Part shown: piece after piece, positions 1 to 64,000 of the stretch
How the letters are laid out: every line of letters begins with the position of its first letter
Position numbering within the stretch: the first letter of the stretch is position 1
Assembly: GCA_937125475.1 (NCBI GenBank)
Contig: CAKZLL010000379.1
Location: 3,372 to 67,371 of the forward strand
DNA length: 64,000 bases
Origin: an uncultured Saprospiraceae bacterium
GTDB taxonomy: Bacteria > Bacteroidota > Bacteroidia > Chitinophagales > Saprospiraceae
Direction of reading: 5' to 3'
Program-made: the position numbers and the translations under genes
Notes under the pieces: model-generated
Database searches by the model: none
Seen by the model: only the letters and a program-made list of their open reading frames with translations
What the model was told of the DNA's origin: nothing

Positions 1-415
1 TTTTTTTTAAAATATTAATACTAGATTGACTTATATAATTAATAATCAACTCTTTATAAAACAAATAGGTATTCTTATTATATGCGATTTTATTCGTTAC
101 TAAAGAAATAGTCGTTTTCCTCTTTACAATATTTCATTTTTCATCTCAATTTAATAAAAAAAGACGATCAGCCTTAAAACATCTATCTAAGAAAAACATA
201 ACAAACCAAACCCTAAAATCGAGTAATTAGAAATTAATCTTATCCCAAAATTTTGTGTAACTTTAAAAGTCGAATTACAAGGAATAAAATATATTTTATA
301 TAAAAAATGGTTCTTTGAAAATTATTACAGAAGCCAATAATATTTTATGTGACTTGAATGATCTTGACGAAAGGACTATGTCACAGAAAGTTTAAATGAT
401 TAACAATCACTTTTA

Positions 416-458
416 CCTGACACCTGACACCTGACACCTCGCTCCTGATACCTTTTTA
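416..458. repeat. Heptamer tandem array (CCTGACA)x3 followed by degenerate units CCTCGCT CCTGATA CCT; solo copy of the element also present at 41191-41267
   Basis: Read directly: cctgaca cctgaca cctgaca cctcgct cctgata cct, followed by a T/A run; lies 30 nt upstream of the CDS at 488. Confidence 0.8.
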
Positions 459-487
459 AAAAAAACTGATTAAAACCAAATAAAACT

Positions 488-1645
488 ATGCTCAAATGTC
501 AAAGAAATAAATTTAGTATTACTAAAGAATATGTATATTTAAATTGCGCTTATATGTCTCCTCTTCTTCAATCTGTTCATGATGCAGGTCTAGCAGGACT
601 CATTCAAAAATCTTTTCCACAAGAAGTTTATCCCGATGATTTTTTCACGCCAGCTAATGCATTAAGGCAAGAATTTGCTACACTCATTAATGCAGCTCAT
701 AAAGATCGGATTGCTATTATTCCTTCTGCTTCTTATGGATTAGCAAATGCGGCTAATAATATTACGTTAGAATCTCATCAGAATATTATTGTTTTAGGAG
801 AACAATTTCCGAGCAATATTTATATTTGGCAAAAATTAGCAGCAAAGAACAATGCCAATATCATCACTGTACACGCGCCAAACGCGACAGAAAATAGGGC
901 TAAAATTTGGAATGAACGCTTACTTTCTACGATTAATGCTAATACAAAAGTAATTGCAATAGCAGTCGTACATTGGGCAGATGGAACATTATTTGACTTA
1001 AAAGCTATTCGAAAAAGAGCTGATGAAGTCGGTGCATTATTAATTATTGATGGTACTCAATCTGTCGGAGCATTACCTTTTGATGTCCAAGAAATTCGTC
1101 CTGATGCATTAGTTTGTACTGGTTATAAATGGCTAATGGGGCCTTATTCTATTGGTGTAGCTTATTATGGTGAATATTTTGATGATGGAGAACCAATTGA
1201 AGAAAATTGGAAAAACCGTTTAGAGAGTCAGAATTTCAGCCAATTGGTGAATTATCAACCGAAATATAAACCAATGGCTCAGCGCTATAATGTAGGCGAA
1301 TTTGGCAATTTTATTCAAGTACCTATGCTGACCGAAGCAATTCGACAACTCAATGAATGGGGCGTTGAGCAAATCAACGAATATTGCCATATTTTAATAC
1401 AAAAGCCTTTAAGGGTATTTAAAAATATGGGGTTTTGGATAGAAAGTCCTGAATATTGCAGTCCACATTTGTTTGGTGTTCGATTGCCTAAACATATTAA
1501 CATCGAAAAACTGCAACAACAATTTCAAGAAGATAGAATCAAAGTTTCTATCCGAGGCAATTCAGTAAGGATTGCACCTCATGTCTATAATGATCGAAAT
1601 GACTTTGAACGACTTGTAGCGGCTTTTGAAAAAGTATCTAAATAA
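488..1645 (+). CDS. Class V aminotransferase-fold PLP enzyme (cysteine desulfurase / selenocysteine lyase-like)
   Basis: 385-aa ORF; PLP-lysine context TGYKWLMGPYSIG and upstream IIDGTQSVG are typical of class V aminotransferases. Confidence 0.75.
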   Translation: MLKCQRNKFSITKEYVYLNCAYMSPLLQSVHDAGLAGLIQKSFPQEVYPDDFFTPANALRQEFATLINAAHKDRIAIIPSASYGLANAANNITLESHQNIIVLGEQFPSNIYIWQKLAAKNNANIITVHAPNATENRAKIWNERLLSTINANTKVIAIAVVHWADGTLFDLKAIRKRADEVGALLIIDGTQSVGALPFDVQEIRPDALVCTGYKWLMGPYSIGVAYYGEYFDDGEPIEENWKNRLESQNFSQLVNYQPKYKPMAQRYNVGEFGNFIQVPMLTEAIRQLNEWGVEQINEYCHILIQKPLRVFKNMGFWIESPEYCSPHLFGVRLPKHINIEKLQQQFQEDRIKVSIRGNSVRIAPHVYNDRNDFERLVAAFEKVSK

Positions 1646-2123
1646 TGATTTTATTCTAAGATGCTATATAAATATTTTATAGTTTTTTAGTCAATTGTAT
1701 TTTACACAAAACACAATTGACTAAAAAAACTATACGTATCAATCTACTAATCAAATGTTAATATTTTAAAAACAGTGCAACATTTTTTCTTTTCTTACCG
1801 TTATAGTAATAATATAAGACAGGCTTCTGACCCAATCATTTCATGCACATCTTCCAAACTCTGCACTTTTACATTTAAAAAAGCATAATATTTTCATTAT
1901 ATTTGAAAAAAAAATATTTGTTTTATTTTTCCTAATTATTAAACTATTAACTAAATCATTAAGTCATGAATGTAATACTATTATGCGCAGTGGCCTTTAT
2001 AGGCTTTATTTTTCTAGCGGAAAACAGTGCAACTACAAAACCTAAAAGGCACTAATTTTTTTATAATTTACCAGCGGTTTAATCAATTTACTATTCCTTT
2101 CCCAAATCAAATATAAAATATAA

Positions 2124-2146
2124 GCATAAAGTCTAGGACTTTATGC
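2124..2146 (-). terminator. Hairpin terminator downstream of bcp
   Basis: gcataaagtc / gactttatgc 10-bp stem with a 3-nt loop, followed on the minus strand by a T-rich tract; 32 nt past the bcp stop. Confidence 0.55.
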
Positions 2147-2177
2147 TTTCACTATATTATAATTATTCAGTGGTAGT

Positions 2178-2639
2178 TTAATGAGCTGCATTCAAAATTT
2201 GAGCAGCATGATCCTTTGATTTCACTTTTGCAAAAACATGATCAATTATTCCTTTCTCATTGATTACAAATGTTGTTCTAAAAATACCTTCTTTAATTTT
2301 TCCAAACATTTTTTTCTGACCAAAAACACCATATTTTTGAATAACCTCTTTGGTCTCATCTGCTAACAATGGAAAAGGAAGACTATGTTTATTAATAAAA
2401 TTTTGATGCTTTTTTTGTGTATCTCCACTTACACCTAAGAGCGAATAACCTGCCGCTTGAAGTGCCATATAATTATCTCGTAAGTTACAGACTTCAATAG
2501 TACAAGTTGGCGTATTATCCCTAGGATAGAAAAACAAAATGAGTTTCTTTCCTTTATAATCACTTAATTTTATTGCTTTTCCGTTTTGATCTACGCTTTC
2601 AAAAGCTGGTGCTTCTTGCCCCGTTTTTAATGTTATCAT
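2178..2639 (-). CDS. bcp: Thioredoxin-dependent peroxiredoxin Bcp
   Basis: 153 aa; FFYPRDNTPTCTIEVC peroxidatic-Cys motif and overall AhpC/TSA layout. Confidence 0.9.
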   Translation of the reverse strand: MITLKTGQEAPAFESVDQNGKAIKLSDYKGKKLILFFYPRDNTPTCTIEVCNLRDNYMALQAAGYSLLGVSGDTQKKHQNFINKHSLPFPLLADETKEVIQKYGVFGQKKMFGKIKEGIFRTTFVINEKGIIDHVFAKVKSKDHAAQILNAAH

Positions 2640-2730
2640 ATATCTAATTTCGTATTAATTATTATCATTTAGAACTTTAGAAAGTTCGTAAAATGATGAA
2701 CAGGACGAGTTCTGATTTGTTTTATAATTT

Positions 2731-3174
2731 TTAGAGCTTTAGGTTTTTAGAGTATATTGTTAAGCCTTTAGGCGCTAATAATGTTTTATCATCAAAGTCA
2801 TACATATTGATATAAATTCCTAAAGTATCTGTACCACCTTCCCAATATACAGCATACAAATCCAATAATCCACCACCAAAAATTTCATTCTTACTTTCAA
2901 AAGCACAACAACTTCCTCTCCGAAAATAATCAATTTTTTCTCCATTTGGGCCTGCTAATGCATTGAGGTATCGTCGTTCATTGAGTGGTCCTGATCCATC
3001 CTTCACACCTCCTACTTTTATTGGATTTTTTTCGGTAACACCATAGGTAGCATCAGTAGAGACGCTTTCCAGTTTAAAGGTTCGATTATCCAATAATTTG
3101 GGCTTGACTGATTTGCTTGCAGACTTGCAACCAATAATAAGAATTACAAAAGCTAATGTTAATAGCTGTTTCAT
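2731..3174 (-). CDS. Hypothetical lipoprotein
   Basis: ORF track gives 2731-3300. The internal Met at 3174 starts MKQLLTLAFVILIIGCKS (signal peptide plus lipobox Cys), so I prefer the shorter start. Confidence 0.6.
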   Translation of the reverse strand: MKQLLTLAFVILIIGCKSASKSVKPKLLDNRTFKLESVSTDATYGVTEKNPIKVGGVKDGSGPLNERRYLNALAGPNGEKIDYFRRGSCCAFESKNEIFGGGLLDLYAVYWEGGTDTLGIYINMYDFDDKTLLAPKGLTIYSKNLKL

Positions 3175-3551
3175 GAGAAATGGTTTTAAGTTAAAAAATA
3201 TGGTTTTTGATAATAATGGATTATACTTTTTCTCTTCTTTAATGATGCTGATGAACTTGTTTGAAGTAGCTATAAGAAAAATTACAATTGTAATTATCAA
3301 ATGCTCTTATAATTAGATATGCTCTTATGAAGGATAAGGTAGTTATTTTTCTATTCAAAGATGAAATTTTACGCGGTTTCAATAATATTTTTTTTATTCA
3401 AATAATAATGATTAGCATATTAAAGGATCAAATAGACTTAATATTTATGTCAATTATAAAAATTGAGTAACAATTTAGGCGGAATACTGTTATTTTGTTA
3501 ATTGTATTAATAATAGACTTGTACGGCGACGACTTAATTCGCTATAATGAT

Positions 3552-3640
3552 GAAATTTTATTTTGTACTTCGTTAAAATTTTCAGTAATAGTTCTGACTA
3601 TTCCGAAAAATATCACCTCGAACAAAACAAAATTTTATAC
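3552..3640. repeat. Imperfect AT-rich inverted repeat (core arms about 21 nt) enclosing a small inner hairpin aatagt-tctg-actatt
   Basis: gaaattttattttgtacttcg (3552-3572) pairs with cgaacaaaacaaaattttatac (3619-3640), with one bulge and one mismatch; weaker outer complementarity extends to about 3521-3668. Confidence 0.4.
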
Positions 3641-3780
3641 TGTTTTGCTAAATCGCTAGCCGCTATACAAATCTAATGTACCTTTAGAAATAAACAATTT
3701 TAATTTTCACTTAGAAACATGTAAAAAACAATCAAACTGTTATAGGTTATTTTTTACACATTCTTTAGATATATTTTTTC

Positions 3781-4437
3781 ATGAAAGTAGATAATACCTT
3801 TATTGCAAATTTGAGAGCTGATTATTTAGCTGCAACTTTATCCACTAAAGATGTGGACAAAAATCCCTTTCTTCAATTTGAAAAATGGTTTCAAGAGGCA
3901 GTAAGTGCTAATTTGCACCAGCCTAATGCCATGACTTTAGCAACAGCATCTAAAAGCGGACAGCCAAGCGCAAGGATTGTTTTATTAAAAGATTATAATG
4001 AAAAAGGCTTTGTTTTTTTTACTAATTTTCAAAGTAAAAAAGGGCAAGAATTAGAAGAAAATCCACAAGCAGCATTGGTCTTTTTATGGTTAGAATTACA
4101 ACGTCAACTTAGAATTGAAGGAAGTGTTGAAAGAGTGTCAACTGAAGAGGCGAATGCTTATTTTAAAAGCCGACCAAAAGGCAGTCAAATCAGTGCCTAT
4201 GCTTCGCCTCAGAGCGAAGTTGTGCAAAATAGAGCTGTTTTGGAACGTAATGTTGAAGCTTTAGAAAAAAAATATGAAGGCGAAGACGGATTACCTTTAC
4301 CTGAGTTTTGGGGAGGTTTTAGGATTGTACCGACTTTTATTGAATTTTGGCAGGGACGATCTAGCCGTTTGCATGATCGAATTGCCTATCAAAAACAGGG
4401 AGATGGAAGTTGGAAAATTGAAAGATTAGCACCTTAA
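3781..4437 (+). CDS. pdxH: Pyridoxamine 5'-phosphate oxidase
   Basis: 218 aa; RIEGSVERVSTEEANAYFKSRPKGSQISAYASPQS and the C-terminal FWQGRSSRLHDRI match the PdxH signature regions. Confidence 0.92.
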   Translation: MKVDNTFIANLRADYLAATLSTKDVDKNPFLQFEKWFQEAVSANLHQPNAMTLATASKSGQPSARIVLLKDYNEKGFVFFTNFQSKKGQELEENPQAALVFLWLELQRQLRIEGSVERVSTEEANAYFKSRPKGSQISAYASPQSEVVQNRAVLERNVEALEKKYEGEDGLPLPEFWGGFRIVPTFIEFWQGRSSRLHDRIAYQKQGDGSWKIERLAP

Positions 4438-4485
4438 TTAAATTTCGACGGTCGAAAATAGGCAATCGACCGTCGAAAAATTCAT

Positions 4486-5046
4486 TTATTCAGACAATTG
4501 TAAACTTATAATCGTCTCAAACATTTTTTTATATTTTCTGGATTTAAGATAGAATTTTCTAGCCGTTCCGACCATTGCATCTGTCAAATCATCACCAATG
4601 AAAATTTTGTCATTCACCCCTACTCCGACAATACTTTTATCACCAAAATACGCAGCCTGGCGACCGATATTTTTCTCATCTTGATAATAATCGGTATAGG
4701 AAGCGATGTTTTTTTCGGTTTCATCAAAGATGAAGTTTTGGTAAGCCATTTCTTTTCCTTTCACTAATGAAACGACAATTTTTACTAATCGAATTTCTCC
4801 GCTATCATTAATTTCAAAATAACAAGTGATTTCTTCACCATAGCCTTTTGCGCCTCCCCATATTTTTTTGTCTGCATTCAGATTGAAAACATGTCGATAA
4901 TAAACGCCTTTAGAAATATTAGTAGAAACTTGATTATCTGTCTTGATAATTTCTTGTAAAGCAGCTTCTTCATCTTTCTGAGCCGTCAAAGTATTGGAAT
5001 ACATGCATATTCCTAAAAACAATAAAAGTGTTATTCTTTTTTTCAT
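4486..5046 (-). CDS. Hypothetical secreted protein
   Basis: 186 aa with an N-terminal signal peptide (MKKRITLLLFLGICMYSNTLTAQ); no recognisable family. Confidence 0.6.
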   Translation of the reverse strand: MKKRITLLLFLGICMYSNTLTAQKDEEAALQEIIKTDNQVSTNISKGVYYRHVFNLNADKKIWGGAKGYGEEITCYFEINDSGEIRLVKIVVSLVKGKEMAYQNFIFDETEKNIASYTDYYQDEKNIGRQAAYFGDKSIVGVGVNDKIFIGDDLTDAMVGTARKFYLKSRKYKKMFETIISLQLSE

Positions 5047-5123
5047 TATTATTCATTTTATAAAATGTAGGTTCGTTCACAAATCACATTTGAGACGACA
5101 ATCATTCTAAAAAGAAACGAAAA

Positions 5124-6278
5124 TTAACTAACTATTGCTTTATCAAAAACCATTGTATCAATTATTTTTTGATAATAGGCTTCATAATTTGGCAAAATAT
5201 TATCCAAATCAAACGTTCTAGCCTGTTCTAACGCATTTTTTCTAAATTCTTTGAGTGTTGCTTCATCTTTTAAAATGCTAATCGCATTTTTTGCCATATC
5301 ATCAACATCTCCTACATCGCTCAAAAATCCCGTTTTGCCTTGAAGATTAATTTCTGGTAAACCGCCAGCATTGGTAGAAATCACAGGCACTTCACACGCC
5401 ATTGCTTCTAAGGCCGCGAGACCAAAACTTTCTGTTCCCGAAGGCAAAATAAATAAATCAGCAATAGCTAATAACTCCTCAACAGGATCTTGTTTGCCCA
5501 AAAATCGAACATCTTCACAAATATTTAATTCTCGGCACATTCGCTCCGCATCACTTCTTTCAGGGCCATCTCCTACTAAAAGTAACTTACTCGGAAGAAC
5601 ATCGCGCACTCTTTTAAAGACTTTAATGACATCCGTAATTCGCTTGACTTTCCTAAAATTAGAGACGTGAATTAAGATTTTTTCGCCATTAGGCGCAATC
5701 GCTTTTTTAAAATGCTCCTTATCTGATCGTCTAAATCGCTCAAAATCAATAAAATTATAAATGACTTCTATCTCTTTATTAATTTTAAAATGATCATATG
5801 TCTCTCTTTTTAAACTTTCAGAAACAGCGGTTACCCCGTCCGACTTATTAATTGAAAAAGCAACAACAGGAGCAAAAGTTGGATTTTTGCCCACCAAAGT
5901 AATGTCTGTACCATGCAAAGTAGTCACGACAGGAATATATTTTCCTTCCGTCAATAGTATTTTTTTGGCTAAATAAGCAACATTAGCATGTGGAATCGCA
6001 TAATGAACATGAAGAATATCTAGTTTTTCATATTTAATTACATCCACTAATTTGCTTGCTAATGCTGTTTCGTAAGGCGTGTGTTCAAAAAGCGGATAAT
6101 CAAGGTTTCGAACTTCATGAAAATATAAATTCTCTTGAAAAGTTGCACTCAATCTCGCTGGTTGGCTATAGGTGATAAAATGCACCTGATGACCTTTTCT
6201 TGCTAATCCTTTCCCTAATTCAGTAGCAACAACGCCACTACCACCATAAGTTGGATAACATACAATTCCTATCTTCAT
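5124..6278 (-). CDS. bshA: GT4 glycosyltransferase, BshA-type (N-acetyl-alpha-D-glucosaminyl L-malate synthase, bacillithiol pathway)
   Basis: 384 aa; N-terminus MKIGIVCYPTYGGSGVVATELGKGLARKGHQVHFI and the C-terminal E-x7-E region (PSGTESFGLAALEAMACEVP) are typical of BshA/GT4. Confidence 0.78.
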   Translation of the reverse strand: MKIGIVCYPTYGGSGVVATELGKGLARKGHQVHFITYSQPARLSATFQENLYFHEVRNLDYPLFEHTPYETALASKLVDVIKYEKLDILHVHYAIPHANVAYLAKKILLTEGKYIPVVTTLHGTDITLVGKNPTFAPVVAFSINKSDGVTAVSESLKRETYDHFKINKEIEVIYNFIDFERFRRSDKEHFKKAIAPNGEKILIHVSNFRKVKRITDVIKVFKRVRDVLPSKLLLVGDGPERSDAERMCRELNICEDVRFLGKQDPVEELLAIADLFILPSGTESFGLAALEAMACEVPVISTNAGGLPEINLQGKTGFLSDVGDVDDMAKNAISILKDEATLKEFRKNALEQARTFDLDNILPNYEAYYQKIIDTMVFDKAIVS

Positions 6279-6358
6279 ACGCTAGGCGATCGTTTTTTTT
6301 ATTTTAAAAATAAAGACTATTAACTAAACATCAATGACTTTAAGAAAGTACTTTTTTT

Positions 6359-6511
6359 GGGGTATAATTTAGTTTTTCGCATTAATTATTTTAAGAAGGT
6401 AGTCATCAGGTGAGTTATTGTTCAAATTATTAGTTGATATACCACTAATCAACTTTAACACTTCACTCATCTGATGACTTTTATTCAAAAACGAAGAATA
6501 GAATTACACCC
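6359..6511. repeat. About 150-nt three-tier imperfect palindrome in the bshA / FG-GAP divergent intergenic region
   Basis: Outer ggggtataatttagtttttcg / cgaagaatagaattacaccc; middle agtcatcaggtgagt (6401-6415) / actcatctgatgact (6465-6479, one G-T position); inner agttgat / atcaact. Confidence 0.6.
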
Positions 6512-6772
6512 TAATTTTTCTATTAATACTAAGTAATTGTCAATTGAATATAGTTTTGCTAAAGTCCCTAACAAAAATAGGCTTTAAAAGTTATTTCTAC
6601 GAATGTAAAATACATGACGAATAATAACATCTTTTCAAGAAATATTAATAATAATTAGACTTTCTCATTCCCTAGTCATAATGGTTTTCTATGAAAAATA
6701 GTAACTTTAGGCTTCATTACTTCCATCAACATTAGTCTTTATTTATTCAAATTTTACAAAATCCATCACCTG

Positions 6773-8554
6773 ATGAAAATAATATGGAGTCGCATTTTTT
6801 ATACTCAACTACTTTTGAGCTTATTATTATTTTCTATAAATAGTATTGCTCAACCATTTCAAGAAGTTAGTCAACAAGTAGGGATTAATGTGATATATGG
6901 TTGGGATGGTTTGACTAGTGGAGGTGTTAGTTTTGTAGATTTCAATATGGATGGTTGGGACGATTTGACATTCACTACATCAGCGGGCGATAGCATTCAT
7001 TTTTATCAAAATAACAAAAACGGAACATTCACAAAACTATCCAGTCTTGTTCCAGAGACAGGTTGGGCGCGTGGCATTCTTTGGGCGGATTTTGATAATG
7101 ATGGCGATAGAGATTTTTTTATTGCCAATGAAGGAAGCCCTAATCATTTATATGAAAATAAAGGAAATTTGCAATTAGTCAATATCACAGCAACCGCTGG
7201 ACTACCTGATTTCTTAACGGATGATTCCTATGGAGCGAGTTTTTGTGATTATAATAATGACGGTAATATTGATCTATATGTGATGAACAGAACAGGACAA
7301 TATTCCAATCAAATGTTCAAGAATAACGGCGATAAAACTTTTACTAATTCCAGTTTTACTACAAATACTCATGACAGTCTTCGATTGTCTTTTACTGCTT
7401 CATTTTTTGATATGAATATGGATGGCTATCAAGACTTTTTTGTGGCACAAGACAAATTGTACATGAGAAATAGTCTATACAAAAATAATGGTAATGAAAC
7501 CTTTTCGGATATTACCGATATTTCGGGGACAGCTTCTTTTATTGATGGAATGTCTGCTGCGGTCGGTGATTATGATTTGGATGGTGATCAAGATATTTAT
7601 GTGACAAATACGCCTGCCAATACAGGAAATATTTTGTATCGAAACAATGGTGATGAAACCTTTACAGATGTTGCAGAACAAATGAGTGTCAATATGTTAA
7701 CAACTAGCTGGGGCGCGAATTTCTTTGATTATGATAATGATTTAGATGAAGATTTGTTTGTCTGTATTAGTGATTCTTTTACTAAACATAATCGCCTTTT
7801 TAGGAATAATGAAGGCACAAGTTTTACAGATATGTTCACAGATAATAATAGCTTACCAACTGATACAATTCCTTGTTTTTCTACTGCTTATGGCGATTTT
7901 AATAATGATGGTCAAATTGATATTGTGGCACAATCTTTTGCACCTTTCAAATCTCGGCTATGGCAAAACACGCTGAATAATAGCAACAAATGGCTAAAAA
8001 TACGGCTAGAAGGCACACAAAGTAATCGAGATGGAATCGGAACGCTTTTGGAATTATATATTAATGGTCAGAAATATATTCGATATGTTCATTGTGGCGA
8101 TGGTTTCTTGGCTCAAAATTCTTTTGTCAAACATTTTGGAATGAGTAATCACTCAACTGCGGATTCTTTAATTGTTAAATGGTTGAGCGGTCAAGTAGAT
8201 CGGTTTTATAGCGTTACAGCTAATCAAACATTGCAAGTGCAAGAAGGCATGACTGTTAGTAATCAATCTACTATTAATATTGAAAAGAGTTTTAAAATTA
8301 AAAACATTTATCCCAATCCAACTCAAAATAAACCTATCACAATCGTTCTTCATTCTAAAAAAAATCAATCCATAGACGTTATTTTTATTAATAAATTAGG
8401 ACAAATTATTTACCAAGAAAAAAGAACGATAATGACTGGTAATCAATCTATTATAGTTCCGACAGCGCAAATAAAAGAAACAGGTGTGATTAGATGTATT
8501 ATTACTAATGAGAACGAACGAACAGAGGGCATATTTTTAAATTTAAACAATTAA
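6773..8554 (+). CDS. FG-GAP/VCBS repeat protein with ASPIC/UnbV-like domain (CRTAC1 family), T9SS cargo
   Basis: 593 aa; signal peptide; repeated D-x-D/N-x-DG-x-x-D FG-GAP calcium-binding motifs; RDGIGT motif; C-terminal IYPNPTQNK...GQIIY sorting domain. Confidence 0.8.
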   Translation: MKIIWSRIFYTQLLLSLLLFSINSIAQPFQEVSQQVGINVIYGWDGLTSGGVSFVDFNMDGWDDLTFTTSAGDSIHFYQNNKNGTFTKLSSLVPETGWARGILWADFDNDGDRDFFIANEGSPNHLYENKGNLQLVNITATAGLPDFLTDDSYGASFCDYNNDGNIDLYVMNRTGQYSNQMFKNNGDKTFTNSSFTTNTHDSLRLSFTASFFDMNMDGYQDFFVAQDKLYMRNSLYKNNGNETFSDITDISGTASFIDGMSAAVGDYDLDGDQDIYVTNTPANTGNILYRNNGDETFTDVAEQMSVNMLTTSWGANFFDYDNDLDEDLFVCISDSFTKHNRLFRNNEGTSFTDMFTDNNSLPTDTIPCFSTAYGDFNNDGQIDIVAQSFAPFKSRLWQNTLNNSNKWLKIRLEGTQSNRDGIGTLLELYINGQKYIRYVHCGDGFLAQNSFVKHFGMSNHSTADSLIVKWLSGQVDRFYSVTANQTLQVQEGMTVSNQSTINIEKSFKIKNIYPNPTQNKPITIVLHSKKNQSIDVIFINKLGQIIYQEKRTIMTGNQSIIVPTAQIKETGVIRCIITNENERTEGIFLNLNN

Positions 8555-8660
8555 TATAAGAAATATTAAAATTTATTATTCAAAATCATTTACTATTTAA
8601 TCTGTTTTTGCGACTACTTATTTATGAAAATTCAAATTAAGTAATTTTTAAAACAGTATT

Positions 8661-9506
8661 ATGAAAAACTTAAAATTAACTTTAATTCTTTTAGTCTTTT
8701 TCTTTACCTCTTGCGAACGCTCTGAGCCTGAAAATATTAATTGCCCTGTTATTACAGTAAGCAGTACGCCTGTTTGTGGAGCATCACTTTGTTGTGAATT
8801 ATCTTATCTTTCACTACAAACTAGTCCATATACTACACTTAACAATATTTCAGATGTTTTTGTAAATTATAATTCATCTTTGCTTTTTACACAAACCTCT
8901 ATTCCTTCTTCTTACTCAGGACAATCAGTACCTTTTCTTAACAGTCAAGGGGGAAATGAACTTGCATTTAGAGATGGTCCAATTCCAACACAAACTAGTC
9001 CAAGTGATAAGCCTTACACTATTCAATTTACTTATACAGATGGAAATGGAGTACAACAAACTTGTATCACAGAACCTTTTCAGATAACAAGAACAACAGG
9101 TATTGATAGTGATGGAATCAATCTATTTTATCATCCTACGCCTTTATTTTTGAACCCAACTCAATTCAATAACTATCGAACAAATGTTTTTTTCCAAAAT
9201 GATCCTATTACATTATATGAAGCTAATAGCGACATCGTTAATTACACGTTAGAATTGGAAGAATTAGATCAACAAGGCAATGTTATTTCAACAACTCCAC
9301 ACAATCAGACTTATTATCCTCCTGCTGATAATAATATAGATATTAAGAATATTTTCAATATTGGAAATGCTCCAACACAAACAGCTTCAAGGATGTTTAG
9401 ACTTAATATTAATACTAGAGATTGTACTAATACTCTACTTACAATAAGTAAAGAATTTAGACTGGATTATAGAGTAAGACAAAAACTTATTAGAGTAGGA
9501 ATATAA
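8661..9506 (+). CDS. Hypothetical lipoprotein
   Basis: 281 aa; signal plus lipobox (LLVFFFTSC); no recognisable family; co-directional with the preceding gene. Confidence 0.55.
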   Translation: MKNLKLTLILLVFFFTSCERSEPENINCPVITVSSTPVCGASLCCELSYLSLQTSPYTTLNNISDVFVNYNSSLLFTQTSIPSSYSGQSVPFLNSQGGNELAFRDGPIPTQTSPSDKPYTIQFTYTDGNGVQQTCITEPFQITRTTGIDSDGINLFYHPTPLFLNPTQFNNYRTNVFFQNDPITLYEANSDIVNYTLELEELDQQGNVISTTPHNQTYYPPADNNIDIKNIFNIGNAPTQTASRMFRLNINTRDCTNTLLTISKEFRLDYRVRQKLIRVGI

Positions 9507-9530
9507 ACTAAAAAATATTATAAAACCCTG

Positions 9531-9586
9531 ATTACCAGATCTTATTGTATTCATTTTTTAAAATAGATACAATAAGATCTGGTAAT
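9531..9586. terminator. Bidirectional hairpin between convergent genes
   Basis: attaccagatcttattgta / tacaataagatctggtaat 19-bp stem with an A/T-rich loop, between the 3' ends of 8661-9506(+) and 9601-11814(-). Confidence 0.7.
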
Positions 9587-9600
9587 AATTCAAAATAATA

Positions 9601-11814
9601 TCATTTCATTATCAATATTTTTTGAGTACTATTCCAATCTTCGCCAATGAGTTGCAAATAGTACATTCCATGCGGGAAATGCCCAAAATCTAAATCTATA
9701 ATATATGGCAAATGACTTTGAATATTAGTTGTTTTATTCCATAATTTTTGCCCTGCTATATTATATAAATTGACTTCAACTGTGGAAATATCTTTATGAA
9801 TGGCAATAGTTAATTTATTGTTTTCAGTAGTTAATGGATTAGGAAAAATCGTTACTTCTTCTTCAAAAGTTGGTAAATTTGCTTTACCTGTAAAATAGGT
9901 TTCAGCTAATTCAAACGCGGCAATTCCTATCTTTTCTCCAATCAATCGCCCTGGAATATCATCAGCAGGTGGATGAATTCCTCCCCAAATTCTCGACAAA
10001 CTGGTTTGGTCGGAAGCATCTCGATAAGTTGCCCATTGCAAAGTTAAATCAACACTTGGGCCATCTTCAAAAACCAAAAATTCATTTTTAGGAGCATGAA
10101 ATTCCCCCAAACCTCCAGGGAAATATTCATCACCAGTCAACATCGTTAATACTTCTGCCGCAGCTCTAGAGTAGGTCGAATGCCCAGAAACATAACCTGC
10201 AAAAGGAGGAGTAACAAAAGATGGACGTTGATAAGGCCACCAATTTTCTCCCAAAATCCAACCTACACCAGCGATTGTGCTATCAGAATTAGTAATATAA
10301 TCAGGCCCTTTCCATGTATAAAGCTTTACTTTTCCTACATTTTCATTATTTGTTCCAGCTAAAGTATCTCCAATTTCTACCAATTCTATTAACCCTTCTG
10401 TCAGAGGTATTCCGTATTCTGCATGATAATTCGGTGCGTTTGGATCGCTATCTTGCCCATGATCCGCCATAAAACGAATCGCTGAAACAGGGCGGATATA
10501 ATCATACCAGCCCTTAATTCCCCATGCCGAAATAGCCGCATCATGCATTGCACCAGCTAGGGCAAAATAGGATTTCACATCCCATTCCAAATCATCCATT
10601 AGCTCGCCTTGTCCTCTAAATTTTTTAATTAGTTGAGGGTGATCATTCACATAATTTAGAGTAGTGAACCAATGCCCTGGTGGTGTTTCCGATTCTGGAC
10701 CATCTGCCCAAAATTCTGCTAAAACACGCGCATAATCCGCTCTTGGCACAACCTGAGGCGTGTAAGGCTGTCCAGTTTTAGGATTAATCGAATGCCCTTG
10801 ACTAGCATCACCACCATTTTCAAAATCATAAAAACTACGATAATCGGGAATAGAAGTTGGTAAAGGTGGATTATTACCAATAGAAGCTGGCGAAATATCA
10901 ATCATTACACCATCCGCAGGATCTAAATGTGCTCCCCAAGCAGACACCAAAGCAAATCCCCATTTGTACTCATCAGTCCAAGTTTCATTTATCCCTATAT
11001 TTGGCGGAAGCCCTGGATCATGATAAACTTTATAACTTGAACCATCTCTTGTATAAGTGGTCAAATCCGTTTCTTTTAATGCAAAAGGCAGGACATTTCC
11101 CCATTCTGGACTTAAAAAATCGGGCGTTCCCCCAGGGATAGGATTTCCACTTTGATCAATAAATTCGGCTAATGATAAAGGTTGCCAACGATTAGGATCC
11201 ATTATAATAGAATTGCCACTCTGATCCATTTCTAATGGTAAATTAGCTGGTTGATAGTATTGGTTTTCAAAACCTAAGCCTTCATTTGAACCATCTTGCA
11301 GCCCATATTTTAAAATTTGCTCTGCTAAATAATTACCTAATGCCGCAGGAGATCCTGTAGAATAATCGGTGGAAGTTATAGTTTCATCATACCCTAAGTC
11401 ATTGAGTAATTGAGTAGCCGCAGGGATAGTAATAAAAGCCCTAGGAGAATATAAAAAACGATTGTAAATGATGCGATAAGCGGCATAACTCATAGCCTCG
11501 GTTCTTGCGGCTGAAAGATTTTGAGGCGATTGAATACCTTCAAAAGGACAATCAAACCCATATACTGATTTTCCTAAAAAATAAGTAGTTGCCTGATTGT
11601 CAAAAACCGCCCAAGTATCATATAATGCAATGGATAGATGCATTAGGTTTCGAGCATGAACCGTTGGGCGAGCAAAATCTCCTCGAATTCCTGTGAGTAA
11701 TAATTCATTCCATTGACGTGCTACACTAGATTGACCATATAGGGAAGTTCCAATTAAAAAATAACATACTATACAAAGGAGATACAGTTTTTTTACATTA
11801 ATTCGCTTTCCCAT
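9601..11814 (-). CDS. PAP2 / vanadium-dependent haloperoxidase-like secreted protein, T9SS cargo
   Basis: 737 aa; all three PAP2/V-HPO motifs are readable: K-x6-RP (KGWYDYIRP), SGH (GYVSGHSTYS), SR-x5-H-x3-D (SRIWGGIHPPAD); C-terminal IFPNPL...GQKLW sorting domain. Confidence 0.75.
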   Translation of the reverse strand: MGKRINVKKLYLLCIVCYFLIGTSLYGQSSVARQWNELLLTGIRGDFARPTVHARNLMHLSIALYDTWAVFDNQATTYFLGKSVYGFDCPFEGIQSPQNLSAARTEAMSYAAYRIIYNRFLYSPRAFITIPAATQLLNDLGYDETITSTDYSTGSPAALGNYLAEQILKYGLQDGSNEGLGFENQYYQPANLPLEMDQSGNSIIMDPNRWQPLSLAEFIDQSGNPIPGGTPDFLSPEWGNVLPFALKETDLTTYTRDGSSYKVYHDPGLPPNIGINETWTDEYKWGFALVSAWGAHLDPADGVMIDISPASIGNNPPLPTSIPDYRSFYDFENGGDASQGHSINPKTGQPYTPQVVPRADYARVLAEFWADGPESETPPGHWFTTLNYVNDHPQLIKKFRGQGELMDDLEWDVKSYFALAGAMHDAAISAWGIKGWYDYIRPVSAIRFMADHGQDSDPNAPNYHAEYGIPLTEGLIELVEIGDTLAGTNNENVGKVKLYTWKGPDYITNSDSTIAGVGWILGENWWPYQRPSFVTPPFAGYVSGHSTYSRAAAEVLTMLTGDEYFPGGLGEFHAPKNEFLVFEDGPSVDLTLQWATYRDASDQTSLSRIWGGIHPPADDIPGRLIGEKIGIAAFELAETYFTGKANLPTFEEEVTIFPNPLTTENNKLTIAIHKDISTVEVNLYNIAGQKLWNKTTNIQSHLPYIIDLDFGHFPHGMYYLQLIGEDWNSTQKILIMK

Positions 11815-12299
11815 AATTACTATTAATTTTTCGTCTATTTTCTTAATTCGTCTTTTGGGATAAAACTTGACAAAACAAATTAAAGAATTGATCCCCTATT
11901 TTTCATATCAAAAAAACAGCAATGGTAATTAATCATAGAATAATTACTTTTTGTAGTGCAATTGTCATTCTTTATTAAAAAAAAAGAGACATTTAGATTT
12001 TAAAAAAAATATTTAGGTAGTTTTCTTTTATATTTGTTTTGTTAAAAGTATTTTTTTTATAGTTTTATTTCTCCCTCTTTATATAAAACAAAATTTCTCA
12101 TTTAAACCCTCTTCATTTTTTTTATAAAAAACATATTAAATACTTATTCAATAACCTTGAACAAACACAATCTTCAATTGATATTTTCAGACTTATTACT
12201 AGGTCTATCAATATATAATTACTTAACATAGATGATATAGTTTAAATATCATAAAATCATTTTATTAATAATAACTTATTGTGTATTAAATACTTTTTT

Positions 12300-15200
12300 A
12301 TGAAACACTTTACAATGAAGTTTTTAACACTAATACTGTTTACATTTGTAAGTAGTATTAGTTATGGTCAGTACTGTACTACAGGTGGTCCTAGTAGTAC
12401 AAACGACTCCAACCTAGGTAGTTTTGATCTTTTTGGGGCAAATGGTTCTTGTATCAATTATACTGGTTGTGCTGGTGGTCCCAATAATGGTGTAACTGGT
12501 CTGGAGGATTTAACACTTACTACCAATGCTAACCTAGTACAGGGTACAACAGTATCAGCAGACATTACTTGGGGTACTTGTGGTGGTAATTTTGCTAATG
12601 CTGGTACTATCTGGATTGACTGGAATCAAAACAGTATTTTCGACGCTGCTGAAGCAGTTCATACTTGGACTGGTACACCTGTTGTATCTCAAACAGTTTC
12701 TATTACTGTTCCTGCTACAGCAACTTTAGGAGCTACTCGTCTTAGAATATTTCAAGAAGAAGGTGGTGCTATTCCAATGAGTCCTTGTGGTACTTCTACT
12801 TGGGGATCAATGACAGATTTCACTGTTACAGTAACTACTGCTGGTACTTACTGTAATCCTCCAACTGGTGTTGCTGTAACTACTGCTGGTAATGATGCAA
12901 CAGTTGTTTTCGTTTCTGGTTCTGGTACTACTAACTTAGAGTACGGTCCAACAGGTTTCACTCCTGGTACAGGAACAACTGTTGCGGGTGTAACATCTCC
13001 TCATACGATCAATAGTTTAGCGGCATCTACTGAATATGATGTTTATGTAATTGATGTATGTGCTGGTGGTGCTTTGAGCTGTCCTGCTGTTGAATCATTC
13101 TTAACGCCTTGTGCTTTGTTCTCACTTCCTTATTCTACAAGTTTTGAAGGAAATACAAACTGTTGGACTCAATATACTACGGATGATTTTGATTGGACAT
13201 TACACTCAGGTACGACTACTTCTACATTAGGCCCAAGTGTGGCTTCTGATGGTAATGAGTATTTATATACAGAGGTTTCTAGTGTATCAAATGGTGATCA
13301 AGCAATCATTGAAAGCCCAGAATTGTTGTTAACTGGTGCTAATAATCCAGCTATGTTATTTGACTATCATATGTATGGTGATAATGCTATGGGAACAATG
13401 AGCGTAGAAATAGATAGCGCATTAACAGGTAACTGGATTAGTATCTGGTCAAAGTCAGGTAATCAAGATGATGTTTGGCGTCTAGCTGAAATTTCATTAG
13501 CTGGTTATGGTGATACTATTGCTGTTCGTATTATAGGAAGTACTTTAGGTTGTTGTTCTGGTGATATGGCATTTGATAATGTTCGTTTTATGCCAGATTA
13601 CTGTTTCAACTCTTTCGATGTTTCTGTTTATCCTTTACCATCTAGTGCAACAGTTTCTTTCTCTTCTTTGAATGGTGTTGTATCAATGGAATATGGTTTC
13701 TCTGGTTTCGCACCAGGTACAGGAACATATGTTAGTAATGTAACTAGTCCTTATGTTATCACTCCACTATCTCCGAGTAATGACTATGATGTCGTATTAT
13801 ATGATTCTTGTGGTGCTAATATTAGTGATGGTATTACTGTAGCATTCTCTACTCCTTGTCCTGCTGCTATTGCTCCTTATACTGAAAGCTTCGAAGGAGC
13901 ATTCACTTGTTGGATACAAGATCCTAATGATGACTTTGACTGGGATCAGAATACAGGAGGAACAACATCAAACCCTGGTGGTCCAAGTGGTGCATCAGAA
14001 GGTAGTGAATATATGTACACAGAAGTTTCTTCAACAAGTAATGGCGATCAAGCCATATTTACTAGTCCTTTTGTTAATGTTTCTCCGTTAAGTTCGGCTG
14101 CTTTACGTTTTGATTATCATATGTTTGGTCTTGATATGGGAACTTTAACAGTAGAAGTAGATAGCGCTCAAACAGGTAACTGGGTTACAATTTGGTCAAT
14201 GTCAGGCAATCAAGGCGATCAATGGTCAACAGGACTTGCTTCATTAGTAGGTTATGGCAATGAAGTTCGTGTTCGTTTTGTAGGTGATGTTTTAGGCTGT
14301 TGTGCTGGTGATATGGCGATTGACTTAGTTCGTATCGAAGAATATTGTATCCTTGTAGAAACTGCTCCTTTCGTAGAAGGGTTTGAATATGGTTGTTTCG
14401 CTCAAAGTACGATGGATGTATTCGATTGGACAATTAGCGGTAATGGTACGCCATCTGGTAATACTGGTGCATCTGGACCTTCTGAAGGTAATTTGTATGC
14501 ATTTACAGAATCTTCTTCAAGTGCAGGTGTTGGTGCTGGTGATTCAGCGATTCTTATGACACAATTAATTGATATTACTACTTTAGATTATCCTGAGTTG
14601 AAGTTTGATTACCACATGTGGGATGCGACTCTTGCTCAAATGGGAGAGTTAAGAGCTGAAATGTCTACGGATATGGGAATGACTTGGACTCCGATTTGGT
14701 CAAAATCAGGTGATCAAGGTAATGCATGGCTTGAAGGAAAAGTTAACTTACAAGCTGCTGGTGCAACGGATACTATTGGTTTACGTTTTGTTGGTATTTT
14801 AGGTGGAGATCATGATCCTGCTACAGGTAATGGTTTCTCTTGGCACTCAGATATGAGTTTAGATAATATTAGAGTTGACAATGGTTTAGCTGCTGATTTA
14901 GCTATTACAGGTTTATTCAATGACTTTAGCTCTTGTGCTAGCCCTGGTAATCCAGTAGCATTTGAAGTTAAAAACGAAGGATTTACGCCTGTTGCTGACT
15001 TCCTTTATGGAGTTGTTGTAAATGGTGTTCAAATCACTCAAACCTACACTGATACTATTCATCCAACAGAAACTGCTTTATTAGCAGTTAGTAATGGTAT
15101 CGATTTAATACCTGGTACGAATACTTTATTTTATGCTATTGATGGTTCTTCTTATGGAGATTTAGAAGCTACTAATGATTTCTTAACTGAAACAATTTCT

Positions 15201-16268
15201 GCTTCTGGCTATGAAGATGGTGATGCTTATACAAATGACTACGAATCTGGCATGGACGGATGGATGGGTACTGGCGATTGGGCTTTAGGTGCTCCTGCTG
15301 CTACTATCATTACTACTGCTGGTGGTGGTGCTGCTTCTTGGGTAACAAACCTTGGTGGTAGTTATTCTGCTAATACAGCATCTCTTTTATATTCTCCTTG
15401 TTTCGACTTCTCTGATTACTTGAGTGATCCTGAAGTTAGTTTTGATATCTATTGGGATATTGAAAATGGCTGGGATGGTGCTTGGTTAGAAGTATCAACT
15501 GATGGTTTAAGCTGGAATAAAGTAGGTGCAATGGGTGATGGTACTAATTGGTACAATGCTAATGTTACTCAACAGCCTCTTGGTGATGTTTGGAATGGTG
15601 CAGATACTACATCTGCTGGTTCTGGTGCTTGGGTCAACGCTTCAAATCGTATAATGGGTACTGCTGGTCAAGCGAGTGTTCAATTCCGTTTTGTAATGTG
15701 GTCTGATGGAAGTACTCACAATGAAGGTCTTGGTATTGATAACTTTGCTATCAATGACTGGTGTCCTGCTGATTTAGGATTATCTACTAATGTATTCCCT
15801 TCTACTGCTGGTGATCAAGGTGATGCTGGTGCTACTGTAACGCCTAGTAACGGTACAGGACCATATACTTACCTTTGGTCTACAGGTGCTACTACTCAGG
15901 TTGTAGATACTTTAATGGGTAATACTGCTTATACTGTAACTGTAACAGATGCTAACGGCTGTTCTGATGTAGCTACAATAACAACTACTGTAGTTAGTGA
16001 TGACTTTATCTCTAGCATGCAAAACTTAGACATCTTCCCGAATCCTGCTCAAAATACTGCAAATGTAGCAGTTAGTTTCGAGCAAGCAGTTGATGTAGAA
16101 GTTGAAATAGTTAATGTAGTAGGTCAAATCTTGACTTCTACTAGAGAAGAAGGTCTTACGAAAGGAGACTTTACTTTTGACTTAACTAGTTATCCTTCTG
16201 GAGTTTATTTAGTTAGAATCAAAGCTAATAACGAAAGTGTTACACGTCGTTTAGTTATTACTAAATAA
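12300..16268 (+). CDS. Giant secreted GEVED-domain plus multi-MAM-domain protein, T9SS cargo
   Basis: The track ORF starts at a TTG (12279); ATG at 12300 or 12315 (MKFLTLILF signal) is more likely. N-terminal QYCTTGG...GEVED-like region. Three repeats of the motif DDFDW..TSGP...EG..Y.Y.E.S (MAM-like), each preceded by an Fn3-like module, plus a possible fourth, more divergent module. C-terminal IFPNPAQN sorting domain. Confidence 0.85.
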   Translation: MKHFTMKFLTLILFTFVSSISYGQYCTTGGPSSTNDSNLGSFDLFGANGSCINYTGCAGGPNNGVTGLEDLTLTTNANLVQGTTVSADITWGTCGGNFANAGTIWIDWNQNSIFDAAEAVHTWTGTPVVSQTVSITVPATATLGATRLRIFQEEGGAIPMSPCGTSTWGSMTDFTVTVTTAGTYCNPPTGVAVTTAGNDATVVFVSGSGTTNLEYGPTGFTPGTGTTVAGVTSPHTINSLAASTEYDVYVIDVCAGGALSCPAVESFLTPCALFSLPYSTSFEGNTNCWTQYTTDDFDWTLHSGTTTSTLGPSVASDGNEYLYTEVSSVSNGDQAIIESPELLLTGANNPAMLFDYHMYGDNAMGTMSVEIDSALTGNWISIWSKSGNQDDVWRLAEISLAGYGDTIAVRIIGSTLGCCSGDMAFDNVRFMPDYCFNSFDVSVYPLPSSATVSFSSLNGVVSMEYGFSGFAPGTGTYVSNVTSPYVITPLSPSNDYDVVLYDSCGANISDGITVAFSTPCPAAIAPYTESFEGAFTCWIQDPNDDFDWDQNTGGTTSNPGGPSGASEGSEYMYTEVSSTSNGDQAIFTSPFVNVSPLSSAALRFDYHMFGLDMGTLTVEVDSAQTGNWVTIWSMSGNQGDQWSTGLASLVGYGNEVRVRFVGDVLGCCAGDMAIDLVRIEEYCILVETAPFVEGFEYGCFAQSTMDVFDWTISGNGTPSGNTGASGPSEGNLYAFTESSSSAGVGAGDSAILMTQLIDITTLDYPELKFDYHMWDATLAQMGELRAEMSTDMGMTWTPIWSKSGDQGNAWLEGKVNLQAAGATDTIGLRFVGILGGDHDPATGNGFSWHSDMSLDNIRVDNGLAADLAITGLFNDFSSCASPGNPVAFEVKNEGFTPVADFLYGVVVNGVQITQTYTDTIHPTETALLAVSNGIDLIPGTNTLFYAIDGSSYGDLEATNDFLTETISASGYEDGDAYTNDYESGMDGWMGTGDWALGAPAATIITTAGGGAASWVTNLGGSYSANTASLLYSPCFDFSDYLSDPEVSFDIYWDIENGWDGAWLEVSTDGLSWNKVGAMGDGTNWYNANVTQQPLGDVWNGADTTSAGSGAWVNASNRIMGTAGQASVQFRFVMWSDGSTHNEGLGIDNFAINDWCPADLGLSTNVFPSTAGDQGDAGATVTPSNGTGPYTYLWSTGATTQVVDTLMGNTAYTVTVTDANGCSDVATITTTVVSDDFISSMQNLDIFPNPAQNTANVAVSFEQAVDVEVEIVNVVGQILTSTREEGLTKGDFTFDLTSYPSGVYLVRIKANNESVTRRLVITK

Positions 16269-16308
16269 GTGTAATCAATGATAATTAATTAATTTAATTA
16301 TTAATAGA

Positions 16309-16352
16309 AAGGGATGTTATCTAGTCAATAGATAATGTCCCTTTTTGTTTTT
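16309..16352 (+). terminator. Rho-independent terminator of the MAM-protein gene
   Basis: aagggatgttatcta / tagataatgtccctt stem (two G-U pairs, valid only in the plus-strand RNA) followed by tttttgtttttt. Confidence 0.8.
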
Positions 16353-16593
16353 TAATGACCTATCAAGTCGAAATAAAGTAATAACTTTTCTTTCAAAAGA
16401 AGAAGATAAGTAATCTCAAAATGCCTTTAATAACTTTTAATTCTAGTTTTCTAGTTTTTTAAAATCAAATATTTTATATTTACAACTCTCATAATAATTA
16501 CGCTCAACTTTGAAAGGATAAAAATGATCCATTACTAAAAACAAAATTAACTAGAAAAGAATGTGAACAACATTTTAATAAACAAAGTATTTC

Positions 16594-18839
16594 ATGAGTC
16601 ACAATCAAATTAGCACTATTTATTATTTGATGTTCTTCTCTCTATGGATAAACTCATCTCTTTCTGCACAGTCTAATCATACCATTGTAGCAGGAGATCT
16701 CACTAATGATTTTGTTTCAAGTGCCGAAAACTTAGGTTCCGAAGCAGGCAGAAATTGCTACCTAACCTGGGATGCAACTAATTTATACATTGGTATAGAA
16801 AATAATCCCTTAATAAATACCTTTAGCAACTTATGGGTAATCATTGATCTCGATCCAGCCACAAATGATGATCCGAGAAGTGGAAATGGGCGAAGCGATC
16901 AACCAACAAATGAGGCTGGTGGTGTTACTTACCCTTTTAATGCCGATGTGATTTATAAATTTAATGGTGGTACTTCTGACGATGCAAGTCTTCAAGATCC
17001 AGCAAATGGAGATAAATGGCTCGCCTCTGGTGGAAATTGGATATCATTTCCAATGTTAGCGAACACTCAAATTCGTAGAGCAAGCAACCAAATTACAGAT
17101 ATTGTCATTCCTTTTTCAGATGCTGGGATTAACTTAAATTCCGATTTTAATGTCATGATTTATCTTGCTAATAATGGAACAAGTAGTTCTGATCATAGCT
17201 TTGCTCAATGGCCAACCAATAATCCAAATGGTCATGCATTAACTGATGGCAATAACAATCCAATGACGCATTATTATACCTTTACGCGAGTTTCGACTAT
17301 TCAACCGAATCAAAACAAACATCTATCTATTAGAACTTATGCAAATGGTTTTGCTTTTGGCGAAAGCCAACTAGCTAATCTGGCACTCATCGGAGGAGGA
17401 GAAACCTATTCCGCAGGTGCATTGACCAATATTTACAAAAATTTATACATTGGTGCTGGTGCTACTTTTACTATGAATACTAATACTGCAGCATTAACTA
17501 TTCAAGAAAATCTAACTAATATTGGAAATTTAACGCTTTCAACTAATATTGGAGGAGATTTGACACTCGGAGGAGATTGGACGAACTCTGGTACTTTTAC
17601 CAATAATAATCGTCAAGTAACTTTTAATGGAATAGCTGATCAAACTATCAATAATGCTAATGGTGAGACTTTCTCTTATTTTGAAATTAATAAGAGTACA
17701 GGTAATATAATCCTCGAAAACGATATAGAAATAACTAATAGGCTGTTGTTTGGTAATAATAATATTGCGAATATCAACACCATAAATGCGAACAAAATTA
17801 CAATCTCTAATGATCTCTCCGATGATGCCAACAATGGAATAGTTAGAAATGGCACAGGAATGATCACAACAACTTTAGTCCGAAATATTGGTACTTCTAC
17901 AGGAAACTGGTTGTTTCCAATGGGAGATGGAGATAATTATCGTGAGTTGACTATTGAACCAATTAGTGCACCAACTACTGGAGGAATAATCACGCTTGAC
18001 TATTCTTCAAGTTCAACCGTTAACAATGTATCAATTCCTGATAACTTGGCAACTATTATCCTCCAAAACCAATCTAATTGGGCAATGACTACCTCAAATT
18101 TAGCAGGAGGAACATATAATTTAAAATTACGCGGAGATGGTATGTTAGTCGATGACATTTCTCATTTACATCTCTGTCTAGCAGGAAGCGTTGTTGGAAC
18201 TCATAGCACAGGAACTGGAACAATAACTACTCCTGAAATCAATCGAAAAAATTTAACAATTGCCGAATTATCTAATACTTTTTATATCGGTTCGGCAAAT
18301 GCCTTAACAACTTTACCTGTTGAATGGCTCTATTTTGTAGGGCAACCCAATCATGAAAATATCTTATTAGAATGGGCAACCGCCTTCGAAGAAAACAGTG
18401 AATCCTTTATTATATTATTGAGAAATCAACTAACGGAATTATTTTTGAAAAAATAGGTCAAATAAACGCTAAAGGTCATAGCGAAACAATCGAAAATTAT
18501 CAATTTATTGATGATCAACCCTTTTCAGGAAAAAATTATTATCGCTTAAAAGAAGTCGATTTCGATGGAAAATATCAATACTCAATTATCATTTCTATCA
18601 ATTACCAATCTCAACAGGATATTCAGATTTATCCAAATCCAATAGCTGATAGATTAACTATTAATACCGAACAAGAAGCTAGTCAGATTATTATTTATAA
18701 TACAGTAGGGCAATTAATCAAGAAATATGATTTTCAGAAAAATCTCAATTTATCCGATTTACAAAGCGGAATTTATTTCTTAAATTTATTAGATAATCAC
18801 CAGAAAATAATTTTTACGACACAATTAATCAAATTATAA
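16594..18839 (+). pseudogene. Frameshifted T9SS cargo gene (paralogue of 20343-21674 in its C-terminal part)
   Basis: Frame 1 is open 16594-18456. Frame 3 continues from about 18417 as IEKSTNGIIFEKIGQINAKGHS...YYRLKEVDFDGKYQYS...IQIYPNPIADRL...GQLIK...QLIKL* (stop 18837-18839). The junction lies in tttattatattattgag (18406-18422), and the Met-less tail is absent from the ORF track. Confidence 0.75.
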
Positions 18840-18846
18840 ATATTTC
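18839..18846. repeat. Target-site duplication AATATTTC (left copy)
   Basis: Identical 8-mer abuts both IS termini (18839-18846 and 20312-20319); the left copy overlaps the last base of the upstream gene's stop codon. Confidence 0.85.
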
Positions 18847-20311
18847 GTAACTACTCACGTACCTAAGTAGCCATAATTTGCTTTAAGAAGAAGAAAACAT
18901 CAAGTTTTCTTTTTCTTAAAGTATCAATAATAGACCTTAGGACACAAAATGTATGTTGTCCAGACTTAAATTGTCCAGATATTTTTTGTTTCACCTTAAC
19001 ATTTCGAATAGCTCTCTCCGAAGCATTATTATCGGGAGGGACATCCAATTCATAAAGGCATTGAAATAGATAATTTCGGTATTTTATCATTGACTTCTGA
19101 AAAGTATGAGTTTTAGGAACAGTATTTTTTACAAGAGTTACAGCAAGTAATTGATTAAGTTCATTTTCTAACTCTTGAGCTTGTTCATCTTCTCTTTGAA
19201 AAGGTTTATTTTGTTCTATTACAAAATGTCTGAGTTTCAAAGTTTTGCTTAATAATTCCTTAAACTGCTTTGCCCATTTTGTTTTTTCTGTTTCAATCAA
19301 GTAAATTAAATCTCTTTGTAGATGAGGAAAACATAACTGTTTGCTCTTAGAAGCTATTTTTAGTTGTGCCGCCCAACGGTCTGAACCTATTATAGCATTT
19401 GGTAATCCATTAGGAAAAAGTGCCTCTACTGTGTCAAAACCTCGACTATTAGACGCTTTTAAAAAAGTGTTCTTAACATTTTGCCATACCCATATCCACC
19501 ATTTCTCTCCATCTACTTTTGCACCTGTTTCATCAGAACCAATATAATTACTCGTTTTTATATTTTCAAAAATGGTTTGATAAACGGGTTTTGATTTTGC
19601 TGCTGCTTTTTTCAATAAATTTTCGATACTACCTTCACTTATTGGTAAGTTGAAAATATCTTTGAACAGTAGTTGTAAACGTTTATAAGGTATATATTGA
19701 AATACATTGAAGTAACTAACCATTGCAATCACACTACTTCCGAACTGTATTGGAGCATTAATATTTTCTGGATAGGCTGCTTTTTGGTGATGTCCACAAC
19801 CACAAAGGCAGCTATACTGACGATACTCTTTGAACAATGGTTGAATAGGTGGAATGATGACTTCTTGTCTTTTAGAGACCAGTTCATGTGCCAAACAGCT
19901 TATATCCTCTCCACAACATTCACAGTAATTACTCTTTAAATCAACGATTTCGTCTGGAATAGCTTTCATTTTCAGAGTATTACCTTTATGCCCTAGTTGA
20001 CCTCCTGGCTTCCGACCAGTCTTTTTCCGTAAACTCTTATTCCGTTTCGGTTTCGACTTATCATTACTAGGGGGATTATGACTATTGTGACTATCTTTTT
20101 TTATTGACTGCTCCTCTTGTAATTTAAGCAATAACATTACTTTCTCATTCAGTAGCTTTATTTCACTACGAAGTGAGGCATTTTCTGCTTCTAATAATGT
20201 TATTTGCTCTGCTGAACCCATTCGATAATTTTATTATACTTCAACGTTTTTAAGAGAGTTTAATTTTATTCCTACTTTTTTCATAATTTCAAATTTGACC
20301 TGAGTAGTTAC
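18847..20311 (-). mobile_element. IS66-family insertion sequence, single-ORF (ISBst12-like) type, 1465 bp
   Basis: Terminal inverted repeats GTAACTACTCA(C/G)GT (11/11 perfect, 13/14); GTAA termini and an 8-bp TSD are IS66-family hallmarks; contains one transposase ORF. Confidence 0.88.
18863..20221 (-). CDS. IS66-family transposase
   Basis: 452 aa; N-terminal leucine-zipper-like helix, Cys-rich zinc-finger region (CECCGEDIS...CLCGCGHH), DDE region SDETGAKVDGEKWWIWVWQN. Confidence 0.9.
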   Translation of the reverse strand: MGSAEQITLLEAENASLRSEIKLLNEKVMLLLKLQEEQSIKKDSHNSHNPPSNDKSKPKRNKSLRKKTGRKPGGQLGHKGNTLKMKAIPDEIVDLKSNYCECCGEDISCLAHELVSKRQEVIIPPIQPLFKEYRQYSCLCGCGHHQKAAYPENINAPIQFGSSVIAMVSYFNVFQYIPYKRLQLLFKDIFNLPISEGSIENLLKKAAAKSKPVYQTIFENIKTSNYIGSDETGAKVDGEKWWIWVWQNVKNTFLKASNSRGFDTVEALFPNGLPNAIIGSDRWAAQLKIASKSKQLCFPHLQRDLIYLIETEKTKWAKQFKELLSKTLKLRHFVIEQNKPFQREDEQAQELENELNQLLAVTLVKNTVPKTHTFQKSMIKYRNYLFQCLYELDVPPDNNASERAIRNVKVKQKISGQFKSGQHTFCVLRSIIDTLRKRKLDVFFFLKQIMAT

Positions 20312-20319
20312 AATATTTC
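20312..20319. repeat. Target-site duplication AATATTTC (right copy)
   Basis: See 18839-18846. Confidence 0.85.
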
Positions 20320-20342
20320 TTAACCAAAATAAATCTACTCTT

Positions 20343-21674
20343 ATGAAAAAAGGATTTTTACTATTATTATTTACTTTTTGTATTTTTTCTATTCATGCAC
20401 AAATTAATTCTGGGGATGGATTCAGAATTCCAGGAGATTGGAATAGTTTTACAAATAATCATGGGATGGGAGGTGATTTTGATTGTAACTTAATCACTGC
20501 TGGAAATCAAAGATGGCAAACATCCTTTGAATATACTGGTGTAACGGGCGATCAAACATTTAAAATGGCAAGTGGAGGAAGCGGTTCTCCTTGGTTTAAT
20601 CAATGGTATTTCGGAGCAGAGTTCGTTGAAGCAACTGTAACAATGAATACCATAGAGGCTGTTGGTTATACTGTTAATGGAGGGTCATCTAATAGCAAAA
20701 TTAGTGTAACAAATGGAAATTGGTACACTTTCAATTGGGAAGATGAAGGCTATACTGGAACAAATGCTGTATTTATGGAAACATCTGCTGAACCTGTAAC
20801 TGTTGATGCAGTTGCTGGAAATTACCATACTAATGGAGTAGCTGTTACGATCACCGCAACGATTAATAAAGCAAAATCAGCAGAAGAAAAAGTTATCCTT
20901 AGATATACAACAGATGCTTGGGCATCTTCTTCTTTTGTAGAAGCTACTTGTACAGGTATGTCTTGTACCGCTAATATTCCTGCTGGAGATGTAATGGCAG
21001 ATGCCAATCATCAACTATATGTTTTAACTACTACAGTAGGAACTGGAACATTATCTCATATTAATAGTGATATGTACACAATCAACTTAAACAATAATAG
21101 TGGTAGTAATTATACAATAGGAACAGCACCTATTCTACCTGTTCAACTGACTAAATTCACCGCAACACCTCAAAATAATCAAGTTAGCCTTGATTGGCAA
21201 ACTGCTACAGAATTGAACAATAGCCATTTCACTATCGAAAGATCAACTACTGGAAGTGACTTTGAGACAATCGGAACAGTTCAAGGTGTAGGAACTACCG
21301 TTGAAATTCAAAACTATAACTTTATTGATCCTCAACCAGCAAATGGAATGAATTATTACCGTTTGAAGCAGGTAGATTTTAATGGCGATTTCGAATATTC
21401 TGATTTAGCTGTTATTAAATTCCAAACCAAACAAAACATTCAAGTTTTTCCAAATCCTGTTAAAGAACAAATTAATATTCAAGCAGATTTAGGGCAAACC
21501 AATATTTTAATTTATAATATGCAAGGGCAACTCCTTCGAGAAATGAATAATATTTCCATTAATGGACAATTTACCTTCAATTTGAGTGATTTAAATACTG
21601 GACTGTATCAAATTCAAATCCTTGATCCTTCAACAAGAACAATTTTATTACAAGAGCGAATTGTAAAACAATAA
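20343..21674 (+). CDS. Secreted protein of unknown function, T9SS cargo
   Basis: 443 aa; signal peptide; pre-CTD module LPVQLTKFTA...FTIERSTTGSDFETIG...YYRLKQVDFNGDFEYS shared with the frameshifted upstream gene; VFPNPVKEQ...GQLL sorting domain. Confidence 0.75.
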   Translation: MKKGFLLLLFTFCIFSIHAQINSGDGFRIPGDWNSFTNNHGMGGDFDCNLITAGNQRWQTSFEYTGVTGDQTFKMASGGSGSPWFNQWYFGAEFVEATVTMNTIEAVGYTVNGGSSNSKISVTNGNWYTFNWEDEGYTGTNAVFMETSAEPVTVDAVAGNYHTNGVAVTITATINKAKSAEEKVILRYTTDAWASSSFVEATCTGMSCTANIPAGDVMADANHQLYVLTTTVGTGTLSHINSDMYTINLNNNSGSNYTIGTAPILPVQLTKFTATPQNNQVSLDWQTATELNNSHFTIERSTTGSDFETIGTVQGVGTTVEIQNYNFIDPQPANGMNYYRLKQVDFNGDFEYSDLAVIKFQTKQNIQVFPNPVKEQINIQADLGQTNILIYNMQGQLLREMNNISINGQFTFNLSDLNTGLYQIQILDPSTRTILLQERIVKQ

Positions 21675-21723
21675 ATTGATTTTGGAGGTTATTTTTTGAG
21701 ATATAATTTAAAATTAAATCAAA

Positions 21724-21760
21724 TTAGGGGTCGAATGCTTTTTTAGCATCTGACCCCTAA
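21724..21760 (+). terminator. Hairpin downstream of 20343-21674
   Basis: ttaggggtc...gacccctaa stem with an inner atgc/gcat pairing and a T-rich loop. Confidence 0.5.
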
Positions 21761-21779
21761 AATTTATAAAAAAAACACA

Positions 21780-24700
21780 ATGAAGAAACGATTATCTCTA
21801 TTATTAATCGCTATTATTAGTTTTTTCTTTATAAAAGAAGTAAATGCCCAAACTACCGAAAAGCGGGTTATCCTTCAAGCTTTTTGGTGGGATTATGCCA
21901 ATACTAACTTTAATGATAGCTGGGCAAATTACCTCACTGAATTAGCTCCTAGACTCAAATCATTAGGGATTGATGCCGTTTGGATTCCACCTATTTATAA
22001 AAACCCAACAACTAATTCAGTCGGTTATTCTCCTTTTGATCATTACGATTTGGGGGACAAATTTCAAAAGGGCAGCACTAGAACACGCGTCGGAACAAAG
22101 GATGAAGTCCTCCGAATGATTGCTGTTTTGCATGCTAATGGTATTGAAGTTATTCAAGACATTGTATTGAATCATGTTGATGGAGCTGGTTCATTAAGTG
22201 GATCAGGTGGGCAAGATCCAGAGGCTAATTATTCAATGTTGTCCAATAATGGATTTAAAAATTTTAGATACGTTTGTTATGAAACGCCTGCGCCTTTGTT
22301 CGGACAAACAACCGCGCAACAATATTGGTCAAGAAAAGGGCGATGGATCAAAAATTATCAAAATTTCCATCCTAATTCCAATCATAATATTCAAAATACC
22401 GACTGGACAGAGCCGTTTTGGGGACCAGATTTGAGCTACGGTTATCAAGAGGATGGAACAGGAAATGGTTTTGGCGAAAGCTCTAATGCCAATTGTTCGA
22501 CTTGTTACAATCCTACTCAAAACTATAATCACAATAGAAATGAAGCCAGAGCATGGTTGAAATGGCTCGTCAAACAAACCGATGTCGATGGCTTTCGATG
22601 GGATGCCGTTAAACATTTTCCGCCTTATGTTGTGCAGGATTTATCCTATAATGTCAAATACCTTAACGATTGGGCTAATAAAAATGAAACGATGCTCAAT
22701 TTTGGCGAATATGTCGGAGGAGGCGCGAGTTTAGACGCTTGGGTCAACGATGTAGCTACTGCTAATGGCGGAAGTGATCGCCTTGCTGGCACAATGGATT
22801 TTGGACTTCGCGGTGCATTCCAAGGAATTGTTGCAGGTGGAGGAAGCTACGATTTGTCACAAGTTACTGGTAATCAACAAAATGAACGCGTTACTTATTA
22901 CGGCACTCCGAATATTTATGTTCATACGACTATCCCTTTTGTTAATAATCATGATACTTATCGACCTCAACTTAGTTCGAATGGAAATATCACAGGCTGG
23001 AATTCAGGTAGTGAACTCGCACCTCATATTGATCCGACTGATCCACGATTGAGCCTCGTTTATGCTTTAAATTTGGCATTGGATGGTAATCCATTAATTT
23101 TTTTCGAGGACTTGTTTAATATTCAAAATACAGGAAAACGCTTCTCTCATCAACCAACGAATACCACAGATCTACCTCACCGAAGTGATCTTGAAAATAT
23201 TATTTGGTGCCATCAAAATCTTAATTTCAAATCTGGACCTTACAAAACACGCGGTCACAGCGGCAATACTGGCGATCACTTATTGATTGAACGTAGCGGA
23301 AATGCAATCATTGGCGCAAATGATAGTTGGTCAAATTGGCAAACAGATTGGATTGATAGTGATTTTCCTCCAGGAACTGTTTTGAAGGATTATGGAAATT
23401 CTGCCAGTAATACGACAACCGTACAAAATGATCAACGCGTTCAAATTTCTACTCCGCCTTGCGATGGTTCGGCTACTCGACGCGGTTATTCAATTTGGGC
23501 ACCTGTCGGGCAAGATGCCAATACCTACACGCCTCCTCGTGATCCCAAAACTACTCAAGAATGGGAAATGGCGAATGATTTGGGAGATAGTCATTGTAGT
23601 TCGTTGGGGCAAGGCGGGCGATTACCTGATAATTCAAAAGCCTTGCGAATCGTAGGTAAGGTATTTTCCGAGGCGAATAAAAAAATGGACATTGAGATTT
23701 ATGGAGAGAATGATGTAAATAGCATTACGTTGTTAATTTATGATTTGGATGGTAATTTATTATACGAAAAAAGTAATCCCTCTCCACTCACTGCCGATTT
23801 CACGCCAACAATGACAGATTGGTATATTTTAAAAGTAAGAAATACAGAGGATACTTATAATGGTCAAAAATGCTGGTTAAAAGTGGCTTATACTGCACCT
23901 AGTATCGTTAATACCGCTCAATATCCGAGTAAATTACGGCTTGCGATTTGGAAAGGTAGTTGGAATACGGATTGGTCAGATTGTCGAAATTGGGAAGAAG
24001 GATTGATGCCTAGCAGTAATCGAGATGCTTTGATTTTAAGTATTGCTTCTAATATGCCAACCATTTCTAATAATCGTTTTTGTAGAAATATCACGCTCCA
24101 AAATGGTACAACAGTAACAATTGATGGCAATAATACGGCTTTTACAATCGTCGGGGATATCATTAGTGAAGGAGGGAATTTTGCTTTCGCTAATGGTTGT
24201 TCTAAAGTTACATTAAAACAAAATTCAAATATACCTACTTCTCAAACAATCACAGGCGATCTTGATTTTTGTCATTTAGCAGTTAATAATATTGATAATT
24301 TGTTATTAAATGGTAATGTAACGATTCATGATGAATTGACATTTATTAAGGGAAAAATAGTTGTAAATAATTTTTCATTAACCTTAAATGAAAATAGTGT
24401 AATTAATGGCGCGAGTGAAAATCGGTATATTATTACTGAAAATATACCTCAATCTAGCGGTTATCTAATCCGTTCCGTTAATACCACGGAAATACTATTT
24501 CCAATTGGAAAAGAAAATTCTTACACACCAATTTCAATTAGTAATGATGCGGCAATTAGTCTTACTAAAGTCCGAGTTTTTGATGATATTTATCAAGCTG
24601 GAAATCAAGGTTTATTGATTGATGGGCTAGATAGCACAGTTCGCACGACATGGGAAGTCATCGACGAATCGGGTAGTCTTGAAGCTAAAATCAAGCTAGG

Positions 24701-25181
24701 ATGGAATGAAAATAATGAAGGAACAAGTTTTGAGGATGCTTCTGCGACAATCATAGGATTTCATGATAATAAATGGACAAAAATAGAATCCGCACAAGTT
24801 TCAAATTCTAAACAAATTTCAAGTAGTTCTTTTATTAAAGATTATTCCTTTTTTGCTATTGCGGATCATCAAATCGCCTTACTTCAAACCTCAACTCCAA
24901 CACCTCCGAACAATTCGGATACAATCACTTATAAAATTTATCCTAATCCTACGAGCCAAACCATAACAATTGAAGCCTTGGGCAATTATGATCCTCAAAA
25001 AGATATTTTTGAAGTGACTGTTTATACTATTGATGGTAAATTAGTTGATCAATTGAGTGGAATTATTAGTAAAGTTAATAATGATTTACATGCTAAATTT
25101 GCCGAACTTCACCGAGGTGTTTATGTTTTGGATATTTTATACAATAATCAAAAAACACAATTAAAAATAATCAAAGAATAG
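21780..25181 (+). CDS. GH13 alpha-amylase family protein with long C-terminal extension, T9SS cargo
   Basis: 1133 aa; GH13 conserved regions DAVWIPP, GFRWDAVKHF, FVNNHDT; C-terminal IYPNPTSQT...GKLV sorting domain. Confidence 0.88.
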   Translation: MKKRLSLLLIAIISFFFIKEVNAQTTEKRVILQAFWWDYANTNFNDSWANYLTELAPRLKSLGIDAVWIPPIYKNPTTNSVGYSPFDHYDLGDKFQKGSTRTRVGTKDEVLRMIAVLHANGIEVIQDIVLNHVDGAGSLSGSGGQDPEANYSMLSNNGFKNFRYVCYETPAPLFGQTTAQQYWSRKGRWIKNYQNFHPNSNHNIQNTDWTEPFWGPDLSYGYQEDGTGNGFGESSNANCSTCYNPTQNYNHNRNEARAWLKWLVKQTDVDGFRWDAVKHFPPYVVQDLSYNVKYLNDWANKNETMLNFGEYVGGGASLDAWVNDVATANGGSDRLAGTMDFGLRGAFQGIVAGGGSYDLSQVTGNQQNERVTYYGTPNIYVHTTIPFVNNHDTYRPQLSSNGNITGWNSGSELAPHIDPTDPRLSLVYALNLALDGNPLIFFEDLFNIQNTGKRFSHQPTNTTDLPHRSDLENIIWCHQNLNFKSGPYKTRGHSGNTGDHLLIERSGNAIIGANDSWSNWQTDWIDSDFPPGTVLKDYGNSASNTTTVQNDQRVQISTPPCDGSATRRGYSIWAPVGQDANTYTPPRDPKTTQEWEMANDLGDSHCSSLGQGGRLPDNSKALRIVGKVFSEANKKMDIEIYGENDVNSITLLIYDLDGNLLYEKSNPSPLTADFTPTMTDWYILKVRNTEDTYNGQKCWLKVAYTAPSIVNTAQYPSKLRLAIWKGSWNTDWSDCRNWEEGLMPSSNRDALILSIASNMPTISNNRFCRNITLQNGTTVTIDGNNTAFTIVGDIISEGGNFAFANGCSKVTLKQNSNIPTSQTITGDLDFCHLAVNNIDNLLLNGNVTIHDELTFIKGKIVVNNFSLTLNENSVINGASENRYIITENIPQSSGYLIRSVNTTEILFPIGKENSYTPISISNDAAISLTKVRVFDDIYQAGNQGLLIDGLDSTVRTTWEVIDESGSLEAKIKLGWNENNEGTSFEDASATIIGFHDNKWTKIESAQVSNSKQISSSSFIKDYSFFAIADHQIALLQTSTPTPPNNSDTITYKIYPNPTSQTITIEALGNYDPQKDIFEVTVYTIDGKLVDQLSGIISKVNNDLHAKFAELHRGVYVLDILYNNQKTQLKIIKE

Positions 25182-25198
25182 ATTTGCAATAAAATAAA

Positions 25199-26650
25199 AT
25201 GAGAGAAAAAATACAGGCATTAGAGGCAAGAGCGCGTCAATTTGAGCAAGGAAGGGCCAAAAGAAAAGAATGGCGGGATGCAGTGATTGAATACAGTGAT
25301 GAGTTTATTGATGGACTTTCGGAAGGTAGGGCTTACAACGAATACACGGTTGAAGGCCTCGCAAAACATCCTTTTGAAATAGAATCAACAAGCGCAGAAA
25401 TTGACGAAGTACTAGAGGAAATCAAAACGTGGATCGACAAACCAGGATTGAATGCAGCTTCGGGCGGACACATCGGTTATATTCCAGGAGGTGGTTTGTA
25501 TCCTGGGGCGTTAGGCGATTATATTGCTGCTTTTATGAACAAATATTCTGGGGTTTATTATGGTGGACCAGGAGCGGTTCGCCTCGAAAATACTTTGGTG
25601 CGTTGGATGTGCGAAATGATCGGTTTTCCTAAAACTGCACTAGGAAATTTGTCTTCGGGCGGTTCACTAGCCACAATGATCGCGGTCGTTACGGCTAGGG
25701 ATTTTAAAAAAATTAATAGCCAAAATATCCGACAATCCGTTATTTACACGACTGTACAAGCGCATCATTGTGTACAAAAAGCCATCCGAATTAGCGGTCT
25801 TGGCGAAGCACAATTAAGATATATTCCAGTAAAAAAAGATTTCAGATTAGATGAAAATGCCTTACAAAAAACCATTGAAACCGACAAAGCAAATGGTTTA
25901 AACCCATTTTTAGTAATCGGAACGGCTGGTACAACCGACACGGGCGTGATTGATCCGCTTGACGCAATCGCCGATATTGCAGAAGCGAATGATCTTTGGT
26001 TTCATGTCGATGGTGCTTATGGCGGTTTTTTCATTTTGGTAGATGAATTAAAGCCATTATTTAAAGGCATCGAACGAGCGGACAGCGTGGTAATTGATCC
26101 GCACAAAGGCTTGTTTTTGCCGTATGGTTTGGGCGCGGTTTTGATTAAAAATGTTGCGGCTATGCATGCTTCTCACCGTTATTTGCCGAGTGAAGCAAAT
26201 TATATGCAAGATAGTTTTTATGTAGATTCTGATCCTTCGCCTGCGGATTTATCGCCAGAATTAACTAAACATTTTCGAGGCATGAGAATGTGGTTGCCGC
26301 TGAAATTATATGGTGTTGATACGTTCAAAGCCGCATTGAAAGAGAAAGCGTATTTGACGAGATATTTTTATGATGAAGTCCAAAAATTAGGTTTTGAAGT
26401 CGGCCCAAATCCGAGCCTTTCCGTTACGACTTATCGTTACGCGCCAGCAGACATGAGCCTCGAAGCCGCGAATGAACTCAATAAAAAATTAGTGGAATTG
26501 ATCCGATTAGATGGTCGGGTGTTTTTGACTTCTACTACGCTTGATGGCGTGTATTGGATTCGAGTGGCGGTTTTGAGTTTTAGAACGCACTTGAAGCATA
26601 TTGATATTATTTTAGAAATGCTTCAAAAAGGAATTGAAGGCATTAAATAA
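25199..26650 (+). CDS. Group II pyridoxal-dependent (aromatic amino acid/glutamate-type) decarboxylase
   Basis: 483 aa; SSGGSLATMIAV, HVDGAYGG and the PLP-lysine motif VIDPHKGLFLPYG. Confidence 0.85.
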   Translation: MREKIQALEARARQFEQGRAKRKEWRDAVIEYSDEFIDGLSEGRAYNEYTVEGLAKHPFEIESTSAEIDEVLEEIKTWIDKPGLNAASGGHIGYIPGGGLYPGALGDYIAAFMNKYSGVYYGGPGAVRLENTLVRWMCEMIGFPKTALGNLSSGGSLATMIAVVTARDFKKINSQNIRQSVIYTTVQAHHCVQKAIRISGLGEAQLRYIPVKKDFRLDENALQKTIETDKANGLNPFLVIGTAGTTDTGVIDPLDAIADIAEANDLWFHVDGAYGGFFILVDELKPLFKGIERADSVVIDPHKGLFLPYGLGAVLIKNVAAMHASHRYLPSEANYMQDSFYVDSDPSPADLSPELTKHFRGMRMWLPLKLYGVDTFKAALKEKAYLTRYFYDEVQKLGFEVGPNPSLSVTTYRYAPADMSLEAANELNKKLVELIRLDGRVFLTSTTLDGVYWIRVAVLSFRTHLKHIDIILEMLQKGIEGIK

Positions 26651-26705
26651 AAAACAGATTAAAACAATATTGTTTCAAATTACTTTATTAGGATGATTTT
26701 TTTTA

Positions 26706-26713
26706 TACTTTTG
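26706..26713 (+). promoter_or_regulatory. Candidate Bacteroidota -7 promoter box (TAnnTTTG) for the R-M operon
   Basis: TACTTTTG lies 22 nt upstream of the methyltransferase ATG; motif match only. Confidence 0.35.
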
Positions 26714-26735
26714 TTTGTACAATAAAAATTAAAAC

Positions 26736-27794
26736 ATGAAAATAGTCTCTTTTTTCGCAGGTGCAGGAGGTTTAGACCTTGGCTTTGAAAAAGCTGGGTT
26801 TGACGTAGTTTGGGCAAATGAATACGATAAAGAGATTTGGACAACTTATAAAAAAAATCATCCTAATACTATTTTAGACCAACGAAGTATTACTAAGATA
26901 GAAGCGGGTGAAGTTCCTGATTGTGATGGAATTATCGGAGGTCCACCCTGTCAAAGTTGGAGTGAAGCAGGTGCTTTGCGCGGACTAAAAGATAAAAGAG
27001 GGCAATTATTTTTTGATTTTATTAGAATTTTAGAAGCTAAACAGCCTAAGTTTTTCTTAGCTGAAAATGTGAGTGGAATGCTTTCTTCTCGCCATAGCGA
27101 AGCATTAAAAAACATCAAGGAAATGTTCAAAAATGCAGGAAGTGGCTATGAATTGTCTTTCAAGCTCCTAAATGCATCGGATTATAATGTGCCGCAAGAT
27201 CGAAAACGAGTGTTTTTTATTGGTATTCGCAAAGATTTGGGATTTCAGTTTCAATTTCCATTAGTGAAGTATGACAAAATAAATTTGCAAGAAGCAATTA
27301 GCGATTTAGTTGATAATTCACTTCCAGCAAAAGAAAAAAATTACTCGAACACAAATGCTTGTCTTATCCCTAATCATGAATATATGACTGGCGGTTTTTC
27401 GACTATGTATATGTCCCGAAATCGGGTAAGAAGTTGGGACGAACAGTCTTTCACAATTCAAGCTGGCGGAAGGCACGCACCTATTCATCCACAAGCTCCG
27501 AAGATGAAATTAGTCTCAGTCAATAAAAGAATTTTCATACCAGAAAAAGAGCATTTGTATCGAAGGTTAAGTGTAAGGGAATGTGCTAGAATTCAGACTT
27601 TTCCAGATGATTTTATTTTTCATTACAATAAAGTTGCCGCAGGTTATAAAATGATTGGAAATGCTGTTCCTGTTAATTTGGCTAAGTTTTTAGCGGAAAA
27701 CATCAAGCATCAAATTGAAAAACAAGCTAAGAAAAATCATCATTATTCCGAAAAATTAAACGAAAATCACCCACAAGAATACATACAAATATGA
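26736..27794 (+). CDS. DNA (cytosine-5)-methyltransferase, M.HaeIII/M.NgoPII-like (probable GGCC specificity)
   Basis: 352 aa; motif I FFAGAGGLDLGF, motif IV GGPPCQSWS, ENV, QDRKRVFFIG, GNAVPV. The variable region (PNHEY..MSRNRVRSW.E.SFTIQAGGRHAPIHPQAPKM) matches my recollection of M.HaeIII. Confidence 0.93.
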   Translation: MKIVSFFAGAGGLDLGFEKAGFDVVWANEYDKEIWTTYKKNHPNTILDQRSITKIEAGEVPDCDGIIGGPPCQSWSEAGALRGLKDKRGQLFFDFIRILEAKQPKFFLAENVSGMLSSRHSEALKNIKEMFKNAGSGYELSFKLLNASDYNVPQDRKRVFFIGIRKDLGFQFQFPLVKYDKINLQEAISDLVDNSLPAKEKNYSNTNACLIPNHEYMTGGFSTMYMSRNRVRSWDEQSFTIQAGGRHAPIHPQAPKMKLVSVNKRIFIPEKEHLYRRLSVRECARIQTFPDDFIFHYNKVAAGYKMIGNAVPVNLAKFLAENIKHQIEKQAKKNHHYSEKLNENHPQEYIQI

Positions 27795-28636
27795 CCAATA
27801 TCTTAGAAGCTATTTATAATCTTACTCAATTAACTAATCTCGAAGTAAAGGAATTTACGGAAGGTAATAATCGGGTATTAAATGTTGGTGAAGGTTTAGA
27901 AATTTTTGTAAAAAATGCTTTTGCTAATACCTTTAATATTTCAGATAAAAAAGACCGATTAAAACAATTCAACGAACATTTTTCTTATCAAGGTAGTAAA
28001 AGAACACCGCCAGATTTGATGTTAAAAGGCGGTGATGCAATTGAAGTAAAAAAAGTCGAAAATCTTAATTCTGAACTTCAACTGAATAGTTCATATCCTA
28101 AAGCGAAGTTATTTTCAGATAGCAAATTGATTAATAATCATTGCCGAAATTGCGAAGATTGGACAGAAAAAGACATTATTTATACGATTGGGCACGTTCT
28201 GAAAAAATCTAAAAAATTATCTTCTATCTGGTTTATATATGGTTCAATTTATGCCGCAGATGCTTCGGTTTATACTTCCTTGAAAGATACTTTGACAAAA
28301 AGTATTGAAGATACGCCTAGTATCAATTTCTCTCCAACAAATGAAATCGGTCGAGTAAATTATGTTGATCCATTAAAAATAACCAACCTTCGTATTCGTG
28401 GAATGTGGCTTTTGAAACCGCCTTACAAAGTATTTGATTATTTACATCAATATTCGAGTGAAAAAGAATTTCAATGCATTGCTATTATTCCAATATTAAA
28501 ATACAATAGTTTTGAAAAGGAAAGTCGAGAAAAAATCGAAGCATTGACCGCTCTAACAATAAATAATGAACTGATTCAAGATCCAAATAATCCAGTTAAT
28601 TTGATTGATTGTAAAGTTATTCGATATGAGAGGTAA
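27791..28636 (+). CDS. Type II restriction endonuclease (PD-ExK), cognate of the adjacent methyltransferase
   Basis: 281 aa; its start overlaps the MTase stop by ATGA; PD-(D/E)xK motif readable as P74-D75...E85-V-K87 (TPPDLMLKGGDAIEVKK); the size fits NgoPII-type enzymes. Confidence 0.7.
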   Translation: MTNILEAIYNLTQLTNLEVKEFTEGNNRVLNVGEGLEIFVKNAFANTFNISDKKDRLKQFNEHFSYQGSKRTPPDLMLKGGDAIEVKKVENLNSELQLNSSYPKAKLFSDSKLINNHCRNCEDWTEKDIIYTIGHVLKKSKKLSSIWFIYGSIYAADASVYTSLKDTLTKSIEDTPSINFSPTNEIGRVNYVDPLKITNLRIRGMWLLKPPYKVFDYLHQYSSEKEFQCIAIIPILKYNSFEKESREKIEALTALTINNELIQDPNNPVNLIDCKVIRYER

Positions 28637-28674
28637 GTTCTTTTTATAAAATACCTCCTCTTTTCTCTAAAAAT

Positions 28675-28717
28675 AAAAGCCAACAAATCTGATAAATTTA
28701 GATTTTGTTGGCTTTTT
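28675..28717. terminator. Bidirectional rho-independent terminator
   Basis: aaaagccaacaaatct / agattttgttggctttt stem with T-runs on both strands; ends the R-M operon (+) and is the first terminator downstream of the Cas6-like gene (-). Confidence 0.8.
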
Positions 28718-28946
28718 TATTTTCCTATCCTTTGTCGTAATCCTCATCCGTGTGGTCTACTCATTCCTACCCCCTATTTGGCTTCCTATACTGATAATCA
28801 GCACATAACAATGTGTTTGCTTGTTGCGGGCAAACGCTGTTATTGCAATATGAAGATTTCTGTGATTTTAATGAGCTATATTTAAGTGGGTAAAACTGTG
28901 ACATAAAGTTAAGCGAAATATTCAGAAAAACAAAAATAAACCTTAC

Positions 28947-29621
28947 TTATCGCACTATTCCATATCCCAAACTCACGCCTTTACCTAACCCCACAAAATG
29001 CGGAATAAAAGCATTGGTTTTGAATTTGATTTGAAAAGCTTGTTGCGACATTTTACGAAATTGTGTCCGATATTGCTTTTCGATATCGAGAATAGATACT
29101 TGAACGCGCTCTTCTGGAAATACGCCCATGCCTTTGTAAAATGCAAAAATATGTTTGGTCAGTAGCTTTTCTAAAAAATTAACACGCTCTACCAGCCCAT
29201 CAAGCGCAGAATAAGCTTTGAAATTCTCTGCTCTAGTCAGCGGCATCCAATGACTAACGGTATAAGTAAATTTCTTCTCGTTTTCTACCCGTAATAAAAA
29301 CTCATGAACCTTTAATTCTCTGATCGTGCTTGTATAAATTTTTCCGTTAAGCGACAATTCCCAATTAGGATGAGAAAAGAATTTTTGAACTTCTTCTATG
29401 CCGTTTTCTAAGCAAAGTAACATCGGTCGGTGATGATGTCGCTTGTATTGCAAGAGCGAATATCGGTGATGATAACCGCCTGTTTCAGCTTTATGATTAT
29501 GAAACCATTCATTTTCCCAGCCGACTTTGCCTGCTATCGCGCCACGAAACGCGCTTAACTCCCTAGCTGTAATGGTTTCTTCAAATATAACATTTAATAC
29601 ACGAATATTTTTTTCGGTCAT
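28947..29621 (-). CDS. Orphan Cas6/RAMP-like protein
   Basis: 224 aa; C-terminal G-rich loop GLGKGVSLGYGIV (G-h-G-x5-G-h-G) at the position typical of Cas6; N-terminal FRGAIAGKVG; His-rich patches; no CRISPR repeats or other cas genes in the window. Confidence 0.55.
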   Translation of the reverse strand: MTEKNIRVLNVIFEETITARELSAFRGAIAGKVGWENEWFHNHKAETGGYHHRYSLLQYKRHHHRPMLLCLENGIEEVQKFFSHPNWELSLNGKIYTSTIRELKVHEFLLRVENEKKFTYTVSHWMPLTRAENFKAYSALDGLVERVNFLEKLLTKHIFAFYKGMGVFPEERVQVSILDIEKQYRTQFRKMSQQAFQIKFKTNAFIPHFVGLGKGVSLGYGIVR

Positions 29622-29707
29622 GTTTTCGTTTTAGTGATTAATAATTGATCCGTATTGATCTGTTGTGAATCTAGGAATATATTTTTAAACTCTAGCTTTC
29701 TATCCCA

Positions 29708-29723
29708 ATTTCTTCCAAGAAAT
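29708..29723. promoter_or_regulatory. Perfect 16-bp palindrome ATTTCTTCCAAGAAAT upstream of the Cas6-like gene
   Basis: Read directly; about 90 nt upstream of the start at 29621, in the 131-nt gap after the response-regulator gene. Confidence 0.3.
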
Positions 29724-29752
29724 CACATAGTTTAATACGAAATTATTAATCA

Positions 29753-30787
29753 CTATCCTGGCATTTCACGCAATTTATTTTTTTTCAAAATGATAATCTT
29801 GCTCCTTTGAATATCAATATATCCATCTTTTTTAAATTCGGCTAAAGTTCGGATCACACTTTCTTTCGCAGTCCCGACTATCTGAGCCAAATCTTCGCGA
29901 AGCATAATAAAAGTATTGCTTTTTTCTCGTTCACTGATTTCCACTAAAGCATCCGCAATTCTTTTCCGAATAGAATCATAAGCTAAATGCAAAAGTTGCC
30001 CTTCTTTTGCAGCAACATTATTCGCAAGTAGTTTTATTAATTGAGCTGAAACGGCTTTATTACTATTCATCAGTTCCAGAAAATTCTTTTTAGGTACTAA
30101 ACGAAGTGCCGATTTATCAACCGTTTGAGCCGAAAAATTATATAGTTTACCTTCAATCAAATTTGTATAACCAAAGAAATCACCAGTGCCACATATTTTA
30201 ATAATCAACTCTTTTCCGTAATCATTCGTTTTATATAATTTGACTTTTCCACTATCCACGAAGTACAAATACTTCGGTAAATCCTGTTCCCAAAAGATCG
30301 TTTCCTTTTTCTTAAATTCTTTTATAGCGTGACTTTCGCTTAATTTTTTCAACTCGATCGCGCCTTGTGTCGCATCAACAAAGCTCGTCGAAGCTGGACT
30401 AAGGCGTTTTTTAAGTGCCTCACTTTTTTTCAAACGAATTTCAATCGTATTTAATAATTCATCTTTATAAAACGGCTTAGTAATATAATCGTCCGCGCCT
30501 AAATTCATGCCTCTTCTCCAATCTTCTTTTTCAGACTTGGCAGTCAAAAAAACAAAAGGAATACCGTTTGTTTTATCCTTTCTACTCAAAATATTCAGCA
30601 CACCAAAACCATCTAATTCGGGCATCATCACATCACACAAAATCAAATCTGGCTGTTTTTCTAATGCTTTATGAACGCCAATTTTCCCATTTTCAGCCGT
30701 TTCTACATCATAGCCATAAAGCTCCAGAATTTCTTCCAAATTTTCTCTCACTTCTAAATTATCCTCTATTACTAATATTTTTTTCAT
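29753..30787 (-). CDS. Hybrid response regulator: REC + cNMP-binding + Crp/Fnr-type HTH
   Basis: 344 aa; receiver domain with phospho-acceptor context LILCDVMMPELDG and K in FLTAKS; a central cyclic-nucleotide-binding-like beta-roll; C-terminal HTH (REDLAQIVGTAKESVIRTLAEF). Confidence 0.85.
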   Translation of the reverse strand: MKKILVIEDNLEVRENLEEILELYGYDVETAENGKIGVHKALEKQPDLILCDVMMPELDGFGVLNILSRKDKTNGIPFVFLTAKSEKEDWRRGMNLGADDYITKPFYKDELLNTIEIRLKKSEALKKRLSPASTSFVDATQGAIELKKLSESHAIKEFKKKETIFWEQDLPKYLYFVDSGKVKLYKTNDYGKELIIKICGTGDFFGYTNLIEGKLYNFSAQTVDKSALRLVPKKNFLELMNSNKAVSAQLIKLLANNVAAKEGQLLHLAYDSIRKRIADALVEISEREKSNTFIMLREDLAQIVGTAKESVIRTLAEFKKDGYIDIQRSKIIILKKNKLREMPG

Positions 30788-30812
30788 CGCTATTTTTTAT
30801 AAAATGATGATT

Positions 30813-32078
30813 TTACAACGGCAAAACTACCCGAAAAGTCGTTCCTGCTCCTAATGCACTTTCAAAAGTAATTGTTCCATTAAGCAATCCTACATAATGC
30901 TTAACAATGTTTAATCCAAGTCCTGTACCTTTAATATTTTCTACATTATGCGCTCTAAAAAAACGTGTAAATAAATGCTTTTGATCCGCTAAAGGAATGC
31001 CTATACCTTCGTCTTTAATTTTGATAATCAATTGTTTATCAACGATTTCAGAAGCACAATAAATCGTTTTGTTTTCATCAGAATATTTAATGGCATTAGC
31101 TAATAAGTTATGCAAAATATGGCGCAAGAATTTTTTATCTGAATAAATTTCTTGAACTTGATCATTATTCGTAACACTTAAAGATTGTCCTTTTTTTAAT
31201 AAACCTTTTGTCTCATCTAACACTTCTTGACAAAAATCACTAAAAAGAAACCGCTCTTTTAAAATATCAATATTCCCTTCTTCCAATTTGCTCAACGATA
31301 AGAAATCATTTAAAATTGAAGTCAAATATTGGACAGCTTTTTTGATGCGAACTGTATGTTTTTCACGTTTTGGCTGCTGATCCGTTTTTTTATATAATTC
31401 AATCAATTCGATAGAAGACAAAATCGTACTCAAAGGCGTTCGAAACTCATGAGATGCCATACTCACAAAGCGACTTTTCAACTCACTCAATTCCTTTTCA
31501 GTTTCTAAAGCGGCTTTCAAATCCTCTTCACTTTTTCTCAACGCCATTTCTATTATCTGGCGTTCTTGAATTTCCGTTTCTAATTGTTGGTTAATTTCTA
31601 AGAGGCGATTAACAGCCATTCCGAGCTTTTCCGTTCGTTCTTTGACCTTTTCTTCTAAGATTTTGTTAAGCGTAACGATTTTTTCTTGTGCCGTTTTAAC
31701 ATCAGTCAAATCATGAATAATTCCTGTAAAAATTCGGCTATTTTCCAAAGCCACCTCGCCTACTGCCAATCGCATTGGAAAAGTAGAACCATCTTTTTTT
31801 TGTCCAGTTACTTCGCGCCCAATTCCTATAATTCGAGGGATTCTAGTATTCAAATATCGTTCTAAATAACCATCATGTTCCTTTCTATAAGGACTCGGCA
31901 TTAGCATATTGATATTATTTCCGATCACTTCTTTAGGAAAGTACCCAAATAATTTGGCAGCAGAAGGATTCATAGACTCGACTGTTCCATGTATATCAAT
32001 CGTAATAATTCCGTCTATTGCTGTATCAATAACGCCTTTTAGGCGTAGTGTTGCTTCTGTTGAATTTGATTGCTTCAA
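30813..32078 (-). CDS. PAS-domain sensor histidine kinase (cytoplasmic)
   Basis: 421 aa; PAS (DGIITIDIHGTVESMNPSAAKLFGY), coiled coil, H-box SHEFRTPL, N/G boxes NLLANAIKY, DEGIGI, GTGLGL; no TM segment. Confidence 0.88.
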   Translation of the reverse strand: MKQSNSTEATLRLKGVIDTAIDGIITIDIHGTVESMNPSAAKLFGYFPKEVIGNNINMLMPSPYRKEHDGYLERYLNTRIPRIIGIGREVTGQKKDGSTFPMRLAVGEVALENSRIFTGIIHDLTDVKTAQEKIVTLNKILEEKVKERTEKLGMAVNRLLEINQQLETEIQERQIIEMALRKSEEDLKAALETEKELSELKSRFVSMASHEFRTPLSTILSSIELIELYKKTDQQPKREKHTVRIKKAVQYLTSILNDFLSLSKLEEGNIDILKERFLFSDFCQEVLDETKGLLKKGQSLSVTNNDQVQEIYSDKKFLRHILHNLLANAIKYSDENKTIYCASEIVDKQLIIKIKDEGIGIPLADQKHLFTRFFRAHNVENIKGTGLGLNIVKHYVGLLNGTITFESALGAGTTFRVVLPL

Positions 32079-32130
32079 TTTTTTTTTAATAATTTATGTT
32101 GCAAAATAGGCTTTTCTCTTTAGTCGTAAT

Positions 32131-32166
32131 GTGATAAAAGTCATATAAGATAATGACAAAAGTCAT
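32131..32166. promoter_or_regulatory. Two tandem 5-N4-5 palindromes (GTGAT-AAAA-GTCAT and ATGAC-AAAA-GTCAT), candidate Crp/Fnr-family operator
   Basis: Site 2 (32153-32166) is a perfect 14-bp palindrome and site 1 (32131-32144) is a near copy. Centres are 22 bp apart. The sites lie in the divergent promoter between the HK/RR operon and the Trx-like/USP gene. Confidence 0.4.
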
Positions 32167-32277
32167 AAAAGCCAAAGCAAATTATAACGAATTTAGCATT
32201 TAAATGGTTTTGTAGTATTCGGCTTCAAGTTATGCTACATTTAACTATCTAAATATTAACGCAAGTAAAAATGAAAA

Positions 32278-33384
32278 ATGAATACCATTCAAATTCTAGG
32301 AGTAAGTGATTATAGCAAGACATTAAACCTAAAAATTAACGCGCATAAAGCCTTAAATAATTTAGGCTTGCGAGCCAATTGGGAAGAAATAACAGATATT
32401 GAAACGCTGTTAGACTTCCATCTTGCTGGAATTCCTGCTCTTGCCATTGATGGTAAAATTATTTATCAAAAAGACCTCCCTAGTGTCAAAAACCTAGAAC
32501 TATTATTCCATTTATTCTCTACCGAAAAAAGTGAATTAGGACAAATTAATCACATTTTAATTCCAACTGATTTTTCAACAATTTCGCGTGAAGCTTATGA
32601 ATACGCGCATTGTTTAGCAGCTCATTTTTCCGCCGACCTTGAATTACTCAATGTTCATTTTCCAAATGCACTTGAAGCTACGCCTTTTTACCTAAATTAT
32701 GCTGCAACAGACATTCAATTAAAAAAAGAATCATTGATAGCTTTTGCGAAAGCAACTCCCTTACCTCCGAGTTGTTGCGACGAACATCGAGTAGAAATTC
32801 AAGAACATTTTAGTGTTGCTTGTGGTTTGCCTGAAGATGTTATTGTAAAAAAATCTCAAAACGAGGATGTCGATTTGATTGTAATGAGTACAACAGGCGA
32901 AAATGGTTGGTATCAAAAATGGCTAGGCAGTATTTCAAGGCATACTGCGATGAATGCTAAATGCCCTGTTTTATTGATTCCCAAAGGAATAACTTATCGT
33001 TGTCCGCGTCATATTTTGTATGCGACAAATTACCACCCTAATGAATTTCAAGCATTAGAGCAGTTAATTATTTTTGCAAAATATTTTAAATCCCAAATTC
33101 ACATCATCCATGTTGCGGAATCAGAAACAGATAAAATAGAACCTGAAAAAAGTATCGCAAGCCAGCCTTTCCGCAATGGTTTGCCCAATCTTTATTATAA
33201 AATTTCAACTATTGTAGACAAAAATATTTCTACTGGACTAAATCGTTATGTAGCAGAAAATAATATTGATTTGATTGCAATGCCAACGATTAACCGCCCT
33301 TTTTTTAATCAACTTTTTCATAAAAGTACAACTAAGGATATGGCAATTCAAACAAAAATACCTTTACTAGTTTTACATATTTGA
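32278..33384 (+). CDS. Thioredoxin-like (CxxC-less) domain fused to tandem universal stress protein (UspA) domains
   Basis: 368 aa; residues 1-70 resemble the small Thioredoxin_3 fold (IQILG....IPALAIDGKIIYQ), but the GxGCxxC position reads GVSDYSK; two USP modules follow (ILIPTDFS..., ILYATNYH...). Confidence 0.72.
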   Translation: MNTIQILGVSDYSKTLNLKINAHKALNNLGLRANWEEITDIETLLDFHLAGIPALAIDGKIIYQKDLPSVKNLELLFHLFSTEKSELGQINHILIPTDFSTISREAYEYAHCLAAHFSADLELLNVHFPNALEATPFYLNYAATDIQLKKESLIAFAKATPLPPSCCDEHRVEIQEHFSVACGLPEDVIVKKSQNEDVDLIVMSTTGENGWYQKWLGSISRHTAMNAKCPVLLIPKGITYRCPRHILYATNYHPNEFQALEQLIIFAKYFKSQIHIIHVAESETDKIEPEKSIASQPFRNGLPNLYYKISTIVDKNISTGLNRYVAENNIDLIAMPTINRPFFNQLFHKSTTKDMAIQTKIPLLVLHI

Positions 33385-33461
33385 TAGGAAGAGTTTCGTT
33401 TTTTTCGACTCTCTTCCTTCAATTTTCTCTTTTCGTAGCGCGACTCGCAGGTTTCGCTACG

Positions 33462-35285
33462 TTAAATTACGCCATATAATTCTCCACCTTTACTAAATAA
33501 TTTATCAACTTTGGCACTCACAACAGGATCAGTTTCTAAAACTGGCGCGTGATGCGGCTTAATTCGAGCATCAATTACCATCGAAGAACAACCCCAATGT
33601 TTATGTCGTGTCTCGCTATTTAAACCATAAATATCATGGGAAGGATTAGAGCGCGTGAACGTCACCCATACAAAATTATTGATCGTCGCAGCAGTAAATT
33701 CACTATCATCAGCCATGACAATCATCGGAATCTGATCCATTCCTCTGACTTGTTCCAATGTAATACAAAGATCATGGGCTTTGACTTCCGCCAATTGATC
33801 GTGTTTCGGTGCTTCCACAATCAAAACGCCTGGGAGCGCAAATATCGGTTTAGAAAAACCTTCTGGCAATCTAAAATCTGCTGGCAAAGTTGTTGCTAAA
33901 TCTCGAATTTTATCGCCACAACAAGCAACAACTACTTTAGAACCTTCATTCCAACCTGACCCCGAATAATCCAAAGTATCAATCGTCGTTTTAGTTTGAA
34001 AATGCAAATCCCGTGTTAAATCTACTCGTTCGAGGAAGTGTTTGAAATAATTTGGAATATCATGGGCATTGACTTTCGGATTGTCTTCTTTCGCAGAAAT
34101 GAATAAATACTTTGCTAAAGAAGTCTGACCGCTTCCCAAAATTCGATTGGCAATCGTTAAAATTTCTTCGGGCTTGCGTTCTCGAAATGGCATATAACGC
34201 TCACTTCCAATCGCCAATAAAAGCGGATGAACACCCGCAGCATCGACAGCATTAATTTCTTTTAGCCCTGGAAACTCCTGTGGTGCGAGTTCTTTTACAA
34301 TTTCGTGGATCAAATAACCGAAGCTCGAATCTTCCGCAGGCGGACGACCGACTACCGTAAATTGCCAAATCGCATTTTTTCTATGATACACTTTGTCGAC
34401 CTTCATCACAGGAAAATCATGTTCCAAACTATAATATCCCAAGTGATCGCCAAAAGGACCTTCTGGCAATTTTCGATTTTTCTCGATTGTTCCCGTAATC
34501 ACAAAATCAGCATCAGCCGAAATGGTAAAACCATTTTTTTTGTGATACCTAAATCGTCTACCAGCCAACATTCCTGCAAAAGTCAATTCCGTTAACCCCT
34601 CAGGTAATGGCATGATTGCCGAAAAAGCATGAGAAGGAGGACCGCCCACAAAAACAGATGCTTTGAATGGTTTATCAAGCTTATTATATTTTGTATGATG
34701 AACGCCTATACCGCGATGAAGTTGATAATGCAAACCAATTTCCTCATTCATTTTATACTCATTACCAGATAATTGAATGCGGTACATGCCCAAGTTAGAG
34801 TTCATAATACTTGAATTCTCAGGATCTTCTGTAAAGACCTGTGGCAAAGTAACAAAAGCACCTCCATCCATTGGCCATGACTTAATCAAAGGTAATTGAT
34901 CAATGGTTGTTTCTTCGTAAGTAGCTGGAGAAGAGAATAAAAAATTGGTTGGTAAGCCATTGACTGCTGTGAATAATGCTCGAAAATAACGGCTTGGATT
35001 TTTGAGTAAACGAGTTGGATCTGCTTTCAACTCTACGACTTTTTGCACTTGTTCGAGCGTTTTTCTAAAGATAAAGCGCGTGCGATCAAATGTCCCATAA
35101 ATATTAGAAACCGCTCTAAACGGACTTCCTTTTACATTTTCATATAAAATGGCTGGACCTTTAGCATCAAAAATTCTTCTATGAATTTCTGCCATTTCTA
35201 AATTAGGGTCAACTTCGGTCTTTATACGAATTAAATGTCCGTGTTTTTCCAAATCACGCACACAATGCTCCATGCTTCTATACAT
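33462..35285 (-). CDS. UbiD-family (prenylated-FMN dependent) decarboxylase, long SCO4490-like menaquinone-type form
   Basis: 607 aa; UbiD N-terminus (DLEKHGHLIRIKTEVDPNLEMAEI), central GGAFVTLPQV... region; the length fits the long UbiD subgroup. Confidence 0.85.
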   Translation of the reverse strand: MYRSMEHCVRDLEKHGHLIRIKTEVDPNLEMAEIHRRIFDAKGPAILYENVKGSPFRAVSNIYGTFDRTRFIFRKTLEQVQKVVELKADPTRLLKNPSRYFRALFTAVNGLPTNFLFSSPATYEETTIDQLPLIKSWPMDGGAFVTLPQVFTEDPENSSIMNSNLGMYRIQLSGNEYKMNEEIGLHYQLHRGIGVHHTKYNKLDKPFKASVFVGGPPSHAFSAIMPLPEGLTELTFAGMLAGRRFRYHKKNGFTISADADFVITGTIEKNRKLPEGPFGDHLGYYSLEHDFPVMKVDKVYHRKNAIWQFTVVGRPPAEDSSFGYLIHEIVKELAPQEFPGLKEINAVDAAGVHPLLLAIGSERYMPFRERKPEEILTIANRILGSGQTSLAKYLFISAKEDNPKVNAHDIPNYFKHFLERVDLTRDLHFQTKTTIDTLDYSGSGWNEGSKVVVACCGDKIRDLATTLPADFRLPEGFSKPIFALPGVLIVEAPKHDQLAEVKAHDLCITLEQVRGMDQIPMIVMADDSEFTAATINNFVWVTFTRSNPSHDIYGLNSETRHKHWGCSSMVIDARIKPHHAPVLETDPVVSAKVDKLFSKGGELYGVI

Positions 35286-35509
35286 CTCTTCATCGTAGTG
35301 AAACGAACTAATTAAGTCGAGAATGAAAAAAAATCATCAAAGTACTTAGCCCGTTTTGATTGCTAAATTAAACTCATTATCTAAACACTACAAAGCTATA
35401 ATAAGTTGATTTATTTTCCAATTCTTCTTTAATTAAGGATTTTCAGAGTTTTTTTATACTACTTTGTTTCATCATTTTTTAATAATATTAATGCGATGAA
35501 ACTATATTG

Positions 35510-35548
35510 AAAAGCCGAATTTCCTAATTGGTAGGAAATTCGGCTTTT
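35510..35548. terminator. Bidirectional hairpin terminator
   Basis: aaaagccgaatttcct / aggaaattcggctttt 16-bp stem, 7-nt loop, A/T runs on both sides; 22 nt past the stop of the MORN-caspase gene. Confidence 0.8.
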
Positions 35549-35569
35549 GATAATGATAAAAATTAAGGC

Positions 35570-37186
35570 TTATTCGTCCACAACTGACATAGGCATATTC
35601 GCATCATAATTACCTTTAATAATTGGTGTTTGGCGTTCGCCAGTATAAGATTGGACATTAATAAAAATATAACGATAGAGTTCAGCAATTTTGACAACAC
35701 CGCTTTTATCAAAATCAGCTTCTCCTTTTAATCCTCGAATTAAGAAATGGCTAAAAATTCCCTGACGCAAACCACTAGATTCTAATGATTGCTCTTCGGC
35801 TTTTGATGATAATAAAAGTACAGTACTCGTTTCGACTGCATCGAAAGCTTCATAATATTGGTCAATCAAGCTTTTACTACTTGCAGTACTTCGAGCAGCA
35901 AAATCACCCAAACTACCAGAATGACAAGCATCTGCAATACAAACTTTAAATTTAGCTTGACTACTTTCCATGATTCTACGCACATCATCGTGTGAAATTT
36001 GATTATTAAAACCATCAAAATCATAAGGAATAAATGAGCCTTTCAAACCATGACCAGAAAAATAAAACAAAACCATATCGTTGCTATCAGCTTTTGAAAA
36101 AACATCGTGCATCGCTTTTAGAATATTCTTCTTTTTGGCTTCCTCGTCTATCAAAATAGCAATTTGCTTTTCGCGTAATGCACCGCCTTCTGGACTTCTC
36201 AAAAACATAGCCACTCGATAAGCATCATCATCTGTGTAATACAACGTTTTCATATGATTGTATTGCGCTACACCAACAACTACCGCCCAAACTGTTATCT
36301 CTGGATCAAAAGCTGCTTTCTTAGTAATTGCTTTTGAAAGACTATCAACCATTAGATCGTGTGCTTCTTCTAAGCTTCCATGTTTCCAAATTCCACCAAC
36401 TACTTTTCCATCCGCAAAATACATGGTTCCTTCTCCATGAAAAGTGCTTTTATACCAATTTCCTACATATTTATCTCCATTGACATAACTACAAGTACCT
36501 TCACCATGAAAACCACCTTCTTCAAAACCACCAAAATATTGACTACCATCAGCAGTTACATAAGAACCTTCTCCATTAAAACAATCTCCTGCAATACAAC
36601 CGACTTTACCACCTGTATCTCCAATATACTCTCCAAAATGCCAAATACCAGCCATTTCTTTACCAGTGACTAGAAATTTTGTTCCATTTCCATGAATATA
36701 ATTATTTTTCCAATCGCCTTCATATCGTTCACCATTAGCAAACCAAACCTTTCCAGCTCCATTTTTTCTACCATTTTGAAAATTCCCTTGATATTTACTT
36801 CCATCATCATATATGAAAGTACCTTGTCCATCAGTGCAGTTTCCTGCAATACAACCTTTTTGTGGTTTTTCCGTTTCGACAGGTTTATCTTCTTCTTGGA
36901 AACGTCCTTTTTTCCATTCTCCTTTTTGAACTCGTCCATCAGGATAAGTCATAATACCTTTTCCTTCTTGATAACGATTGACCCATTCACCAGAATATCT
37001 CCGTCCATCTGAATAGTATAACGTACCAATACCATTCATTGAACCTTTTGTAAATTCTCCAACATATCTAGCTCCACTATTATAAAGGTAAGTTCCTAAA
37101 CCATTAGAACAATTTCCTGAAATGCACTGAGCAACACTCCATTGAGTTATAAATAGACCTATCCCTAACAACAAAATCTTTTTCAT
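35570..37186 (-). CDS. Secreted MORN-repeat protein fused to a caspase-like (peptidase C14) domain
   Basis: 538 aa; signal peptide; about a dozen or more Y-x-G-x-(W/F)-x-x-G-x-x-x-G-x-G MORN units in three blocks separated by GC(I/S)(A/S)GNC motifs; C-terminal domain with His (FYFSGHGLKG) and Cys (CIADACHSGS) dyad contexts. Confidence 0.8.
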   Translation of the reverse strand: MKKILLLGIGLFITQWSVAQCISGNCSNGLGTYLYNSGARYVGEFTKGSMNGIGTLYYSDGRRYSGEWVNRYQEGKGIMTYPDGRVQKGEWKKGRFQEEDKPVETEKPQKGCIAGNCTDGQGTFIYDDGSKYQGNFQNGRKNGAGKVWFANGERYEGDWKNNYIHGNGTKFLVTGKEMAGIWHFGEYIGDTGGKVGCIAGDCFNGEGSYVTADGSQYFGGFEEGGFHGEGTCSYVNGDKYVGNWYKSTFHGEGTMYFADGKVVGGIWKHGSLEEAHDLMVDSLSKAITKKAAFDPEITVWAVVVGVAQYNHMKTLYYTDDDAYRVAMFLRSPEGGALREKQIAILIDEEAKKKNILKAMHDVFSKADSNDMVLFYFSGHGLKGSFIPYDFDGFNNQISHDDVRRIMESSQAKFKVCIADACHSGSLGDFAARSTASSKSLIDQYYEAFDAVETSTVLLLSSKAEEQSLESSGLRQGIFSHFLIRGLKGEADFDKSGVVKIAELYRYIFINVQSYTGERQTPIIKGNYDANMPMSVVDE

Positions 37187-37400
37187 AGTAGTACGTTTTA
37201 TTATATTTGTTTAGATTAGAAAGTAGAATGTACATTTACGCCATATATTTAGATACTTTTAATTTTTAAGTCAATAGAAAACAACCTACATATCAAATTC
37301 TTGATTGTTTTTATCTATTTATAATATAAAGAAGTAAAAGGTAAACGCTGTTAAGACGAGAGAAATTATAAAAGTAATAAGGAGGAAGGAGGGTAATACG

Positions 37401-37436
37401 TGAAAAGGTCATTTCAACGAGTGAAATGACCTTTTC
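37401..37436 (-). terminator. Hairpin terminator downstream of the exbBD cluster
   Basis: tgaaaaggtcatttca / tgaaatgaccttttca 16-bp stem; 32 nt past the stop of 37468-37947. Confidence 0.65.
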
Positions 37437-37467
37437 ATTAATTTAGAATGCTTAATAAAAATTAGAA

Positions 37468-37947
37468 TTATTGATCTAATGCTCTAGCACGAACAGTCGA
37501 AGAATAATTAATTCTTAACTGACCAGATTTACGTAATTCTGTTTTTACATCCGTTACCAAACCCATAGTGATTTCTTGATCTACACGAAGAGATGCAGTA
37601 ATTAAGCCTTTATCAGCTTCATTACGAGCAGCGCGTTCGCTCTCAATGTATACAGGAATATCATCTACTGTTGATAATTGATCATTCAATTGTAGGCGTG
37701 GTGCAGTACCATAAACCGCCTGATATTTAAGAGTAGGCTTTCCTACGTATAGGTAGCTCACTAATGACTTGCGCTCTAACTTCTCTAGTTCAGTTCCACT
37801 CGGTACTTTTACCGCGACCTTGAGTTCAGCCTCTTTCATGACCGTAACGACCATAAAGAAGAAGAGAAGCATAAAGATAATATCAGGCAAAGATGCTGTC
37901 GATATCTCTGGCTTAGAAGCACCTCTTTTTTTCTTAAATTTTGACAT
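37468..37947 (-). CDS. exbD: ExbD/TolR-family biopolymer transport protein
   Basis: 159 aa; single N-terminal TM (DIIFMLLFFFMVVT) plus a periplasmic domain, in an exbB-linked cluster. Confidence 0.85.
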   Translation of the reverse strand: MSKFKKKRGASKPEISTASLPDIIFMLLFFFMVVTVMKEAELKVAVKVPSGTELEKLERKSLVSYLYVGKPTLKYQAVYGTAPRLQLNDQLSTVDDIPVYIESERAARNEADKGLITASLRVDQEITMGLVTDVKTELRKSGQLRINYSSTVRARALDQ

Positions 37948-37976
37948 AATCGATAAACTTTAAGCCATTAAATAAT

Positions 37977-38516
37977 TTATTCTTTCCCAAATCCAGTTGG
38001 TTCAGCTTCAGAAATAACAAGTGGAATATCCGCTTGTATTTCTTTCTTCTGCTCGCCATCTAAGTCCTTATAGTCAAATCCGAATTTAGCTTGAGCAGCT
38101 TCATTCCACAATTCGTTATAAGCTGCTTTTAATTCATTATAAACAGTGATATAAGTACCATACTCCGTACCACGGTCATTTTGTAATGAAATAATTGCAC
38201 GTTTAGGGCTTTCAGACATTTCAGCATCAACACCTCTATTATTAATAAAGCGTTTAGCGTTTTCCTTCAATGTGGCTACACGTTGAAGTTCCCCACGAAC
38301 CAACAATTGGTTTTGCGCATTTACAACCACCCTGTAGACATTACGCTTTTTCAGTTTCAACTGATCAGGCTCTTCTTCAGAGTAAGGTGGTAACTTTACA
38401 GCAATACCTTTATCTACATCAATAGTTGTAGTGACGAGAAAGAAGATAAGTAGTAAGAAAGCAATATCTGCCATTGAACTTGCGTTCACAGATGGTTTTT
38501 CTCTATCTCTTGCCAT
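37977..38516 (-). CDS. exbD: ExbD/TolR-family biopolymer transport protein (second copy)
   Basis: 179 aa; SSMADIAFLLLIFFLVTT N-terminal TM signature. Confidence 0.85.
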   Translation of the reverse strand: MARDREKPSVNASSMADIAFLLLIFFLVTTTIDVDKGIAVKLPPYSEEEPDQLKLKKRNVYRVVVNAQNQLLVRGELQRVATLKENAKRFINNRGVDAEMSESPKRAIISLQNDRGTEYGTYITVYNELKAAYNELWNEAAQAKFGFDYKDLDGEQKKEIQADIPLVISEAEPTGFGKE

Positions 38517-38533
38517 TATTATTGATGTTTAAA

Positions 38534-39055
38534 TTATTTGAATAAATTGATTACTTCAGTTACTGCGATACTACCTACGGTAGCGAACAACGCAAATATT
38601 GCGGTAGTAATACCACCAGAAATAATCTTACTATCACCATCACTGACTTCAAAGATTTTAGCTACTTTTTTAACTGAATAGCTATCCGCATCAACTCCAT
38701 AAGAACTAAATACGACAAAAAACACTACTGCTAATACAATAATAGGAATAAGTGTTTTAAGTGACTTCAAAGAGAAGTTAGTAGCGAAATACCATAGAGA
38801 AAGCAAAACTGCTGCTGCAACAGCTAACCCTAAGAAGACATAAGTTACATAGAAACCAACATCGAAAGAAGTAACTCCATCAAGGGTAGTTTCTAATTCT
38901 GTGATACCCATAGGTTTTCCTGAAGAATCTTTAAGGAAGTCAGGACCTAAACCTTCTGGTACACTCGAACTAGCAATAGCCAAAAATGCAACAGAGAGAA
39001 TACCTCCTATCACAGCAGCTACGGTTAGCCCGTTTTTACTTAGAAATTTATACAT
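38534..39055 (-). CDS. Hypothetical integral membrane protein within the exbB-exbD cluster
   Basis: 173 aa, four predicted TM segments, tightly spaced (15-18 nt) with flanking genes. Confidence 0.6.
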   Translation of the reverse strand: MYKFLSKNGLTVAAVIGGILSVAFLAIASSSVPEGLGPDFLKDSSGKPMGITELETTLDGVTSFDVGFYVTYVFLGLAVAAAVLLSLWYFATNFSLKSLKTLIPIIVLAVVFFVVFSSYGVDADSYSVKKVAKIFEVSDGDSKIISGGITTAIFALFATVGSIAVTEVINLFK

Positions 39056-39069
39056 TTTGACAGATTAAA

Positions 39070-39870
39070 TTATTTAACAATATTGTTTTCTACTAAAGTA
39101 TCAACTAATCCGATAGAAGCATCTTCCATTCTGTTAACGATACCATCAATTTTAGAAACGATATAGTTATAAGCAATTTGAAGAATAATCGCAACGATCA
39201 AACCAAATACAGTTGTTAATAAAGCCACTTTAATACCATCAGCAACAATTGCAGGAGAAATATCACCTACAGATGCGATTTTATCAAATGCCTGAATCAT
39301 ACCGATTACTGTACCCATGAAACCAAGCATCGGAGCAATAGAGATAAATAATGAAATCCAAACTAAACCTCTTTCCAAAAGTCCCATCTGAACAGCACCG
39401 TAAGAAACTACAGCTTTTTCAACGCTTTCAACGCCTTTGTCTGCATTTTTTAAACCTTCATGTAAAATAGAAGCAGTAGGTCCTTGAGTTGACTTACATA
39501 CATCCATAGCACCTTGTAGGTCGCCATCTTTCAATTTGTCATCAATTTTAGATAATAATTTATCGGTATTAACTGTTGCGATATTCAAAGTAATGATACG
39601 CTCAATACAGAAAGCTAAACCTAAAATTAAACAAACTAATACTAGAGCCATGAAACTCCATCCACCTTCAATGAAATACTTTTTCAATAATTGGTGTCCG
39701 AAAGCTAACTCTTCTCCTTCACCTTCATCTGTGGCTGCTGCAGGTTCTTCTGCTGGTGCATCTTCAACTTGTGAAGTGTCTGCTGGTTCTGCGTCTTGTG
39801 CGAATACAGTATTAGTATTAACAAATACAGCGAACCCTAAAATGAAAATGAGCGCAAGTAATTTTCTCAT
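39070..39870 (-). CDS. exbB: MotA/TolQ/ExbB proton-channel protein
   Basis: 266 aa; signal-like N-terminus, acidic linker, then the conserved ExbB core (APMLGFMGTVIGMIQAF). Confidence 0.88.
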   Translation of the reverse strand: MRKLLALIFILGFAVFVNTNTVFAQDAEPADTSQVEDAPAEEPAAATDEGEGEELAFGHQLLKKYFIEGGWSFMALVLVCLILGLAFCIERIITLNIATVNTDKLLSKIDDKLKDGDLQGAMDVCKSTQGPTASILHEGLKNADKGVESVEKAVVSYGAVQMGLLERGLVWISLFISIAPMLGFMGTVIGMIQAFDKIASVGDISPAIVADGIKVALLTTVFGLIVAIILQIAYNYIVSKIDGIVNRMEDASIGLVDTLVENNIVK

Positions 39871-40092
39871 AATTAAAAGGATTTTCGAATTGTTTTAACT
39901 TTTCAATTTTTATGATCAAATAAATAATTTCCTTAGTTAGTCTGTGTTTCTAGAGTTATCATTTTTTTCTCGCTATAAAGTTACTTAATATTTCAAAAAA
40001 TACTCATTTTTTGGCAAAAAATGTTAATTTTTTGTTAATACATGAGTACAAAATATAATATAAGAACTCTTTATAGTTAAGAAAATAATGTG

Positions 40093-40180
40093 CGGAGAGA
40101 GTGGGATTCGAACCCACGATACCCTTTTGAGGTATACACACTTTCCAGGCGTGCGCCTTCGACCACTCGGCCACCTCTCC
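40093..40180 (-). tRNA. tRNA-Ser (anticodon GGA)
   Basis: The reverse complement reads GGAGAGG-T-GGCCGAGTGGTCGAAGGCG...CT-GGA-AA anticodon loop, a long variable arm (TATACCTCAAAAGGGTAT), T-arm GTGGGTTCGAATCCCAC, acceptor TCTCTCC + G; CCA is not encoded. Confidence 0.9.
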
Positions 40181-40393
40181 TTTCTTTCTTGTCTAAAAAA
40201 CATGTTTTCTTAGACTTTTTCCTCTGTCGTTCACAGCACCGCACAAAAATTGTAATAAATACTTATAAATCAAAATTTTTTGTGGTAATGATGCGTACTA
40301 TGTTCGTCTTTATCCCTTTTAATGCCAAAAAACACATAAAAAAGTCTGTTTTAGTTATTTTTTGACATTAAAAACTGTCACATTATTAATATT

Positions 40394-41167
40394 TTAAATA
40401 TGAAAACCAAAAACTTTATTGGCATTTATAGTTGTTTGTTTAGCAACCTCTTTTAGCGAAATTCCTTTGACAGTAGCTAATTTTTCGGCAATGTACAGTG
40501 TATAAGCACTCTCATTTCGTTTTCCTCTTTTGGGTTTTGGTGATAAATAAGGCGCATCCGTTTCTAAAACGATATAATCCATCGGTATGTCCCCTGCTAT
40601 TTTATCTAATCCACCATTTTTAAATGTCAAAACACCTCCAAATCCCATATAAAAACCTGTATTCATAATTCGTTTTGCTTGTTCCAATGTACCTGTAAAG
40701 CAATGAAAAATCCCATTCAAACGATCATCTTTTTCTTCTTCTACTATTTCTATGATGATATCTAATGCATCTCTGGCGTGTATGATGATAGGAATATTTA
40801 ATTTTTTTGCCCATTTTATTTGAATACGGAAAGCATCTTTTTGCTCTTCAAAGAAAGTCTTGTCCCAATATAAATCAATACCAATTTCACCAATAGCAAC
40901 AAATGGACGTTTTTCTAACCACTTTTCTACTATTGCTAATTCCTCTTTATAGTTTGCTTTAACTGAGCAAGGATGCAGCCCCATCATTGGAAAACATCGA
41001 TTTGGATATTGCTCTTCTAGTTTCAACATTCCATCAATAGAAGCACTATCTATATTCGGCAAATAAAATCGCTCAACACCACTGGCAATTGCTCGCTCTA
41101 TCATCTCGGTTCTATCCGCATCAAATTGTTCGGCATACAAATGTGTATGCGTATCTATTATAGTCAT
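40394..41167 (-). CDS. tatD: TatD-family metal-dependent hydrolase/DNase
   Basis: 257 aa; IDTHTHL, IGEIGIDLYW, IIHARDA, HCFTG, LETDAPYL motifs. Confidence 0.9.
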   Translation of the reverse strand: MTIIDTHTHLYAEQFDADRTEMIERAIASGVERFYLPNIDSASIDGMLKLEEQYPNRCFPMMGLHPCSVKANYKEELAIVEKWLEKRPFVAIGEIGIDLYWDKTFFEEQKDAFRIQIKWAKKLNIPIIIHARDALDIIIEIVEEEKDDRLNGIFHCFTGTLEQAKRIMNTGFYMGFGGVLTFKNGGLDKIAGDIPMDYIVLETDAPYLSPKPKRGKRNESAYTLYIAEKLATVKGISLKEVAKQTTINANKVFGFHI

Positions 41168-41190
41168 TCAATTGTTGTTTATTAATTTTT

Positions 41191-41267
41191 AGGTGTCGGG
41201 GGCGAGGTGTCAGGTGTCAGTCTAATCATGTTAAAAATGCTGACACCTGACACCTGACACCTGACAC
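41191..41267. repeat. Inverted pair of CCTGACA-heptamer arrays (16-bp perfect stem, 19-nt spacer)
   Basis: aggtgtcgggggcgaggtgtcaggtgtcag (41191-41220) - spacer - ctgacacctgacacctgacacctttcgc (41240-41267). The left arm in reverse complement has the same unit order as the copy at 416-458. Confidence 0.85.
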
Positions 41268-41488
41268 CTTTCGCTATAAATGGTTAAAAAAATCATAAAA
41301 TGCAAATATAAACAATCATTAAAACATGACCTATATATATTTAAACGTCTAAAAGGCAAATTAAAGTAAATTTAATTATTAAAATTATGTGAATGGATGT
41401 ACTATTTGTGTGATTATGCGTTTTTAGTATATCAAATGATTTATGATTTTAATCATCAAGTATCAACATCATAATTAAAGCTGTCAAA

Positions 41489-42550
41489 ATGAAACAATAT
41501 TTTATTACCCTATTAGGGATCTTAGGTTTATCCCTCTATACTAATGGACAAACCTTGCATACACCAGACGAAATCACTAAGATTATAAAGAAATCCATTA
41601 CCTATTATGATTTTCAAAAAGATAAAAACGTAGCACAAGGAAAGATGCTTGATATCTTAGCTAATGATTATTATTTTCAAATAAGTGATGAGAAAGAAGA
41701 TCAAGAATTGGATCAATATAGTTTAGAGGCAGATCCAAAATTATATTCTAAATACCTGAAGGCACACAAGTATCAAACAGCGACTAAATATAAAAAAGCC
41801 CGTAAAACATATAATAAGTTATTAAAAACGCTTCCTAATCATGCAGGCTTTATGACACAAATTGGTTGGACTTATTTTTATGAAAATAATAATACAGAAG
41901 CAGTAAAGTGGGCTAATAAAGCATTAAGAACTAATCATATACATTATCCAGCTTATGTGTTATTGACCAATATTTATTTGAAAAGTCAAAAGATAGATGA
42001 GGCTATGGCAACAGTCACTAAAGCTCATTTATTGAATAGGAACGATAGGAAGATTATCTTATTGCTAAAAAAAGTTTATGTCCAAAAACGATTAATTTAT
42101 GACGATAGTTGGGCATTTGTCAAAGAATACGAGATGACCAAAAAATCTGATAATAAAATAGATATCCGATACAACGGTGAACCTTGGAGAGCTTATGCTG
42201 CTTGTCAAGCAATGTGGGAATATGAGCCTTATTATAAACAAAAAATGGTTATTGTAAATGAGGATGAAGAAGGTCTTCGGTATCACGAGGCTTTATTAAA
42301 TATGGCGATTGCATATGAAAATTGGGGAGACTTAAAACATAAGAAAAAGTTCAATATGGGAAAAGCACTCCAAAAAGCAGTAAAAGAACAAATGATACAA
42401 GAGTTTATTCTATATGAAATAAAATTGGCAGAGAATCCCAAATTGGGATTTTATTTTTCAGAAGATGAAATTAACACCTTAGCTAAATATATTTTAACCG
42501 TTAAATCTTTAAAGATTCCTGAGAATAAACAAATTGGAAAGGAACATTAA
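41489..42550 (+). CDS. Secreted TPR-like repeat protein, function unknown
   Basis: 353 aa; signal peptide; helical-repeat region (KARKTYNKLLKTLPNHAGFMTQIGWTYFYENNNTEAVKWANKALRTN...). Confidence 0.6.
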   Translation: MKQYFITLLGILGLSLYTNGQTLHTPDEITKIIKKSITYYDFQKDKNVAQGKMLDILANDYYFQISDEKEDQELDQYSLEADPKLYSKYLKAHKYQTATKYKKARKTYNKLLKTLPNHAGFMTQIGWTYFYENNNTEAVKWANKALRTNHIHYPAYVLLTNIYLKSQKIDEAMATVTKAHLLNRNDRKIILLLKKVYVQKRLIYDDSWAFVKEYEMTKKSDNKIDIRYNGEPWRAYAACQAMWEYEPYYKQKMVIVNEDEEGLRYHEALLNMAIAYENWGDLKHKKKFNMGKALQKAVKEQMIQEFILYEIKLAENPKLGFYFSEDEINTLAKYILTVKSLKIPENKQIGKEH

Positions 42551-42711
42551 ATACCATAAAAACAGTTGATGAGAATTGTTGATAAGAGCCTAAAATCCCC
42601 GTCACGATGTTTTAATGTACAAAATAAATATGATTTATTGATTATGAAATAGTTATATATTTTTATTTAAAAACTTAGTTTCGAAATTCATCTCCTCAAT
42701 TATTAGAGAAT

Positions 42712-42775
42712 AATGCCTAATTATAAAGTCATTCAGCGTAATATACCTATTTGAATGACTTTATAATTAGGCATT
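42712..42775 (+). repeat. Perfect 24-bp stem hairpin (16-nt loop) followed by T5
   Basis: aatgcctaattataaagtcattca / tgaatgactttataattaggcatt, then ttttt. Located 160 nt downstream of the nearest CDS and bracketed by identical 15-mers ATTTTTATTTAAAAA at 42659 and 42899. Confidence 0.75.
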
Positions 42776-43128
42776 TTTACAAGACAAATTCGCTCAAAAA
42801 GTGTCACTAAAAGCCTGATTTTTGAAAAAAATAATCCAAAAAAAATAAAAGTGGTACAATAATTTCCACTTAGTAAGTAATTCCTGAACACTTTTGTCAT
42901 TTTTATTTAAAAATCTAAGAAACCTTTTGATATTGAATTATCAAAAATAAAATATGTTGTATATTGGAAACCTTCCAAACTACAATTTGTATAAAACAAG
43001 ATTTAAATAAGACTAACTAACTATATTAATATTAACTAACTCATAATAGAGGAAAAAATGTTCTTTTTGACCTTTATTAGCGTCTAGAGTTTAAACTCTA
43101 TTCACGCCGTTTTATACAATGCACTAAC

Positions 43129-45291
43129 ATGAGAATTATAGCAATACTATTACTAACAAACTTATCTATTATCTCACTTTGGTCTCAGCATTATTATCCT
43201 CTGGAATCAAAAGGTAAATTACCTAAGGATTTTGTGATTTCCCCAATTCAAAAATACAAAAATCTTACTAGTAATATTTCCGACTTAGCGCGGAAAAGAG
43301 GACGAGTGACTGAAGAACGTTTTTATTTAAAATCGAGTTTTGTTATTGATGATTTACTAAAAAGCGGAAAGGTGCTTTTTAATGATCCTGTGACAAAATA
43401 TATCAATGAAGTTGCGGATCAACTTCTAGCTCACGATCTGCCTTTAAGAAATAAAATTCGATTTTATGCGGTACGATCTGCTAGTGTAAATGCCTTTGCT
43501 ACGCATGAGGGGATCATTTTTGTAAACCTTGGTCTTTTGGCTCGCCTTGACAATGAAGCTCAATTAGCTTTCATTTTAGCCCACGAAATCACTCATTTTA
43601 AAGAAAAACATGCCCTCAATCTTTTTGCGAACTCAGAACGACACGCTCATAATAAAGGTGGTTTTTTAAGAGATAAACACTTAGAAAAAGAATTATTATC
43701 TAAGCAACAATTTTCTCAAGAATTGGAATTAGATGCAGATCGAAAGGGGTTTGTACTATTTGAAAAATCAAATTATAGCACGAAGGATTTAGGGAGTTTA
43801 TTTCACGCTTTAGCCTTGACGCATCAGCCTTATGGTAATGCTCCTTTCTCTAAGGCTTTTTTTGAAACAGAGTTTTTAAAATTCCCCAATCGTTTTTTTC
43901 TTGAGGAAGTTAGTCCATATTCAGCAACAATAGAAACCAGTAATAAAAATAGCTCTCACCCAGATATTATCCAAAGGCAAGAAAAACTGAATAGTTATAT
44001 TGAAAAAGAAGATTTGAACAAGAAAAACTTCTTAGTGGCAGCTCCGCTTTTTTATAAATTAAGAGAAAAAACACGCTACGAATTATCCTATCTTTATTTG
44101 AATGAAGGCAATTATTACAATGCAATTTTTAATGCTTATATGATCTTGAATGAAGGAAAAGAAAGCCTTTATTTAAGAAAATGTGTGGCAAAAGCGCTTC
44201 AAAGTTTTGTCTATTTTAGAAATTCAAAACATACTAATAAAGTCGAAATTCATCACAACTATGTGGCAGGAAATGTCCAGCAACTACATTATTTTATTAA
44301 TAGTCTTAAAAATGATGAATTAAACGTATTAGCATTAGGGTACGCTTGGAAATTGTATAAAAATAATATGGAGGATGTGGAATTAAAAGGGATTGTTCAA
44401 GGGCTTTTTCAGCAAATGGTCTATTTTCATTTTGATAAATTAGAAGTATTTTATCAAAATGCACCTAACTTTGACAACTCGGTAATTTCGGCTAATTTGA
44501 AGCCTTCAAATAATAAACTTTGGGAAAAAGAATTTATTAAATATGCTTTTGTAGATTATCTAAAAGATCCTGAATTTATTAATTTCTTTAAAAAATCGAA
44601 ACGCCAAAAATTTGTAAAAAAGCGGGAAGAAGCGTTTGCAGAGACGAAACGAGGACAATCAATCAAACGATATGAATCTAAAAAACGTTTGGAAAATGGT
44701 TATGCTTTAGGAATTAATAAGATTGTTTTAGTTAATCCTCATTACATTAAATATGATTCTCGCAAGGTTAATAATCAAAAATTATTTGTCGAATCTGAAA
44801 GCGCGAGGCAGAGTTTTCGTAAAAAACTATGGAAAAATGCTCAAATAGCTGAATTACAAGCCTCTATTTTAGACGTAAAAAATCTTAGAACGCAAGACGC
44901 TCAGAAATATAATGATATTTCAATCTTGAATGAATGGTTCGACCAACAATTGGATTTTGATTATTTCGATATGCAAAGTTTTAATCAAGATCGTGTCAAT
45001 AAAATTGCAAAAAAATATGGCACGGATTATTTTGTATGGATGGGCGTAGTTAATAAAAGAGAGAACAAAAATTTATTGAATAGCTTGACTGAATTTTACA
45101 CGCCTTACAATGGATTATACAACTTATTAACGCCTAAATATGAATCTCTTTTCTTTGCTGTTGTCTACGATGTTAGAAATTATGATCTAAAAATGGTTAA
45201 GATGGAAATGATTAAGCAAAAAGATCATGACAGTATTATTAATGCTCATATTTATGATACCTTTATTCAAATCAAACAAAAAAAGGATTAA
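43129..45291 (+). CDS. M48-family zinc metallopeptidase with about 450-aa C-terminal extension
   Basis: 720 aa; signal peptide; HEITH (HExxH) at ILAHEITHF and a downstream acidic ligand region ELELDADRKG. Confidence 0.75.
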   Translation: MRIIAILLLTNLSIISLWSQHYYPLESKGKLPKDFVISPIQKYKNLTSNISDLARKRGRVTEERFYLKSSFVIDDLLKSGKVLFNDPVTKYINEVADQLLAHDLPLRNKIRFYAVRSASVNAFATHEGIIFVNLGLLARLDNEAQLAFILAHEITHFKEKHALNLFANSERHAHNKGGFLRDKHLEKELLSKQQFSQELELDADRKGFVLFEKSNYSTKDLGSLFHALALTHQPYGNAPFSKAFFETEFLKFPNRFFLEEVSPYSATIETSNKNSSHPDIIQRQEKLNSYIEKEDLNKKNFLVAAPLFYKLREKTRYELSYLYLNEGNYYNAIFNAYMILNEGKESLYLRKCVAKALQSFVYFRNSKHTNKVEIHHNYVAGNVQQLHYFINSLKNDELNVLALGYAWKLYKNNMEDVELKGIVQGLFQQMVYFHFDKLEVFYQNAPNFDNSVISANLKPSNNKLWEKEFIKYAFVDYLKDPEFINFFKKSKRQKFVKKREEAFAETKRGQSIKRYESKKRLENGYALGINKIVLVNPHYIKYDSRKVNNQKLFVESESARQSFRKKLWKNAQIAELQASILDVKNLRTQDAQKYNDISILNEWFDQQLDFDYFDMQSFNQDRVNKIAKKYGTDYFVWMGVVNKRENKNLLNSLTEFYTPYNGLYNLLTPKYESLFFAVVYDVRNYDLKMVKMEMIKQKDHDSIINAHIYDTFIQIKQKKD

Positions 45292-45642
45292 AACTTAAAT
45301 AATAATAACAATGAATGATATATTATATTTAATTCATAATTATTATTTTACATATTCAATAAATATTGATATAATTATATTTTATGTTGTCACACTTTTA
45401 ACAATTATATTTTTATTTTTGGAAAAAAAATCTTGCATCTTCGCACTATCTAATAAAAACTAGTACAAAAGCTGATTATTTCGTTTTATCAGAATGGAAA
45501 AATCACTTTACCCATCTCAAAATAAGTATGAAAACTATTTTTACTGTATGATTTTTTCATATAGGAGCTTTCTGTGTCATTTTGTACCTTTTGATAAAGC
45601 ACATTACACACACTAACAAAAAAAGAGGAAGCTCTTCAAGAA

Positions 45643-46305
45643 ATGAAACAGATTCTATTAACAACTCTATTAATGATCACTTGTTCGATGGTCATGTATG
45701 CTCAACGTGTTCCAGGGTATCAGGGGAAAAGAACGTATTTAGAATATAATTTTTTGTCATCACCAGTGATATTAGGTGTTACAAAGCGAGGCAATAAATT
45801 AGGAATTGGAGACAAGCGAAGTTTAGCCGCTTGGAGTTTTCGGAATAAAGTGAATATGAATTATGTCACTAAAAGAAATTCAGAAATTGGAGGAAGTTTT
45901 AGTTTTGGTCGAACAGGGGTTTTGGATACGAATGAATCTCTGGGCGAATTACGATTTACTTCCGTTGGATTACATCAAAATCGTTATTTTGTAAAATCGA
46001 CGGGCGCGTTAGCTCCGTTAGGGCGATATTTTAGGATGGAAGCACAATATGTTCAATCAGCAGCTTTCTTTTTGAATGAACCTAGAATTGATTTTCATTT
46101 TGCTTATGCTGGCGCAGGGTTAGGCACAAGAATGGTGTTTAGAAATTTTGTGACAGTGAATTTGTCTTTTCAATCTGGCTTTATTATCCCATTAAAATTT
46201 AGCAATTCAGATGCACACTTTGAACACCGAAATACCGTTAGAAAAAGATTACAATCCTTTTATTTATACGAAACCAATATTGGTATTGGTTTATTATTAT
46301 TTTAA
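45643..46305 (+). CDS. Hypothetical outer-membrane beta-barrel-like protein
   Basis: 220 aa; signal peptide; alternating hydrophobic pattern and a C-terminal aromatic residue (..GLLLF). Confidence 0.5.
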   Translation: MKQILLTTLLMITCSMVMYAQRVPGYQGKRTYLEYNFLSSPVILGVTKRGNKLGIGDKRSLAAWSFRNKVNMNYVTKRNSEIGGSFSFGRTGVLDTNESLGELRFTSVGLHQNRYFVKSTGALAPLGRYFRMEAQYVQSAAFFLNEPRIDFHFAYAGAGLGTRMVFRNFVTVNLSFQSGFIIPLKFSNSDAHFEHRNTVRKRLQSFYLYETNIGIGLLLF

Positions 46306-46323
46306 GATTTAAAATAATAATGG

Positions 46324-46449
46324 TTCATTGACAATTTTTGCCAGAATGAATATTTTTTAAATCCAGCGGTGGCTTGCCCGTTGTTTTTCAAAGAATTAGA
46401 TTAATGGAGCAAGCCCACATTAGAATAAATGGCAAAAATTGTCAATCAA
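46324..46449. repeat. About 125-nt imperfect palindrome
   Basis: Outer arms ttgacaatttttgcca (46328-46343) / tggcaaaaattgtcaa (46430-46445) are perfect over 16 bp; inner gtggcttgc / gcaagcccac adds near-complementarity. Confidence 0.65.
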
Positions 46450-46676
46450 CCATAAAAAGGATCGGATCTCTTGAAGAGATCCGACCCTTAACTAGAGGCA
46501 CAAAAGCATAAAAATTCACTATTTTCCATTATAAATATACAATCGAGCTATTATGCAAAGTAATCACATTCAGCTTAAGTTTTCGAAAGGCTTGATCTTT
46601 CTCTCTCTCTATGGCGCAAAAAAGTTGAAATCCATTATTGAAGAATGGGTTTATTGAGCCAATAATTTATGTTTTG

Positions 46677-46713
46677 AGTTGTTGAATCAGAAACGGTTCA
46701 ACAACTTTTTTTT
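46677..46713 (+). terminator. Canonical plus-strand rho-independent terminator with no annotated plus-strand gene nearby
   Basis: agttgttgaa / ttcaacaact 10-bp stem, 10-nt loop, then T8 on the plus strand only; about 370 nt downstream of the nearest plus-strand CDS. Confidence 0.65.
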
Positions 46714-46721
46714 ATGCTTTT

Positions 46722-47459
46722 TTATAGATCAAAACGATGTAAATCGTATAGTTCTATTGTTTTGATGAGTTGCTTCGCATAGCTTTTATTATTAGAATAT
46801 CTCGCTTTTTCCAATCCTTTTGCCCAAGCTTTGTAATCCGTTTTGCTGATTGACTTCAATTTTTTGAATGTTCCTGTTGTAATATATTGACTGTGATTTC
46901 GGAAACTACTCCACGGACTTTCATATTTTCTATAACAAATCTTCTCTTTAGATTGTAGTTTTTTCCCTGTCCATTTTTTACAATTTAAATGAAAATGATT
47001 GTTGCCTAGGCGAGCAGGTTCGCTTGTCCCAGCTAAACTATTCAACATCGCCTGCCCTAAAATGATCGAGGCAGGAATATTGAACTTGTTCATCTCATCT
47101 ATTGCTACACGAGAAAAACGACGAATATATGCTTGATGTACTGCCCTTTTTATTTTTTTAAGGCGCTTTAACGCTTGTTCATTTGTGCTGTGGGTGGACG
47201 GTAATAAACTACTCGTTGAAGGAGATTCTGATTGATCAGCTTGTTGTTCCGTGATCTTACTTTCTTTTGCATTGGGCTTGGGAATACTTGGAATAGTAGG
47301 GGAAATAGGCTGTTCCTCTTCGGGAAAATGACTTGGCGCACTCAAGTTCAGGTTAAATGAAAAATCTTTTTGCAGGATTAGAAAAGCTACAATAGCTAAT
47401 AGTAACATTCTCGTTCTTGGCTTTTTGAAGAAGCCTTTCCCTTGTTTTTGATCTGTCAT
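46722..47459 (-). CDS. Glucosaminidase-domain (mannosyl-glycoprotein endo-beta-N-acetylglucosaminidase-like) protein
   Basis: 245 aa; TM/signal anchor, low-complexity linker, then IPASIILGQAMLNSLAGTSEPARLGNNHFHL, typical of the FlgJ/LytD glucosaminidase domain. Confidence 0.72.
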   Translation of the reverse strand: MTDQKQGKGFFKKPRTRMLLLAIVAFLILQKDFSFNLNLSAPSHFPEEEQPISPTIPSIPKPNAKESKITEQQADQSESPSTSSLLPSTHSTNEQALKRLKKIKRAVHQAYIRRFSRVAIDEMNKFNIPASIILGQAMLNSLAGTSEPARLGNNHFHLNCKKWTGKKLQSKEKICYRKYESPWSSFRNHSQYITTGTFKKLKSISKTDYKAWAKGLEKARYSNNKSYAKQLIKTIELYDLHRFDL

Positions 47460-47584
47460 ATTTTTAAAAATTAAATCAACTATTGTTTTATTTCAAAATA
47501 ATTTCAATCAAATATAAAACAAATTGTTTTAAATGTCAATTTTTAATTTATGTTTTTTTACATATGAAATACCAACAAACAAAA

Positions 47585-47613
47585 AAGGTAAGCCATTCAA
47601 AATGACTTACCTT
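47585..47613 (-). terminator. Rho-independent terminator of the Nfu gene
   Basis: aaggtaag / cttacctt stem followed on the minus strand by ttttttgtttg. Confidence 0.65.
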
Positions 47614-47652
47614 CTATATTTATTTAATCTTAAAAATAATGATGATAATTAA

Positions 47653-48261
47653 TTATCCCATTTCTGCAACGACCTCTTTTACTTGAGGTACCATGCGTTT
47701 CAACATTCCTTCAATACCTGACTTTAATGTCACAGTAGAAGAAGGACAACCGCTGCAAGATCCTTGAAGGACAACAGTAACAGTTCCTTGATTAAATGCT
47801 TTGAATTCGATATTTCCGCCATCCATTTCAACAGCAGGTTTCACGTAAGTATCAATCAATTCTTTGATCTGTCCTACGATTTCAGCGTCTTCGCCCTCAT
47901 AACTGACGGCCTCTTCTTTTTCGATTTCTGCTTTAGCCGCTTCAAAACCATCTTTGACGATTTCTTTGCCATCCTCAACATATGTTTTCACGAATTGCTT
48001 CAAATTCAACATAATATCTTCCCAAGCGTAGTTGAATTCTTTAGTGACTGTTACAAAATTGTTGGTAATATAAACACCTTTCACAAAAGGTAATTCAAAT
48101 AATGATGCTGCTAAAGGAGACCATTCTACTGCCAATTCCTCTTCTCTAAAATCTGCTGTACCACCAGAATACAACATACGATTAGTGACAAACTTCAATG
48201 ATTCTGGATTGGGAGTTTGCTCTGTATAAATTAAAACTGGACTTTTAGTTGCTGTTTCCAT
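47653..48261 (-). CDS. Nfu/NifU-like Fe-S cluster carrier (Nfu_N + NifU C-terminal domain)
   Basis: 202 aa; N-terminal TPNPESLKF, C-terminal DGGNIEF...LQGSCSGCPSS CxxC motif. Confidence 0.88.
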   Translation of the reverse strand: METATKSPVLIYTEQTPNPESLKFVTNRMLYSGGTADFREEELAVEWSPLAASLFELPFVKGVYITNNFVTVTKEFNYAWEDIMLNLKQFVKTYVEDGKEIVKDGFEAAKAEIEKEEAVSYEGEDAEIVGQIKELIDTYVKPAVEMDGGNIEFKAFNQGTVTVVLQGSCSGCPSSTVTLKSGIEGMLKRMVPQVKEVVAEMG

Positions 48262-48521
48262 GATTTATTGTCTATTTTATAAAAAAGATAGATGTTTTTC
48301 GCCAACATCCTCTATTTTTTTGATTCTAAATGAATATAAATACAAACCTATACTTTATTTAAAAAATTGATAATCAAATATTTATACTCTATTTTGCTAT
48401 TCCTTTATTTTTAATAGAAATGGAATAGGTGCAAAATTAATGTTTAAACTGTTACTTTAACAAAAAAAATCCAAGATTGGTTGACTTTAACGTAAAAGTT
48501 GTTCATTTTTTTAATCACATT

Positions 48522-49232
48522 CTAAATTTTATTGACTTTTTCTACTGTGATTTCCGAACCTTCTGCGAGCATGACCGAAGTCGGTTTTTGTTGATTTAGA
48601 AAACTAAATCGCTCGCCATATACTTTTCCATAATCCAAGTCTAGCTCATATTTTTGAACAGGATAAGCCCGCCATGACGGATGTGTCACTTCGTATTCAA
48701 AGGTTTTTTTATCATTAATTTTGGTGTAGCCCCAATAATGCTCCGTTATAAATTCTTCCTCACTTCCTTTTTCGATATATTCACTTTCCAAACTCGCTTG
48801 AACACCTACTTTTTGCCAAACGCCTTTGCATTTCCATTCATAAGAAACGGATCTACTCTTTTCGTTTTCTGACCAACTATGACGCATCGGCATCGTTTGA
48901 TAATGTTCTTTATATAATGTATTCGCAACAATTGTGATCGCATGGCGTGGCACAATTTCTTTAATAAAAACAACGCCTCGTTTTGACTCGCCGCTTTTTG
49001 TGCGATGCTTGACATAAAATCGCAAATTCACTTCCTCAAAGTTAATATGAAAAGGAATTTTCAAACCAAGCATTTTTGTATTAACAAACATAAATCCAAC
49101 TAAACTTACATAACAGCGCCCATTCCAAAGATCTAATTCCGTATGGGCTGGAATATCATTGATTAGTATCATTGGATCAATTTCGTAATTCACTAATATT
49201 AATTTTCGCCATTCTGCATTTAGGAAACTCAT
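48522..49232 (-). CDS. Conserved hypothetical protein (DUF2071-like)
   Basis: 236 aa; the N-terminal FLNAEWRKLILVNYEIDP pattern resembles the DUF2071 family as I recall it; not verified. Confidence 0.5.
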   Translation of the reverse strand: MSFLNAEWRKLILVNYEIDPMILINDIPAHTELDLWNGRCYVSLVGFMFVNTKMLGLKIPFHINFEEVNLRFYVKHRTKSGESKRGVVFIKEIVPRHAITIVANTLYKEHYQTMPMRHSWSENEKSRSVSYEWKCKGVWQKVGVQASLESEYIEKGSEEEFITEHYWGYTKINDKKTFEYEVTHPSWRAYPVQKYELDLDYGKVYGERFSFLNQQKPTSVMLAEGSEITVEKVNKI

Positions 49233-49376
49233 ATGATAAATATTTTATGCTCGTTTTGAGGCAAAGGTGTGCCTTTGCCCTACAATTTATGATTTTTTCG
49301 ATCATCCAGTTAAATATCTTGAAAGACTTGTATAACTTAGAGGATCTAACTAAGTAACAAATCAAATTTGAAAAAG

Positions 49377-50828
49377 ATGGAGAACGAACGAATTATTGAA
49401 AATAAAGAACTCAATATCTGGGAAGCGTTAATTCCTTTATTGGTTTTGATCGGGCTATTAGCATTTAATGTTTTTGTTTTTGGCGATGACGGATTGAGCG
49501 GAACTAATCAATTTATATTACTTCTAGGCGGTGCTGTTGCTGCGATTGTTGGTTTTAACAATAATGTCAGTTATGAAAGAATGATGGATGAAATTGGAAG
49601 CAATTTTAAATCTACGGCTGGCGCACTCTTGATTTTATTGATGGTTGGCGCATTAGCCGCAGCTTGGCTGATTAGTGGAATCATTCTTGCAATGGTCTAT
49701 TATGGTTTAAAAATCCTACATCCTTCTATCTTTTTTCCTGCTACGGTTATTATTTGTTCTATCATTTCAATCGCGACGGGAAGTTCTTGGACAACTTCCG
49801 CAACAGTCGGTATTGCCTTAGTTGGAATTGGTAATGCGATGGGATTACCCGCAGGAATGACCGCAGGCGCAGTTTTGTCTGGCGCTTATTTTGGTGATAA
49901 ATTATCTCCGCTTTCAGATACAACGAATTTGGCAGCAGTGATGGCAGGAACGGAATTATTCACCCACATTAAATATATGTTATTCACAACTGTGCCGTCG
50001 ATTGTGATTGCATTGATTGTTTTTACTATTTTAGGATTGACACAAAACACCTCTGGAGCAGTAGATACAGCTTCTATCATGACTGCAATTGATGGGACTT
50101 TCAATATTTCTGGTTGGTTGTTTCTTGTACCAATTGCTGTAATTGTGATGATTATCAAAAAAACAAAACCATTGATTGCACTTTTGGGTGGTACATTATT
50201 AGGGGCTGTTTTTGCACTAATTTTTCAGCCCGATATTATCGTAGGTGTCGCAGGGGCGGAACAATTGGATTTTGTTGCTGGCTATAAAGGAACAATGCAA
50301 GCTATGACGACAGGAGCAAGTATTGAAACACCAAATGCAGAATTAAATGATTTATTTTCTGCTGGAGGTATGAAAGGAATGTTAGGCACAATTTGGTTGA
50401 TCTTATGTGCATTAGTTTTTGGTGGAATTATGGATGCAATTGGCGCTTTGGCGCGAATTAGCCGAGCATTATTGAGTATGGCAAAATCAACTTTTGGATT
50501 ATTTGCAAGTACCGTAGCTAGTTGTTTAGCAGTTAATATTTCAGCTTCTGACCAATATTTAGCAATCGTAGTACCAGGAAAAATGTATGCAAAAGCCTAT
50601 GAGGAAAAGGGGTTAGCTCCTGAAAACCTCAGTAGAACCTTAGAGGATAGTGGAACAGTGACCTCGGTTTTGATTCCTTGGAATACTTGTGGCGCGTATC
50701 AAGCTACAACGTTAGGCGTTTCGGTATTTGATTATGCAATCTATGCTGTGTTTAATTATGTTAGTCCGTTCATGACGTTGATTTTTGCCGCATTTGCAAT
50801 CAAAATCAAACAGTTAAAAGAACAATAA
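49377..50828 (+). CDS. nhaC: Na+/H+ antiporter, NhaC family
   Basis: The track ORF begins at a TTG (49368); the first ATG is at 49377. Polytopic membrane protein with NhaC-like segments (GSSWTTSATVGIALVGIG, DSGTVTSVLIPWNTCGAY). Confidence 0.82.
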   Translation: MENERIIENKELNIWEALIPLLVLIGLLAFNVFVFGDDGLSGTNQFILLLGGAVAAIVGFNNNVSYERMMDEIGSNFKSTAGALLILLMVGALAAAWLISGIILAMVYYGLKILHPSIFFPATVIICSIISIATGSSWTTSATVGIALVGIGNAMGLPAGMTAGAVLSGAYFGDKLSPLSDTTNLAAVMAGTELFTHIKYMLFTTVPSIVIALIVFTILGLTQNTSGAVDTASIMTAIDGTFNISGWLFLVPIAVIVMIIKKTKPLIALLGGTLLGAVFALIFQPDIIVGVAGAEQLDFVAGYKGTMQAMTTGASIETPNAELNDLFSAGGMKGMLGTIWLILCALVFGGIMDAIGALARISRALLSMAKSTFGLFASTVASCLAVNISASDQYLAIVVPGKMYAKAYEEKGLAPENLSRTLEDSGTVTSVLIPWNTCGAYQATTLGVSVFDYAIYAVFNYVSPFMTLIFAAFAIKIKQLKEQ

Positions 50829-50863
50829 ACTAATATTTTTTAATTATTAATATTTCTAATATT

Positions 50864-50900
50864 AAAAAACCTTTGATATTTCTAATGTTGAAGGTTTTTT
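50864..50900 (+). terminator. Rho-independent terminator of nhaC
   Basis: aaaaaacctt...aaggtttttt stem-loop with a trailing T-run. Confidence 0.7.
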
Positions 50901-50973
50901 GATTTTAATCTAAAATGAACTTGTGCAATACTGTTTTTTTAGTAAATTTGATTTACATTAAAACTATATATAT

Positions 50974-51900
50974 ATGTCCGAAGGAGAATACTCAGAAGAA
51001 TATTCATATACCAATTGCAAAAATTGCGCAACAGAATTAAGCAAAGACGCAAAATACTGTCAAACTTGTGGTGCAAAAGTGATCAGAGAGCGCCTTACTG
51101 CGAAATCCGTCATCAAGGAAATGATCAAGAAGATATTCGTTTGGGATAATAAGTATTTCTTCACCGTCAAAGAATTGATCGTACGTCCTGAGGTTGTTTT
51201 CAAAGAATATTTAGGTGGTGTAAGAAAAAAATACCTTCATCCTGTCACTTTTTTAATGGTCGGGGCAGCGATTGCACTCATTCTTTTTAATCGCTATTCT
51301 GATGAATATGTCGCGTTATCAAATGGATTTAATGAAAGTGAGTTTAATTGGATTGAAGATGTTTTGCCACATCATAAAAGATATAAAGGTGATTCTATTC
51401 AAATTGTAACGGATTCTATTACAGGTGTAGTAGACTCTATTCCAGTAAATATTGATTCTTTAGAACAAATCGCATTTGAAGAATATAAAGTAGAACAACT
51501 CGAAGGGAATGAAAAAGCCCAACGAATGATTCTCAAATACTTTAACCTTTTTACTTTATTCATTCTGCCATTTTATGCATTATTGGCGTTTTTGACTTTT
51601 CGCAAACCTTATAATTATGGAGAACATTTCGTTATCACTGCTTTTATACAAGGGTTAACTTTCGTTTCGACGACAATTTTCTTTCTATTAAGCGTTTTTG
51701 TTCATCCAACTTTTTATATAGCATCAATTTTATTAACGATTTTTTATTACTCTTATTTTTATACCCGATTATATAAACGTTCTTTTGGTTGGGCAGTATT
51801 AAGATTTCTAAAATTTATAGGATTTTTACTATTAATAATGTTAGGATTTTTCATTGCAGGAGTTATTTCGGTTATTATTTATAAAGTAGCTGGAGGTTAA
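50974..51900 (+). CDS. Zinc-ribbon membrane protein (DUF3667-like)
   Basis: 308 aa; N-terminal CKNC...CQTCG zinc ribbon followed by several TM helices. Confidence 0.6.
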   Translation: MSEGEYSEEYSYTNCKNCATELSKDAKYCQTCGAKVIRERLTAKSVIKEMIKKIFVWDNKYFFTVKELIVRPEVVFKEYLGGVRKKYLHPVTFLMVGAAIALILFNRYSDEYVALSNGFNESEFNWIEDVLPHHKRYKGDSIQIVTDSITGVVDSIPVNIDSLEQIAFEEYKVEQLEGNEKAQRMILKYFNLFTLFILPFYALLAFLTFRKPYNYGEHFVITAFIQGLTFVSTTIFFLLSVFVHPTFYIASILLTIFYYSYFYTRLYKRSFGWAVLRFLKFIGFLLLIMLGFFIAGVISVIIYKVAGG

Positions 51901-52090
51901 ATCCCTTTTGTTTTTTAGAAAAAAGAACGCACGCAGAAATGAAAAATCGTGATTAGACAAAAGAGCCATCAAAGCTATTTTTCATTAGACTTTCGATACT
52001 CAACCTGACATTTTTTTAGGGGATTTTGCTTGTGTAAAAGAGAAGAATGGGAACGCAGATAATGCCAACTTTTTACGGATACTAAAATGA

Positions 52091-52125
52091 AAAAAGCCTA
52101 ATCTTTTTAGAATTAGGCTTTTTTC
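52091..52125. terminator. Bidirectional hairpin terminator
   Basis: aaaaagcctaat / attaggcttttt stem between the convergent genes 50974-51900(+) and lpxD(-). Confidence 0.75.
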
Positions 52126-52141
52126 ATTCTTTTTCAAAAAA

Positions 52142-53089
52142 TTAAGCTTCCCTTTTTAGTAATGCTAAAATTTTAGGTAATAATTTAGTTAATTTTCTCA
52201 AAGTCGCTTGTTCCTTATGATGCGTTCGGATCGGTTGAGCAGGTGAACCAAAATAAGCCTCCCCTCCAGCTAGAGATTTAGAAACACCAGATTGTGCCGA
52301 AATAGATACCTTTTCACCAATAGTCAAACCGTGAGCTACACCAACTTGACCATATAATACGGCATCATCTCCGATTTTGGTTTTTCCAGCAATGCCGACT
52401 TGAGCCGCAATTAAGCAGTTTTTACCAATAACAACTCCGTGAGCAATATGGCAATGGTTATCAATTTTTGTTCCTTTTCCGATAATTGTATCGCCCGAAA
52501 CCCCCTTATCAATTGCGCATAATGCGCCGATTTCAACATTATCTTCAATGATTACTCGACCACAAGAATGCCATTTAGTAAAACCTTCATCTGTACCTTT
52601 ATAATAAAAAGCATCCGTTCCAATGACTGTTCCTGCATTAATAATAGCATTGTCTCCGATTATTGTATAAGAGTGTAACACAACATTTGAACGGATCAAG
52701 CAATTTTTTCCAATCGTCACATGTTCACCAAGAATGACGTTCGGTTCAATGATTGTACCCTCTCCAATTTTAGCTGTTTTACTATTTTCTTTAACATATT
52801 CATACGGTTGAAAAAACTCAGTAAGCTTATTATAAGCCGAAAAAGGATTTTCATGGAATAAAAGTGTTTTCCCTTCTGGACAGTCGATTTCTTTATTAAT
52901 TAAAACAAAACTCGCCTCAGACTTCAATGCTTTTGAAAAATAACGCTCTACATCTACAAAAACCAAATCTCCAACTTCAACTTTATGAATTTCATTAATT
53001 CCTGTCACAATGGCATTTTCATCACCAATAACTTTAGCATTAATGAGTGCAGCAATTTCTTTTACAGTAACTTGTTTACCTAGTTTCAT
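52142..53089 (-). CDS. lpxD: UDP-3-O-acylglucosamine N-acyltransferase
   Basis: 315 aa; LpxD N-terminal domain followed by left-handed beta-helix hexapeptide repeats and a C-terminal helix. Confidence 0.82.
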
Positions 53090-53351
53090 CCTTTTGATTA
53101 ATATATGGAATGACGATTGTTCAACTTAAAATTTAAGCCTTCATTTAAATTAGTATCATCATTCGAAGTTGATAACTTTATTATTAAAAAAATGTTTACT
53201 TTAAAAATATTTTCCTTTTGATAAAAGAGAAAAAAAACTATCTATTGTACTACTTTTATGGTTAGAACGATTTGAATTAGGCAAAATTATTAATTTTGTG
53301 CATTGATAAAGTACAAGACACGATTATTAAGTAATTTAATTAAAAAATAAT

Positions 53352-54476
53352 ATGAAAAATACACCTTTCACTCAAAAACATATTGAATTAGGAGCAAAAA
53401 TGGTTCCTTTCGCTGGCTACAATATGCCGATCTTATATAAAGGTATTCAAGAAGAGCATCGATGTATCCGTGAAAACGTGGGTGTTTTTGATGTTTCTCA
53501 TATGGGCGAATTTATTGTGAGAGGAAAACAGGCATTCGATTTAGTACAAAAAATAACATCTAATAATGTCGCAAAATTAGAGATTGGAGGTATTCAATAC
53601 TCTTGTCTTCCTAATAATGATGGCGGAATTGTGGATGATTTATTGGTTTATCGTTTATCCGAAGAAAAATGTTCGGAAGGAGAGCAAGCCTATATGCTAG
53701 TGGTAAATGCATCGAATATTGAGAAAGATTGGAACTGGATGCAATCGCATAATAACTTTGATGTACAAACGATTGACATCTCTGGTCAAACAGCTTTGTT
53801 AGCAGTACAAGGACCTAATGCAGCAGCAGCTTTGCAGAGTTTAACTGATCTGGATTTGGCGAATATGAAATATTATACTTTCCAAAAAGGTACATTTGCA
53901 GGCATAGAAAATGTCTTAGTTTCTGCGACAGGTTATACTGGTGCTGGCGGTTTTGAAATTTATATCAACAATGAAAATGCTGCAACAGTTTGGGACGCTA
54001 TTTTTAAGGCTGGAGCAGCTCATGGTATTCAACCTGTGGGTTTGGGCGCTAGAGATACATTGCGTTTGGAGAAAGGATATTGCTTGTATGGTAATGATAT
54101 TAATGATACAACTTCGCCGCTAGAAGCTGGTTTGGGCTGGATTACTAAAGTAAAAACAGGCGGTGATTTTGTTGGAAAAAAATATTTAGTAGATCAGAAG
54201 GCTGCTGGTTTGACACGTCGTTTGGTCGGTTTTGAAATGAAAGGTAGAGGTATTGCACGCCATGATTATAAAATTGTAGATCCAGAAGGTAATGAAATTG
54301 GAATAGTGACTTCTGGAACAAAATCTCCTACTTTGGGGAAATCCATCGGAATGGGATATGTTACGAGTGAATTTAAAAAAGCAGGAAGCGAAATTTATAT
54401 TCAAATTCGTAAAAAAACAGTTCAAGCAGAAGTGGTTAAATTACCATTCTTGGAAAATAACCTGGTTTGTAAATAA
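53352..54476 (+). CDS. gcvT: Glycine cleavage system aminomethyltransferase T
   Basis: 374 aa; FAGYNMPILY, FDVSHMGEF, GYTGAGGFEIY, ARDTLRLE signatures. Confidence 0.93.
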   Translation: MKNTPFTQKHIELGAKMVPFAGYNMPILYKGIQEEHRCIRENVGVFDVSHMGEFIVRGKQAFDLVQKITSNNVAKLEIGGIQYSCLPNNDGGIVDDLLVYRLSEEKCSEGEQAYMLVVNASNIEKDWNWMQSHNNFDVQTIDISGQTALLAVQGPNAAAALQSLTDLDLANMKYYTFQKGTFAGIENVLVSATGYTGAGGFEIYINNENAATVWDAIFKAGAAHGIQPVGLGARDTLRLEKGYCLYGNDINDTTSPLEAGLGWITKVKTGGDFVGKKYLVDQKAAGLTRRLVGFEMKGRGIARHDYKIVDPEGNEIGIVTSGTKSPTLGKSIGMGYVTSEFKKAGSEIYIQIRKKTVQAEVVKLPFLENNLVCK

Positions 54477-54649
54477 AGAATGGTAAAAAGGTAAATATTC
54501 TAATGATTAAGGGTATTTGCTTTTTTACCATTTTTTATTCCAACATGATAATAAAACAACTTCGATTTCCAATCAAAACATAAAAACCATTTTCAACCGT
54601 TTATATAATTGAATAGATCAATCTAAGTTTCATTATATAATTAATTAGC

Positions 54650-55204
54650 ATGAAATCAGTCCAATTAATTTTTCTAATTATTTCTTGTCATTTTTCTTTT
54701 TCCGCTTTCGCTCAAAATTGGCTAGATGGCGCGGAACAAAAATGGGATAACAACCCCAAAGAATGGACAATTTACACCGATAGTTTGGAAGGAGAGTTGA
54801 ATTTTCGTTGGCAATTATCAAATGGAACGGAAGCCTGGGATTATATAATTGGAGATGATATTAGTGGAAATATAGAGCAAACTTGGGGGAATGATCGAAC
54901 AGAATGGACGCTCAGAGCAACAAATGGAGAGATTATTACAATGAAAACCGTTTGGCAAAATGACCTCACCGAATGGCGTATTACCGATAATACCGAATCA
55001 TTTAAGCTCCAACAAAAATGGAATAATGATAAAAATGAATGGTATATTGATGACAAAGAATGGGGCGAAATGCTTTTAGAAACCAATTATCACAATGATT
55101 TTCGCGATTGGAAAGTAACCGATGACTTGAAGGATGGACTAAATATTCATTTTAGAATGGCAATTATGTTTGTGGTCTTGACTAATACAATAAGCGGTTT
55201 CTAG
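54650..55204 (+). CDS. Secreted Trp-rich repeat protein, function unknown
   Basis: 184 aa; signal peptide; five copies of W-x-N-(D/N)-x-x-(E/D)-W-x-(I/L/V) (KWDNNPKEWTI, TWGNDRTEWTL, VWQNDLTEWRI, KWNNDKNEWYI, YHNDFRDWKV). Confidence 0.55.
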   Translation: MKSVQLIFLIISCHFSFSAFAQNWLDGAEQKWDNNPKEWTIYTDSLEGELNFRWQLSNGTEAWDYIIGDDISGNIEQTWGNDRTEWTLRATNGEIITMKTVWQNDLTEWRITDNTESFKLQQKWNNDKNEWYIDDKEWGEMLLETNYHNDFRDWKVTDDLKDGLNIHFRMAIMFVVLTNTISGF

Positions 55205-55316
55205 GATTAAATCAATTTATTTGATATATCACCAAATGTTTTATAACTTTTTTGATAATAAAAAAAAAATACTTCAAGAATACCGTATCTTTAAAGCCTC
55301 TATTAACTGATAAAAT

Positions 55317-56432
55317 ATGCTTGAAAATTTCTTACGACCAATTTCTATTGATAAAATCATCAACATTAATGATTTAGAACCTTTCCAATTGGGAAAACAT
55401 CTGAAAATTTATTCGGACTACTTTCCTAATTTATCAGATATAAAAGTCGTGATCATTGGCGTTGGTAAGCAAGAAGCGAATGCTGTTCGACGATGCCTTT
55501 ATCAGTTATCCAACTATTCCTCCGACCTTAAAATTGCCGATTTAGGTAATTTAGCCAAATCTAATACTGAAGTTTTATTACCTGTTATCAAAGAATTATT
55601 GGATGGTCAAATCCTACCAATTATCATAGGAGAAACCCATCACCTGAGTTTGGCTCAATATCAAGCTTATCATTTGCGCGAGCAACTTTGTAATATGGTT
55701 ATTGTTGATAGAACCATAGATTTTACGTTTAGTAAAACTCGGGCGCGTCGCAATCAATATTTTTTAAACAAAATACTCCAAGCCGAAAAAAGTTATTTAT
55801 TACATTTAGGATTGGTTGGTTATCAGAGCCATTTTGTAGATCCACGCACGTTAGAACTTTTTGAAGAATACCAATTTGATTATACCCGATTGGGGCATCT
55901 CCGAGCTAACTTGGAAGAAGTTGAGCCAATTATCAGAGATGCAGATTTTTTGAGTTTTGATATTTCTGCCATTCGACAATCTGAATCGCCAGGTTCATTA
56001 TCCCCTTCTCCAAGTGGATTATTTGCAGAGGAAGCTTGCAAATTAGCTCATTATGCTGGGATGAATGACAAATTATCTTCAATAGGCTTCTATGGTTTTG
56101 ATCAAGAATTAGATATTAATAATCAAACGGCTCATCTTATTGCACAAATGATTTGGTACTTTTTAGATGGATTTTCTAATAGAAAAGAAGATTATCCAAT
56201 TAATACAGACGGTTTTGTGGAATATGTCGTGGATTTTAAAAGTAGTGATTATCAAATTACCTTTTGGAAATCTACTCGGAGTGACCGCTGGTGGATGCAA
56301 ATTCCAGTAAAAAACAAAAGTAAAAAATATGATCACCATCGTTTAGTTTCTTGTTCTTATAATGATTATTTGCAGGCTTGTCGCGAAGAGTTATCTGAAA
56401 GGTTAGTTAATGCTTTCAGTCGCTTTGCTTAA
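55317..56432 (+). CDS. Arginase/formiminoglutamase-fold protein with degenerate metal-binding motifs
   Basis: 371 aa; ureohydrolase-like layout, but GGDHS reads GETHH, DAHxD reads DRTID and SxDxDxxDP reads SFDISAIRQSESPG. Confidence 0.55.
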   Translation: MLENFLRPISIDKIININDLEPFQLGKHLKIYSDYFPNLSDIKVVIIGVGKQEANAVRRCLYQLSNYSSDLKIADLGNLAKSNTEVLLPVIKELLDGQILPIIIGETHHLSLAQYQAYHLREQLCNMVIVDRTIDFTFSKTRARRNQYFLNKILQAEKSYLLHLGLVGYQSHFVDPRTLELFEEYQFDYTRLGHLRANLEEVEPIIRDADFLSFDISAIRQSESPGSLSPSPSGLFAEEACKLAHYAGMNDKLSSIGFYGFDQELDINNQTAHLIAQMIWYFLDGFSNRKEDYPINTDGFVEYVVDFKSSDYQITFWKSTRSDRWWMQIPVKNKSKKYDHHRLVSCSYNDYLQACREELSERLVNAFSRFA

Positions 56433-56662
56433 ATAAAAAAGAGCTTTTAAAGCAAGGAAAACAAACATTATTTGCATAGTATATCTCATTGTTAGATTTT
56501 TTATTATTAATATTCTTCATTTAGTTATCCTCTAACTATCTCATTATCAATATCACTACTTCTTTTTCTTTATATTAAAAAAAATACATATTATATTTTT
56601 TATTAATATAAAATATACCTATATTAGCATACCACTTTAAGAAAAAAACAATACACAAAACT

Positions 56663-58441
56663 ATGCAATTTAATCAAATACATTTGCTACTTAGCAATAT
56701 CTTAATAGGTATATTAGCGTTTAGTTCATCACTAAATGCACAAGTAATTTCCAATCCGACACGATTACTCTGCCATGAAATAGTTCAAGTTCCAGCGAAT
56801 TTTGCTCAAATTCAGGAGTTAATAAAAGTAGGTGCAGATATTAATTGTCATTGCGAAACGATTAAAAGAACCCGTTTTTTACGCCAAGACAAGACAATAA
56901 TTCATTTTTACGCACCTCATATTTCGGAATATCACGTCAAAGCTAATTCAAGTAAAAATACACTTATTGAGCGCGTTTATGTTTCTCCAATGCAAATTGC
57001 ATTAGCAAGGGAAGATTACGCTCTGATGCGTTTTTTAATCGGTAGCGGTGTTAACTTAAATCATCATTCCTCTGATGGTTTAAAACCTTTAGAATATGCG
57101 CTTCATACCCGCAAGCAAAGTTTAGCGAATTTTCTCATGAATATGGGAGCTGATATGAAAAAAGTTAATATAGGTTGTCCAAGAGATGTCAATATGGCTA
57201 GGTTTTATGTTAATCGAGGAGCTGACCCAAGAACAATCAGAATTGATTGCGCTCTTTCTAACAAAAAACTCGCTCAACAGTTGATTAATCTCAATCCAGA
57301 TTTTAAAGGAAAAAATTTATCTGATTATAGCTTTAATGATTTAATTCAGAAGCCTAAGTTATTAGAGTTCTTATTAGTCAATAGTTTTTCGCCTGATGGC
57401 ATGAATAATAGTATCGAACAAAGAACACTTTTGAGTTTGGCTGCGGAATTAGGTAAATCAGATATCGTTGATATTCTATTAAAACACGATGCAAATATTA
57501 ATCTTCGAGACGCAGAAGAATTAACACCGCTTTGCCACGCTGTAATGAATAATGAAACGGAAATTGTCAAAAAGCTCATTCAAAATGGTGCAAAAATTAA
57601 TACGCTAATTGGCGATAAAAATGTTCAAACGCCCTTATCTATGGCACTCAAACAGCGCAACAGTCAATTAGTTGGTGTCCTGTTAGAGAATGGTGCTAAC
57701 ATCAGATTAGGTGATGACGATTTATTAGCGAAAGCCATTGAATATAATGATGAAAACCTTATTCGTCAATTAATCCAATATGGTGAATCTCCTCAGCGTT
57801 TGATGAAGTTATACACTTCGGAATATCTTTTTGATCATCCGAAAACGTTTGAATTTGTCATTTCAATGGGAGCGCTTCAATCAATGGATAATAGCGATTA
57901 TACCATTCAAGCAGTCAAGACAGGTAACAATGATATTGCCGAATTATTAATCAAACATAAAACAGGATTAAGTAAAGCTGACTCGAATGGAAAAACACCA
58001 CTTCATTATGCTTTTGAGCAAAAAAATTATGCTTTAGCTTATCAATTAATTGAAGCTGGAGCTAATGTCAATGCTCAAATGCAAGGTTTCGAACCATTTT
58101 TGCACCGAGCGGTTAATGATAAGAATTTAGTGATGTTACATAAATTAATTCAAAATGGTGCAGATCTAAATAGCCCAAATTCTAATAATATAACGGCTTT
58201 ACATGTTGCTGTTTTAACTCGAAATTACGAAATGGCAAAAATCTTATTAAAAGCCAATGCAATAATTAATTGTGAGGATTTATTTAAAGCTATCCATTTG
58301 GAGCACTATTCTATGGTTAAAATATTAGTTGAAAATGGAGCTGATTTGAATTGCAAAAAACGTGGAAAAACTATTGTACAATATGCTAAAAAAAATAATC
58401 TCTCCTACCGAATTTCACAATATCTCAAAGGAGCGATTTAA
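56663..58441 (+). CDS. Secreted ankyrin-repeat protein
   Basis: 592 aa; signal peptide; many 33-aa ANK units (G-x-TPLH-x-A-x-x-x-x-N-x-x-x-x-x-x-L-(I/L)-x-x-GA-x-(I/V)N). Confidence 0.85.
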   Translation: MQFNQIHLLLSNILIGILAFSSSLNAQVISNPTRLLCHEIVQVPANFAQIQELIKVGADINCHCETIKRTRFLRQDKTIIHFYAPHISEYHVKANSSKNTLIERVYVSPMQIALAREDYALMRFLIGSGVNLNHHSSDGLKPLEYALHTRKQSLANFLMNMGADMKKVNIGCPRDVNMARFYVNRGADPRTIRIDCALSNKKLAQQLINLNPDFKGKNLSDYSFNDLIQKPKLLEFLLVNSFSPDGMNNSIEQRTLLSLAAELGKSDIVDILLKHDANINLRDAEELTPLCHAVMNNETEIVKKLIQNGAKINTLIGDKNVQTPLSMALKQRNSQLVGVLLENGANIRLGDDDLLAKAIEYNDENLIRQLIQYGESPQRLMKLYTSEYLFDHPKTFEFVISMGALQSMDNSDYTIQAVKTGNNDIAELLIKHKTGLSKADSNGKTPLHYAFEQKNYALAYQLIEAGANVNAQMQGFEPFLHRAVNDKNLVMLHKLIQNGADLNSPNSNNITALHVAVLTRNYEMAKILLKANAIINCEDLFKAIHLEHYSMVKILVENGADLNCKKRGKTIVQYAKKNNLSYRISQYLKGAI

Positions 58442-58557
58442 TTCAATTGAGAATTGATAATGGACAATTGATAATGCCTGAGTTGGCGCGATTTTCATTA
58501 GACTTGTTCTGCAGCAGCTTAATGGGCTGCGACGGGCAAATTTAGTTAATAAAAATA

Positions 58558-58599
58558 GAAAAGCCATTTTGAGTAATAAACTACTCAAAATGGCTTTTC
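58558..58599. terminator. Bidirectional hairpin terminator
   Basis: gaaaagccattttgagta / tactcaaaatggcttttc 18-bp stem between convergent genes. Confidence 0.8.
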
Positions 58600-58654
58600 T
58601 ATTTGGTTCTTTGACAATTTTCAAATCGAAAATACATCAATTATCAATTATCAA

Positions 58655-60397
58655 TTATCTAACGTAAGTATTTAAATGATAGTTAACAACTGTTCTTAAC
58701 ACACTTAATCCTAGAACTTGTGCTTCTTTTTCATTGAAACCACGACCTAAATAATGGTTTTCTAATTTGACAAGTGCTTGATAATAAGCAATTTCTAAAG
58801 GCGTAACCATTTTTTTGTGTAACGGATCACTGTCAGACCATTTGTTTAATGCACTCCAAAGACGATCGTTCCAAGTCTCAATAACAGATGCTTCATCCGC
58901 TGAAATAGTTGGCGCTAAATATAATTGAGCGCGGCGAGAATCATAAGCTAATCTAATATTTTCATCTCCTTTACCCAATGCTGCATGATTGGTATGATCC
59001 AAATCTTCCGCGATTGTTTTTAAAACTTTCAATTCTTCCCATTCCATAAAATCACCACAGCCAGAAGCCATTGAGTACAATTTATTGAACATAGAAGCTG
59101 CTTCTTTTGGATGATTTTCAAACAACCAACAAGGCAAAGCAGGTGGGTCTTGCATCGCATCTTGCATATAACTCAAATGCTCAATAATCAATAAAATATT
59201 ATCATAGTGATATTGTTTATTAAAATCCAATCCTGTTGTACCTTTATAAGATCCAGTAACAAATACTTTCTGAATAGCACCATTCATCAATGCATCAATT
59301 AATTGTTGCTTGTTTTGTTCCTTCGGATTCGCTTTTCCTGTATAATACATATAAGCTAAATAAACATCAGCCATCGGATGACCTTCGCTTTTCAAACCGC
59401 CATAAGCCAAGAAAGGGTTTTCATAAATCATATTCACATAACTTTGAATACCACCTTTAACGCCTTCTTCTTTTTTGTTCTGTGCAATGAGTTTATATTG
59501 ATTATATCTATCATTTTTTACCTCAAACATTTTCAATGCATCCTCTGTATTTCGACTATAAACGCCATTTACATCACCTGTAAAGTTAGAATTATCTGCC
59601 AATAAGGTTTGTAATTGTTTAACCGATTTTCTAGGCTTATCATTAAACTCATCATAAGAAACAGGAATATCTGTTGGTTTGACAATCAAAATATCACCAC
59701 CTTTATTTCCAATGTAGCTAATATCTTTATCATTAGAAACTTGTGGTTCAGGTTTAATTTCAGGTCGAATCACAGGCTTAACGACAATAGGTTCAATTTT
59801 CGGCTTTGAAGCTTTTGAAGTATTAACTGCCATTTCAAAAGGACTTGTCTTATGAATTAATCCTCGATTAATATGCTTGATATATGCTCTTTCATGACCT
59901 TTTTCTCTAACCGTTTGCAAATTTAGGTTAGCTGTTTTTAGGTCATTATAAGAACCAATCAAAACTTTAACTTTATCATCTGCCGTTAAATAAACATATA
60001 CACTTTTGAAAACACGCCATTTTTCCCATTCAATTCGCTCTCCTTTATTATAGGATTGAACCTGAACACCATAAGCCATATTTCCAGCATCGATCTTACG
60101 ATTAGAAACAAAAGCATCTTTAAAACCTAATGCTTTAACTTCCGCCAAAACCGATTTTGCTAAAGTTGGATTTTCAAATCGACCTAATAATACACGGTGG
60201 ATTTTTCCAATACTTTCTGTATATAAATAGCCAACTTTCTTTAATTTCTGAAAGTCAGACACTTTTGGACTAGAAAAAGCACCTAATTGAATAACATAAA
60301 CCGCTTCTGGTTGCTTTTTGAAAGGACTTTCTGGGTTCGCGTAATTCTGAACAGTAATAGTACCAATCAGAAATAATATTAACATTAATTGTCTCAT
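58655..60397 (-). CDS. SPOR-domain protein with large uncharacterised C-terminal domain
   Basis: 580 aa; signal peptide; two SPOR-like modules (YVIQLGAFSS...; YGVQVQSYNK...); about 340 aa of unassigned C-terminus. Confidence 0.65.
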   Translation of the reverse strand: MRQLMLILFLIGTITVQNYANPESPFKKQPEAVYVIQLGAFSSPKVSDFQKLKKVGYLYTESIGKIHRVLLGRFENPTLAKSVLAEVKALGFKDAFVSNRKIDAGNMAYGVQVQSYNKGERIEWEKWRVFKSVYVYLTADDKVKVLIGSYNDLKTANLNLQTVREKGHERAYIKHINRGLIHKTSPFEMAVNTSKASKPKIEPIVVKPVIRPEIKPEPQVSNDKDISYIGNKGGDILIVKPTDIPVSYDEFNDKPRKSVKQLQTLLADNSNFTGDVNGVYSRNTEDALKMFEVKNDRYNQYKLIAQNKKEEGVKGGIQSYVNMIYENPFLAYGGLKSEGHPMADVYLAYMYYTGKANPKEQNKQQLIDALMNGAIQKVFVTGSYKGTTGLDFNKQYHYDNILLIIEHLSYMQDAMQDPPALPCWLFENHPKEAASMFNKLYSMASGCGDFMEWEELKVLKTIAEDLDHTNHAALGKGDENIRLAYDSRRAQLYLAPTISADEASVIETWNDRLWSALNKWSDSDPLHKKMVTPLEIAYYQALVKLENHYLGRGFNEKEAQVLGLSVLRTVVNYHLNTYVR

Positions 60398-61017
60398 AAT
60401 TATATTTATTTAGACTCTCTTAATTGTAATAACGAAGTATTTGGTTAGTGATTGTTTTGAATAAGAATTTATAATATATTTAATAAACCTTAACTATTAA
60501 TAAAATGAATTAACAAAAGGTCTATTATATTTTTTTAGTCTTGTGGTTTTAAACTGGAGTCTTTTAGCATGGTTTTACTTAAAATGCGGTGTTTATTGTT
60601 GCTTTGTAATAAGACGGTAAAAATTGTGCCATTGACACTTTTATCAAGAATATTCTTTTTTTAGATAAAAAAAAATGTAATACGTTGTAAATCAACACAA
60701 TATTACAACTTTATTTATATATTAAATTATACATATGTATAGTTTTGTGACTAAAGGGTTTCGTTTATAGACTTTTCTCCTATTTTAGGAATAATGAGCC
60801 TTCTTTTTATAATTATTATTAATCTCCTTTGAATTTTACTTAAACTTAGAAAGACTTTGTAAATTGCTATATTATTTATTGATTACATAATATTGACGAA
60901 TGTTACCCTAGAATAGATGCATTATGCCAATTTTCTTTACATAATACTAACAAAACAAATCAACAAATATTTTCCTTCTCGCTTCTAGAGCGAATAAAAC
61001 CTAAGATAAAATCAATT

Positions 61018-63342
61018 ATGCTTAAAATTAAAGTGATATTATTGCTCCTTATTATTGTAGGACTTAACAGTTGCAATCAAAAAGGGGAGCATTCGACTGC
61101 CTTAAATTTAATTCCTTATCCTGTAAAAGTAATGGAACAAAGCGGTTCTTTTGAACTTAATGCTTCTACAAAAATCATCGCTACTGGAGATGCTAGTCAA
61201 TTGGTTGCGAATTACTTACAAGGACTACTTCATGGTGCTACGGCTTTTGACCTACCTATTGAAAATAAAAAAACAAGTAATTCGATTACTTTAGAATTGG
61301 TAAAAGGCATGGCAGATGAAGCTTATGAATTGTCTGTGCAGCCTCAAGAAATCATCATAAAAGCTAGTCAATCGGCAGGTTTATTTTATGGTGTCCAAAC
61401 CCTTCGACAGCTTTTGCCAACCGAAATAGAAAGTTCAAAAGTTGTTAATAATATCACTTGGAAAGTCAGTTGTGTTGAAATCAAGGACGAACCACGCTTC
61501 AATTATCGTGGAATGCATTTGGATGTAGCGCGTCATTTTTTTCCAGTAAAGTTTGTCAAAAAGTACATTGATATGCTTGCACTTCACAAAATGAATCGCT
61601 TTCATTGGCATTTGACAGAAGATCAAGGCTGGCGAATTGAAATTAAGAAATATCCAAAATTGCAAGAGATTGCAGCTTTTCGCAAAGAAACAATTATTGG
61701 TCATAATAATAACCCGCCTGCACGTTTTGATGGAAAACGCTATGGCGGTTTTTATACTCAAGATGAAATCAAGGAAGTCGTCGCATATGCCAAAGCTCGA
61801 TTCATTACGATCATTCCCGAAATTGAAATGCCAGGTCATGCGATGGCAGCAATCTCAGCTTATCCTGAATTATCTTGTACAGGCGATCCCATAGAAGCCG
61901 CAACTAGATGGGGCGTTTTTAAAACTGTTTTTTGTCCAAAAGAGGAAACTTTTGAATTTTTAGAAAATGTTTTACTGGAAGTTTTCGAGCTTTTTCCGAG
62001 TGAATATATTCATATTGGAGGAGATGAATGCCCAAAAGATGATTGGAAAGCCAGTGAATTTTGTCAAGATTTGATTAAGAAAGAAGGCTTGAAAGATGAG
62101 CATGAATTGCAAAGTTATTTTATTAAAAGAATGGAAAAATTCATTAATTCCCATGATCGACAGATCATCGGCTGGGACGAAATTCTTGAAGGCGGATTAG
62201 CTCCAAATGCGACTGTAATGTCATGGCGCGGCATTAACGGCGGTATTGCAGCAGCACGTCAAGGGCATGATGTGATTATGACACCAAATTCTCATGCGTA
62301 TTTCGATTATTATCAATCTCGATCCAAAAGTGAGCCTTTGGCAATTGGCGGTTTTTTATCATTAGAAAAAGTCTATTCTTATGAACCTATTCCATCGGAT
62401 AGTTTGACGAAAGATCAGGAAAAACACATTCTTGGTGCTCAGGGCAATTTATGGACAGAATATATTACTACACCAAATGTCGCGGAATATATGGCATTTC
62501 CTCGGGCTTTGGCTTTTGCAGAAGTCAATTGGTCGCCAAAATCGGCAAGAGATTATGATAATTTCACTACTCGATTGGGAGCGCATTTTAAGCGATTGGA
62601 CGCAATGGGCGTGAATTACGCGAAACATATTTTTGATGTAACTGCTAATCTCAGCCGCAATGAAGAAGGCAAATTACAAGTCGATTTGAATAGTAAAAAC
62701 CAGCAGGGGAAAATTCATTTTACGACCGACGGAGATATTCCAACACCTGACGCACCGATTTATGAAAAACCTATTCTTTTAGGCGAATCAAATAAAGTCT
62801 ATGCTGCTCTTTTTGAAAATAATAATCCAACGGCTAACTCATTAGGGAATATGTTAAAAGCCGATTTTGTAACACACAAAGCGGCTATTCGTAAGATTAC
62901 GACCAATTTTCCTGCGAGTAAAAGTTTTGGAAAGGGAGATTCTACTTTATTGGTTAATGGTGTTTTGGGCAATCAATCTCGTTTTAATGATGGGCAATGG
63001 TTGGGCTGGCAAGGCAAAAACTTGGAAGCTGTCGTTGATTTAGGTGCGCTTACACCTATTGAATCTATTACTTTACGCTTTTTCAAGAGCGAACATCAAT
63101 GGATTTATTATCCCAAAAAAGCAACAATTTCTTTTTCACATGATAATGAAACGTTTGTCAAAGTCGGAGAATACAGCAATTTCACTGGGCAAAAAGATAA
63201 AGTATTAGATGTGATTTATGATTTAAAAACGAATGTTCAATATATCAAAGTTTCAATAGATCATTATGGGATTATACCAGAAGGACGAAGAGGCGGAGGC
63301 GAAAATGCTTGGTTCTTCATGGATGAAATTGTAGTGCAATAA
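61018..63342 (+). CDS. GH20 beta-N-acetylhexosaminidase with C-terminal discoidin (F5/8 type C)-like domain
   Basis: 774 aa; lipoprotein-type signal (GLNSC); RFHWHLTEDQGWR and HIGGDEC catalytic D-E pair; W-rich GH20 C-terminal motifs. Confidence 0.92.
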   Translation: MLKIKVILLLLIIVGLNSCNQKGEHSTALNLIPYPVKVMEQSGSFELNASTKIIATGDASQLVANYLQGLLHGATAFDLPIENKKTSNSITLELVKGMADEAYELSVQPQEIIIKASQSAGLFYGVQTLRQLLPTEIESSKVVNNITWKVSCVEIKDEPRFNYRGMHLDVARHFFPVKFVKKYIDMLALHKMNRFHWHLTEDQGWRIEIKKYPKLQEIAAFRKETIIGHNNNPPARFDGKRYGGFYTQDEIKEVVAYAKARFITIIPEIEMPGHAMAAISAYPELSCTGDPIEAATRWGVFKTVFCPKEETFEFLENVLLEVFELFPSEYIHIGGDECPKDDWKASEFCQDLIKKEGLKDEHELQSYFIKRMEKFINSHDRQIIGWDEILEGGLAPNATVMSWRGINGGIAAARQGHDVIMTPNSHAYFDYYQSRSKSEPLAIGGFLSLEKVYSYEPIPSDSLTKDQEKHILGAQGNLWTEYITTPNVAEYMAFPRALAFAEVNWSPKSARDYDNFTTRLGAHFKRLDAMGVNYAKHIFDVTANLSRNEEGKLQVDLNSKNQQGKIHFTTDGDIPTPDAPIYEKPILLGESNKVYAALFENNNPTANSLGNMLKADFVTHKAAIRKITTNFPASKSFGKGDSTLLVNGVLGNQSRFNDGQWLGWQGKNLEAVVDLGALTPIESITLRFFKSEHQWIYYPKKATISFSHDNETFVKVGEYSNFTGQKDKVLDVIYDLKTNVQYIKVSIDHYGIIPEGRRGGGENAWFFMDEIVVQ

Positions 63343-63353
63343 GCGTTTAATCT

Positions 63354-63408
63354 AATTTGATCGTTTTCTAAGTATTAGAAAGATTAATACTTAGAAAACG
63401 ATCAAATT
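63354..63408 (+). terminator. Long hairpin terminator of the GH20 gene
   Basis: aatttgatcgttttctaagtatt / aatacttagaaaacgatcaaatt 23-bp perfect stem, starting 12 nt after the stop codon. Confidence 0.7.
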
Positions 63409-63415
63409 AATAACC

Positions 63416-63866
63416 ATGAGAAGAACAATTACCTTTATTTGTATTTTAATTACCCAAATTTCATCCGCTCAATCTTCCTATTCTTTTTTCCATCTGCTCA
63501 AAAAGAAAGCCTTTTTTCTGTTAAAGGAGATTTTTCGGATATGTGTAACGATTGTATTTTTGGTTATCAAGCCATCAACAGATTAGTCAGTAATAGCGAT
63601 ACCCTTATCCGTCATAGCAAGATTTTCAAAAGAGAACATAATTTTCCAAATCCAGCTCAAAACGCTATCTATTTTATGATTGATTTACCGAGTATTAGCC
63701 CTGCTACACTAGAAATTTTTAACTTAGAGGGCAATTATTAATGAGGCAAAATATTGAGCTATCCAATACTCAAAATGCAGTCAATATAGAACATTTGCCG
63801 CAAGGCGTTTACATTTCTAAAATCCAAACGAACAAAAATGCTTGGATCGGGAAATTTGTTAAATAA
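63416..63866 (+). pseudogene. Small T9SS cargo gene interrupted by two frameshifts
   Basis: Frame 2: MRRTITFICILITQISSAQSSYSFF. Frame 1 (track ORF 63439-63741): ...FPNPAQNAIYF...LEIFNLEG. Frame 3: QLLMRQNIELS...LPQGVYISKIQTNKNAWIGKFVK* (stop 63864-63866). The switches fall at the T6 run 63485-63490 and the G-run about 63728-63731. Confidence 0.6.
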
Positions 63867-63874
63867 AATAAAAC

Positions 63875-64000
63875 ATGAGTAATCAACAAACTATAATAAA
63901 GGATTTAAACAAGCAGTTCAATCAACTTTTCGAATGGTTAGATCAGCAAGCACCAGATCTATTTGCAGTGTCTCCAATAGCTGGAAAATGGTCAACAGGT
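63875..64000 (+). CDS. Partial CDS (N-terminus only), possibly DinB-family
   Basis: MSNQQTIIKDLNKQFNQLFEWLDQQAPDLFAVSPIAGKWSTG runs off the window end; a weak resemblance to DinB_2 N-termini. Confidence 0.35.
   Translation, partial: MSNQQTIIKDLNKQFNQLFEWLDQQAPDLFAVSPIAGKWSTG

What the first reader, a model, noticed from the sequence alone, without database searches (positions are those of the whole stretch)
28947..29621. Orphan Cas6/RAMP-like gene with no CRISPR array or other cas genes, beside an R-M system and downstream of a two-component system
The 224-aa product ends in GLGKGVSLGYGIV. This is a textbook Cas6/RAMP glycine-rich loop (G-h-G-x5-G-h-G) at the usual C-terminal position. The N-terminus (IRVLNVIFEE...FRGAIAGKVG) and His-rich patches (HNHK, YHHRY, RHHHRP) are compatible with a ferredoxin-like RAMP fold with a catalytic His. 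I read all intergenic regions of the 64 kb and found no repeat-spacer array, and no cas1/cas2/effector genes. The gene is co-directional with a PAS kinase and a REC-cNMP-HTH regulator, 131 nt downstream of them. On its own strand it is followed by about 230 nt of structured non-coding RNA before the first terminator. A stand-alone Cas6 could be an exapted RNA endonuclease that processes a non-CRISPR transcript, or part of an uncharacterised defence or regulatory module.
Basis: partly seen in the sequence, partly recalled or inferred. Interest (0 to 1): 0.72.

Follow-up and report, generated by a model that had tools for sequence, protein, structure and literature searches.

The report
Stray Cas6 gene without its CRISPR
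This is a genuine, intact CRISPR RNA-cutting enzyme gene (Cas6b family) sitting alone in a housekeeping region, most likely left behind or separated from a type III CRISPR locus rather than recruited to a new job, so it is a fairly ordinary find.

Summary
The ORF at 28947-29621 (-) is real and is a Cas6b-family endoribonuclease. Both Pfam Cas6b domains score above threshold. The predicted structure superposes on M. maripaludis Cas6b (TM 0.85). The catalytic His pair and the glycine-rich loop are intact. The 64 kb window holds no CRISPR array and no other cas gene, so "orphan within the window" is confirmed.

The exaptation reading is not supported:
- About 85% of well-flanked relatives (Saprospiraceae and other Bacteroidota) lie in type III Csm or Cmr loci or beside 36-37-nt-repeat arrays.
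- Orphan copies are scattered through the tree. One has visibly lost its array and one is frameshifted.
- No neighbour is shared with the closest homologue (74% identity).
- The adjacent two-component system is a widespread FixL/FixJ-like unit that lies beside unrelated genes in the three relatives examined.
- The 3' tail is not unusually structured.
- The best match to the family's repeat in the whole window lies 177 nt downstream of cas6. It has the usual side and orientation, which suggests a vestigial terminal repeat (E 0.016, weak).

The gene is most likely a canonical Cas6 separated from its locus. Whether it still serves arrays elsewhere cannot be tested here. Novelty and interest are low.

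The parts
28947..29621 (-). cas6 gene, Cas6b family, 224 aa. It is intact, with the catalytic pair His41/His43 (FHNH), the QYK motif and the C-terminal glycine-rich loop GLGKGVSLGYG.
   Evidence: ORF. Pfam Cas6b_N and Cas6b_C above gathering score. PADLOC Cas6 1.2e-36. PDB 4z7k 1.1e-13, with H41/H43 aligned to MmCas6b H38/H40. AF2 pLDDT 92.4 and Foldseek 4z7k_A TM 0.85, E 5e-19. All family-invariant residues are kept. dN/dS about 0.07 against L007.
28734..28770 (+). Candidate vestigial CRISPR repeat (GTCGTAATCCTCATCCGTGTGGTCTACTCATTCCTAC). Only the first 12-16 nt match the family consensus GTCGCAATCCT. It lies 177-213 nt downstream of the cas6 stop, on the opposite strand.
   Evidence: It is the best hit in the whole window to an HMM of 27 repeats from related loci (E 1.6). 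It is the only hit when the search is limited to the IGRs flanking cas6 (E 0.016). It is the only exact GTCGYAATCCT in the window. Its side and orientation match 14 of 16 downstream arrays in the family (L003 and L031). The gapped alignment to the L031 repeat (27/37) is not discriminating on its own. Status: suggestive only.
28672..28716 (.). Bidirectional terminator hairpin (GCCAACAAATCT...AGATTTGTTGGC, with an A-run on one side and a T-run on the other). It is shared by the convergent cas6 and restriction-enzyme genes.
   Evidence: Read from the sequence. It is the strong 3' hairpin in the MFE and centroid folds. The simple terminator scan did not list it, probably because of its longer loop.
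29622..29752 (-). The 131-nt spacer between the response-regulator gene and cas6. No terminator was predicted, so read-through from the two-component operon is not excluded. A weak sigma-70-like match lies at 29669-29641.
   Evidence: The promoter type of Bacteroidota is not covered by the scan.

Best explanation
The gene encodes a canonical Cas6b-type pre-crRNA endoribonuclease. It belongs to the clade that serves type III (Csm and Cmr) CRISPR-Cas systems in Saprospiraceae and other Bacteroidota.

Inferred mechanism: it would bind the 36-37-nt repeat of this clade (GTCGCAATCC...TTAGAAG type). By analogy with M. maripaludis Cas6b it would cut 8 nt before the repeat's 3' end without metal, using the His41/His43 pair. 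This would produce crRNAs with an 8-nt 5' tag for Csm or Cmr complexes.

Here the gene has been separated from its system. The adjacent array, and whatever cas genes accompanied it, were lost or replaced. What remains is cas6, perhaps a degenerate terminal repeat 177 nt downstream, and now a NgoPII-type R-M cassette next door. The two-component system upstream is a fortuitous neighbour.

Shown: family membership, intact active site, absence of partners in 64 kb, the CRISPR context of relatives, and recurrent orphaning in the family.

Inferred: in-situ loss, and the identity of the repeat remnant.

Unknown: whether the enzyme still processes crRNA from arrays elsewhere in the genome.
For: Identity. 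Catalytic His pair.

Relatives:
- 68 of 82 loci with a cas6b ORF have cas genes or an array in the fetched flank.
- Of 33 relatives with at least 8 kb on both sides, 28 are linked to Csm, Cmr, Cas1, CARF genes or an array.
- Arrays often start 200-460 nt from cas6.

Orphans are scattered in the tree, each next to cas-linked sisters.

Direct examples of decay:
- L022 is syntenic with L015 and its cas6 is 93% identical at the nucleotide level, but it lacks the 40-repeat array and the second cas6.
- The orphan in L056 is frameshifted at the C-terminus.
- L003 looked orphan only because its contig ends two repeats into an array.
- Truncated B. fragilis type I-B loci that retain cas6 are described in PMC5704556.

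Repeat remnant.

Neighbours are not conserved.
Against: - The repeat remnant is statistically weak. Only 16 nt align, at 5.9 bits and E 0.016 in a pre-specified 1.26-kb search space. It could be chance.
- The gene is fully intact. The window and L007 proteins (74% identity) give dN/dS of about 0.07, and neither has a visible cas neighbour. That would fit long-term maintenance of a lone cas6. However, L007 has only 113 nt downstream, and dS is saturated.
- No close relative shows a full type III locus at this exact chromosomal position, so in-situ loss is not demonstrated for this genome.
Confidence: 0.6

Rival explanations
1. This is a functional dispersed cas6. The gene was never part of a locus at this site, or it moved here. 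It processes, in trans, pre-crRNA from one or more arrays and type III loci elsewhere in the same genome. The repeat-like 16-mer is chance.
For: - The ORF, the catalytic residues and every family-invariant position are intact.
- Purifying selection is strong (omega about 0.07).
- One MAG (JAUHXA01) carries a cas6 with no cas gene or array in the 10 kb downstream (L051; only 277 nt upstream were fetched) and a second cas6 beside an array (L060).
- Several loci have cas6 plus an array kilobases away from the effector genes (L015, L060, L064).
- Type III cas loci are the ones most often isolated from their arrays (PMC5294841).
- It is general knowledge that type III systems commonly use a Cas6 supplied in trans.
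Against: - It cannot be tested here, because the rest of the source MAG is unavailable.
- The window's 64 kb holds no array or effector gene.
- The positional coincidence of the repeat-like motif favours a former array at this site.
Confidence: 0.27
2. This is an exapted Cas6. It would be a lone RNA endonuclease that processes a non-CRISPR transcript or acts in a new defence or regulatory module, possibly controlled by the upstream PAS kinase and REC-cNMP-HTH regulator.
For: - The window-L007 clade sits on a long branch (46% identity or less to all others).
- Both members lack visible cas neighbours, and the clade is under purifying selection.
- The near-invariant Pro55 is replaced in both (Ser and Ala).
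- No terminator is predicted between the regulator gene and cas6.
Against: - No neighbour is shared between the two clade members.
- The two-component unit is ubiquitous in Saprospiraceae and is not linked to cas6 in the three relatives examined.
- The tail RNA is not significantly structured and is not conserved in the 113 nt that can be compared.
- The active site and RNA-binding loop are the same as in array-linked relatives.
- Only two members exist among 5.8 billion proteins, so there is no expanded orphan family.
Confidence: 0.08
3. This is a non-functional gene remnant on its way to pseudogenisation, with no remaining substrate in the genome.
For: - Orphan L056 is already frameshifted.
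- Recurrent, phylogenetically shallow orphans suggest they are short-lived.
Against: The ORF is full length with all conserved residues, and no sign of relaxed constraint is detectable. However, a recent loss of function would leave no trace yet.
Confidence: 0.05

Closest known systems
Cas6b of Methanococcus maripaludis (PDB 4Z7K/4Z7L; Pfam PF17955 and PF17262)
   Same: - Two-domain ferredoxin-like RAMP fold (TM 0.85/0.87).
- H-N-H catalytic histidine pair. H41/H43 here correspond to H38/H40 there, which were shown to be catalytic in PMC3479195.
- C-terminal glycine-rich loop.
- Similar length.
   Different: - Only 24% identity in the structural alignment.
- The archaeal enzyme belongs to a type I-B locus with a 37-nt repeat. 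This clade is attached to type III Csm and Cmr loci in Bacteroidota.
- Tyr47 of MmCas6b aligns to a variable position (His52 here).
- There is no array beside this gene.
Cas6 genes of Saprospiraceae and Bacteroidota type III-A/D and III-B loci
   Same: - Same protein family, at 35-46% identity.
- Every invariant residue is shared.
- The window protein nests inside this clade in the NJ tree.
   Different: - Those genes sit next to cas10, csm2-5 or cmr1-4, cas1 (in one locus, L004, also cas2 and a reverse transcriptase), CARF effectors, and arrays of 5-95 repeats.
- The window gene has none of these within 29-35 kb on either side.
Truncated or isolated cas loci described in the literature (B. 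fragilis truncated type I-B retaining cas6, PMC5704556; isolated cas loci, PMC5294841)
   Same: Partial decay of a CRISPR-Cas locus, or its separation from the array, leaving individual cas genes. This is commonest for type III.
   Different: - Here a single cas gene remains, with at most one degenerate repeat.
- The published cases keep several cas genes or a short array.

Membership tests
Cas6b family (Pfam Cas6b_N PF17955 and Cas6b_C PF17262) | Significant match to both domain profiles, above the curated thresholds and over their full length | tested here: met
   Cas6b_N: 81.3 bits (cutoff 25), profile positions 2-103 of 105. Cas6b_C: 91.1 bits (cutoff 39.4), positions 4-112 of 114. PADLOC Cas6 and Cas6b: 1e-36 and 6.5e-34.
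Cas6b family | Tandem ferredoxin-like (RAMP) fold that superposes on a solved Cas6b | tested here: met
   AF2 model with mean pLDDT 92.4 and pTM 0.89. Foldseek against 4z7k_A gives E 5.2e-19, TM 0.85/0.87 and rmsd 2.4 A. The next matches are type IV Cas6/Csf5 and P. furiosus Cas6.
Cas6b family | Pair of catalytic histidines separated by one residue (H38/H40 in MmCas6b) | tested here: met
   H41-N42-H43 aligns to H38-N39-H40 of 4z7k. The mutational evidence is in PMC3479195. Both His are invariant in 82 of 82 relatives.
Cas6b family | C-terminal glycine-rich loop (G-h-G-x-x-x-x-x-G-h-G) | tested here: met
   GLGKGVSLGYG at residues 211-221. It is conserved in the family alignment.
Cas6b family | Sequence-specific cleavage of a CRISPR repeat RNA 8 nt from its 3' end | not testable with these tools
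   This needs the purified protein and repeat RNA, or small-RNA sequencing.
Complete type III CRISPR-Cas locus | cas10 plus csm or cmr RAMP subunit genes near cas6 | tested here: not met
   phmmer of all window ORFs against Cas10, Csm2-5, Cmr1-4, Cas1 and CARF proteins from related loci found only Cas6. Pfam annotation of the window's ORFs shows housekeeping genes.
Complete type III CRISPR-Cas locus | Repeat-spacer array | tested here: not met
   No array by TRF, direct-repeat search or a k-mer array finder that detected arrays in more than 30 related loci. Only one degenerate repeat-like sequence was found.
   Nothing but cas6 is shared between the window and L007. The TCS unit lies beside unrelated genes in the three relatives examined. 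The tail RNA has z = -1.54 and is not conserved in the 113 nt that can be compared.

The most novel reading that the evidence does not exclude
The window-L007 lineage may be a stably solitary Cas6b. It would have been kept under strong purifying selection for a long time (dS saturated, omega about 0.07) without any CRISPR-Cas partner. It would have acquired a non-CRISPR RNA-processing or regulatory role, perhaps acting on a transcript that carries the solitary repeat-like element beside it or on read-through transcripts of the neighbouring operons.
Probability: 0.08. Interest if true: 0.6.

Novelty: new member of a known kind. Interest (0 to 1): 0.2.

Why it matters
The finding matters little beyond annotation. 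It adds a divergent, intact Cas6b to the type III-associated clade of Saprospiraceae. It also illustrates how often cas6 is stranded when CRISPR loci decay or are replaced in defence-gene hotspots: about 15% of well-flanked relatives are solitary. Interest would rise only if the whole genome proved to be free of CRISPR while the gene is expressed and under selection. That would point to a non-CRISPR use of a Cas6 nuclease.

Tried and rejected
1. Structured 3' tail RNA. RNAfold gave z = -1.54. Rfam found only tRNA-Ser in the window. There is no conservation with the L007 tail. Rejected.

2. Functional link to the two-component system. The regulator has more than 6000 homologues. In three relatives the HK-RR-Usp unit is followed by cbb3 oxidase/FixI genes or PP2C, not cas6. 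Rejected.

3. Link to the R-M system. No relative of cas6 has the NgoPII cassette beside it in the clustered neighbourhoods. Rejected as a module. It is kept only as a possible replacement of a former array.

4. Conserved small upstream gene. The 181-aa ORFs upstream of cas6 in L007 and L049 are unrelated.

5. Foreign-DNA signature. GC content across 20-36 kb shows no clear island. Inconclusive.

6. Identifying the source genome or its other contigs.
   - The genome contigs pattern (RYP) missed the window's own RYS sequence.
   - Cluster look-ups gave no accession or organism name.
   - The look-up of encoding contigs showed only the ENA metagenome contigs.
   - Tetranucleotide similarity to L011 (same study, cas1 plus cas6) is suggestive but not diagnostic.

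7. Testing whether the L007 contig ends in an array. The metagenome scan with its terminal 20-mer found nothing, not even L007, so that contig is not in the collection. A protein-based metagenome scan also found nothing.

8. PADLOC scan of all window ORFs through the alignment route. The aggregated table was swamped by methylase models and is uninformative for weak cas hits. It was replaced.

9. Gapped global alignment of the repeat remnant to individual repeats. The result, 27/37 to L031, is not discriminating. About 0.35% of random 37-mers do as well.

Full report
OBSERVATION

It lies 131 nt downstream of, and co-directional with, a REC-cNMP-HTH_Crp regulator (29753-30787) and a PAS histidine kinase (30813-32078). 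It is convergent with an RE_NgoPII restriction enzyme (27791-28636) and a Dcm methylase (26736-27794).

No CRISPR array exists in the 64 kb:
- Tandem Repeats Finder found only short simple repeats.
- The direct-repeat search found one 23-nt pair inside a coding region.
- A k-mer array finder that detected arrays in more than 30 related loci found nothing in the window.

No other cas gene is present:
- phmmer of every six-frame ORF of at least 50 aa against Cas10, Csm2-5, Cmr1-4, Cas1, CARF and accessory proteins taken from related loci recovered only the cas6 ORF.
- Pfam annotation of the remaining window ORFs shows ordinary Bacteroidota housekeeping and T9SS-cargo genes.

The '230 nt of structured RNA' is not special. 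The 282-nt tail folds with z = -1.54, and 15 of 200 shuffles fold as well. Its only strong element is a bidirectional terminator hairpin at 28672-28716.

WHAT THE PROTEIN IS

- Both Pfam Cas6b domains match over their full length, well above the gathering scores (81 and 91 bits).
- PADLOC Cas6 scores 1.2e-36.
- The only PDB sequence match is M. maripaludis Cas6b, 4Z7K, at 1.1e-13.
- An AlphaFold2 model built on 37 relatives is confident (pLDDT 92.4, pTM 0.89). Its best structural neighbour is 4z7k_A (E 5e-19, TM 0.85/0.87, rmsd 2.4 A), followed by other Cas6 enzymes.
- The phmmer alignment puts His41-Asn42-His43 on His38-Asn39-His40 of MmCas6b. Those are the two interchangeable catalytic histidines shown by mutagenesis (PMC3479195).
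- Both histidines are invariant in 82 of 82 relatives, and the window protein keeps every invariant family position.

Membership of the Cas6b family is met on every feature that can be tested in silico.

WHAT THE RELATIVES DO

The protein database holds one identical copy (P0001: an NCBI contig of 71.6 kb and an ENA metagenome contig). It holds one homologue at 74% identity (P0002/L007). Everything else is at 46% or less.

Gene neighbourhoods from exact look-ups and from 79 loci of GTDB species representatives were analysed together. I called ORFs, clustered them by all-against-all BLASTP, and annotated the recurrent clusters with PADLOC. The recurrent neighbours are:
- Cas10/Csm1, Csm2, Csm3, Csm4 and Csm5 (Cas10 in 45 loci);
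- Cmr1, Cmr2, Cmr3 and Cmr4;
- Cas1;
- Csx1, CARF-PDDEXK and CARF-RelE.

At least 23 loci carry arrays with a clean consensus repeat, and the looser array finder flagged 35. The repeats are typically 36-37 nt and of one family (GTCGCAATCC...GGTTTAGAAG). They often start only 200-460 nt from cas6.

Of 82 loci with a cas6b ORF, 68 have cas genes or an array in the fetched flank. Among the 33 relatives with at least 8 kb on both sides, five are solitary: L002, L008, L049 (Saprospira grandis DSM 2844), L056 and L070. This is therefore the Cas6 of Bacteroidota type III systems, and roughly 15% of copies are stranded.

HOW ORPHANS ARISE

In an NJ tree the solitary copies are scattered, each beside cas-linked sisters. 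Examples are L070/L071, L049/L013, L002 and L008/L023, L056/L005 and L022/L015. Three cases show how the orphan state arises or is misread:
- L022 is syntenic with L015 over 5.7 kb and its cas6 is 93% identical at the nucleotide level. It lacks the 40-repeat array and the second, convergent cas6 of L015.
- L056 has lost the glycine-rich C-terminus through a frameshift.
- L003 looked orphan only because its contig stops two repeats into an array that begins 277 nt after cas6.

One MAG (JAUHXA01) carries both a solitary cas6 (L051) and an array-linked one (L060). The literature describes the same pattern. Truncated B. fragilis I-B loci retain cas6 (PMC5704556). Type III cas loci are the ones most often isolated from their arrays (PMC5294841).

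THE WINDOW GENE AND ITS SURROUNDINGS

The window and L007 proteins form a long-branched pair. Their sisters are L010 (next to cas10) and L011 (next to cas1), and they lie near L031 (next to an array).

Between the two proteins, dN/dS is about 0.07. dS is saturated, so the number is rough, but constraint is clear.

Apart from cas6 the two loci share nothing. L007 has only 113 nt downstream, so its array status is unknown.

The regulator upstream of the window gene has more than 6000 homologues at 1e-40 or better. In the three relatives examined the Usp/HK/RR unit is conserved. It is followed there by FixI-type ATPase, FixS and cbb3-oxidase genes, or by PP2C, and in none of them by cas6. The unit is probably a FixL/FixJ-like redox regulator (inference from domain content and neighbours). 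Its adjacency to cas6 is fortuitous.

An HMM of 27 family repeats gives its best hit in the whole window at 28734-28749 (+), inside the cas6-RE intergenic region (E 1.6 window-wide):
- When the search is restricted to the four intergenic regions flanking cas6 in the window and in L007, this is the only hit, at E 0.016.
- It is the only exact GTCGYAATCCT in the window.
- It lies downstream of cas6 with the repeat's canonical strand opposite to cas6. That is the arrangement of 14 of 16 downstream arrays in the family.
- Only the 5' 12-16 nt are conserved. This is what a leader-distal, degenerate terminal repeat would look like (inference).
- The evidence is suggestive, not conclusive. A gapped comparison with individual repeats is not discriminating.

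INTERPRETATION

Most likely (about 0.6), this is a canonical type III-associated Cas6 whose neighbouring array and cas genes were lost or replaced. An intact gene remains, possibly with one vestigial repeat beside what is now an R-M cassette.

It may still process crRNAs from arrays elsewhere. That reading, without a former local array, is the main rival (about 0.27). The two cannot be separated here because the rest of the source MAG could not be reached.

An exapted, non-CRISPR role (about 0.08) is not excluded. It has no positive support: there is no conserved partner, no conserved or unusually structured RNA, no change in the active site, and only two members in 5.8 billion proteins.

Simple ongoing pseudogenisation is a minor alternative (about 0.05).

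NOVELTY AND SCORE

This is a new, divergent member of a known family in a known kind of situation, namely an isolated cas gene. Interest is 0.2. The most novel reading still open is a stably solitary Cas6 with a new RNA target. I give it a probability of about 0.08 and an interest of about 0.6 if true.

Noticed in passing
window 26736-28636 (+): A compact type II R-M cassette. The Dcm-type cytosine methylase (352 aa) and the RE_NgoPII-family endonuclease (281 aa) overlap by 4 nt. The cassette is convergent with cas6 and shares a bidirectional terminator with it. It may have replaced a former CRISPR array.
   Followed up: partly
window 29753-33384: The Usp/thioredoxin-like gene, the PAS histidine kinase and the REC-cNMP-Crp regulator form a unit conserved across Saprospiraceae. 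In relatives it sits next to FixI/FixS and cbb3 oxidase genes (L091, L092) or PP2C (L090). It is probably a FixL/FixJ-FixK-like redox regulator.
   Followed up: partly
window 18863-20221 (-): IS66-family transposase (DUF6444 plus DDE_Tnp_IS66) about 7 kb from the R-M/cas6 pair. This indicates some mobile-element activity in the region.
   Followed up: no
window 415-453, 41205-41269 and 58445-58659: Heptamer tandem repeats in intergenic regions. (CTGACAC)n or its complement occurs at 415-453, and as an inverted pair at 41205-41220 and 41240-41269. (AATTGAT)n at 58445-58475 faces its complement (ATCAATT)n at 58636-58659, about 160 nt away. Function unknown.
   Followed up: no
window 54650-55204 (+): A 184-aa ORF with no Pfam match. 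It weakly resembles (phmmer E 2.5e-4) a ~190-200-aa protein (cluster c18, no Pfam or PADLOC match) encoded immediately after cas6 in the type III-B loci L052 and L026, and at the end of the csm operon in L023.
   Followed up: no
L005 1-20124 and L006: A cas6-NARF-cas10-csm2-5 operon with a 19-repeat array lies directly beside phage terminase, portal, protease and capsid genes. VRR_NUC and methyltransferase genes are on the other side. This may be a prophage- or phage-borne type III system.
   Followed up: no
L014 10735-16114; also L030 and L047: cas6 is followed by a Cmr1-like RAMP gene paired with a PtuA/Septu-like AAA ATPase (duplicated in L014), rather than by a full cmr operon. This is an unusual RAMP-ATPase pairing.
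   Followed up: partly
L015 9920-14520: Two convergent cas6 genes flank a 40-repeat array. The closely related L022 keeps one cas6 and the flanking genes but lacks the array and the second cas6.
   Followed up: yes
L056 9074-9925: A solitary cas6 whose C-terminal glycine-rich loop is replaced by unrelated sequence. This looks like a frameshift, that is, a decaying orphan.
   Followed up: partly
L004 10237-20225: A stand-alone reverse transcriptase gene lies next to cas2 and cas1, with a 95-repeat array, beside a csm operon that includes an EAD11-domain gene.
   Followed up: no
window 35570-37186 (-): A metacaspase-like protein (Peptidase_C14 with faint MORN repeats) a few kb from the cas6 region. 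No link to cas6 was established.
   Followed up: no
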